29,916 bases of DNA from a virus. Taxonomy: Duplodnaviria > Caudoviricetes. The translations under genes were made by a program, and so were the position numbers. The stretch covers positions 1 to 29,916 of IMG/VR virus record IMGVR_UViG_3300032266_000608; one strand, 5' to 3'. The notes below the pieces were generated by a model. That model made no database searches, was not told the DNA's origin, and saw only the letters and a list, made by a program, of their open reading frames with translations. This document shows positions 1 to 29,916 of the stretch, piece after piece; position 1 is the first letter of the stretch; the number at the start of each line of letters is the position of its first letter.

Positions 1-47
1 ATTGTGGCAGAGCGATCTGCCCCCAATAAGAAGGATCCCTTTGCGAA

Positions 48-170
48 GTGAGTGCTGTCTTTGCCGTGATCGGCCTTATAGGCTTAGCGTACGTATCGTT
101 TTGGGCGTGTGTGATTTTAGTCTATGTGATTGTGTGGATCTTCGAGTCGATAGCCAAGTTGCTTAAATAG
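48..170 (+). CDS. small hydrophobic membrane peptide (40 aa)
   Basis: Read by hand: GTG48 overlaps an upstream TGA (GTGA); MSAVFAVIGLIGLAYVSFWACVILVYVIVWIFESIAKLLK; below the ORF-track cutoff. Confidence 0.4.
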   Translation: MSAVFAVIGLIGLAYVSFWACVILVYVIVWIFESIAKLLK

Positions 171-672
171 CCTGATCCTCCTCGTCGTCGTATCCTTCGT
201 TCTTATCTTCGTCAAGTATGTCAGCGAACTTTGCTAATGAACGCTTGTCGTCATCTATTGGCCCGCCAAGTTGCTGAAAGTCACACGTCCGTACAGGGGA
301 ACAGGTAATATCCAGCAACACGCAAAATGCGACAGGCTTGCTTTCGATATCTGCCCACTTGGGTGTTAGCGGCAAAGCACTAGCCTTTAAGTCTTTAGCT
401 GGGCCATTCTCGATATACATTTTAATGTCACTCGAATTAACGAAGAACCTACAATTAGCACACAGTCTTCCCCTAGCGTCGCCTTGTGTGACTCCCCACT
501 TCTCTGCCTTTGCGTCCCAGAAATCATTGTTTGGTATGCGTGGATCTGCAGGTCCAAGACCCTTTTCACGTATCCCAAATAAGTGATTCTCAATATTTTT
601 TGAGTTATCCTCTAGCTCCTCTGGGAAAAAGGTTTTGGCTACCTTGCCTGATAGCGGGTCTTTTGATGGCAT
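163..672 (-). CDS. Cys-containing phage hypothetical protein (CxxC...C-x6-C-x5-C), acidic C-tail
   Basis: ORF track 163..690; start moved to ATG672 because TTGATT-N17-TATTGT-N6-ATG lies directly upstream. Confidence 0.65.
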   Translation of the reverse strand: MPSKDPLSGKVAKTFFPEELEDNSKNIENHLFGIREKGLGPADPRIPNNDFWDAKAEKWGVTQGDARGRLCANCRFFVNSSDIKMYIENGPAKDLKASALPLTPKWADIESKPVAFCVLLDITCSPVRTCDFQQLGGPIDDDKRSLAKFADILDEDKNEGYDDEEDQAI

Positions 673-678
673 TTGCCC

Positions 679-707
679 ACAATAAGGCACTAGCTGTTAA
701 AAATCAA
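679..707 (-). promoter_or_regulatory. sigma70-type promoter, leaderless transcript
   Basis: TTGATT(707-702)-N17-TATTGT(684-679)-N6-ATG672. Confidence 0.55.
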
Positions 708-754
708 TGCCAAACCAATAATCACACATACTATCGCTATGGCTGTAAAGATGC

Positions 755-1330
755 TCATACCTTTGAGCAAGAGGCCATTTTCTTCTTGGACTCGTCCCAT
801 TTCCAGCCTTTCCCGCTAGATCTCCATCCCCTGGATTTTGCGTAGAGGATTGACCCATGGTCACACCCCCAGTCCTTGGCAATCTCGTTGATAGACATCC
901 CAGACTCGTATTGAGCCTTCCAGATAGTCCACCTACGCTGAACAATATCTGCACTTCGGTTAGCTGGCTTACTGGAAGCCCCTCCCTTGTACTTTAATTC
1001 GTCTGGAATTGGGATTGTAGCACGTTCTGGCATCATCTGGACGGGATCTATGGCTACGTTGATAGAGAGGTCTACAAAGTACTTCTGAAGCCTTTTAGCT
1101 ATGTCTGCGTAGTCATTAAAGTTCTTTACCGCACTGCCTAGCCTCTTCTCAAGGTCGTTAACCCTGTGGGTAAGCACCATTATGGTGTCCAATTGCTTTT
1201 CAAGGGCATCAAGCCTAGAGCCTATGGCTTGCTCGCGGATTATATCCGCATTCACGACCCCCTTTAAGCTACTGACCTCAAATTGAGGCCCACGATCTAA
1301 GTTACGTTCGAATGCTTTCAATAGTGACAT
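755..1330 (-). CDS. coiled-coil protein with C-terminal HTH
   Basis: 191 aa; heptad-like middle region; GMSINEIAKDWGCDHGSILY resembles an HTH. Confidence 0.6.
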   Translation of the reverse strand: MSLLKAFERNLDRGPQFEVSSLKGVVNADIIREQAIGSRLDALEKQLDTIMVLTHRVNDLEKRLGSAVKNFNDYADIAKRLQKYFVDLSINVAIDPVQMMPERATIPIPDELKYKGGASSKPANRSADIVQRRWTIWKAQYESGMSINEIAKDWGCDHGSILYAKSRGWRSSGKGWKWDESKKKMASCSKV

Positions 1331-1508
1331 TGTGTGTTCTCCTTTTTAGTTCCTCCAAAAGATGTTTAGCGTATTGGCTACCCATCTCGCAACCCTTGAT
1401 GAATGGATTGCCTTTTTTCCCGAGTTGCCAGTTCGGGTTTTCCTCACGAGAGGAAAGCCTTGTAAGAATTTCCTTAATCTTATCAGTCTTTAAGTGGTTG
1501 ATTTTCAC
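1302..1508 (-). CDS. hypothetical protein
   Basis: 68-aa ORF tightly packed between same-strand neighbours. Confidence 0.5.
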   Translation of the reverse strand: MKINHLKTDKIKEILTRLSSREENPNWQLGKKGNPFIKGCEMGSQYAKHLLEELKRRTHNVTIESIRT

Positions 1509-1836
1509 GTACTTTGCCCTTGATCAATTTCTTGTTTTTGTGGCTCAAAAGCTGGACCATTTTCTTAGTAACTGCTTCCTTGGCGTAACCAACTGGCCTC
1601 CTAGAACCATACTCCCAACTTTCCCACGTTTTACCAGAGACACCCAAGGCTTGCGACGCTTGTGACATCGTGAGGCCAAGTCCCTTTCGCCAAGCCTTGC
1701 ACGAACAATCCCAATCGTCGCTCGAAACTTTAGCTCTCTCGTTAGCCATAACCCAAATACAATAAGCGGCATCACTAGAACCGCAATCACAAATAGCCAC
1801 ATCGTCGCAATCCCGATAATTATCAATGACTCGCAT
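1483..1836 (-). CDS. XRE/Cro-like HTH DNA-binding protein with Cys-rich N-terminus
   Basis: WRKGLGLTMSQASQALGVSGKTWESWEYGSRRP is a typical HTH_XRE signature. Confidence 0.7.
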   Translation of the reverse strand: MRVIDNYRDCDDVAICDCGSSDAAYCIWVMANERAKVSSDDWDCSCKAWRKGLGLTMSQASQALGVSGKTWESWEYGSRRPVGYAKEAVTKKMVQLLSHKNKKLIKGKVRENQPLKD

Positions 1837-1849
1837 ATGATTTTAACCA

Positions 1850-2128
1850 TTATTTGAGACCACACGATACTTCGGTGATAATTCTACGTAAGAAGTCAAG
1901 ACCTCCACGTACGTCCCTAAGAGCCTCGCCCTCAAGGTGGCTTCGATCCGAGTGTGACTTGATAGTCGTTTTCATATGAGTGATAATGTCCAACGCCCAT
2001 TGAAGCTGTTGCACTTGCCTGTGTGATTTAGACTTGCTATGGATCTCGGCCCCCTTACTCGGTACCGATTCATAGATTGCTGGAACTTTAACATCATAAC
2101 CAATTTCTGCGAGTGTGCTGATCATCAT
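1850..2128 (-). CDS. hypothetical protein
   Basis: 92 aa; strong RBS AAGGAGG upstream. Confidence 0.6.
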   Translation of the reverse strand: MMISTLAEIGYDVKVPAIYESVPSKGAEIHSKSKSHRQVQQLQWALDIITHMKTTIKSHSDRSHLEGEALRDVRGGLDFLRRIITEVSCGLK

Positions 2129-2147
2129 ACTTGTTTCCTCCTTTTTC

Positions 2148-3263
2148 TTATTTTGTCAATGACTGATTTACTGCTCTGATTTTTTTGAAGATCGCCTCCG
2201 CAACGTGCGGTACGATTGCATTTCCGAGGGCTTTAAGGCGGTCCACCCGATAGGGTATCCCATTAGCCACTCTACAAATGCCGGGTTCAGAGAGCCAGAC
2301 TGCTTGTCCAAATTGTCCGTCGCTTGGACTGCTACATCGAGTGTGTCCCTCGATATTTTTCCGTCTCTCATTCTCCCACCCACGTAGCCCCCCTTCCCGT
2401 CCCTCGACGATGGTGTTGGCCACATCTTGACTGCTGTCTCCAGCGTTGCTCCCCACTTCACTCCCTTGGCCGAGACTCGACTCTTCCCGCTCTTGTCTAC
2501 GCTTCCCGCAATCGAACCCGTGTGCGGACCACGTGGAGTTGCCGAAGGTGTAGGCCACATCATCACAGACTCGTTTACCGCCTTCACCAGACACCTGAAT
2601 CTGTTGTCCTTCGGATTCACGTTGGATGCGTTGTCTGCTGTCGGAGTCGGCCACATCTTGGGGTGTACCACTTGCTCCCGAAGATTGCCCGATCTCGTTC
2701 TGTTCTTTCTGTTCTTCTGGTTCGTGCTGCAATCTTCCGCTGGTCTGCTCGGAAGATGATCCATTGTGTTCGGGGTTGCCCAGAATGCGTGCGATGATCC
2801 AGCATCTGTCTCTTCTGTGCGGGGCATCGACACCTGCAGCCGGAATAATAAGCGTTTCGACTTCGTAGCCAATTGCTTCCAAGTCAGAATGCACTTGGTC
2901 GAGTGCCAGATTGATGAGACCAAACACATTCTCACCAACGACCCAAGTGGGCTTGGCTTCTTGTATAACTCGGAGCATTTCTGGCCAGAGGTAGCGGTCA
3001 TCCTCCTTGCCTCGTTGCTTCCCGGCTTGGGAGAATGGCTGACAAGGAAACCCACCTGTGAGCAGTTCGATTTCTCCGTAGGCATCGCCCTTAAACTCTC
3101 TGATGTCGTTGACGATTGGGATTTCTGACCAATGGGTTTTGAGGATTGCTCTGCAGTAGTGGTCTTTTTCGCAGAAGGCTTTTGTAGAGAATCCAGTTCT
3201 TCCTGCGGCCAAAGCGAATCCCCCGATTCCTGAGAAGAGGTCAAGATGGCCATTCACGCCCAC
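2148..3263 (-). CDS. DNA (cytosine-5) methyltransferase, catalytic (alpha) polypeptide
   Basis: Motif I DLFSGIGG, IV GFPCQPFS, VI ENV, VIII RxR (HRRDR), X RLKALGNAIVP. Confidence 0.92.
   Translation of the reverse strand: MGVNGHLDLFSGIGGFALAAGRTGFSTKAFCEKDHYCRAILKTHWSEIPIVNDIREFKGDAYGEIELLTGGFPCQPFSQAGKQRGKEDDRYLWPEMLRVIQEAKPTWVVGENVFGLINLALDQVHSDLEAIGYEVETLIIPAAGVDAPHRRDRCWIIARILGNPEHNGSSSEQTSGRLQHEPEEQKEQNEIGQSSGASGTPQDVADSDSRQRIQRESEGQQIQVSGEGGKRVCDDVAYTFGNSTWSAHGFDCGKRRQEREESSLGQGSEVGSNAGDSSQDVANTIVEGREGGLRGWENERRKNIEGHTRCSSPSDGQFGQAVWLSEPGICRVANGIPYRVDRLKALGNAIVPHVAEAIFKKIRAVNQSLTK
2168..3253 (-). CDS. overlapping alternative-frame methyltransferase polypeptide (beta; WPTP repeats plus motif IX-like segment)
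   Basis: 361 aa open over nearly the whole MTase gene; four W(P/A)TP repeats; ends LNPAFVEWLMGYPIGWT; ATG3253 directly follows the upstream TGA. Confidence 0.7.
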   Translation of the reverse strand: MAILTSSQESGDSLWPQEELDSLQKPSAKKTTTAEQSSKPIGQKSQSSTTSESLRAMPTEKSNCSQVGFLVSHSPKPGSNEARRMTATSGQKCSELYKKPSPLGSLVRMCLVSSIWHSTKCILTWKQLATKSKRLLFRLQVSMPRTEETDAGSSHAFWATPNTMDHLPSRPAEDCSTNQKNRKNRTRSGNLREQVVHPKMWPTPTADNASNVNPKDNRFRCLVKAVNESVMMWPTPSATPRGPHTGSIAGSVDKSGKSRVSAKGVKWGATLETAVKMWPTPSSRDGKGGYVGGRMRDGKISRDTLDVAVQATDNLDKQSGSLNPAFVEWLMGYPIGWTALKPSEMQSYRTLRRRSSKKSEQ

Positions 3264-3673
3264 CTATCCGACACAAGGTTTCCTTCTGTGTCAAATTCCT
3301 GCACTTGTGTCATCTTCTGCCCGTCTTTCGAGGCTACGGAGTATACCTTTCGGTTGCCCTTGCCCTTCCTGTACTGCGTGTGCCCAGAGAGTTCGGCTAT
3401 CTTTCTTGCATACTCACGGCTTACTCCGACATTCCTAGCTATCTCTGCTAGGCTTCTTTTAGCCCCGACCCGCAACGCTTGCTCTATTTTTGCTCTCTTG
3501 TGTGATCTTACGTTGCCTTTTCGGTTTCCCCTGGGTTTCAGCTTTGTGTGTTTTCGGAGATAGTTATACATCGTCCCGACAGCCACGCTATACTCATTCG
3601 CTAGAGTCTTTACTGAGACACCAGCGGAATATAAAGCTGTAAGCTTGTCGGAGCTACTTGGGTTTAACTTCAT
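3254..3673 (-). CDS. tandem HTH DNA-binding protein
   Basis: GVSVKTLANEYSVAVGTMYNYL and SLAEIARNVGVSREYARKI, two HTH-like segments. Confidence 0.65.
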   Translation of the reverse strand: MKLNPSSSDKLTALYSAGVSVKTLANEYSVAVGTMYNYLRKHTKLKPRGNRKGNVRSHKRAKIEQALRVGAKRSLAEIARNVGVSREYARKIAELSGHTQYRKGKGNRKVYSVASKDGQKMTQVQEFDTEGNLVSDRWA

Positions 3674-3888
3674 TTAGTCTCCTTGAATATCTTCTCAACT
3701 ATTTCCTTGGCACGCTTCTCGCCGATCTGGGATGCGTTGTTGGACGCATATGCATGCATTAAGATGACTTGGCACAACTGCTTCATCTGCACTTCGTCAA
3801 GTCTTAGGGTTATAGCTGGCTCGGCCTCCACTTGGTGGGCGTGGCTACAAACGGACCACAATATTGCAAGTGCTATTACTTTTCTCAT
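3670..3888 (-). CDS. small protein with signal-peptide-like N-terminus
   Basis: MRKVIALAILWSVCSHAH; ATGA overlap with the next gene. Confidence 0.55.
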   Translation of the reverse strand: MRKVIALAILWSVCSHAHQVEAEPAITLRLDEVQMKQLCQVILMHAYASNNASQIGEKRAKEIVEKIFKETK

Positions 3889-3890
3889 TT

Positions 3891-4175
3891 CTAATTCCTC
3901 CAGAAGTCGATGGACTTCTTTTTGTCGTCTGTCTTTCCAGCGTTAATTACTATGCGTGCCATTCGCATCCCTTGGGCTTGACCCAGCATAAGCAAGGCTC
4001 TGGCAAGCAGGTCGTGCCTTTCTGTGAATGTCTTGGCGGTTTCAGCACGTAGTCGAAGCTTTAATGAACGCCTCTCAATGGCATCTGCTTTGGCATCGAC
4101 TGTGATTTTTGCCATCTCCTCGGCAGACCCTACGAGCCTTCTGTTTCCGATTAGTATTAGTGGTTTTTTATTCAT
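3891..4175 (-). CDS. hypothetical protein
   Basis: 94 aa, coupled by ATGA overlap. Confidence 0.55.
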   Translation of the reverse strand: MNKKPLILIGNRRLVGSAEEMAKITVDAKADAIERRSLKLRLRAETAKTFTERHDLLARALLMLGQAQGMRMARIVINAGKTDDKKKSIDFWRN

Positions 4176-4462
4176 ATAGTTGGTGCATACTCCGTTTGCT
4201 TTTTATCTTGATGGTAGATCGCAAGCGACCCTGGACCATTCCCTTCGTCGTCCTGCTGAACAATCATAACAGTTCCATCGTCTAGGTGTAGCTGAATGCC
4301 AGCCTGATGCCACCCACACATTTCCATATCCTCATCTCCAGTATAGGATACCTTTGTTATAGTAAGACCTACAAGCCTCTCCGTAAGCCTTGCTGTCCAT
4401 TCCTCACGTAAGGCATTCCTATGATCTGCCTTGGTTTTCTGTTTCATATATTCGTGTTTCAT
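4172..4462 (-). CDS. hypothetical protein
   Basis: ORF track 4172..4492; ATG4462 has RBS AGGAGGAG and overlaps the upstream stop. Confidence 0.6.
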   Translation of the reverse strand: MKHEYMKQKTKADHRNALREEWTARLTERLVGLTITKVSYTGDEDMEMCGWHQAGIQLHLDDGTVMIVQQDDEGNGPGSLAIYHQDKKQTEYAPTI

Positions 4463-4668
4463 TCGTCTCCTCCTATGGCTTGGACTCTGCATTTGCGGGG
4501 TAAATCGTCCAAGCCGATTCGATTACCTCGTGAATCTGCGTAATAACCTTGTATTACATAACCCTTAATCCATCTGGCAATAGCCTCTTTCGCTAGTCCA
4601 ACAGACTTGTGTCGGGCTGTGCTAATCGGTATGCCATCTGGTGATAGAACAATGTATTTAGTTTTCAT
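4459..4668 (-). CDS. hypothetical protein
   Basis: 69 aa, ATGA-coupled. Confidence 0.55.
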   Translation of the reverse strand: MKTKYIVLSPDGIPISTARHKSVGLAKEAIARWIKGYVIQGYYADSRGNRIGLDDLPRKCRVQAIGGDE

Positions 4669-5003
4669 ATCTCAAAGTTCTCGTATTGCCGACCTTCAGC
4701 GTTGTCAATTATGTGACAAAGCTCTAGCCAATGTCTATGTAAAATAGATCGCTGGCCATCCGTAATGGCCGAGCCATCCATAAGCTCACGGCAGAGGTCT
4801 CTTGTTTTTCTGGCCATGCCAAGCAACTCTGGTGAAGCCACGGCAAGAACGCAGTTGTGCCAATTACCCTGCAATAGTTTTGGCAAATCCGACAAACTCC
4901 AGGGTGCCGGCGTAAACTTCGGCTTCTCACGAAGCCTAATCTTGACGTTGCCCTTGGCGATTGCGTGGGTCGCTAGGTGAACACTTCGGGTTTTGGTTAT
5001 CAT
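4665..5003 (-). CDS. hypothetical protein (TPAPW...SPELL motif common in phage early proteins)
   Basis: 112 aa, ATGA-coupled. Confidence 0.55.
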   Translation of the reverse strand: MITKTRSVHLATHAIAKGNVKIRLREKPKFTPAPWSLSDLPKLLQGNWHNCVLAVASPELLGMARKTRDLCRELMDGSAITDGQRSILHRHWLELCHIIDNAEGRQYENFEI

Positions 5004-5338
5004 TCTTCATCTCCTATCATCCCCAGCACGGACGACTGGGAATAGATTTCCTTATTCTTAATCTCAGCCTCGGCTTGTTCAAGCTGATACTGGTCCATCC
5101 GTGTTAAAAACACACGCCCCGTCGGCGATCTCCAGCAACCGACATCCACAAGCGATACTCTAGCCCACTTATGGTCGTCCATTGTCGTGAGATGCTTTAC
5201 CGACATAGAGATTGAGCCACGTACCCAACCGCTAGACCGCAGACTCTCATTGAGTTCTGTCTCAAGCCTAGCCTGTCTGGCACGCAACTCAGTCCTGAGT
5301 CGCTCGACACTCTCTGTAATACTATCATTTGTGTCCAT
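5000..5338 (-). CDS. hypothetical protein with N-terminal coiled coil
   Basis: 112 aa, operon packing. Confidence 0.55.
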   Translation of the reverse strand: MDTNDSITESVERLRTELRARQARLETELNESLRSSGWVRGSISMSVKHLTTMDDHKWARVSLVDVGCWRSPTGRVFLTRMDQYQLEQAEAEIKNKEIYSQSSVLGMIGDEE

Positions 5339-5342
5339 TTGA

Positions 5343-5690
5343 TTATTCCCTTCTGTAGTTTTGCATTTCTTCCGTCAATTCAGCTTCACGAATCTCGTCA
5401 AGCTTACAGAGATCATCTTCGTCTAAAGGAGTTCCATCAACAAAAGATGCTGACTTATGAATCCATTGAACTAGGTCAATCTCTATAGAGTTCTGATCGA
5501 CTTCCTTCTTCCTTCCTAGGGCTTCTGCCACGGCCTTAACTTTATGGTCGTGTGCCAAAGCAGAATGACGCAACCTTTTTGCAATCTCATTCTTTCTGTT
5601 AAGTGTGTTCCCAAGTTCCTGCACCAGCATTGATTTTGCTGTTTGCAGTCTTTTAGCCGAGAACCACAACCCACAAGAGTTACGCTTCAT
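5343..5690 (-). CDS. hypothetical protein
   Basis: 115 aa; RBS AGGAGG upstream. Confidence 0.6.
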   Translation of the reverse strand: MKRNSCGLWFSAKRLQTAKSMLVQELGNTLNRKNEIAKRLRHSALAHDHKVKAVAEALGRKKEVDQNSIEIDLVQWIHKSASFVDGTPLDEDDLCKLDEIREAELTEEMQNYRRE

Positions 5691-5702
5691 ATCTAATTCC
5701 TC

Positions 5703-6278
5703 CTATTTGAACCGATGTTTCCTCCAGCTAGGAGTCTCATTTGAGCCTCCCCGAAGCTGGAATGGGTACACCGAGTCATTCTTCTTCATTACAACGCCCT
5801 CAAAAAACTCTGGGGCTTTCGCTAGTAGCTCGGCATACAGCGAGCGTGCGTTCTGCCCCAAGGCAGACGGCGAGACCACCAGTTCGTCCGTCCGTGGTAT
5901 CTCGCACCATCCAAGCACCCTACCCATTCGCTCGACCTTCTCACGGCGTTGGAGGTAGGTAGCCTCGACGGCACAATCCAGCGTATCTAGGACTATCAGC
6001 GAGCCTCTAGCCATTGAGTGACGGCGGGATAGGGCTTCCACGTCCAGCCACTCCGCATCTAGTTCGCTCGCTAGTTTTAACGCCTCTTCAAACTCGCCCT
6101 CAATCGAGAGCGGTTCGAGATGGCGATTCCACATTGTCCCGCTGGGGATATGCACAACCGCCCGCCATCCGTCATACTTCGGCTCAACCGAGTACTCTGG
6201 GTTGTCGGACGGCCATTTCTGCCCCCGCATAGGCCGAGCAGGAAAGGTCGGAGGGAATACTGCACACTCAGTTGTCAT
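5703..6278 (-). CDS. ATP-dependent DNA ligase-like adenylation domain (no OB-fold)
   Basis: Motif I EPKYDGWR, III LDVE, IIIa IVLDTL, IV EGVVMK, V WRKHR at the very C-terminus; start ATG6278 chosen from AGGA RBS. Confidence 0.8.
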   Translation of the reverse strand: MTTECAVFPPTFPARPMRGQKWPSDNPEYSVEPKYDGWRAVVHIPSGTMWNRHLEPLSIEGEFEEALKLASELDAEWLDVEALSRRHSMARGSLIVLDTLDCAVEATYLQRREKVERMGRVLGWCEIPRTDELVVSPSALGQNARSLYAELLAKAPEFFEGVVMKKNDSVYPFQLRGGSNETPSWRKHRFK

Positions 6279-6480
6279 CGGCATTCCTATAGCAGTAGTC
6301 CTCAATCGCCTCCTTCGGGGAACGCCCCAGACCAGCGAGCGAGCCATCCTCCCCGCAGTAGTTCTCGTCCGTGCAACTCCACCATCCCATCGGCTCTTCC
6401 ATAACGTCGAGCGTCATGCATCGGCGTTCCAATCCGTCAGTTCCGTTTGACTCCATAGCCTCTAGCTCGATGGCATTCAT
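6268..6480 (-). CDS. small acidic hypothetical protein
   Basis: 70 aa, TAATG-coupled to the upstream gene, GGAGG RBS. Confidence 0.55.
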   Translation of the reverse strand: MNAIELEAMESNGTDGLERRCMTLDVMEEPMGWWSCTDENYCGEDGSLAGLGRSPKEAIEDYCYRNADDN

Positions 6481-7007
6481 TAGAAGCCTCCCGAAATCAC
6501 TTTACGGCTCACCAGTATGGGGTAGGTGCGTCCAGTAGAGCAATCGAATCCCTCAAGCATAGAAGGCTCGAATATGTCCGTATGCCACTTTCCGTCACCC
6601 TCGTCCATCCAGCGGTTGCGGAGTCGCTTGCCAGTCACGTCGGCCATCTTCTGTAGGACGGGGTCGGGTGGAGACCACGCAGTTAGGAAGGAGCATTTTT
6701 TCTCTGTCACCCAGCTAAACTCGTAGCAGTTCCACTTCGTACCCCACTTGGCAACAGACCAGTCGTACCAGTTCGCAAAGCCGTAGAGCTTCACGTTTTT
6801 TGCGAATACCTTGGCAATCGGTTCGCTAGACTTGGGGTTGTAGGGAAGGCTCTCGCCCCGAAACCCAACCGCATCGGGCATCGGTATGACCTTGTTAAAG
6901 TCAAGTTGACCATCCTTCTCCACGTCAAAGTCTAAAAACATCGCTAGGATTGTCTTGAGACCTTGTTTACCAGCTACGCTGACTATGTTTGTGATATGAT
7001 TCGGCAT
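6480..7007 (-). CDS. YubB/DUF1281 ferredoxin-like domain protein
   Basis: MPNHITN...WYDWSVAKWGTKWN...FLTAWSPP matches the family signature. Confidence 0.8.
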   Translation of the reverse strand: MPNHITNIVSVAGKQGLKTILAMFLDFDVEKDGQLDFNKVIPMPDAVGFRGESLPYNPKSSEPIAKVFAKNVKLYGFANWYDWSVAKWGTKWNCYEFSWVTEKKCSFLTAWSPPDPVLQKMADVTGKRLRNRWMDEGDGKWHTDIFEPSMLEGFDCSTGRTYPILVSRKVISGGF

Positions 7008-7220
7008 TTACCTACCCTTCCTTTCGTCCCTATCGTTGTCCGTGGCAATTAGAATATCGTCACGCAATAGGTTGATTTTGTATTTTCTGTTAGCAACGCC
7101 AGCAATTATTTTGAAACAGCTTTCTAAAGCCGTATTCTGCCAGCGGGTCGAGCGATCAAAGCCATCGCCCATCCACGATTGCACCATTAAAGGTGTGATA
7201 TTTGTTTTTGGTGTACTCAT
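7008..7220 (-). CDS. hypothetical protein
   Basis: 70 aa, operon packing. Confidence 0.55.
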   Translation of the reverse strand: MSTPKTNITPLMVQSWMGDGFDRSTRWQNTALESCFKIIAGVANRKYKINLLRDDILIATDNDRDERKGR

Positions 7221-7480
7221 TTTTCCTCCTGTTTGGTTTGCAAACGCTTCAGTTCATCTTGTCCGTACTCCGTCAACTTGTAGGGGTTGCGGATATACGC
7301 ACAATGGCACTCCCTTATCATCCCCTCTTCGCCTACCAGTTCATCTAGTTCGGCATTAGAGAGGTCGTCGGGCAGTTCCTCGATTACATTCACATAATCC
7401 AGAATCTCAAGTAGCCTCTGGTTAGCGACGTACTCTGCTCCGTGGTCGTAAGGGTCGCCCTCACGCACTAGGAACATCAT
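7217..7480 (-). CDS. acidic hypothetical protein
   Basis: ORF track 7217..7495; ATG7480 overlaps the upstream TGA. Confidence 0.55.
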   Translation of the reverse strand: MMFLVREGDPYDHGAEYVANQRLLEILDYVNVIEELPDDLSNAELDELVGEEGMIRECHCAYIRNPYKLTEYGQDELKRLQTKQEEK

Positions 7481-7626
7481 AGTTCCCCCGCCCATACTGC
7501 TTCAAAGCATTCGTCACAAGAGATGTAGCTCATCTTCTCGGCCTCCTGCTTATCGGCGATGCACGGCCTCCTACGGATGCCATCACGCTTGTTACAAGTC
7601 TCGCAAACGCCAGTCTCGCAACTCAT
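7477..7626 (-). CDS. small zinc-finger-like protein (49 aa)
   Basis: Read by hand: MSCETGVCETCNKRDGIRRRPCIADKQEAEKMSYISCDECFEAVWAGEL; CxxC...CxxC; ATGA overlaps at both ends. Confidence 0.6.
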   Translation of the reverse strand: MSCETGVCETCNKRDGIRRRPCIADKQEAEKMSYISCDECFEAVWAGEL

Positions 7627-7889
7627 CGTACTGCCTCCAGTTCCATAATGAGATCAGCCAGTTCGGATACGGAGATCGCCACAGCGTCCTTAATCGTGGA
7701 ATCGTAGTTACCAGACTCGACTCCACGTAGGGCGGTTGAGGCGTGGTCAATACCCAGCTTTGACAACTCTCCGAGTTCCTTCACGACTGCGGTACGCATC
7801 GTCCCTAGCTCAAGGCGAGGGTCGAACACGCTCTTGAACAAGTTCCACACTTCGTCAGACTCTTCGATCATTCGTTTTGTGGGACTCAT
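7623..7889 (-). CDS. hypothetical protein
   Basis: 88 aa, operon packing. Confidence 0.55.
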   Translation of the reverse strand: MSPTKRMIEESDEVWNLFKSVFDPRLELGTMRTAVVKELGELSKLGIDHASTALRGVESGNYDSTIKDAVAISVSELADLIMELEAVR

Positions 7890-7893
7890 AGGG

Positions 7894-8517
7894 TTAGGCT
7901 AGTTTGACTTGGATAACAGCGGGGTAGATCGCTTGGAGCTTGGCGTTGCCGTCAACACCCAACACAGCGGGACGTGCCTCGTGGAATCCAGCCTTCGGGG
8001 AGAATCCGCTCGTATAACTCACAGCCGAGGAAAGGCCGAGAGACTCAAAAAGTTTTGCAACCTTCTGAGCCACTTCGGCGTGACGCTCGACTGGAATCTT
8101 CGAGGATTCGACTTTGATCGTAAACTGCTCCGCAAAGTGATCGCCAAATCCGAGGCGTTCAATCTGCGTAAACAGAGCAGAGTGTTCGGGCTTTGCCAAA
8201 TCCAGCGAAGAATAGCGGTTGGTCGGCACTACCTTGGCCGAGCAATCCTTTCCTATCACTTCGACTGGATTGGGGAATGTCGCCCAGCAACGTGCCAACA
8301 CAGAGCCGAGAAACGCTTGCCGTGTTGCAGAGTTTTTATTTTCTAGCTCCGCAACTTCGTCACGTATCTGGTGCATCGTGCGGAGTTGACTATCCTCCAC
8401 TTCGCTCGCCGTAACTTGCGGGATAGTTTTTTTGTTGGACTTCTTTTGCAGACCAATCCCAGCCAACACCGAGGTAGGTCGCTTGGTTTCCGTTGTTTGT
8501 TTTGTTTGTGTGTCCAT
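7894..8517 (-). CDS. hypothetical protein, first (leaderless) gene of the long early operon
   Basis: 207 aa; ATG lies 6 nt after a -10 box. Confidence 0.7.
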   Translation of the reverse strand: MDTQTKQTTETKRPTSVLAGIGLQKKSNKKTIPQVTASEVEDSQLRTMHQIRDEVAELENKNSATRQAFLGSVLARCWATFPNPVEVIGKDCSAKVVPTNRYSSLDLAKPEHSALFTQIERLGFGDHFAEQFTIKVESSKIPVERHAEVAQKVAKLFESLGLSSAVSYTSGFSPKAGFHEARPAVLGVDGNAKLQAIYPAVIQVKLA

Positions 8518-8523
8518 ATTCGA

Positions 8524-8551
8524 ATCCTACATTGTAGGAGAAGCGTGTCAA
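8524..8551 (-). promoter_or_regulatory. sigma70-type leaderless promoter with overlapping palindrome
   Basis: TTGACA(8551-8546)-N16-TAGGAT(8529-8524)-N6-ATG8517; TCCTACA-T-TGTAGGA at 8525-8539. Confidence 0.65.
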
Positions 8552-8954
8552 CAGAAAAAAAGAAAATAGTTTTAACAAAGTTGACATCGTGTTGCCGTAC
8601 GTGATTCCGAAGAATTTGCGAAACGCAAAATCCCAGGCCGGGGGATGATTTCCAGGTGATGCCGGGCTTCGCATCCCGTCCGTTTGTTGAAAATGAACAA
8701 CTTACATTTTTGATGTGTGATTTGATTCTGATCCTGCGGCCGGCGCATTTTGCCCGTGCTGATAATCAGGTAGTTATGCAAGCCACAGTGTTTACGGCGG
8801 ATCTGCCTAAAAATCTAAATCACACACCTCATCCATAGCCGTTCGCTCGGTAGCTCGTTCGCTAGTTAACAACAAGTGATGTGTAAGTATATGGTACTAC
8901 CAATTTTAGAATTATTCTAAAGAGTGGTCTGGGAAAAACGTGGGAAAATTAGGA

Positions 8955-8993
8955 CAAAAAAAAGGAGGCGGAGGGATCAGCCCCCGCCCCCTT
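8955..8993 (-). terminator. intrinsic terminator
   Basis: Minus strand GGGGCGGGGG-loop-CCCTCCGCCTCC followed by T8, just after ORF 9011..9373. Confidence 0.75.
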
Positions 8994-9010
8994 GTGTGAT
9001 TTGGAGTAGC

Positions 9011-9373
9011 TTAAACCGCCAACCACTCCTCAATAGCGGAGGTAGCTCGACGAGCCTCCGTGCCCCGCCCGAAACAATCTTCGTATTTCAGCCCCAGATC
9101 GGAGCAGATTGAACGGAGCAGGGTCAGCCCATAAACTCCAGACAATTCCTCCACCCGCTGTCCGTCCACGAAAATCATCCCCTTGGGGTCTTTCTTCGAG
9201 GATTTGAACGAACGGATGAAACGGCCACGGACTGCATCGGGAAAGCCGTTCAGAACGGACGGATTCCAGATTGTGTGACCATCGCTCCCGATTTCTTCCA
9301 GTAGCTTGCGGATTTCATTTTTTAGCGAGGAATTGAACCGCCCCGCTTCGGTTTTTTGTGTGTGTGATTTCAT
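9011..9373 (-). CDS. hypothetical protein, monocistronic leaderless cassette
   Basis: 120 aa with its own promoter and terminator. Confidence 0.7.
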   Translation of the reverse strand: MKSHTQKTEAGRFNSSLKNEIRKLLEEIGSDGHTIWNPSVLNGFPDAVRGRFIRSFKSSKKDPKGMIFVDGQRVEELSGVYGLTLLRSICSDLGLKYEDCFGRGTEARRATSAIEEWLAV

Positions 9374-9379
9374 CCTGCG

Positions 9380-9408
9380 AAAATACCAACGGCCTCCGTA
9401 CGTGTCAA
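9380..9408 (-). promoter_or_regulatory. sigma70-type leaderless promoter
   Basis: TTGACA(9408-9403)-N17-TGn-TATTTT(9385-9380)-N6-ATG9373. Confidence 0.65.
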
Positions 9409-9470
9409 CTTAAAATCACACGTGCAGCCAGATCAAAATTGAGAATCACACACGCCGACCACACGCAGAC

Positions 9471-9507
9471 AAAAAAAAGGAGCGGGAGATTTCTCCCCCG
9501 CCCCTTT
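9471..9507 (-). terminator. intrinsic terminator (paralogous to 8955-8993)
   Basis: Minus strand GGGGCGGGGGAG-loop-CTCCCGCTCC followed by T8. Confidence 0.75.
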
Positions 9508-9524
9508 CGTGTGTGATTTAGTTT

Positions 9525-9725
9525 TTAGTAAATATCGTCGACGGCCTCCGTCGTAGATTTAACCACACGGAAACCGCCTCCGAGATATTTGTTCAAATCC
9601 ACACACTCTGCCTCTGCCTCCTTTCTGGTATTAAAAAAATAATCCCCATAGTTTGCCGAGCCGTCCACGCTCTTGCGAAGATCAGCCCAGCCGTTCACGC
9701 CTAGCGTTTGGATTTTGTACTGCAT
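9525..9725 (-). CDS. hypothetical protein
   Basis: ORF track 9525..9857; ATG9725 has GGAGG RBS. Confidence 0.55.
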   Translation of the reverse strand: MQYKIQTLGVNGWADLRKSVDGSANYGDYFFNTRKEAEAECVDLNKYLGGGFRVVKSTTEAVDDIY

Positions 9726-9727
9726 AA

Positions 9728-9973
9728 CTAACCTCCGCACCCGCACCCGACATATCCGACCTTTACCGCCTCCGTCACGCACGACATATCGCCACAGATT
9801 GCAATATGCGACAACGCAAAGGCTGGACGTTCGCCGTAGTAATGATGCATTGACCATTTGGCGGGACGCTTGTCACACACCACGCAGTCACACTCATAAC
9901 CCACGGCGTTGCACGCCTCACCCTTATGGCGTTGCCACTCTGCCACCTCTTTTTTCTGCTGGGGAGTTAACAT
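9728..9973 (-). CDS. Cys-rich small protein (probable zinc binder)
   Basis: CECDCVVC-like cluster and C-x4-C; ATG9973 with GGAGG RBS. Confidence 0.55.
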   Translation of the reverse strand: MLTPQQKKEVAEWQRHKGEACNAVGYECDCVVCDKRPAKWSMHHYYGERPAFALSHIAICGDMSCVTEAVKVGYVGCGCGG

Positions 9974-9974
9974 C

Positions 9975-10238
9975 TTAAACCTCCCCAATCGCCGTGCGGT
10001 TGCGGTGTGCTAACGACTGATTCAGCGACGAATCCCAATGACCATCTTCGTAGATTTCTATGGGGTAAAAATCGCTTCCGTGAAGCGTAAACCCGAAACC
10101 CTTTTCGTCTGTTTGCAAGGTTGCCAGCCCCGCCTTAAATAACTGCATTAAGAAAATAAGGTTTGAGCCACTAACCGACATTTGCCCAGCCTCACTCAAT
10201 GCTAATTCTGCTTTCGTCCATTCTCTTTTCGTTTCCAT
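9975..10238 (-). CDS. hypothetical protein
   Basis: ORF track 9975..10430; ATG10238 has AAGGGAG RBS. Confidence 0.55.
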   Translation of the reverse strand: METKREWTKAELALSEAGQMSVSGSNLIFLMQLFKAGLATLQTDEKGFGFTLHGSDFYPIEIYEDGHWDSSLNQSLAHRNRTAIGEV

Positions 10239-10260
10239 TTTTTTGTATCTCCCTTTTTTG

Positions 10261-10455
10261 TTAATTGAAAAAACCAGCCGACACACGCCAGCCGATAATT
10301 TCAAAATATCCATAGCCGACAACCAAAACCCGAACGCCACGATGCAAGACCAGACGGATGCGGGAGAGGGAGATTTGAACTCCCCTTCCCCCGCCCCACG
10401 CCACACACATACCGCCGAGTGTGTAGCCACGGATGCCCTTGGAGAACTTAAACAT
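10261..10455 (-). CDS. hypothetical protein
   Basis: ATG10455 with GGAG RBS, overlapping the end of the amidotransferase gene. Confidence 0.4.
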   Translation of the reverse strand: MFKFSKGIRGYTLGGMCVAWGGGRGVQISLSRIRLVLHRGVRVLVVGYGYFEIIGWRVSAGFFN

Positions 10456-11470
10456 CGCAGTCTCCAAAATTATCCGTCACGAACTTCGTTCCAGCGTAAT
10501 CGGGAACGCCGTAATCGGATGCCCCGAACTTCCGTGCTTCCACCTCCTCCCAATGGTCAAGGTAGAGTTTACGAGCCACACGGAAGCCACGATTTGACGA
10601 ATAGTGGCCTTTATCGTTTGGGTCAGTCATCCACCGCAAAAACGAATCGGAAACCGCTGGATTTTTGCGAACCCATTTTTTCCAATCCGATTTGTTGCCG
10701 TACGACTCCACCCAATCACACCACGCCTCTGCGTTCAAATGATCGCCGAGGAACTCTTGGAATAGAGCCTCCGTGTCATCGTCCTCCGTCATCATCACGT
10801 CCGAGGAAACCGCAGTCTCTCCCGCATAATGCGAGGGAAGCCGAGAATCCACGCCACGGAAACCTAGCTCCGTCTGCTTGTAGCCCTTGTAGCCTCCAGA
10901 GTAGTAGGACGTTGTCGGGTACGTGAATGCCTTGTAAGAGCTATTCGAATACCACACGCCCCGATCATCGTCCCAATGCCCCGCCCCTTCGTTCACGATT
11001 AGGTGCTTTCCGTCAGCACGAAGGAAACAGAACTTATTGGAGTACCCAGCGAGGAGATGCAGATTCAACGATGCGTGACTGCTCCACAGCCACTCTCCCG
11101 CCGTGTCCCGCTGATTCGGTTTCACGAGGAGATTTGCGAAATGCCAAGTATCGCTGAACTGCTTTTCTGGGGTGGGAATTGTCAAAATCCCGTTATGAAT
11201 AAAGGCGGTAGAATCATCCACCAAAAAGGGGTGACAATTCGCCTCATTCTTGTCTCCGTGCGTTGCCATTCTCAAATGAATGATGGCGGGATATTCCTTA
11301 AACTTTTCGAGAGTGTGTAGAATACCATCCAACTTCATTGAACGCACCACGTGGATTTTTTTGCCCAACGCAACGGCCATTCCAAAGCCATCGCCGTTCG
11401 CCTTACTTGCCGTGACGATATGGCTAGGTGGGATTTTCCCACCCGCCGTTTTATAGATTGCTAAACACAT
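10448..11470 (-). CDS. class II (Ntn) glutamine amidotransferase
   Basis: N-terminal Met-Cys nucleophile; NGDGFG, HLRMATHG, NCHPF, HNG and SDT motifs. Confidence 0.9.
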   Translation of the reverse strand: MCLAIYKTAGGKIPPSHIVTASKANGDGFGMAVALGKKIHVVRSMKLDGILHTLEKFKEYPAIIHLRMATHGDKNEANCHPFLVDDSTAFIHNGILTIPTPEKQFSDTWHFANLLVKPNQRDTAGEWLWSSHASLNLHLLAGYSNKFCFLRADGKHLIVNEGAGHWDDDRGVWYSNSSYKAFTYPTTSYYSGGYKGYKQTELGFRGVDSRLPSHYAGETAVSSDVMMTEDDDTEALFQEFLGDHLNAEAWCDWVESYGNKSDWKKWVRKNPAVSDSFLRWMTDPNDKGHYSSNRGFRVARKLYLDHWEEVEARKFGASDYGVPDYAGTKFVTDNFGDCDV

Positions 11471-12669
11471 TATGCTACCCTCCCTTTATTGTGTCCCATT
11501 TTGTCGAAGGCAACGTTGCCCCAACCATTGTTAATGAGACGATTTTTTAGAGCCAAAACGGAACAGCCGATTCCGCTTGCGATTTTTTCCAGCCCGACTT
11601 CCGAAACAGCAAACCACGCCGAGCCGTTTGGCTCGTAAATAAATGGGATGCTATTGACCATAGCGAAACAGCGGGGAATGCCACGTGTCCCGCTTGTAGG
11701 TACTGGTATCCGCAGTCTCCGTGCCAACTGATCGCAGGACAGCGAAGGAACAATCCACGAAGCCTTCAATTCCTCTGCGAGACAATCCAACGTGAAGTTA
11801 AGATTGCCACACGCCGATGCAATAGCAGGACGTGATTCGTGTGTGGATTCAGCCACAGCGGATTCACGCTCCCGCCACATCCTAGAACGTAGCTCCCGCT
11901 GGATGCTGGATTGAACCTCTTTATACTGGTCAACGAATTGGGAGAGATTCGGCCAGCGGAGAAGCCGTGCATCCGATTCGTCTCTGGATTTCAAAAAATC
12001 CAAGAAACCATCTTCCGTACGCACCGACTTTTCTGCCTCACCGAACGCCCAAACCGCCTCCGCAAACTCCACCGCACGAAGGATTGAGGCGGGACGAAGA
12101 TTGCCCCGAAAAATCCGCAATTCGTGTGTGCTATGCCGAGGATTCGTATTGACCGCCACGTAGCGATCAGAGCAACGCCGACTGCGTCCGTTTATGTAAC
12201 GCCCAGCGTCAGCCTTATTGCGAATCGTGTGAAACTTACACCAACGACTATTTTCCCGCCCAGCGAGGGAGAGAACGAAATTGCGAATGGCGGGATGTTC
12301 CACAGCCAAAACCGCAGATGCGTCCTTTCCGCTCATACCGAACTGGGGGATATGCGTATGCAAACCACACGTGGACGTGTCCCACGATTGCAGACCACGC
12401 CTCACAGATTGCGTCAGCAAACCGCCCCACATTTCCGTGTGATACTTTCTGCCCATAGGACGTGTAACGATTTCAAAGCCGTGCGATAGACTGCCATCGC
12501 CTTTGATAATCACACGTTCGCCCTCGGAGTTAAGAGCGGAAAGAACCTCGGATGCCTTTTCCGAGATATTTTCGCCGACATACTCCACTTCCAATTCAAC
12601 GCCAATGGTAGGCAGTCCGTCCAACGCTGGAGCGGTACGAGCATCACTTCCGAGAATCACGTTCGGCAT
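11470..12669 (-). CDS. putative amidoligase (COOH-NH2 ligase, Amidoligase_2 type)
   Basis: TIGVELEVE, DGSL, FEIVT, TCGLHTH, RYVAVN, ELRIFRG; ATG12669 has AAGGAG RBS; TAATG-coupled to the amidotransferase. Confidence 0.85.
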   Translation of the reverse strand: MPNVILGSDARTAPALDGLPTIGVELEVEYVGENISEKASEVLSALNSEGERVIIKGDGSLSHGFEIVTRPMGRKYHTEMWGGLLTQSVRRGLQSWDTSTCGLHTHIPQFGMSGKDASAVLAVEHPAIRNFVLSLAGRENSRWCKFHTIRNKADAGRYINGRSRRCSDRYVAVNTNPRHSTHELRIFRGNLRPASILRAVEFAEAVWAFGEAEKSVRTEDGFLDFLKSRDESDARLLRWPNLSQFVDQYKEVQSSIQRELRSRMWRERESAVAESTHESRPAIASACGNLNFTLDCLAEELKASWIVPSLSCDQLARRLRIPVPTSGTRGIPRCFAMVNSIPFIYEPNGSAWFAVSEVGLEKIASGIGCSVLALKNRLINNGWGNVAFDKMGHNKGRVA

Positions 12670-12670
12670 T

Positions 12671-12844
12671 TTAGTTTTTCTCCTTCCGTGTGTGCTTTGA
12701 TACGTTCCATTTTTCAGCGTAAGAATCACGATCTCCGAACGAATACGACGAGAAGTATTCTACGGAACTCACACGTGCGAGAGTTTCAGTTTTTTTGCGA
12801 ATGTCTTGAACGGCCTTCGCTTCCGTTGTGTTTTGTGTTTCCAT
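12671..12844 (-). CDS. small leaderless first gene of the amidoligase operon
   Basis: METQNTTEAK..., 57 aa; ATG 6 nt after the -10 box. Confidence 0.6.
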   Translation of the reverse strand: METQNTTEAKAVQDIRKKTETLARVSSVEYFSSYSFGDRDSYAEKWNVSKHTRKEKN

Positions 12845-12850
12845 ACTCAA

Positions 12851-12879
12851 AAAGTACACCTGCCAGCCTTCAGCGTCAA
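12851..12879 (-). promoter_or_regulatory. sigma70-type leaderless promoter
   Basis: TTGACG(12879-12874)-N17-TACTTT(12856-12851)-N6-ATG12844. Confidence 0.65.
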
Positions 12880-13149
12880 CTTTTTATTACACACCTACAG
12901 AGAGTGTCAGGGGGTGTGTGTCACCAAAAAAAACGATTTCCAGGGAACGTCAAAAATCAAAACACACCACGTTGCACGTCAACGATTTCCAAAAAAGGGG
13001 GAAAAAAAGAAAAGAAACAAAATCACACATCATCCAATCCGTCCATAGAGAGCAGAGTTTAGAGAACCCCTTGACGTGTGATATTCTTTTGGCGTTGGTC
13101 TTTTGCGTCCGTTTCAAATCACACACCACGCACCCGCAACTACACGCCT

Positions 13150-13240
13150 CAAATCACACCCGCCCAAACGCCGACCGCCACGCCCAGCCGACCAGCCCGA
13201 CCGCCCCCGCCCGAACCGCCGACCGCCGACCGACCGCACT
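13150..13240. repeat. C-rich degenerate CCGAC/CCGCC repeats
   Basis: cgccgaccgcc...ccgaccgcccccgcccgaaccgccgaccgccgaccgaccgc. Confidence 0.7.
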
Positions 13241-13499
13241 TGCCAAAGCAGTCTGTTTTGAGCAACAAAAACACACGCTTAAAAATACGCCTATAGAAGC
13301 CGATTCGACAACGTAGGCAAATACGCACACGGCCACGCAAACGCCCCGCCACGGCCATTCTGGAGTGAATGCAGGGTATCCACGCACGCTTTCGCCACGC
13401 TGGCCCCAACGCCACAAGAGCGAGCGTAGCGAGTGAGTGTGGCAAGATCCTACTAGCGAACGGAGTGAGCGAATCAGTAATCCTACCTTGCGAAGCAAG

Positions 13500-14530
13500 A
13501 ATGTATTGTATTGTGTATTACAGATACACTTACGTAGTAGGTGTATCTGATTCTCCTTTAGTGTATTATGTATTGGATGATTGATATGACTCTTGCTGAT
13601 TCTGAGAAGCAAGTGTCATTGGTTGTGTATTGATTCAAGTGAATGAGTATGTAGGACCGGAATGTCCTGGGATTAGATAATCAGAATACTATGATAGTCA
13701 GATAGTTATGTTAGTTAGAGACGCAAGATGTTGATAGTGTTGGCATTATAGATTTAACAATGATGATCTACTGCTACATTGATGGGATCTATTTATCGAT
13801 AAGTATAAGTATTGATATGATAGTAAGGTATATAAAGATAGTATCCATATATGATATGATAATGATATATGAAATATATATTGATGTCGATAAGATTATG
13901 ATAGATGTGTTTGCTTCTTCATCTATAGTGTTGGAGTTATGTTTACATTCTATAAGTTAAAGATCATAAGTAGTTGTATCTAAAGCTATTGAGTATAAGT
14001 TCGATAAGTGGATTGATGTATTGTTATTGTTTATATAGTTATAGATCAGATAGTATGATAGTGATATGATAAGAGATAAGATAGGTAAGTAGATAATGTA
14101 TTGATTGTATTATGATTATGTAATGAATAGTATGTAAGTTATTGTATGTTAATGTTATAGTGTTATAGTTAATAGATAGTGATAGAGTATTGTATATAGT
14201 TATGATGATAAGAGATATAGTATTATTAGTATGATGATATGTATTATGTATGTATGTTGTTATGTGTATTGTTATTATATATGTAGTTGTATATTAGTTA
14301 GTTAGTTATCTTTATTAGTATTGGTATATCTTATCTATTATATCTGTATCATTATGTTTATATGTCTATGTTTGTTGTTATTGTTGTTAGTGTTATACTT
14401 ACTTAATTGTCCTATTCTATTTTATTATTATTATAATCTATATTCTTTATTATCTTTATATACTATACCCATCCCTCTACTTTACTCTATCTACTTATTA
14501 CTTATTACTATTATTAAATTTTTTTTTAAT
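13500..14530. other. ~1-kb non-coding, very AT-rich, strand-skewed low-complexity tract
   Basis: Built from GATA/TGAT/GTAT words; C-poor up to ~14320, then G-poor at ~14400-14520. Confidence 0.85.
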
Positions 14531-14648
14531 GAGTGTGTCAACATTTTATGCATAGAAAGTGTCAACCACATACATCAAAGGAGTCCCATGCGGCCATATT
14601 CTGGGAGTCCCATGGGGTATATCATATGGGTGTCATAAGGGGTGTCAT

Positions 14649-14677
14649 TTGACAAAAGATTGATTATGACCTACAAG
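14649..14677 (+). promoter_or_regulatory. putative promoter for the terminase operon
   Basis: TTGACA(14649-14654)-N17-TACAAG-N7-GTG14685. Confidence 0.45.
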
Positions 14678-14684
14678 TGGTTGC

Positions 14685-15089
14685 GTGAAGCACAAGATTG
14701 CCGAGGAGACACTTATGGTGAAGTGTGAAACCAAGGTTAAGAAGCGGTGGCGTGTGGCTTTCCTAGAGGCTACGGCTGCTGGGCGTAATTTCACCGATGC
14801 GTGTAAAGAGGCAAAGGTGTCACGTCCTGTGGTGTGGCGTAATATGGCTCTCCCCCGATTTAAGCGGGAGTTCGAGTGGGCCAAGAAATGTGCGAATGAG
14901 CGTTTGGAAGTGGAGGCGTATAGTAGGGCGATCAATGGGAGTGACCGACTTTTGGAGTTTATGCTCAAGAGCCGTATGCCTGAAGTGTATGGCGACAAGA
15001 TGCATGTAAAGACCACGCACGAGACGACCCTAACGCTTGCGGATATTTCCGCGAAGTTGCGTACACGGGCCTTGGCTGGCACTAACTGA
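14685..15089 (+). CDS. terS: terminase small subunit
   Basis: N-terminal HTH (FTDACKEAKVSRPVVW), LEVEAYSRA...SDRLLEFMLKSRMPEVYGDK; upstream of terL. Confidence 0.85.
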   Translation: MKHKIAEETLMVKCETKVKKRWRVAFLEATAAGRNFTDACKEAKVSRPVVWRNMALPRFKREFEWAKKCANERLEVEAYSRAINGSDRLLEFMLKSRMPEVYGDKMHVKTTHETTLTLADISAKLRTRALAGTN

Positions 15090-15254
15090 TTGAAACTGGC
15101 CGTCGCATTGGCGGTTATGGTGCTGTTGGCGGGATGCAATAGCGAGGAGTCCCAATGGGGTAACGGGTGGGGGAGGTGGCAAGGGGATCCTAATACGAAA
15201 TATCCAAACACCCCTACCATGGGGTCTGCCGTGGATGCGGGGGAGTCCCGATGA
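15090..15254 (+). CDS. small lipoprotein (54 aa)
   Basis: Read by hand: MKLAVALAVMVLLAG-CNSEESQWGNGWGRWQGDP...; lipobox LAGC; abuts the terS stop and overlaps the terL start (ATGA). Confidence 0.65.
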   Translation: MKLAVALAVMVLLAGCNSEESQWGNGWGRWQGDPNTKYPNTPTMGSAVDAGESR

Positions 15255-16960
15255 GTAACCTAAAACCCTCCGACGTGCTTGCAGAAGTTATCGCCAACCC
15301 TGCGGGTAGCTTCGAGATGATGAAGATTCGTAACAAACTTGGCCAGATGGTTAACCCTAAAGCCAACGCTCACCAGATCCGACTCGCCAAAGCATGGCAA
15401 TACGCCTTCAAGGAGGGCAAACCCCTGCGTATCTTGAGTCTCAAACCCCGGCAGGTAGGCTCAAGTACGTTCTGCGTATGGCTTGCGTACCTTGCGACAC
15501 GGGGATTGGGGTCGAGAGGGGTGTTGATCGCCGACGATTACGGAAATACAAAAAATTTATGGCATATTTTGCGTCAATACTCCCAAAACGATCCCTTCCC
15601 ATGGGGTACTGAGTGTGATGTGACCGATTCGGAGGCCAGAATGGGGAATGGTCGCCTAGTTCCTGACACCGCCATCAATCCGAAGGCGGGTAGGTCGGGT
15701 ACTTTACAGGTTCTGATGGCATCGGAGGTTGCATGGTGGCCAGCCACAGGAGCTAGGGCTGCGGGGGATACCATGGTGTCGCTACTCAACTCAATTTCCA
15801 CCGCCCCTGGCACGATTATTTTATGTGAATCGACCCCTGCGGGGGCTAACGGGTGGTTCTACCAAACATGGCAGGATGCGGCCACGCTGGATAACCCCGA
15901 AAATGGGAATGGGTGGATTAAGGTGTTCACCCCGTGGTTCGAGTTCGATGAACACGTTGCCGATCCTAAAAATTTCGCCGGAGACGGCGACCCAGAGGAG
16001 CTTAAGGGCATTGAGCTGTATGGTTGGACACCAGAACAAGTGGCGTGGCGCAGGCAAGTCATCAGGCAGAATTGTAATAACGACATACGTATGTTCAATC
16101 AGGAGTACCCTACCGATGATGCGTCGTGTTTCTTGGTTACAGGGCGACCAGCTTTCGATCCAGATGGGGTTCAGTACATCACGGCACAGGCATCTCAAAT
16201 CATACCTCAAGGCCACTACCACCTTACCGAACAGAACTCTGGTAAAATATCGGTATCCCCAGGACACGATGGGTGGTTGACCATATGGGAAGAGCCTCGT
16301 GTTGGGTGTCGCTACGTGGTTAGTGCCGACGTAGCCACGGGTGCAGATCAGACGAAAGGGCAGAACCCAGATTGTCACTCAGTACAAGTTTGGCGGGATC
16401 AGTACATCGATAAGAATGGGATCACGTACAAACGGAGACTCGTTGCACGTATACGCCCCCCGTGCCGTGTCGCTATCGACAGACTCGCATGGATGGTTGA
16501 GATGGTATCCCGATACTATGGAAGAACGCTTGTGATTGTTGAGGTCAACGGTCCAGGGCTGGCTCTAGTCGTGCTGGTTAAGAACAAGGTAAACCTTTAC
16601 CGCCGGCAGGTGTTCGATATGTCCTCACAAAAGACGACTACCAAATTGGGCTGGGATACGACAAGTTCGACCCGCCCTATGCTTATCGCATTGGTATCCG
16701 AAGGGGTTCGAGAGAAGACACTTGATATCGCATGTCCACGGGTTGCACAGGAACTAGGAAAAACAGTTGTCCATGACAACGGAAAGATTCAGGCTGCCGA
16801 AGGGAGTCACGACGACGATGTGATGTCACTTGGCCTAGCCCTACACGCTTTGAGCCAAGGAACCATATACACTCAGCCCACGATAAAGGCCAAGATGCCA
16901 GACGACTACAAGGTACAGAACGACGCAAAGCTAACAAAAGCCCTAATTCCAGCCATGTAG
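15251..16960 (+). CDS. terL: terminase large subunit
   Basis: Walker A KPRQVGSST, Walker B LMASEVA, coupling motif EST, nuclease VSADVATG...HDDDVMS. Confidence 0.93.
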   Translation: MSNLKPSDVLAEVIANPAGSFEMMKIRNKLGQMVNPKANAHQIRLAKAWQYAFKEGKPLRILSLKPRQVGSSTFCVWLAYLATRGLGSRGVLIADDYGNTKNLWHILRQYSQNDPFPWGTECDVTDSEARMGNGRLVPDTAINPKAGRSGTLQVLMASEVAWWPATGARAAGDTMVSLLNSISTAPGTIILCESTPAGANGWFYQTWQDAATLDNPENGNGWIKVFTPWFEFDEHVADPKNFAGDGDPEELKGIELYGWTPEQVAWRRQVIRQNCNNDIRMFNQEYPTDDASCFLVTGRPAFDPDGVQYITAQASQIIPQGHYHLTEQNSGKISVSPGHDGWLTIWEEPRVGCRYVVSADVATGADQTKGQNPDCHSVQVWRDQYIDKNGITYKRRLVARIRPPCRVAIDRLAWMVEMVSRYYGRTLVIVEVNGPGLALVVLVKNKVNLYRRQVFDMSSQKTTTKLGWDTTSSTRPMLIALVSEGVREKTLDIACPRVAQELGKTVVHDNGKIQAAEGSHDDDVMSLGLALHALSQGTIYTQPTIKAKMPDDYKVQNDAKLTKALIPAM

Positions 16961-17016
16961 CGCGAATTTAGGCCATTGTAGTTGCTTTTTACTTTTGACT
17001 CGGACAGAATTACTAA

Positions 17017-17295
17017 ATGGGCGCACCAAGCACAGAACAGGTCGCATCCTTGGCTGCGGAACTTATCCGTCAAATCATGTCCAAGGGTAGCGATAAAAGT
17101 GGTACTGGCGAGTGGTACACACGGGACAGCCTTCGATACCACACCGACAGAATCACAAAGCATCTATCTGTTGCTCTCACCCAGATTGACGGGAACTCAG
17201 CAAATCCAGACGATAGCGGGGAAACTTTCAAGGATCATTTAGCGAGGGTTGTATGTCGAGCAGTATTCGCTTATATAAAAGCAAATGACCGATGA
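17017..17295 (+). CDS. dATP/dGTP diphosphohydrolase-like (DUF5664-like) protein
   Basis: MSKGSDKSG..EW...KHL...DDSGE...HLARVVCR pattern; leaderless promoter TTGCTT-N17-CAGAAT-N6-ATG. Confidence 0.5.
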   Translation: MGAPSTEQVASLAAELIRQIMSKGSDKSGTGEWYTRDSLRYHTDRITKHLSVALTQIDGNSANPDDSGETFKDHLARVVCRAVFAYIKANDR

Positions 17296-17328
17296 TATTG
17301 CACTCGTTGTTATTTCTATAGGACTTTT

Positions 17329-17637
17329 ATGGCTCTGGTACGAAAGCAAGGCTTAAAGAGAAGTGGTACGTTAAGGCGTACGCCACTACGTCGTGTCTCA
17401 AAGAAGAGGGCGAAACAGAACAAGGAGTACAGCCGACTTCGCAAAGAGTTTTTAACCACAAGACCCATTTGCGATGCGTGCGGTGGTAAGGCTACGGAGA
17501 TCCACCATAAGCGGGGTCGATTCCAAGCACGCCTGTTAGACCAAGATTACTTTGCACCACTCTGCCAAACCTGCCACCAAAAGGTTCACCTGAACCCGAA
17601 GTGGGCTTACTCTATCGGGTTGATGATTCCACGCTGA
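17329..17637 (+). CDS. HNH endonuclease
   Basis: CDAC...EIHHKRGR...PLCQTCHQKVH. Confidence 0.8.
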   Translation: MALVRKQGLKRSGTLRRTPLRRVSKKRAKQNKEYSRLRKEFLTTRPICDACGGKATEIHHKRGRFQARLLDQDYFAPLCQTCHQKVHLNPKWAYSIGLMIPR

Positions 17638-17724
17638 CCTTCTTGGCCTGTTGAGCGAGGTGGGCCTGCCAATGCAAGTCCCAAGCCTCGTTCAGAGCCT
17701 CAGGTGAAACATAAAAACGGGAAC

Positions 17725-18060
17725 TCATAGCATCTGCATTTCTGCACGCTTGGAGCTTTCCATGCTCCTCCAGATCTCAATTTTTGATTGGGCGGTAAGC
17801 ATGAGCCACTTCAGCTTTTCTTCACCAGCAATCGCCTCCTTGATTCCAAGTAAGTGCTGATTGTAGTCGGGGTGTCCGTGAGCATACCTTTCTTGGCCAG
17901 CGATAGTTTTTTCTCCAGCGATCATGGCATCCTTCATCAACCTCGCCTTGACGGAGTCGGTGAAGTGCTCCAAGTAGTGCCGATTTGCTTTTGCCTCGGC
18001 AAGTTTTTCAGCGTGTTCACGCATCCAGTCTGAAATTGCGATTGGATCTATGTCGCTCAT
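17725..18060 (-). CDS. conserved helical phage protein
   Basis: 111 aa, ATGA-coupled to the ATPase gene. Confidence 0.7.
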   Translation of the reverse strand: MSDIDPIAISDWMREHAEKLAEAKANRHYLEHFTDSVKARLMKDAMIAGEKTIAGQERYAHGHPDYNQHLLGIKEAIAGEEKLKWLMLTAQSKIEIWRSMESSKRAEMQML

Positions 18061-18701
18061 CGTTCAGCCTGGATTTCGTGAACATCGCACGACTCTGCAA
18101 ACCTTGCATATGTGGCGATGATGCGTTCGTCCATCATAGATGCTTGCTGAAAGCTGTTCGATGTAATTATCGTAGGTAACTTGTTTGCAAGCCTGCCTTC
18201 AGCAATTAGGTACATCCCCTCCATTACTGGACCAGTTTGCTGTTCTTTCCCAAGATCGTCCAAGAACAAAACACCAACCTTACAAATCCTGTCGATCTCT
18301 TCTTCACGGCCATCCCGTGAACTCATGGACAGCTTCATTCCAAGCCTGACAGACGATACCGCATCAATGGAGCGACCACGCAATAAGGCACGACGCAGAG
18401 CCGTGAACGCCGCTCTGGTTTTTCCGATTCGATGGGGACCAGTCACCCAGAGTCCTTTTGACCCCTTTTCGTTCCACGCATCAAAAATAATCTTCACGGA
18501 AAACGGAAGTCTGTCTGGTTCTGTCTCGCGATACGCCGGCGGGCATACCTTTTTCCATATCTCGTCACATCTCTCAAGGTGACGCATAGCGATTTCTTCT
18601 TCACGTTTTTTCTCCCAATCGACCTTGGGCTTGTTTTTGACTGCACGCTCCAGCGAGTCCAATGCTTTTTCCATTTCTGTTGTCATGTTAGTTTTTGCCA
18701 C
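18057..18701 (-). CDS. DnaC/IstB-like AAA+ helicase loader
   Basis: Walker A GPHRIGKT, Walker B LFLDDLGKE, PTIITSN; downstream of the initiator. Confidence 0.85.
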   Translation of the reverse strand: MAKTNMTTEMEKALDSLERAVKNKPKVDWEKKREEEIAMRHLERCDEIWKKVCPPAYRETEPDRLPFSVKIIFDAWNEKGSKGLWVTGPHRIGKTRAAFTALRRALLRGRSIDAVSSVRLGMKLSMSSRDGREEEIDRICKVGVLFLDDLGKEQQTGPVMEGMYLIAEGRLANKLPTIITSNSFQQASMMDERIIATYARFAESCDVHEIQAER

Positions 18702-18936
18702 GGCGTTTACCTATATTAGCCATAGCCTCCTCTCTTCTTTTTTGCAAATAATCTTCCCAGAGTGTTGCGGCTTTCATCGCATCCTCTTTGTTTGTGAAAG
18801 AAAATAATGGGTCTGGGTGTTTACCCCCCATAACAAACCTATGCCCCATTGGGTTTTCGCCGCAAACATCACTTCGAGTCCATAGGTTAAATCTGTCATC
18901 TTCACGTCTAATAAAAACTTCAACTGCGATGTTCAT
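18688..18936 (-). CDS. hypothetical protein
   Basis: 82 aa, ATGA-coupled. Confidence 0.6.
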   Translation of the reverse strand: MNIAVEVFIRREDDRFNLWTRSDVCGENPMGHRFVMGGKHPDPLFSFTNKEDAMKAATLWEDYLQKRREEAMANIGKRRGKN

Positions 18937-19676
18937 ATAATGACCTTCTTAATAGTTCCAGGCGGGAGAATGTCCTTAAACGCCATCCCCTTGTTTATTG
19001 GATTCATGCGTTTGAAGTTTCTGTTGCTCTGAAAGTCTGACCAGAATCTTGCAAGAATCGACTGCCATCTCATAATCGGCCTTCCAGAGAGTTCCCAATT
19101 CATGTCATTCAATCTAATGAACTCCGTCTTTAGCCACCCCTCATCAGCCATAAGCCGTTTGCCTTCTGCCATCCATTGTTCGATTGTCGGAACGCCGCTA
19201 GTAGCTGGCTTATGGCTACTGGTTATATGGTTATTGGCTTCTGGCTTATGGTTATTCGGCATCAATTCAGCATCAACAGAAACATCAAACTCTGGTTTTT
19301 TAACTTCCCTAGTTTTTCTGATATAACGCTTCTGGCTTTCGTTGTGCAACTTGCGGGCCTTACTTTCACGTAAAAGCCTACGTGAGTATATGATCATTCT
19401 GTCATCACGAGCAAAGACACCTGCATTTTCAAGCTCGTCAAGTAGTGACTTAACCTTGCTGATTGCTTCTGCCGTGTTTCCAACACCAACAGCCATCGAA
19501 AGCATCCTTTCGTCCATCGGTCTGTCAGCATCATTTTTGAGATACCCATACTCTGGGGATCTTGCCATAAGGCAGAGCATATCGATCCAGAGTCCACGGG
19601 CTTCCAGACTTACCATTCTGAGGGCGTTGTCCGACATCCAATCCCTTACATAAAACTGCAGGAATTGCATTTTCAT
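18933..19676 (-). CDS. phage replication initiator (DUF1376/YdaU, lambda O-like organisation)
   Basis: FLQFYVRDWMSD..LRMVSLEARGLWIDMLCLM; internal iteron-like repeats; followed by a DnaC-like gene. Confidence 0.75.
   Translation of the reverse strand: MKMQFLQFYVRDWMSDNALRMVSLEARGLWIDMLCLMARSPEYGYLKNDADRPMDERMLSMAVGVGNTAEAISKVKSLLDELENAGVFARDDRMIIYSRRLLRESKARKLHNESQKRYIRKTREVKKPEFDVSVDAELMPNNHKPEANNHITSSHKPATSGVPTIEQWMAEGKRLMADEGWLKTEFIRLNDMNWELSGRPIMRWQSILARFWSDFQSNRNFKRMNPINKGMAFKDILPPGTIKKVII
19205..19256. repeat. iteron-like direct repeats (candidate origin)
   Basis: CTGGCTTATGG at 19205 and 19241, CTGGTTATATGGTTATT at 19219, in the linker of the initiator gene. Confidence 0.55.
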
Positions 19677-20050
19677 TTGGTTTCCTCCTTAATAATTCGG
19701 ATGAATGTCATTTGGACATCACCCCTTTTGTGTGTGTGAAAAACTGATCGAACCACTCCAGGGTTGTCATCTGGCAAATAGCCGAGTTCGACAAGGCTAT
19801 CGAGGAGGTCTTTGGTGTCGTAGTTGTCGATATCAAGCAACCTTGGCCGAATGTGGTGGAACCAGATATCGTATGTTTCTTTGCGTCCAGAACAGCTTTT
19901 CTTGCCTCCTGCTTTAGCCTTCGATTTATTGCCCAATGAAGTCGCTTTGTCTTGTTTCTGCTTGGAACGGCGTAATTCAGCTCCAGTACCAATATCTCTT
20001 GGAATGGAGTACCCAAGTTGTTTAATTTGTCGTCGTGTAACACGGCTCAT
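19673..20050 (-). CDS. rusA: RusA-like Holliday junction resolvase, catalytic C-terminal part
   Basis: RLLDIDNYDTKDLLDSLVELGYLPDD matches the RusA D-x-D-N..K..D..L.....DD motif. Confidence 0.7.
   Translation of the reverse strand: MSRVTRRQIKQLGYSIPRDIGTGAELRRSKQKQDKATSLGNKSKAKAGGKKSCSGRKETYDIWFHHIRPRLLDIDNYDTKDLLDSLVELGYLPDDNPGVVRSVFHTHKRGDVQMTFIRIIKEETK
19708..20043 (-). CDS. overlapping frame carrying a RusA N-terminal-like segment
   Basis: ILVLELNYAVPSRNKTKRLHWAINRRLKQEARKAV resembles the P-S-x-N...HW....K N-terminus of RusA-family proteins. Confidence 0.55.
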   Translation of the reverse strand: MLHDDKLNNLGTPFQEILVLELNYAVPSRNKTKRLHWAINRRLKQEARKAVLDAKKHTISGSTTFGQGCLISTTTTPKTSSIALSNSAICQMTTLEWFDQFFTHTKGVMSK

Positions 20051-20080
20051 TATTTTCCTTTTTTGAGCAAAGCATCGTGC

Positions 20081-20109
20081 CTTCTAACAATCTAATTATA
20101 GCGTGTCAA
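20081..20109 (-). promoter_or_regulatory. promoter of the replication operon
   Basis: TTGACA(20109-20104)-N17-TAGAAG(20086-20081). Confidence 0.5.
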
Positions 20110-20119
20110 CATTTTTTAC

Positions 20120-20147
20120 TTGCATGAAATATTTTTCTAAATACATT
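20120..20147 (+). promoter_or_regulatory. promoter of the putative small RNA
   Basis: TTGCAT(20120-20125)-N16-TACATT(20142-20147); predicted start ~20153-20155 coincides with the stem start. Confidence 0.55.
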
Positions 20148-20154
20148 TACCCAC

Positions 20155-20233
20155 GACGGCTATGGGTTCCCCTTCTCGGGGTTCAGCGCGGTTTGTGTGT
20201 CCCGCTGGTTTCCTCCCCATAGCCGTCTTTTTT
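20155..20233 (+). ncRNA. putative ~80-nt three-way-junction antisense small RNA
   Basis: 12-bp closing stem GACGGCTATGGG/CCCATAGCCGTC plus T6; two internal hairpins; own promoter. Confidence 0.65.
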
Positions 20234-20310
20234 CTACTGAAGAACAACAATTTACACGAAAAAGATCAAAAAAAGCTAGACACGCCCATTTTATCCCATA
20301 TGGTCAAGCT

Positions 20311-20478
20311 ATGGGGAAACAAGATCTTGTAACACTACACATCCCGAGGGAAGTGGCAGACGCACTCGAAGGCATCTGCGAAAAACATTGTTTTGGAAAA
20401 TGGACTTATCTTGCCAGAAGAATTTTGGCTCTCTACGTAAGAGAACAAACAGAAACAACAAAAGGAGGAAAAAAATGA
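20311..20478 (+). CDS. small ribbon-helix-helix-like DNA-binding protein
   Basis: VTLHIPREVADALEGIC.....KWTYLARRIL; TAGACA-N16-TATGGT-N6-ATG20311. Confidence 0.6.
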   Translation: MGKQDLVTLHIPREVADALEGICEKHCFGKWTYLARRILALYVREQTETTKGGKK

Positions 20479-21374
20479 GTGACGAGATTATCGTACATAA
20501 CGGAAACCACAATTCGATTACATCCAACTGGAGGCAGTCCACGGATGTCGCTCACGTCTGCCGAGAAATCGTAAATCAGACCGCCAAGAATATTGGGGGT
20601 CGCAGGTATGTGCAGGTCGAGGGATGGCAGAGCATCGCCACGGCGTACGGGTGCGTAGCATCAGCTAGAGATGTTGAGAAAATCGAGGGCGGTTACAGGG
20701 CAATCGGCGAAGTTAAGAGAATGGACAATGGTCAAGTAATCTCTCAGGCCGAAGGCTTTGTCGGAGACGACGAGGCGACTTGGGGTAAGCGTCCAGTCTA
20801 CGCACGCAGGGCCATGGCACAGACACGAGCGATTAGCAGAGCCTGCAGATCCGCATTCGCACACGTGGTTGTGCTAATCGACAAATCTTTGTCGACCACG
20901 CCGGCGGAGGAGGTGCCAGAGGGAGGCTTTGAACCCACCCCCAAGACATTCACAGTCCGAGAGGTATCTGCAACTGAAATCACACAAGCTCCACGGCAAG
21001 ATGAAATGTACGTAAGAAAAGCAACACAGCTCAAGTCTGCGGAGGTTACAATTGAGCGAATGGAGCAACCAGAGGAAAAGCCAAAGAAAGCTCCCGCTAA
21101 AATCACACAAGCCACAGGTGGGTGGCGTGACGTAACAATGCGTTTTGGCTCAAAGAAGGGCAACACTCTTGGAGATATTGAGGCCAACGATCAGCGGTAC
21201 CTAAAGTGGCTCTCATCTACATTTGAGCCTGGACTCAAAAAAGACGGAACTCCGTGGCCAGAGGACGTTAAGTTGCGAACTGCGCTGGACGAGTTCAAGC
21301 GGGAGTGCGAATCCGAGAAGTCGGTGCCAACCTCAAGCTATGCTACTGGTGAGGATGAGGGCGTGCCGTTTTGA
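20475..21374 (+). CDS. ssDNA-annealing recombinase (Rad52/ERF-like) with C-terminal accessory domain and SSB-like tail
   Basis: AMAQTRAISRA motif; MRFGSKKG..L......YLKWL domain; C-terminus EDEGVPF; AAGGAGG RBS at ATG20475. Confidence 0.7.
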   Translation: MSDEIIVHNGNHNSITSNWRQSTDVAHVCREIVNQTAKNIGGRRYVQVEGWQSIATAYGCVASARDVEKIEGGYRAIGEVKRMDNGQVISQAEGFVGDDEATWGKRPVYARRAMAQTRAISRACRSAFAHVVVLIDKSLSTTPAEEVPEGGFEPTPKTFTVREVSATEITQAPRQDEMYVRKATQLKSAEVTIERMEQPEEKPKKAPAKITQATGGWRDVTMRFGSKKGNTLGDIEANDQRYLKWLSSTFEPGLKKDGTPWPEDVKLRTALDEFKRECESEKSVPTSSYATGEDEGVPF

Positions 21375-21751
21375 CCCCTTACCAACTCGATAGAGCCGCA
21401 GTAAACTTTGTGTTCACGCTAGATCAGCCAGAGCTAAACTTTGGAACTCAGGCAAGGAAACTTGTCAGGAGGGACGATCCAGACACAAGTCACGATGCGG
21501 CAAAATCAGTAGATACATCCCGCCTAGAGGCTATGGTCTATGATGCAATCAAAACATTTGGGGAAACTGGGTGCATAAGCGACCAGATTAGAGACGCATT
21601 CCCAAATATGCCGTACTCATCTGTGACAGCGAGGTACAAGGCTCTTATGGATAAAGGAATGATCGTAGATACTGGAAAAAGAAAGCCCGGCAAATCTGGA
21701 AGAGGACAAAGAGTAATGAGGATATCAAATGCCATCTGTGCTACCGCTTAG
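21371..21751 (+). CDS. winged-HTH protein
   Basis: RRDDPDTSHDAA...SSVTARYKALMDKGMIVDTGKR. Confidence 0.65.
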   Translation: MTPYQLDRAAVNFVFTLDQPELNFGTQARKLVRRDDPDTSHDAAKSVDTSRLEAMVYDAIKTFGETGCISDQIRDAFPNMPYSSVTARYKALMDKGMIVDTGKRKPGKSGRGQRVMRISNAICATA

Positions 21752-22829
21752 ATCGTCAAGCATCAAGAGAAGGGTTCTGTGCCCTGGATCTGCAAAAATG
21801 GAGTTTGGGCTTCCAGATACAAACACTCCAGAAGCAGAACACGGGACAATGTTGCATGAGGTAATGGCTGGCACAAAAGACAAGGAAGGGCTGTCACACG
21901 ACGACCTAAAGCTTGTTGAGGATGCCACAGAAATGCGTGATGCAGTTCATAGGCAGATTATCTCTACATCGGGGAAAGCCTTGGGGGAATCGATAACTGG
22001 ATTACGCAAAGAGATCGAGGTCGAGCTTTTCCTGAGGGACGACCAGCTGAACCCGCTTATCTCTGGGCACGCAGACGAGGTGCTAATCAACGAGACAAAA
22101 CGCTCTGCACTTATCGTTGACTACAAGTTTGGAAAGATTCCAGTAGATGATGCTCCAGATAATCTACAGCTTCGCACGTACGCAGTTATGCTTGCAGACC
22201 AAGAGGATCTTGATGAAGTTTGGGCGGCAATCATACAGCCAGCAGTATCTGGTAATGAAAACACCACAATAGCTCTGTTTGACAAGAAGGCATTACTAAG
22301 CTGGAAGAACAGATTGGCAGAACTTGCGTCAATAGTTAACTCTGAAGAGCCTCCGTTAATTGCATCGCAGGAAGCCTGCCACTACTGCAAGGCTAGAGGA
22401 ATTTGTCCTGCAGCCAGAGAGCAAATGTCAAGGATTGTGACACACGACAAAATGCCTTTATCGGTAGAGTCCCTGCCGGAACTGCTTGCTAAATGCATTA
22501 TAGCCGAGCGAGTGGTCGAAAAGATTAGATCTGCAGCTAGAGAACTACTGGCAGACAATCCAGAAGCAATACCAGGCTGGAGGCTGAAGCCAGTACAAAG
22601 AAGGGTAATTAGAGACCCCGTTCTTGCCTTTGAGAAAATATCAGACGTTATGTCATCTCAGGACTTTGCAACAGCCTGTTCTGTCAAGATAGCCGAGCTA
22701 GAAAGAAAATTCGTGCAGACGATGGTAGCGAGCGGAATGAAGCCGGGTGAGGCAAAAAGGGAATTTGGAGCAAAAATGGGAGATGCAATAGACACAAGGA
22801 CGGACAACTGGCTAGTACCAAATAAATAG
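21729..22829 (+). CDS. DUF2800 / Cas4-like PD-(D/E)xK exonuclease
   Basis: CPGS, HGTMLHE, GHAD, DYKFG, QLRTYA, CHYCK..GIC. Confidence 0.85.
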   Translation: MPSVLPLRSSSIKRRVLCPGSAKMEFGLPDTNTPEAEHGTMLHEVMAGTKDKEGLSHDDLKLVEDATEMRDAVHRQIISTSGKALGESITGLRKEIEVELFLRDDQLNPLISGHADEVLINETKRSALIVDYKFGKIPVDDAPDNLQLRTYAVMLADQEDLDEVWAAIIQPAVSGNENTTIALFDKKALLSWKNRLAELASIVNSEEPPLIASQEACHYCKARGICPAAREQMSRIVTHDKMPLSVESLPELLAKCIIAERVVEKIRSAARELLADNPEAIPGWRLKPVQRRVIRDPVLAFEKISDVMSSQDFATACSVKIAELERKFVQTMVASGMKPGEAKREFGAKMGDAIDTRTDNWLVPNK

Positions 22830-22866
22830 AGTTGTAAAAAGACTAGACTAGACGTATAAACTAGTC

Positions 22867-24522
22867 ATGTCAGCCATAGGGCAAGTTCCCATAGCTCCCG
22901 CTGTTGCGGCTCCAATACCCGTTGGGGCTATCTCCGTTTCATCATTAGCCGCCCTAACTCTGGCGCAGCAAGATACCATTGTAAGGGGAACTGTCGTAGT
23001 TACGGCAACTGGGTCTTTTGTGTATACAGGCTATGGAAGCAAGACATCATCGGCTAATTATGTAGTGCTAGTTGATACGGCCCAATTTGCAACCCTTGCA
23101 AATGTAGAAACACACCGACAAGACCAAGACGACGTACATGGGATTTATGACACGGCCTACTTGGCGTACAAAGAAGATAGCTCAAATATTTTTCACAGAA
23201 ACCTGCTTGGTTGGCCTTCTGGATCAATGACTAGCGCAAGGGGGACGGAACAAAGCTTCCATAACTACGGATCTTCTCCGACACTTTTTGACGGGACTGA
23301 GGGTTGGTCAACAACATCAAGGCCAATCTACTACGTTCCTATATTCATCAAAAATACTGCGTCGGTTGCGTTTAGCTTAAGGATTCCAGTAAAGAATTAT
23401 TCTGGATTCATCTCGGCCGCCCTATTTGCCGGCGATAACTACAACGGATCTACACAACCCACTTCGAATGGGCACATGACCCTTGTTCGCAATCTTGGAA
23501 CAAACCTTGTAGTAAACGCAGAGGATGAAACAGCCGTATTTACTCCAGCAACATTTGGAGTTAAAAGGGGCTGGCATTTTATAGCATTAAGCTTTACCAC
23601 GGATCCTACAGGGAAAGTCTACAGATCTATATACAGCCCTAACGGCCCAACACCCGCAGAGCAGATGTTCGGAATGCAGCAACGCAGATCGTTCATTGAG
23701 GATACAACTGAAAAGCAAAGAAGAATTGGAAGCGTAATCCGAAGAGTGGATGGCACGCCAACTTGGCCCCCAGATACATCTACAGCACCAAGACTTTTTA
23801 ATTATGTAGAGAACCCAGTAACCCCGAAGTTGATTTACCAATTTACCGGGCCAGATGGATCTGTCGCTGTTTCCAACACAAATAACACGAGGCCGTCATA
23901 CATGGAGCCGTCCATTGATTACAGTTCATACGCATATCCGTCAGTCCAAAGATTCAATGACGGAAGCCCACCATCATCACCAGCATTACTTAGCTTTGCG
24001 TCAGTAAGCGCGCAGGGTGGATATAACCTATTGGCATCTGCTGTCGCAGGGGCATACAACATAAATACAAGCACAAGGTTCCAAATAGATTTTTCGTCGG
24101 TAGCGCATAGAATTACCGAATGCAAATTTTATACGCGCTCAACAGCGACTGGTCCAACAAACATACAGACGTTCATTTACTCTGGTCTATCATCGCCATC
24201 AAGCGGATTAACTTCGAGCAATACCGCAGTTTCAACCACAAGCACTTGGCAAATTGCTTCCTTTAGTCCTGCAGGAATTGCACCGCTTTCTACATATACG
24301 CAAATACAAATAATTGGGTATGGGGGCACAGCAGCTGCGGCATCGGGAAACTGGCGAATTGACAATATTGAGATCCGTGGGACATATAAACACCCAGACA
24401 GTCCCGCAGACTGGTCTGGAATGAACTCCAGTAATCACTATTTTGGATTTAGTGAAGTTGTGCCATTATTTTACTGGGGATACAATAGTTTGGTTACTGC
24501 TGGAAGTTACTCAAACATATGA
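22867..24522 (+). CDS. putative virion/tail-associated beta-rich protein
   Basis: 551 aa rich in S/T/G/aromatics; own leaderless promoter TTGTAA-N17-TATAAA-N6-ATG; function inferred from composition only. Confidence 0.5.
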   Translation: MSAIGQVPIAPAVAAPIPVGAISVSSLAALTLAQQDTIVRGTVVVTATGSFVYTGYGSKTSSANYVVLVDTAQFATLANVETHRQDQDDVHGIYDTAYLAYKEDSSNIFHRNLLGWPSGSMTSARGTEQSFHNYGSSPTLFDGTEGWSTTSRPIYYVPIFIKNTASVAFSLRIPVKNYSGFISAALFAGDNYNGSTQPTSNGHMTLVRNLGTNLVVNAEDETAVFTPATFGVKRGWHFIALSFTTDPTGKVYRSIYSPNGPTPAEQMFGMQQRRSFIEDTTEKQRRIGSVIRRVDGTPTWPPDTSTAPRLFNYVENPVTPKLIYQFTGPDGSVAVSNTNNTRPSYMEPSIDYSSYAYPSVQRFNDGSPPSSPALLSFASVSAQGGYNLLASAVAGAYNINTSTRFQIDFSSVAHRITECKFYTRSTATGPTNIQTFIYSGLSSPSSGLTSSNTAVSTTSTWQIASFSPAGIAPLSTYTQIQIIGYGGTAAAASGNWRIDNIEIRGTYKHPDSPADWSGMNSSNHYFGFSEVVPLFYWGYNSLVTAGSYSNI

Positions 24523-24666
24523 GCCTTAACAGCAACAGCTCGGTTCGGGCGGCCAAGATAGGTGGACAACCACCTCAGTTGGGAAGTGAGGGCGTAGGTC
24601 CATACGCAGGCATGACTCAGTTATCTTGGGTGGCCCCCGCTCGGCCTGGCTGTTGCTGTTAGGGCT
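24522..24666 (+). ncRNA. putative structured RNA element
   Basis: 18-bp terminal stem, two further stacked stems and three apical hairpins fill the whole intergenic gap. Confidence 0.55.
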
Positions 24667-24918
24667 ATGATTCAGAGGATTGGCATGAGTCCAGATGACC
24701 ATAAGGCAATACTAGAGGTCAGGGAGAGAATCCTTGTTATGGAGGAACGCCAACGAGCAATAATGGCGATGTTGGAGCAAAGCCTAAGTAGATACGCAGA
24801 TTTACACAACAGGGTAACATCACTAGAAGCACTAAGACACAAGCTGTGGGGTATAGTAGCCGTAATAGGATTCTTATTTACTATTGCGTGGGAACTGCTT
24901 AAATCAAAGATCAAATGA
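24667..24918 (+). CDS. coiled-coil plus C-terminal TM protein (XhlA/holin-like)
   Basis: LWGIVAVIGFLFTIAW TM segment; alternative start ATG24685 has a GAGGA RBS. Confidence 0.6.
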   Translation: MIQRIGMSPDDHKAILEVRERILVMEERQRAIMAMLEQSLSRYADLHNRVTSLEALRHKLWGIVAVIGFLFTIAWELLKSKIK

Positions 24919-25133
24919 ACAAGGCAATACAACTGCTTGTTAGGGAGTTAAGCCTGCTACGAAGGGTTGTATATGAAGTCTCGGATATGGTTAGGGCATC
25001 TGAGAACAGGGTGAGCGATGAGGTTGGCGAATTTCACGCAGATCGGGTTGTTGACGCAATTAAGAAACTAAACGACTTCTACACGACAGAGAAACTACAA
25101 ATAGAAAAAATAAAGGAGGAGTTATGCAAATAG
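24915..25133 (+). CDS. hypothetical protein
   Basis: 72 aa, ATGA-coupled. Confidence 0.55.
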   Translation: MNKAIQLLVRELSLLRRVVYEVSDMVRASENRVSDEVGEFHADRVVDAIKKLNDFYTTEKLQIEKIKEELCK

Positions 25134-25303
25134 TAACATGGATAACATCAAATTGGGAGGCAGTAATCGCATTGGTTGGAGGAGTGGTAATTCTTGCGAG
25201 AGTTATTGTCAAACTCACGCCAACGCCAGCAGACGATAGCGTACTTGAGAAGGTGGTGAACTTTCTGAAGGGCGTTGGCCTCCACATCGACGAGAAAAAG
25301 TGA
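25124..25303 (+). CDS. putative holin (59 aa)
   Basis: Read by hand: MQIVTWITSNWEAVIALVGGVVILARVIVKLTPTPADDSVLEKVVNFLKGVGLHIDEKK; AAGGAGG RBS; one TM then TPTPxDD. Confidence 0.65.
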   Translation: MQIVTWITSNWEAVIALVGGVVILARVIVKLTPTPADDSVLEKVVNFLKGVGLHIDEKK

Positions 25304-25494
25304 TAGGGGCAATACTTGGACTTATAGCTGGCCTTGCTACGGCGATGGCTGCGTACTATAAGTACAAAAGCCTCAGACTTCCAAAGGACATAGAAGATGA
25401 TGCTAAAAAAGCCCGTGATGCTAGGCATCGCCAAATTGACGGCTGGCTCGGCCATGGTCGTCCTCCTGCTGGCGGGATGCGCGACGACAACTAG
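25300..25494 (+). CDS. putative inner-membrane spanin (Rz-like)
   Basis: N-terminal TM plus charged helix; overlapped by a lipoprotein gene. Confidence 0.55.
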   Translation: MIGAILGLIAGLATAMAAYYKYKSLRLPKDIEDDAKKARDARHRQIDGWLGHGRPPAGGMRDDN

Positions 25495-25651
25495 CCCAAT
25501 ATCACACAGCTACGACGCTCCTTCACGTCTTATGAAGGCCTGGGATGAGCAAGAACAAAAAAACGGCAAAGCTCCTTACTGGTCCAAGGCTTTGTTTGGC
25601 GAAGCGTTACATGAAATCGTGGAGCGTGACGCACAAATTGAATCGAAATGA
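25418..25651 (+). CDS. putative outer-membrane spanin lipoprotein (Rz1-like)
   Basis: VVLLLAG-C lipobox in a shifted frame overlapping the previous gene; exact start uncertain. Confidence 0.6.
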   Translation: MLGIAKLTAGSAMVVLLLAGCATTTSPISHSYDAPSRLMKAWDEQEQKNGKAPYWSKALFGEALHEIVERDAQIESK

Positions 25652-26250
25652 GACTCACGAACCCAAGGGCAGTAAGCCCAATAAGGTATAGCCCAAAAGT
25701 AGTATCCAAGCCAAGCAAGAGGCCATCATACACGAGGGAGCAAGCCAAGGCATTATTGTCCGATTTTAACCTGTCTAAAGAGCCTGTAGTAATACTTGGC
25801 TTCAGGGGGTACTACTTGGACAGCGTTGGAGAAAAGGGAAAGAACGACAGGGGTGTTTATGATGACGCAATTATTATAACCTCTGATAAGTGCCATTCTA
25901 CGTATAATGCAAATACCGACCCAAGTCTATATAAAAGTGGCATAGCCTCACTAGTCCCTGGAAAATACTTGTACAAGATTGGAGTCCACGGATTGTCCAA
26001 GCCAAAGGCACAGCAGTACGAGGCGTTAGTGCAGGCAGAACCTGTAATAGTGGCAAGGGATGACGGGCAGACCGAGGAGGGGTGGTTCGGCATAAATATC
26101 CACAAGGGATATAACACGACAACAGGATCTGCTGGATGCCAAACAATTGCACCCGACCAATGGCAGGCATTCATAGAAACGATAAAACAGCAATTAGTGT
26201 TTTACAAACGCAAGGTTGTGACCTATTTGTTATTAGACAAACAAGGGTAA
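25648..26250 (+). CDS. putative endolysin with L,D-transpeptidase-like Cys/His motif
   Basis: GINIHKG....GSAGCQ (H-x-G...S-x-G-C); lysis-cassette context. Confidence 0.7.
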   Translation: MRLTNPRAVSPIRYSPKVVSKPSKRPSYTREQAKALLSDFNLSKEPVVILGFRGYYLDSVGEKGKNDRGVYDDAIIITSDKCHSTYNANTDPSLYKSGIASLVPGKYLYKIGVHGLSKPKAQQYEALVQAEPVIVARDDGQTEEGWFGINIHKGYNTTTGSAGCQTIAPDQWQAFIETIKQQLVFYKRKVVTYLLLDKQG

Positions 26251-26252
26251 AA

Positions 26253-26990
26253 ATGAACGTAACCCGCAAATGGAGAAGATGGATGGCAGTAGGCTGTACG
26301 CACGCTGGCCACCTAGATTACAAGGCTTGGAAAGAGGTGCTCGCATTTAAGGAACGATGGAAGCCAGAAACAACTATCCACTTAGGTGATTTTTTAGATA
26401 CAAGTGCATGGCGTGCTGGGGCAAGGAATAGTCAAGACGACCCAGACAAAGGGGCATCGATATCAGACGATTACTTGATAGGAATATCACACCTCAAAGA
26501 ACTAGCACCCCAAGTTGTAATGCTTGGAAACCACGAATGGAGAGTATGGGAACTAGTCAGGAGTAGTTCAGCAATAATTGCGTATGCAGCGGAAGAGGGC
26601 GTTAAGTGCATCGAGGGTGCGATCAAAAAAATGAAAGCCAGAATGTTTGAGTACGACATCGAGAAGGGCGTGTTTGCTCTTGGTAATACATACTTTATTC
26701 ACGGGTATTCGCACGGGGAAGCGGCCGTAAGGGATGCCGTAGAGAGCTATGGAAAACCAGTAGTGATGGCACATTTGCATAGGCCAGAAATAGCCAGGGG
26801 AAGAATACTCGGTGCGCCGACTGGACTTTGCACAGGGACTTTAGCTAATATAGGGGCTATGGGCTATGCGAGAAGGAGACGAGCAACCCTCCGCTGGGGG
26901 CACGGATTCTGCTATGGGGAGTACGCCCATGATGCTTGCGTAAGTTGGCTTGCAACACCAACCAAAGGAGAATGGAGGCTTCCAGCATAA
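26253..26990 (+). CDS. calcineurin-like metallophosphoesterase
   Basis: GCTH, LGDFLD, GNHE, HG, AHLH motifs; ATG26253 follows the endolysin stop. Confidence 0.8.
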   Translation: MNVTRKWRRWMAVGCTHAGHLDYKAWKEVLAFKERWKPETTIHLGDFLDTSAWRAGARNSQDDPDKGASISDDYLIGISHLKELAPQVVMLGNHEWRVWELVRSSSAIIAYAAEEGVKCIEGAIKKMKARMFEYDIEKGVFALGNTYFIHGYSHGEAAVRDAVESYGKPVVMAHLHRPEIARGRILGAPTGLCTGTLANIGAMGYARRRRATLRWGHGFCYGEYAHDACVSWLATPTKGEWRLPA

Positions 26991-27283
26991 TGCTACACAG
27001 GTATCCAAAAGATAAGAACGAATGGACTAAGATACTCCACTCAGCACTAACTAACCAAGCTGTGAAAGTTCCGAAGGATTGGTTAACGTCGGATCAGGTA
27101 GGGGAAGAGATGGGAGTCAATAGGGCGCAAGCAACGAAATTCCTGAAGATGTTAAAAATGAAAGGTCTTGTCGAAATACAGTACTTTCGGATATGCGTTA
27201 ATGACGAATACAGCATCGTAAGGGAAGTGGCCCACTATAAGCTTTCTAAAAAAATAAGAAAAACATTGTTGACAGGGAAGTAA
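26990..27283 (+). CDS. winged-HTH protein
   Basis: LTSDQVGEEMGVNRAQATKFLKMLKMKGLV; TAATG coupling. Confidence 0.6.
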   Translation: MLHRYPKDKNEWTKILHSALTNQAVKVPKDWLTSDQVGEEMGVNRAQATKFLKMLKMKGLVEIQYFRICVNDEYSIVREVAHYKLSKKIRKTLLTGK

Positions 27284-27297
27284 CGTAACTCTATACA
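27269..27297 (+). promoter_or_regulatory. promoter of the scaffold/capsid operon
   Basis: TTGACA(27269-27274)-N17-TATACA, ATG 8 nt later. Confidence 0.55.
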
Positions 27298-27305
27298 AAT
27301 CAAAT

Positions 27306-28334
27306 ATGGCTGAGAATCCAAGTGGCGAAAAGCCCTTGCAAACAAGTCCCGAGTCGTCGCCGACTGCGGGAGTAACCTCTAGTCAACCCCGTGAGGACTT
27401 TTGGGCTACCGCAACTGCTGGTGGCGATCTTGAAAAAGCTCTTGCACAGGAGGCTGGCGTTGAGACATCGAAACCCACCGAACCAGAAAAGACTGAGGCA
27501 AAGGAAGAGCCAGTAGAGGCAGTAGCCGAAACTAGCGATGCCCAGCAAGCCGAGGATTCGAAGCCAGAGACTGCAGGCGATGACGAGGATTCAGACGAAG
27601 CTCCCTCCCGTGTAAGGTTAAACCTTAAAAACATGGGCGAGAATAGTCGGAAAGCCGCATTGTTGTTAAAGCAGGGAGTGCCGATTGAAGATATCGCAAA
27701 GGTTCTCGTTAATGAGAATCAAGCGGATCAGCAGGAGGCAGTATCAGAAGATTTCGAAGACCCTCAAATCACGGACGCACAGGAAAGCCTGCGTGTTGCC
27801 GGTGAAGAACTTGCTGAACTTACCAAGGGTGTTGAAGCTGATTACGATATTGCAAAAATCGCTAAACTCGGCCCAACCCTAAAGAAGTACTTGGACGCTC
27901 AAAATGATCTTCGAAAAGCTACGGATGAAGCCGTAGCAAGCCGAAATTACGAGTCCCAAGCCTCAAAGTCCAGAGAGCGTGCCTTATCTAAGTTTCCAGA
28001 GGCTGCCGACCCAGAAAGCCCGCTACGGCTTATGGTCATCGGCCTATGGAATAAGGCAAGCGACAAGGACAAGTCAGACCCAGCGTTCATTGAGGCTGTC
28101 ACCGACAAGGCGGCAACCCTATTGAGCATGAAACCTGTTTCGGAACGGGCTAAGAAGGATGTTTCAACGCCGCCCCCAGCAAAAGCAACTCAAAAAGCTC
28201 CAGCCAAGGTAGCTCCTCACGCAACGCCTGTTAGTGGCTCTGCCACTACGAGTGTTGCCCCAAGATCATCGGAAGAGGAGTTTTCAGAGGCCCTGACGGC
28301 TTTGTTGGGTAGCGATAAGCACCTACTTAGCTAG
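27306..28334 (+). CDS. putative capsid scaffolding protein
   Basis: Acidic, low-complexity, helical; immediately upstream of the capsid gene. Confidence 0.65.
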   Translation: MAENPSGEKPLQTSPESSPTAGVTSSQPREDFWATATAGGDLEKALAQEAGVETSKPTEPEKTEAKEEPVEAVAETSDAQQAEDSKPETAGDDEDSDEAPSRVRLNLKNMGENSRKAALLLKQGVPIEDIAKVLVNENQADQQEAVSEDFEDPQITDAQESLRVAGEELAELTKGVEADYDIAKIAKLGPTLKKYLDAQNDLRKATDEAVASRNYESQASKSRERALSKFPEAADPESPLRLMVIGLWNKASDKDKSDPAFIEAVTDKAATLLSMKPVSERAKKDVSTPPPAKATQKAPAKVAPHATPVSGSATTSVAPRSSEEEFSEALTALLGSDKHLLS

Positions 28335-28394
28335 GTCTAGCGATTGCTAGATCATTAAAGGCCTAAAAGCTCTTCTCCGAAAAGGAGAAATCAA

Positions 28395-29843
28395 ATGGCA
28401 TTAAATAATCTTACTGTCTCGACCTTCTCTGATTTGGTTGCAAAATACCCTAATGCTCGTCAGAAAATTTGGGCGGCGAAAGCCATCCAGACGACCAGCC
28501 GGGTCAATTTGTTTGCCAAAATGGAAGGTGCAGAAGGCAGCGGAAAACCCGTCGTCCGTAAGGATGACCTCAAAAAAACTCGTGGAGACAAAATTGTTTT
28601 CACAGTAGCGGCCCCTCTGGGCAGCCGTGCCACCCTCGGGGCCGAGACCCTGCGTGGAAGCGAAGAAACCCTGAAACTCGGAACCTTCGAACTGCAGATC
28701 GACTTGCGCCGTCATGCGGCCGGCTTGGATGACAAGCACCGGATGCTGACTGCTGTTGAGTTGGACTATATCATCGCCGAACAGCTTGGTGCCCACCAGG
28801 GCATGACCCAGCAGGACGACTTGATGATGATGTTCCGCCGCAAGGCGATCGTTTCCAACTCTCTCTTCGGTGGAAATAAGTCCGGCATCGCCGCTCTAAA
28901 GAGCGCAGACGTCGTGAACAAAACCATCGTTGAAACTGCTGGCGAGATCCTAAAGAGCCGTGGTGGTGAACCCGCCATGGTTCAGACCTACGGAGAACAG
29001 GACGTTCAGCGTTACTTCTATGTCAGCAGCCACACGGCTCTGAACAATCTACGTAACAGCCTTAACTCGGAGTACGGCTCTGCCGCTCCCCGTGAAGGTA
29101 AGAACCCCTTGTTCACAGGCGAGCATCTCGACTGGAACGGCCACATTATTGTCCCTCACCTGACTGTTGATCATGACGGCTACGGCCCTGTCGGCTCTCC
29201 GCTGTTGCCCAAGGCATTCCTTGGAACCGCAATTGCCGCTGGAACCACAGCTATCGACATCACCGGCGGGCGTGACTCTACTGGTGCTGCTCTCACTCGT
29301 CCGCTCTACTTCGGATTCTTCAACAACTATGACTACCTCTTCACCGAGGATCAGAGTGCTGTTTCCGATACGACGGATCGCTATGTCATCATCTATAACC
29401 TTTCTGGTGCTGATGCTGGCAAGTGGGGCTTCTATCGCTACCGCACAAACAACGGCAATAAGCTGACCATCCACAGCGCCGCCTCTCGTTTGGCCGCCGC
29501 CTCTTCTGGCGTTGCAGCCACGACTGTTGGCAACGTGACTTGGAGCAGCACCCTCAACACCGACGCTCACCCTGCTGGATCGCTCATCATCGAAGCGAAC
29601 AGCTACGGCGTTCCGATCGGCTATTCCTTGGTACTCGGCAAGAACGCCGCGTTCCGTGGATACGGCAATCCTCCGTTCAAACGGATCTCGGATGATGAGG
29701 ACTATGAGTTCAAGAAGGCAGAAGGATATCAGGTCTGTTACGGCCAAAGCCCTCTGTACGACACGAACAATGAGCCTCGCAACTATTCCTTGGTGACTCA
29801 CGCTGTGACTTACCCCGGAATCGTTCTGCCTACCATTTCCTAA
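28395..29843 (+). CDS. major capsid protein (DUF4043/N4 gp56-like)
   Basis: DDLKKTRGDKIVF...LRGSEETL...IDLRRHA; strong RBS AAGGAG; highly biased codons; terminator downstream. Confidence 0.85.
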   Translation: MALNNLTVSTFSDLVAKYPNARQKIWAAKAIQTTSRVNLFAKMEGAEGSGKPVVRKDDLKKTRGDKIVFTVAAPLGSRATLGAETLRGSEETLKLGTFELQIDLRRHAAGLDDKHRMLTAVELDYIIAEQLGAHQGMTQQDDLMMMFRRKAIVSNSLFGGNKSGIAALKSADVVNKTIVETAGEILKSRGGEPAMVQTYGEQDVQRYFYVSSHTALNNLRNSLNSEYGSAAPREGKNPLFTGEHLDWNGHIIVPHLTVDHDGYGPVGSPLLPKAFLGTAIAAGTTAIDITGGRDSTGAALTRPLYFGFFNNYDYLFTEDQSAVSDTTDRYVIIYNLSGADAGKWGFYRYRTNNGNKLTIHSAASRLAAASSGVAATTVGNVTWSSTLNTDAHPAGSLIIEANSYGVPIGYSLVLGKNAAFRGYGNPPFKRISDDEDYEFKKAEGYQVCYGQSPLYDTNNEPRNYSLVTHAVTYPGIVLPTIS

Positions 29844-29866
29844 TACTAGGAAACAAAGGTCTGGAC

Positions 29867-29913
29867 TAGGGGCGACTTGGTGTGCTATACATCGAGTCGC
29901 CCCTATCCTTTTT
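29867..29913 (+). terminator. intrinsic terminator
   Basis: TAGGGGCGACTTGGTGT/ACATCGAGTCGCCCCTA hairpin followed by a T-run. Confidence 0.8.
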
Positions 29914-29916
29914 ATG

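Follow-up and report, generated by a model that had tools for sequence, protein, structure and literature searches.

How can one nuclease fold be encoded in two reading frames that overlap on the same strand? This question is raised by a RusA-like gene in a virus record of 29,916 bases (the window, i.e. the whole stretch of DNA analysed here), the completeness of which is estimated at 41% and the gene content of which includes terminase, major head protein and replication genes. Genes for DNA-ligase-like and class II glutamine amidotransferase-like proteins (weak Pfam matches) are found at positions 5703-12729, next to a gene for a 419-aa protein without a Pfam match. The RusA-like gene is the first of a leftward run and is followed by a replication-initiator-like gene, a small ORF and a DnaC-like loader. 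A first-pass annotation had described its two overlapping frames (A and B) and had offered two explanations, a two-chain enzyme or a chain made by ribosomes that move from B into A by a -1 shift near 19875-19900. The overlapping frames, their coordinates and their RusA motifs are all present in the sequence as claimed (Table 1).

The reading we prefer, with a probability of roughly three in four, is that a RusA-type fold is encoded here in nested frames, likely as two chains with their own starts, which are predicted to form an A2B2 complex and likely cut branched DNA. Chain A would start at ATG20050 and pass through the B core as an unstructured linker, and chain B would start at GTG20043 or at the TTG at 20016. 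The fold would be rebuilt by the B strand joining the last strand of A and by the B helix lying on helix 2 of A, with all catalytic residues supplied by A. The two chains would come from one short message, because their starts are likely served by a common SD or by a single terminating ribosome, and the complex would likely act on branched DNA during phage replication.

Table 1. Positions of the features of the split RusA-like gene and its surroundings in the window
Feature	Position	Strand	Description and basis
Frame A (125 aa)	19673..20050	-	ATG20050 to TGA19673; N-tip, unstructured basic stretch, RusA catalytic half; sequence, PHROG
A N-tip	19997..20050	-	About codons 1-18, Q-I-K-Q-L-G-Y motif, selected in frame A; substitution counts, motif
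A core	19676..19876	-	Strand 2, D73/D75/N76/K80, helix 2, D94-D95, strands 3-4; alignments, selection
Frame B (111 aa)	19708..20043	-	GTG20043 to TAA19708, +1 to A, nested within A; sequence, profile
B core	19876..19995	-	Strand 1, PSxN, HW, helix 1 (to P+29); adjoins A core; profile, selection, model
Alternative TTG start of frame B	20014..20016	-	5 nt past uORF stop; in L007/L008 the TTG overlaps the uORF stop; sequence
SD-like AAGGA	20056..20060	-	5 nt before the ATG of A, 12 nt before the GTG of B
Putative uORF (17 codons)	20022..20075	-	Third frame, ATG20075-TAA20022; sequence, clade alignment
A-AAA-AAG in uORF frame	20058..20064	-	-1 product would stop at TAA 20052-20050, overlapping the ATG of A; sequence
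Promoter-like element	20081..20109	-	Invariant TTGACA, 17-nt variable spacer, TA(A/G)AAG; 5/5 clade loci
Replication-initiator-like next gene	18933..19676	-	phrog_345, E 8.6e-4; its own ATG overlaps the stop of A (ATGA)
DnaC-like helicase loader, same gene run	18057..18701	-	phrog_50, E 8.3e-14

The two halves and their relatives

Frame A has three RusA-like matches in PHROG, of which phrog_1682 is the best (E 2.4e-6) and phrog_34 is weaker (E 1.3e-4), and it contains the catalytic set D73-x-D75-N76, K80, D84 and D94-D95. The acidic residues, the Asn and the Lys are invariant in 14/14 proteins of the window's clade, which were picked without motif selection. In the scanned loci described below the conservation of most catalytic residues is by construction, since the scan pattern fixes them; the first Asp, which lies outside that pattern, is invariant in 29/29 rows. 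The 13 homologue clusters of A (60-98% identity) are all 125 aa long and align without gaps. Concerning more distant comparisons, neither A nor B had a tblastn match among 50,697 GenBank phages, and only unnamed viral clusters were found for A in the ESM Atlas, the nearest with a name being RusA in 16% of its members (score 0.82). The AlphaFold model of A alone (mean pLDDT 50) lacks helix 1 and was too weak for a structure search.

Frame B carries PSRN at residue 27 and HW at residues 36-37, and its tail is Ser/Thr-rich and without selection on its sequence. The RusA similarity that had been proposed for it is borne out: against an N-half profile built from single-chain relatives only, B of the window scores 17.5 bits, compared with 11.9 bits for the top off-frame score among 262 single-chain loci. 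Using hhalign, the B-core alignment matches the N half of a single-chain alignment of 90 sequences with E 2e-10, and the A-core alignment matches its C half with E 4e-19. Frame B has no match in PHROG and no relative among 5.8 billion clustered proteins, and the ESM Atlas returned only unrelated eukaryotic clusters for it.

Split genes in assemblies are often artefacts. We compared the A/B stretch with contigs from four runs, each of which contains at least half of the sampled words; two of the runs are labelled freshwater metagenome, and one is possibly the source of the record. No indel was found in the A/B stretch in the contigs of these four runs, which differ by substitutions only, and run X5 covers it without a break, at 13 substitutions. 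RNA runs contain just 0.04-0.17 of the window's words. Both frames are open in the five clade loci with their 5' end on record. A simple indel had been doubted from the beginning, and the contigs and the gap-free clusters agree with that view. The use of contigs instead of raw reads speaks for a sequencing error; such an error, or a decayed gene, has a negligible probability and is ruled out by the missing indel, by the 13 clusters at 125 aa, by the 45 versus 0 frame asymmetry and by purifying selection on both halves, the last two of which are described below.

Homologues were scanned for with the catalytic half alone, which gave 37 loci, then at least 120 of an estimated ~540, at least 120 of ~660 and at least 120 of ~300. 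With the clade loci added and identical stretches dropped, the set comprises 348 motif-selected loci, among the matches listed. The N-half profile (strand 1 to helix 1) was built from 101 single-chain representatives, the split locus L069 having been left out of the 102 seeds. At a cut of 8 bits, 262 of the 348 loci (among the matches listed) have their best N half in frame, 45 have it in the +1 frame and none has it in +2; 38 loci gave no call and three were too short. This cut is leaky, as off-frame single-chain scores extend to the maximum given above and four split loci score only 10.9-11.5, though these have PSLN. The 45 split loci (among the matches listed) form 29, 20 or 14 groups at 90, 80 or 70% DNA identity, respectively, and the 20 groups are used as lineages; the PSxN position of L251 was set by hand to -39. 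Looking at bacterial genomes, 3/99 loci among the matches listed are split (two Verrucomicrobiota and one Bacteroidota). An in-frame N half is missing in 122 of the 149 nearest representatives of A. Both shadow signatures of B are present in 10/96 protein-only entries, compared with 14/20 split and 2/172 single-chain representatives; the signatures are weak, and the 96 protein-only entries were therefore left out of the split count. The split of RusA across nested frames is real, conserved and widespread. No split or nested RusA was found in the literature searched (mostly without subscription papers, supplements aside); in the accessible parts of PMC3711429 and PMC5009743 the word 'resolvase' does not occur, and neither does 'RusA' in that of PMC5009743.

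In a quick and poorly resolved tree of the C half, the split rows cluster (5 changes vs 18.7 when shuffled), and the window's clade groups with the single-chain loci L004/L012 (SH-aLRT 90), which bear a long linker insert. Several single-chain loci near the window's clade (L004, L011-L015, L044, L049 and L079) contain a basic insert of ~40-50 residues. This insert sits exactly at the linker between helix 1 and strand 2, which is the split point. The minimal split is seen in L401 (122-450), in which the ATG of A lies 23 codons before DN, B stops 4 codons before DN and the overlap is ~20 codons.

Selection, open frames and start codons

Substitutions were counted in 29 linked pairs for the cores and in 15 pairs for the N-tip of A. 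In the B core, synonymous and nonsynonymous changes number 168/83 when read in B and 22/237 when read in A, and their distribution over the codon positions of A (205/76/51) is concentrated on the wobble position of B, which indicates translation of B in some form. The A core shows 206/74 in A vs 44/248 in B, with the changes (78/25/228 by A codon position) concentrated on the wobble position of A. Purifying selection acts on each frame over its own half. Concerning the N-tip of A, the counts are 25/24 in A vs 8/46 in B, and in the window's clade selection is seen on frame A over codons 1-19 and on B thereafter. A tip resembling Q-L-x-x-L-G-Y is present in 7/20 split lineages vs 0/170 single-chain controls, the motif having been drawn from the very sequences in which it was counted.

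Frame A is open over 30 codons of the B core in 19/20 lineages, the exception being L401, in which A has an ATG of its own immediately ahead of strand 2. For comparison, this frame is open in 28/83 GC-matched single-chain genes, and 7.7/20 lineages would be expected if B were recoded synonymously; the third frame is open in 2/20. Since the lineages are related, these counts are not independent and their significance is overstated. The dual-open arrangement is shared by relatives, both in the five clade loci and in the wider set of lineages. The first-pass annotation had both frames open to the end of the gene, which is correct for the window but does not hold generally: across the split lineages the stop of B lies between 12 codons before and 71 codons after the catalytic DN. 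The unselected tail of B (19708-19876 in the window, and in relatives) is open to at least +36 codons past DN in 14/20 lineages, compared with 8% of 114 controls. This long open tail is unaccounted for by the two-chain model.

In a fixed interval upstream, an ATG is found for A in 16/20 lineages (6.6 expected) and for B likewise in 16/20 (6.3 expected). Among the matches listed, 43/45 split loci have an ATG in A and 39/45 in B, and every locus has some start codon; the only start of A in L072 is a late TTG, and this locus shows an apparent one-base deletion relative to L057. A stop in frame B overlaps the start of A in 12/20 lineages. The order of the starts flips inside one clade, with A followed by B at +7 in L050/L066 and B followed by A at +14 in L060/L078. 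The window itself has the two starts 7 nt apart behind a single AAGGA, as noted at the outset, and an AAGG(A/G) SD-like element is kept in 5/5 clade loci. In this clade B lacks an ATG and has only GTG or TTG, and TAA TGA interrupts frame B at the start of A; the GTG is lost in L007/L008, in which an in-frame TTG is found six codons later instead. The initiation of B in the window's clade is the weakest step of the two-chain model.

Junction, leader region and competing readings

The single-chain model matches E. coli RusA in Foldseek (E 6e-5, TM ~0.65) and has helix 1 extending to P+29, a linker of 11 residues and strand 2 at DN-15 to -7. The distance from PSxN to DN is 38-46 codons in the 20 split lineages vs 53-109 in 130 single chains (those of the 172 representatives in which PSxN could be located). 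The A-[LF]-x-x-A-L helix motif of B is in register with PSxN at every offset, to P+28, so that at offsets 38-43 (15/20 lineages) the end of the helix and strand 2 share codons. The offset of the window and its clade is the longest (46), with about one residue between the helix end and strand 2, and a fused chain, its linker being about one residue, would therefore be less strained there than elsewhere. The A2B2 model has a score of 0.65 vs 0.02 for the best of three controls. This shows fit and not binding, since chains cut from one fold can score well where they resemble solved RusA, and the prediction may reproduce RusA structures that the predictor has already learned. The score mark is reached by 116/157 solved complexes and 2/215 mismatched pairs. 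The A2B2 runs show at least 97% contact agreement and a partner pLDDT of at least 80, and in the model the B strand pairs with the last strand of A and the B helix packs on helix 2 of A.

Upstream of the gene, the uORF, its heptamer and the -1 stop are present as had been claimed, whereas the leaderless character of the uORF has no support from a sigma-70 scan, which gave no minus-strand promoter at the leader; the 5' end is not set by any consensus promoter. In 5/5 clade loci (three lineages) the block of 19 nt that begins at ATG20075 and ends with the heptamer is invariant, without synonymous variation, and just 2 positions of the 17-nt spacer upstream are kept. The position of the uORF stop, identical in three lineages, was discounted because the I/L-K/E codons of A produce it. 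TTGACA-17-TA(A/G)AAG is possibly a non-consensus promoter, judging from its sequence; TA(A/G)AAG deviates from the consensus -10 (TAnnnT). The A-run of the heptamer runs into the SD, and GCTCA could pair with TGAGC around the SD and the ATG, in a fold no better than shuffles (z 0.12). A leader-motif scan matched 25 loci, and the one relative among them was the contig already known. As the gene is the first in its run, the leader could replace the upstream gene whose stop overlaps the start of A in other lineages. It is conceivable, if doubtful, that the leader acts as a splitter: a -1 slip at A-AAA-AAG would lead to a stop on the TAATG of A and a restart, and ribosomes that do not slip would terminate next to the TTG of B. 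In that case the A:B subunit ratio would be set by how often ribosomes shift frame, an unusual use of frameshifting. A simpler reading of the region is one SD serving two starts, 5 and 12 nt off. Further upstream, between the divergent genes (20155-20227 of the window), there is a perfect 12-bp stem around variable inner helices (fold z -5.5). Both arms of this stem are invariant in 5/5 clade loci, without covariation; the hairpin has no Rfam match above chance, and a scan for relatives gave just the contig already known.

In one alternative, ribosomes would undergo a programmed -1 shift out of B and into A near 19876-19890, which would yield one RusA chain and leave the N half of A untranslated. 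The offset fits a -1 shift in 45/45 split loci (among the matches listed), the cores of the window's clade adjoin without overlap, and A_AAG or A_AAA lies at B codons DN-19/-18, i.e. at the helix end, in three clade lineages (the window, L007 and L009, with A-AAA-AAA in L007); A_AAG is described as a shift-prone tetramer in the accessible part of PMC5009743. A slippery heptamer is not conserved at the junction: strict heptamers occur in 4/20 lineages vs 6/80 controls, with none at the junction of the window, in agreement with the first-pass annotation, and no stable RNA structure was found there (z 0.67). Frame A stays free of stops over its N half, with selection on the tip, and the codons shared by helix 1 and strand 2 in most lineages leave hardly any room for the helix-strand linker. 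The shift once suggested near 19875-19900 is thus unlikely, and the two-chain reading is favoured over a -1 fusion by the selection, open-frame, start-codon and geometry tests and by the complex model.

Two chains could also be made with B entered by recoding, through a +1 shift from the N-tip of A or a -1 shift from the uORF past the ATG of A. The change of selection in the clade from frame A (codons 1-19) to B would suit this, as would the TAA TGA that closes frame B at the start of A and the restriction to GTG/TTG starts; it is quite improbable given that an ATG is available to B in most split loci, in several of them straight after a frame-B stop, and that a shift-prone motif common to the five clade loci was not found in the aligned stretch. 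Finally, A and B could fold together without being a Holliday junction resolvase, and bind branched DNA or cut forks or packaging intermediates. The stretch of arginines that precedes the first Asp is reduced (R-L-L-D vs R-R-R-D), the sequence similarity of A to E. coli RusA is weak (E 0.68), and a Pfam search of A and B gave no RusA match; the invariance of the catalytic acidic residues, Asn and Lys in the clade proteins and of the first Asp in all rows, together with single-chain kin such as L225 that also have the Leu, makes this very improbable. If the preferred two-chain reading is right, many phages bear a hidden gene B, and A-like database entries that lack the N half in frame are likely half-enzymes. 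The nuclease would then join the few enzymes built from nested frames, and would be a small testable case of one gene turning into two overlapping genes with one fold kept.

Comparison with known systems

E. coli RusA (PDB 1Q8R, 2H8C and 2H8E; PHROG 34, 1682 and 11894) shares the order of its elements with A plus B. Its residues D70/D72/N73/K76/D90-D91, the roles of which are given in the accessible part of PMC1636454, correspond to D73/D75/N76/K80/D94-D95 of A (aligned to 1Q8R). The four-stranded mixed sheet with two helices is also RusA-like, here by prediction only, and the gene is located in a phage replication module. RusA is one chain of 120 aa that forms a homodimer and cuts Holliday junctions symmetrically in an Mg-dependent reaction, whereas in the split gene a different frame encodes strand 1 and helix 1, no helix-strand linker is present and A has ~55 extra N-terminal residues. 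RusA also has an arginine-rich segment (65-69) with a conserved R69; at the position of R69 frame A has Leu (R-P-R-L-L-D), with two Arg kept. The split enzyme likely works in the manner of RusA. As the single-chain and R69 features are both lacking, the gene is filed as a split RusA-like variant and, because the R69 equivalent is Leu, resolvase activity is something we infer.

Concerning the translation signals, the A_AAA_AAG heptamer of the uORF is shared with -1 frameshifting of the dnaX and IS type (in the part of PMC5009743 available). Here the heptamer lies upstream of both frames, the -1 product ends three codons on and no stimulator was found. In E. coli, close start codons of the AUGUG/GUGUG type can yield both overlapping frames, according to the accessible part of PMC9841429; those starts overlap and are 2 nt apart, whereas A and B start 7 nt apart in the window and supply complementary parts of a single fold.

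The nearest precedent for the layout is M.EcoHK31I, a heterodimeric C5 methyltransferase whose smaller chain is encoded wholly inside another frame of the larger one and whose N-terminal part is dispensable (from the part of PMC2836561 available). The window also contains a C5 DNA methyltransferase in nested same-strand frames (2148-3263 and 2168-3253 on the minus strand, the second being the +1 frame), with matches to phrog_363 (E 9e-75) and phrog_1008 (E 1e-34), and so a second gene with the look of M.EcoHK31I. In M.EcoHK31I, as far as that source goes, a second piece of an enzyme is nested in another same-strand frame, as B is in A; the fold and chemistry are different, and the nested piece is motif IX there and an N-terminal strand plus helix here. 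Unlike in M.EcoHK31I, the starts of A and B lie only 7 nt apart.

Follow-up and report, generated by a model that had tools for sequence, protein, structure and literature searches.

A predicted phage small RNA with two exposed stretches complementary to translation starts of early and replication genes

The CI RNA of phage P4 is cut from the leader of the operon that it controls and causes termination, and antisense RNAs of the sar, OOP and plasmid RNAI type are cis-encoded, overlapping their target on the opposite strand. The C4 antisense RNA of P1/P7, as described in PMC5320573, is ~77 nt long, folds into stems P1–P3 and uses two loops as seeds, one of which acts on an RBS. Together with sar, OOP and aQ, the RNAs PreS, VpdS (PMC12197685) and SviR (10.1101/2022.04.08.487710) are reported to be encoded by phages or satellites and to adjust phage development through base pairing. 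Among bacterial sRNAs, GcvB silences ACA translation enhancers through its GU-rich seed R1 (PMC3879156), and sRNAs such as mycobacterial B11/6C, which come from organisms without Hfq, carry C-rich loops (PMC12395582). Leaderless translation is enhanced by CA repeats downstream of the start codon, and the control of leaderless mRNAs by sRNAs is entered as “Unknown” in a table of a 2022 review (PMC9031893). Among the titles found in the literature none described the present RNA or a phage sRNA acting on leaderless mRNA, and six of the supplementary files of PMC10690425 were searched and gave no match.

The predicted RNA belongs to an uncultured phage represented by the linear virus record IMGVR_UViG_3300032266_000608, whose 29,916 nt are called the window here. 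The runs that contain the region come from freshwater, lake or aquatic metagenomes wherever a habitat is given. A scan of 47 ORFs identified genes for a terminase, a major head protein, an O-like initiator, a DnaC-like loader, a RusA-like resolvase and an exonuclease; it turned up no integrase, in a record estimated to be 41% complete. The element sits between a leftward promoter (20109–20081), whose −35 hexamer is kept in the relatives L170 and L171 and whose −10 reads TAGAAG or TAAAAG there, and a rightward promoter (20277–20304). Coordinates are collected in Table 1. The initiator gene contains short tandem repeats (~19210–19260 on the minus strand; 994–1047 in L170 and 1157–1209 in L171) that are iteron-like and comparable to lambdoid origins. 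Elsewhere, the early region holds a glutamine amidotransferase-like and amidoligase-like gene pair (10448–12729, minus strand), and the 551-aa gene at 22867–24522 is largely replaced in the close relative L001 (8586–9864), marking a variable cassette. The AT-rich non-coding stretch at 13620–14560 differs strongly in composition between its strands (T 410, A 296, G 170, C 64), has imperfect repeats and adjoins the terminase genes; it is possibly a genome end or packaging region.

Table 1 Predicted element, its parts, its neighbours and its predicted targets in the window
Feature	Position	Strand	Remarks
Predicted RNA promoter, TTGCAT-N16-TACATT	20120..20147	+	TTGCAT 20120–20125, TACATT 20142–20147
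Predicted 79-nt small RNA, three-way junction with U tail	20155..20233	+	Fold, z −6.45
P1 closing stem, 12 bp	20155–20166 with 20216–20227	+	All 12 pairs unchanged across the 3 distinct sequences
P2 hairpin, variable in length and sequence	20169..20181	+	19-base insertion in L171
P3 hairpin, GU-rich loop	20184..20207	+	3/6 pairs vary one-sidedly; 1 cell unpaired
Seed 1, GU loop	20191..20202	+	9-base core 20194–20202 in all three lineages
Seed 2, C-rich anti-Shine-Dalgarno junction	20206..20216	+	Unpaired core 20209–20215
T6 tract, predicted 3′ end	20228..20233	+	T7 in L170 and L171; T8 in L168 and run X9
Divergent promoter of RusA-like/initiator/DnaC-like operon	20081..20109	−	Back to back with RNA promoter
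Downstream promoter (20277–20304) and predicted leaderless 55-aa gene 20311..20478	20277..20478	+	Promoter by scan
Predicted leaderless gene 7894..8517: promoter 8551–8524 and first codons	8504..8551	−	Best predicted seed 1 target, 8515–8504
Predicted leaderless gene 9011..9373: promoter 9408–9380 and CA-rich start	9355..9408	−	9-base seed 1 match
Third predicted leaderless gene, start 12844, CA-rich	12820..12880	−	7-base seed 1 match; promoter by eye, not in scan
RBS of O-like replication initiator 18933..19676	19676..19688	−	11-base seed 2 match
RBS of gene 1850..2128	2133..2141	−	9-base seed 2 match

The initial annotation had read this locus as a stand-alone small RNA with its own promoter and a closing stem that ends in a T tract and encloses two hairpins. 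All coordinates of the promoter hexamers, the 16-base spacer, the 12-bp stem, the T6 tract and the two inner hairpins check, and the segment folds at −38.4 kcal/mol, with none of 200 shuffles as good. The promoter lies below the threshold of a consensus scan and is absent from its list; it is backed by conservation instead, since both hexamers and the 16-base spacing are kept in L170 (TTGCAC-N16-TACTTT) and L171 (TTGCAC-N16-TACATT) around a divergent spacer. P1 starts with GAC, 6–7 bases past the conserved −10 hexamer. Because the reverse strand of the element folds about equally well, the strand assignment rests on the promoter, the T tract and the G·U pairs. Intergenic copies of CGGCTATGGAT at 8831–8841 and 10308–10318 (minus strand) resemble the 5′ strand of the P1 stem.

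A scan with the initiator protein returned five metagenome loci, three of which reach the element: L168, near-identical to the window, and L170 and L171, whose neighbouring genes are 79–83% identical to those of the window in DNA. With L001 counted in, the sequences form three distinct lineages, L170 and L171 being the diverged ones. All 26 bases before the T tract, including seed 2, are identical in both diverged relatives (26/26); the promoter stretch is identical at 21 and 24 of 35 positions, and the downstream flank at 7 of 17. Both relatives share the three-way fold (L170, 84 nt, z −4.35; L171, 102 nt, z −4.85). Across the three lineages 65 of 66 pair cells are paired and one of 22 pairs is changed on both sides; one P2 pair reads C–G, A–U and U–A, and P3 carries one-sided G·U-type changes. 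The stems proposed earlier do recur in relatives, with every P1 pair and the overall fold kept, but covariation gives them no significant backing: 86 of 500 column shuffles are as good, a non-significant outcome that is expected because only three sequences are available. Run X9 has a substitution in the P2 loop (20177 C>T) plus a longer T tract. The loops of L170 and L171 end in an extra CCUCC, which suggests selection for anti-Shine-Dalgarno character in general. No reading frame is conserved from the ATG at 20162, its distances to the anchor being 40, 44 and 62, and in L171 the frame runs into a stop. That the element is kept in two diverged lineages supports the earlier proposal of a stand-alone structured RNA gene, and we consider it very probable that 20155–20233, with its predicted transcript, is a small RNA gene.

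The RNA family appears narrow, since the searches of viral sequences, of genome contigs and with a covariance model returned no further member. Viral pattern scans gave 84, 8 and 9 loci, among which the L001 contig alone folds like the element, and in L002–L080 and L173–L184 the gene order differs. Cultured phages gave no match to the element, and the genome contigs searched gave no homologue. The covariance model recovered its three training sequences and nothing else in 97 sources (1.14 Mb), and nothing in five whole distant phage records. Rfam gave no match in the window at gathering score; up to E 10 it gave three weak matches in 19950–20550, none on the element, so that membership in the families of the C4 and CI RNAs, which the initial annotation had cited as similarly sized phage antisense RNAs, was not borne out. 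No tRNA or tmRNA genes were found. Contigs of the RNA runs X19 and X20 cover 19896–20062 and then from ~20438, not the element, and X19 covers only 8430–8493 near the 8517 site; because assembled contigs lose short RNAs, this missing coverage is no evidence either way.

The matches that had suggested targets are confirmed in detail. The loop sequence 20191–20202 recurs at 8504–8515 as the window's only exact 12-mer match, and the junction 20206–20216 is identical to 19678–19688. The reported matches to the start of the 9373 gene and to the RBS of gene 1850..2128 correspond to TTTGTGTGT at 9355–9363, which also matches 19727 and 3543 inside genes, and to GTTTCCTCC at 2133–2141, which also matches 5717. 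Of the five 11-base matches in the window, one is at a gene start and the other four lie away from starts; for the 9-base loop core the window offers a single other complement, at 8515–8507. The seeds had been described as a loop and an unpaired junction, and this holds for most of their bases; however, the fold predicts pairing for 3 of the 12 loop bases and ~4 of the 11 junction bases, with opening costs of 4.3 and 6.2 kcal/mol, respectively.

Translation starts were listed by eye, 51 in all. A start was called leaderless where a promoter ended 5–6 bases before the ATG and no Shine-Dalgarno sequence was present, as at 4 of the 51 (8517, 9373, 12844 and 20311); the promoters of 8517, 9373 and 20311 came from the scan, that of 12844 from inspection by eye. 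The bases after the ATG at the three early leaderless starts are 82–95% A+C with 4–6 ACA triplets, compared with 59% and 0.6 at other starts. Targets were scored as ungapped helices with opening costs, under an energy model that ignores the topology of hairpin loop and junction. With the window RNA, 8517 comes first of the 51 starts on this scale (−13.6), followed by 2128, 9373, 4462 and 19676; it also comes first with the L171 RNA and is second, behind 9373, with the L170 RNA. When both strands of the window are scored, 8517 takes second place with the window and L171 RNAs and about fourteenth with the L170 RNA, several of whose top window-wide sites lie on non-coding strands. Only the start at 1330 matches both seeds by at least seven bases; the second sites present in 8517 and the initiator mRNA are in non-collinear order. 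Whole-molecule cofolding, a method that cannot model loop pairings, gave weak values (best −2.8), placed other starts first and was left out of account. In codons 1–4 of gene 20311, eight bases can pair with seed 2 in the window (one G·U) and in L171. A 10-base complement at 20308–20317 was set aside, being partly upstream of the predicted start and lost in L171. The longest complements to E. coli 16S, 23S and 5S rRNA, which may not be the host's, are 6–9 bases and no better than those of shuffles.

Two further sequence features touch on the early region. The five promoters at 8517, 9373, 12844, 20311 and 20109 have in common a −35 region that reads TTGAC(A/G)C or TAGACAC, and that of the RNA is TTGCA; this differing −35 may mean different timing. 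The 9-mer AAATCACAC occurs in 13 copies on both strands (0.26 expected), clustered in the early region ahead of promoters and terminators (109, 2021, 8715, 8817, 8994, 9362, 9413, 9511, 13020, 13116, 13151, 20977 and 21100). It is not enriched in distant relatives, only six of its bases complement the RNA loop, and it is probably recognised, as DNA, by a protein of the phage or the host.

For both exposed stretches the matches to translation starts exceed chance, in tests that are post hoc in that seed boundaries and the list of starts were picked after the matches had been seen. A 12-base match in any start region arose in 14 of 20,000 letter permutations; 12-mers of the window match a start region at a rate of 4 in 10,000, or ~3% over the 68 12-mers of the RNA. 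Among junction variants that keep the anti-Shine-Dalgarno motif, 15 of 4,096 reach 11 bases. Among 150 structure-keeping permutations of the loop, one equalled its best score, none its summed leaderless score and 13 the number of starts that it reaches at −6 or better. For the junction, the best score was reached by 7 of 150 permutations and its eight starts at −6 or better by none of 150. Matches of at least seven bases fall at 7 of the 51 starts for the loop and at 8 of the 51 for the junction, against ~1.5 in downstream windows (0 of 1000 draws). The named targets thus beat both permutation and position controls. The caveat that anti-Shine-Dalgarno matches are partly generic nonetheless proved right, and it applies to both seeds (anti-Shine-Dalgarno and anti-CA enhancer), which fit start regions of almost any genome. 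Because of these generic matches, enrichment does not single out the phage targets; and since the seeds recognise generic initiation signals, the named genes probably belong to a wider class of targets.

The relatives had been proposed as a further check on the seed–target pairs, and here the pairing of the junction with the initiator RBS is found in all three lineages (11 bases in the window, 11 with one bulge in L170, 12 with two G·U pairs in L171; L169 carries the same initiator RBS as L171), whereas covariation is not observed. Simulated substitutions do as well in a fraction of 0.05–0.07 for L171 and 0.50–0.65 for L170. Because random substitutions pair as well so often (50–65% for L170), the pairing across lineages is persistence, not compensation. 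No compensatory two-sided change of seed and target was found in the three lineages, in which the junction and the 9-base loop core are invariant. In a cross-lineage matrix the strongest pairing of the L170 loop is with the cognate initiator RBS (−13.6, against −8.4 and −12.0). The L171 loop, however, favours the L170 RBS as well, and the window loop favours that of L171; because of these non-cognate preferences no compensation is claimed. At the protein level, homologues of the 8517 product begin with MDTQT in four of five non-self clusters, down to 78% identity, with residues 6–9 varying; the fifth cluster, P0007, begins with METQA, a difference that would disrupt the 12-base match if the RNA of that genome had not changed too. 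Positions 8504–8515 are unchanged in runs X9 and X15, strains too close to inform, and the viral contigs searched gave no relative of 8517.

On these grounds we lean towards a trans-acting repressor of the translation of early and replication genes, one that would work like C4 and GcvB and belong to neither family. The RNA would be made early by the host polymerase, and pairing of its 5′ and 3′ ends in P1 would stabilise it so that it accumulates. Its GU loop would then cover the first, CA-rich codons in leaderless mRNAs, with 8517 as the best case, followed by 9373 and 12844, and its C-rich junction would cover ribosome-binding sites of the GGAGGAAA type (initiator 19676, 2128, 4462 and others) and perhaps also the start of the leaderless regulator gene 20311. 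Translation of the paired mRNAs would be lowered, with a delayed damping of early expression as the net effect. A more tentative proposal, which we hold to be possible but rather doubtful, is a two-key translation timer in which the GU loop masks leaderless early starts and the anti-Shine-Dalgarno junction masks leadered replication mRNAs. The early shut-off or immunity circuit suggested in the initial annotation is partly supported: structure, conservation and target controls speak for an anti-start RNA, and the refuting checks that were run did not overturn it. Immunity found no support, no integrase having appeared among the 47 ORFs scanned in a record put at 41% completeness.

The same generic signals lend some weight to a different, unlikely reading, in which the RNA pairs with mRNA but mainly with that of the host or of competing phages, the matches in its own genome being a by-product. 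Each seed is complementary to general signals of initiation, a second CCUCC stretch is present in the L170 and L171 loops, and sRNAs acting on host or other-phage mRNA are described, namely PreS and VpdS (PMC12197685) and SviR (10.1101/2022.04.08.487710). However, the 12-base match exceeds a generic CA repeat and hits codons 1–5 of a predicted leaderless early gene; no cultured or genome-borne relative that would point to a host was found.

It is similarly improbable that the RNA acts by binding a protein, as a decoy or cofactor for an RNA-binding protein, nuclease or defence protein of the host or the phage, with its conservation reflecting protein recognition. The observation behind this idea is a real one: the invariance of all 24 P1 bases goes unexplained by seed pairing, and together with the 26 invariant bases at the 3′ side, and P2 free to vary, it exceeds what seed pairing needs. 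Stems change slowly at such distance, though, the conserved unpaired parts complement start regions beyond the permutation controls, and the element has no likeness in Rfam.

A cis-acting role is less probable still. As a leader or attenuator, or as an insulating terminator between back-to-back promoters, the element would control read-through into the 20311–20475 operon, which lies directly downstream. Such read-through is plausible because the T tract follows a long-range stem and not a local hairpin, a point in which the terminators at 9478 and 8963 differ. But the downstream operon has its own promoter at 20277–20304, kept in L171, and a terminator needs no two inner hairpins with conserved loops. 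The first gene of that operon, 20311..20478, did not figure in the initial annotation; its 55-aa product is 60% identical in L171 and gave a CopG/RHH-like Atlas lead (score 0.93, 157 shared features), so that it is a possible CopG/RHH-type regulator and a candidate for acting on the early promoters. A DNA-level feature such as an origin, cruciform or protein site, suggested by the similar folding of both strands and the adjoining replication genes, is very improbable given the one-sided G·U-type changes in P3, which fit a plus-strand RNA, the conserved promoter and T tract, and the iteron-like repeats that lie inside the initiator gene instead.

If the trans-acting repressor is right, the locus would offer a compact case of a small RNA acting on leaderless mRNAs, and phages could time the shut-off of early genes by seeds that target initiation signals instead of individual genes. 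If the timer holds as well, both modes of initiation would be shut off by RNA, and leaderless translation would be among the processes under sRNA control. Even with wrong targets, an RNA family absent from Rfam 15 would stand.

Set beside the known systems, the element resembles C4 in size, in its three stems and in having two exposed seeds, one directed at a ribosome-binding site (PMC5320573). As that source describes it, however, C4 is an RNase P product of a longer precursor with a 5′ GGW motif, targets a neighbouring antirepressor operon and serves immunity and lysogeny, whereas the element starts with GAC, is apparently a primary transcript with a promoter and U tail of its own, has predicted targets scattered over early genes, and shows no Rfam match and, in the 47 ORFs scanned, no sign of lysogeny. 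With GcvB it shares a GU-rich conserved seed complementary to CA-rich stretches near the starts of several targets, here predicted ones (PMC3879156). GcvB is a host RNA that depends on Hfq and acts through an unstructured seed on leadered mRNAs (PMC3879156), in contrast to this phage RNA with a hairpin-loop seed whose best sites are the first codons of predicted leaderless mRNAs; neither sequence nor Rfam indicates homology with GcvB. The likeness to B11/6C and other C-rich loop sRNAs lies in a C-rich exposed seed for target pairing (PMC12395582), and the element differs from them in having no sequence or Rfam match, an additional GU-rich seed and a phage origin. Like P4 CI it would be a small structured phage RNA acting through short loop pairings, but it does not overlap the leader of a controlled operon. 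Unlike sar and OOP it overlaps no target on the opposite strand, the leftward promoter at 20109–20081 lying outside it and its longest complement elsewhere being 12 bases, and no homology to sar, OOP, aQ, PreS, VpdS or SviR was found. What would set it apart is its predicted aim at leaderless CA-rich starts. The element thus appears to work like C4 and GcvB, yet it is a member of neither family and has no counterpart in Rfam 15.
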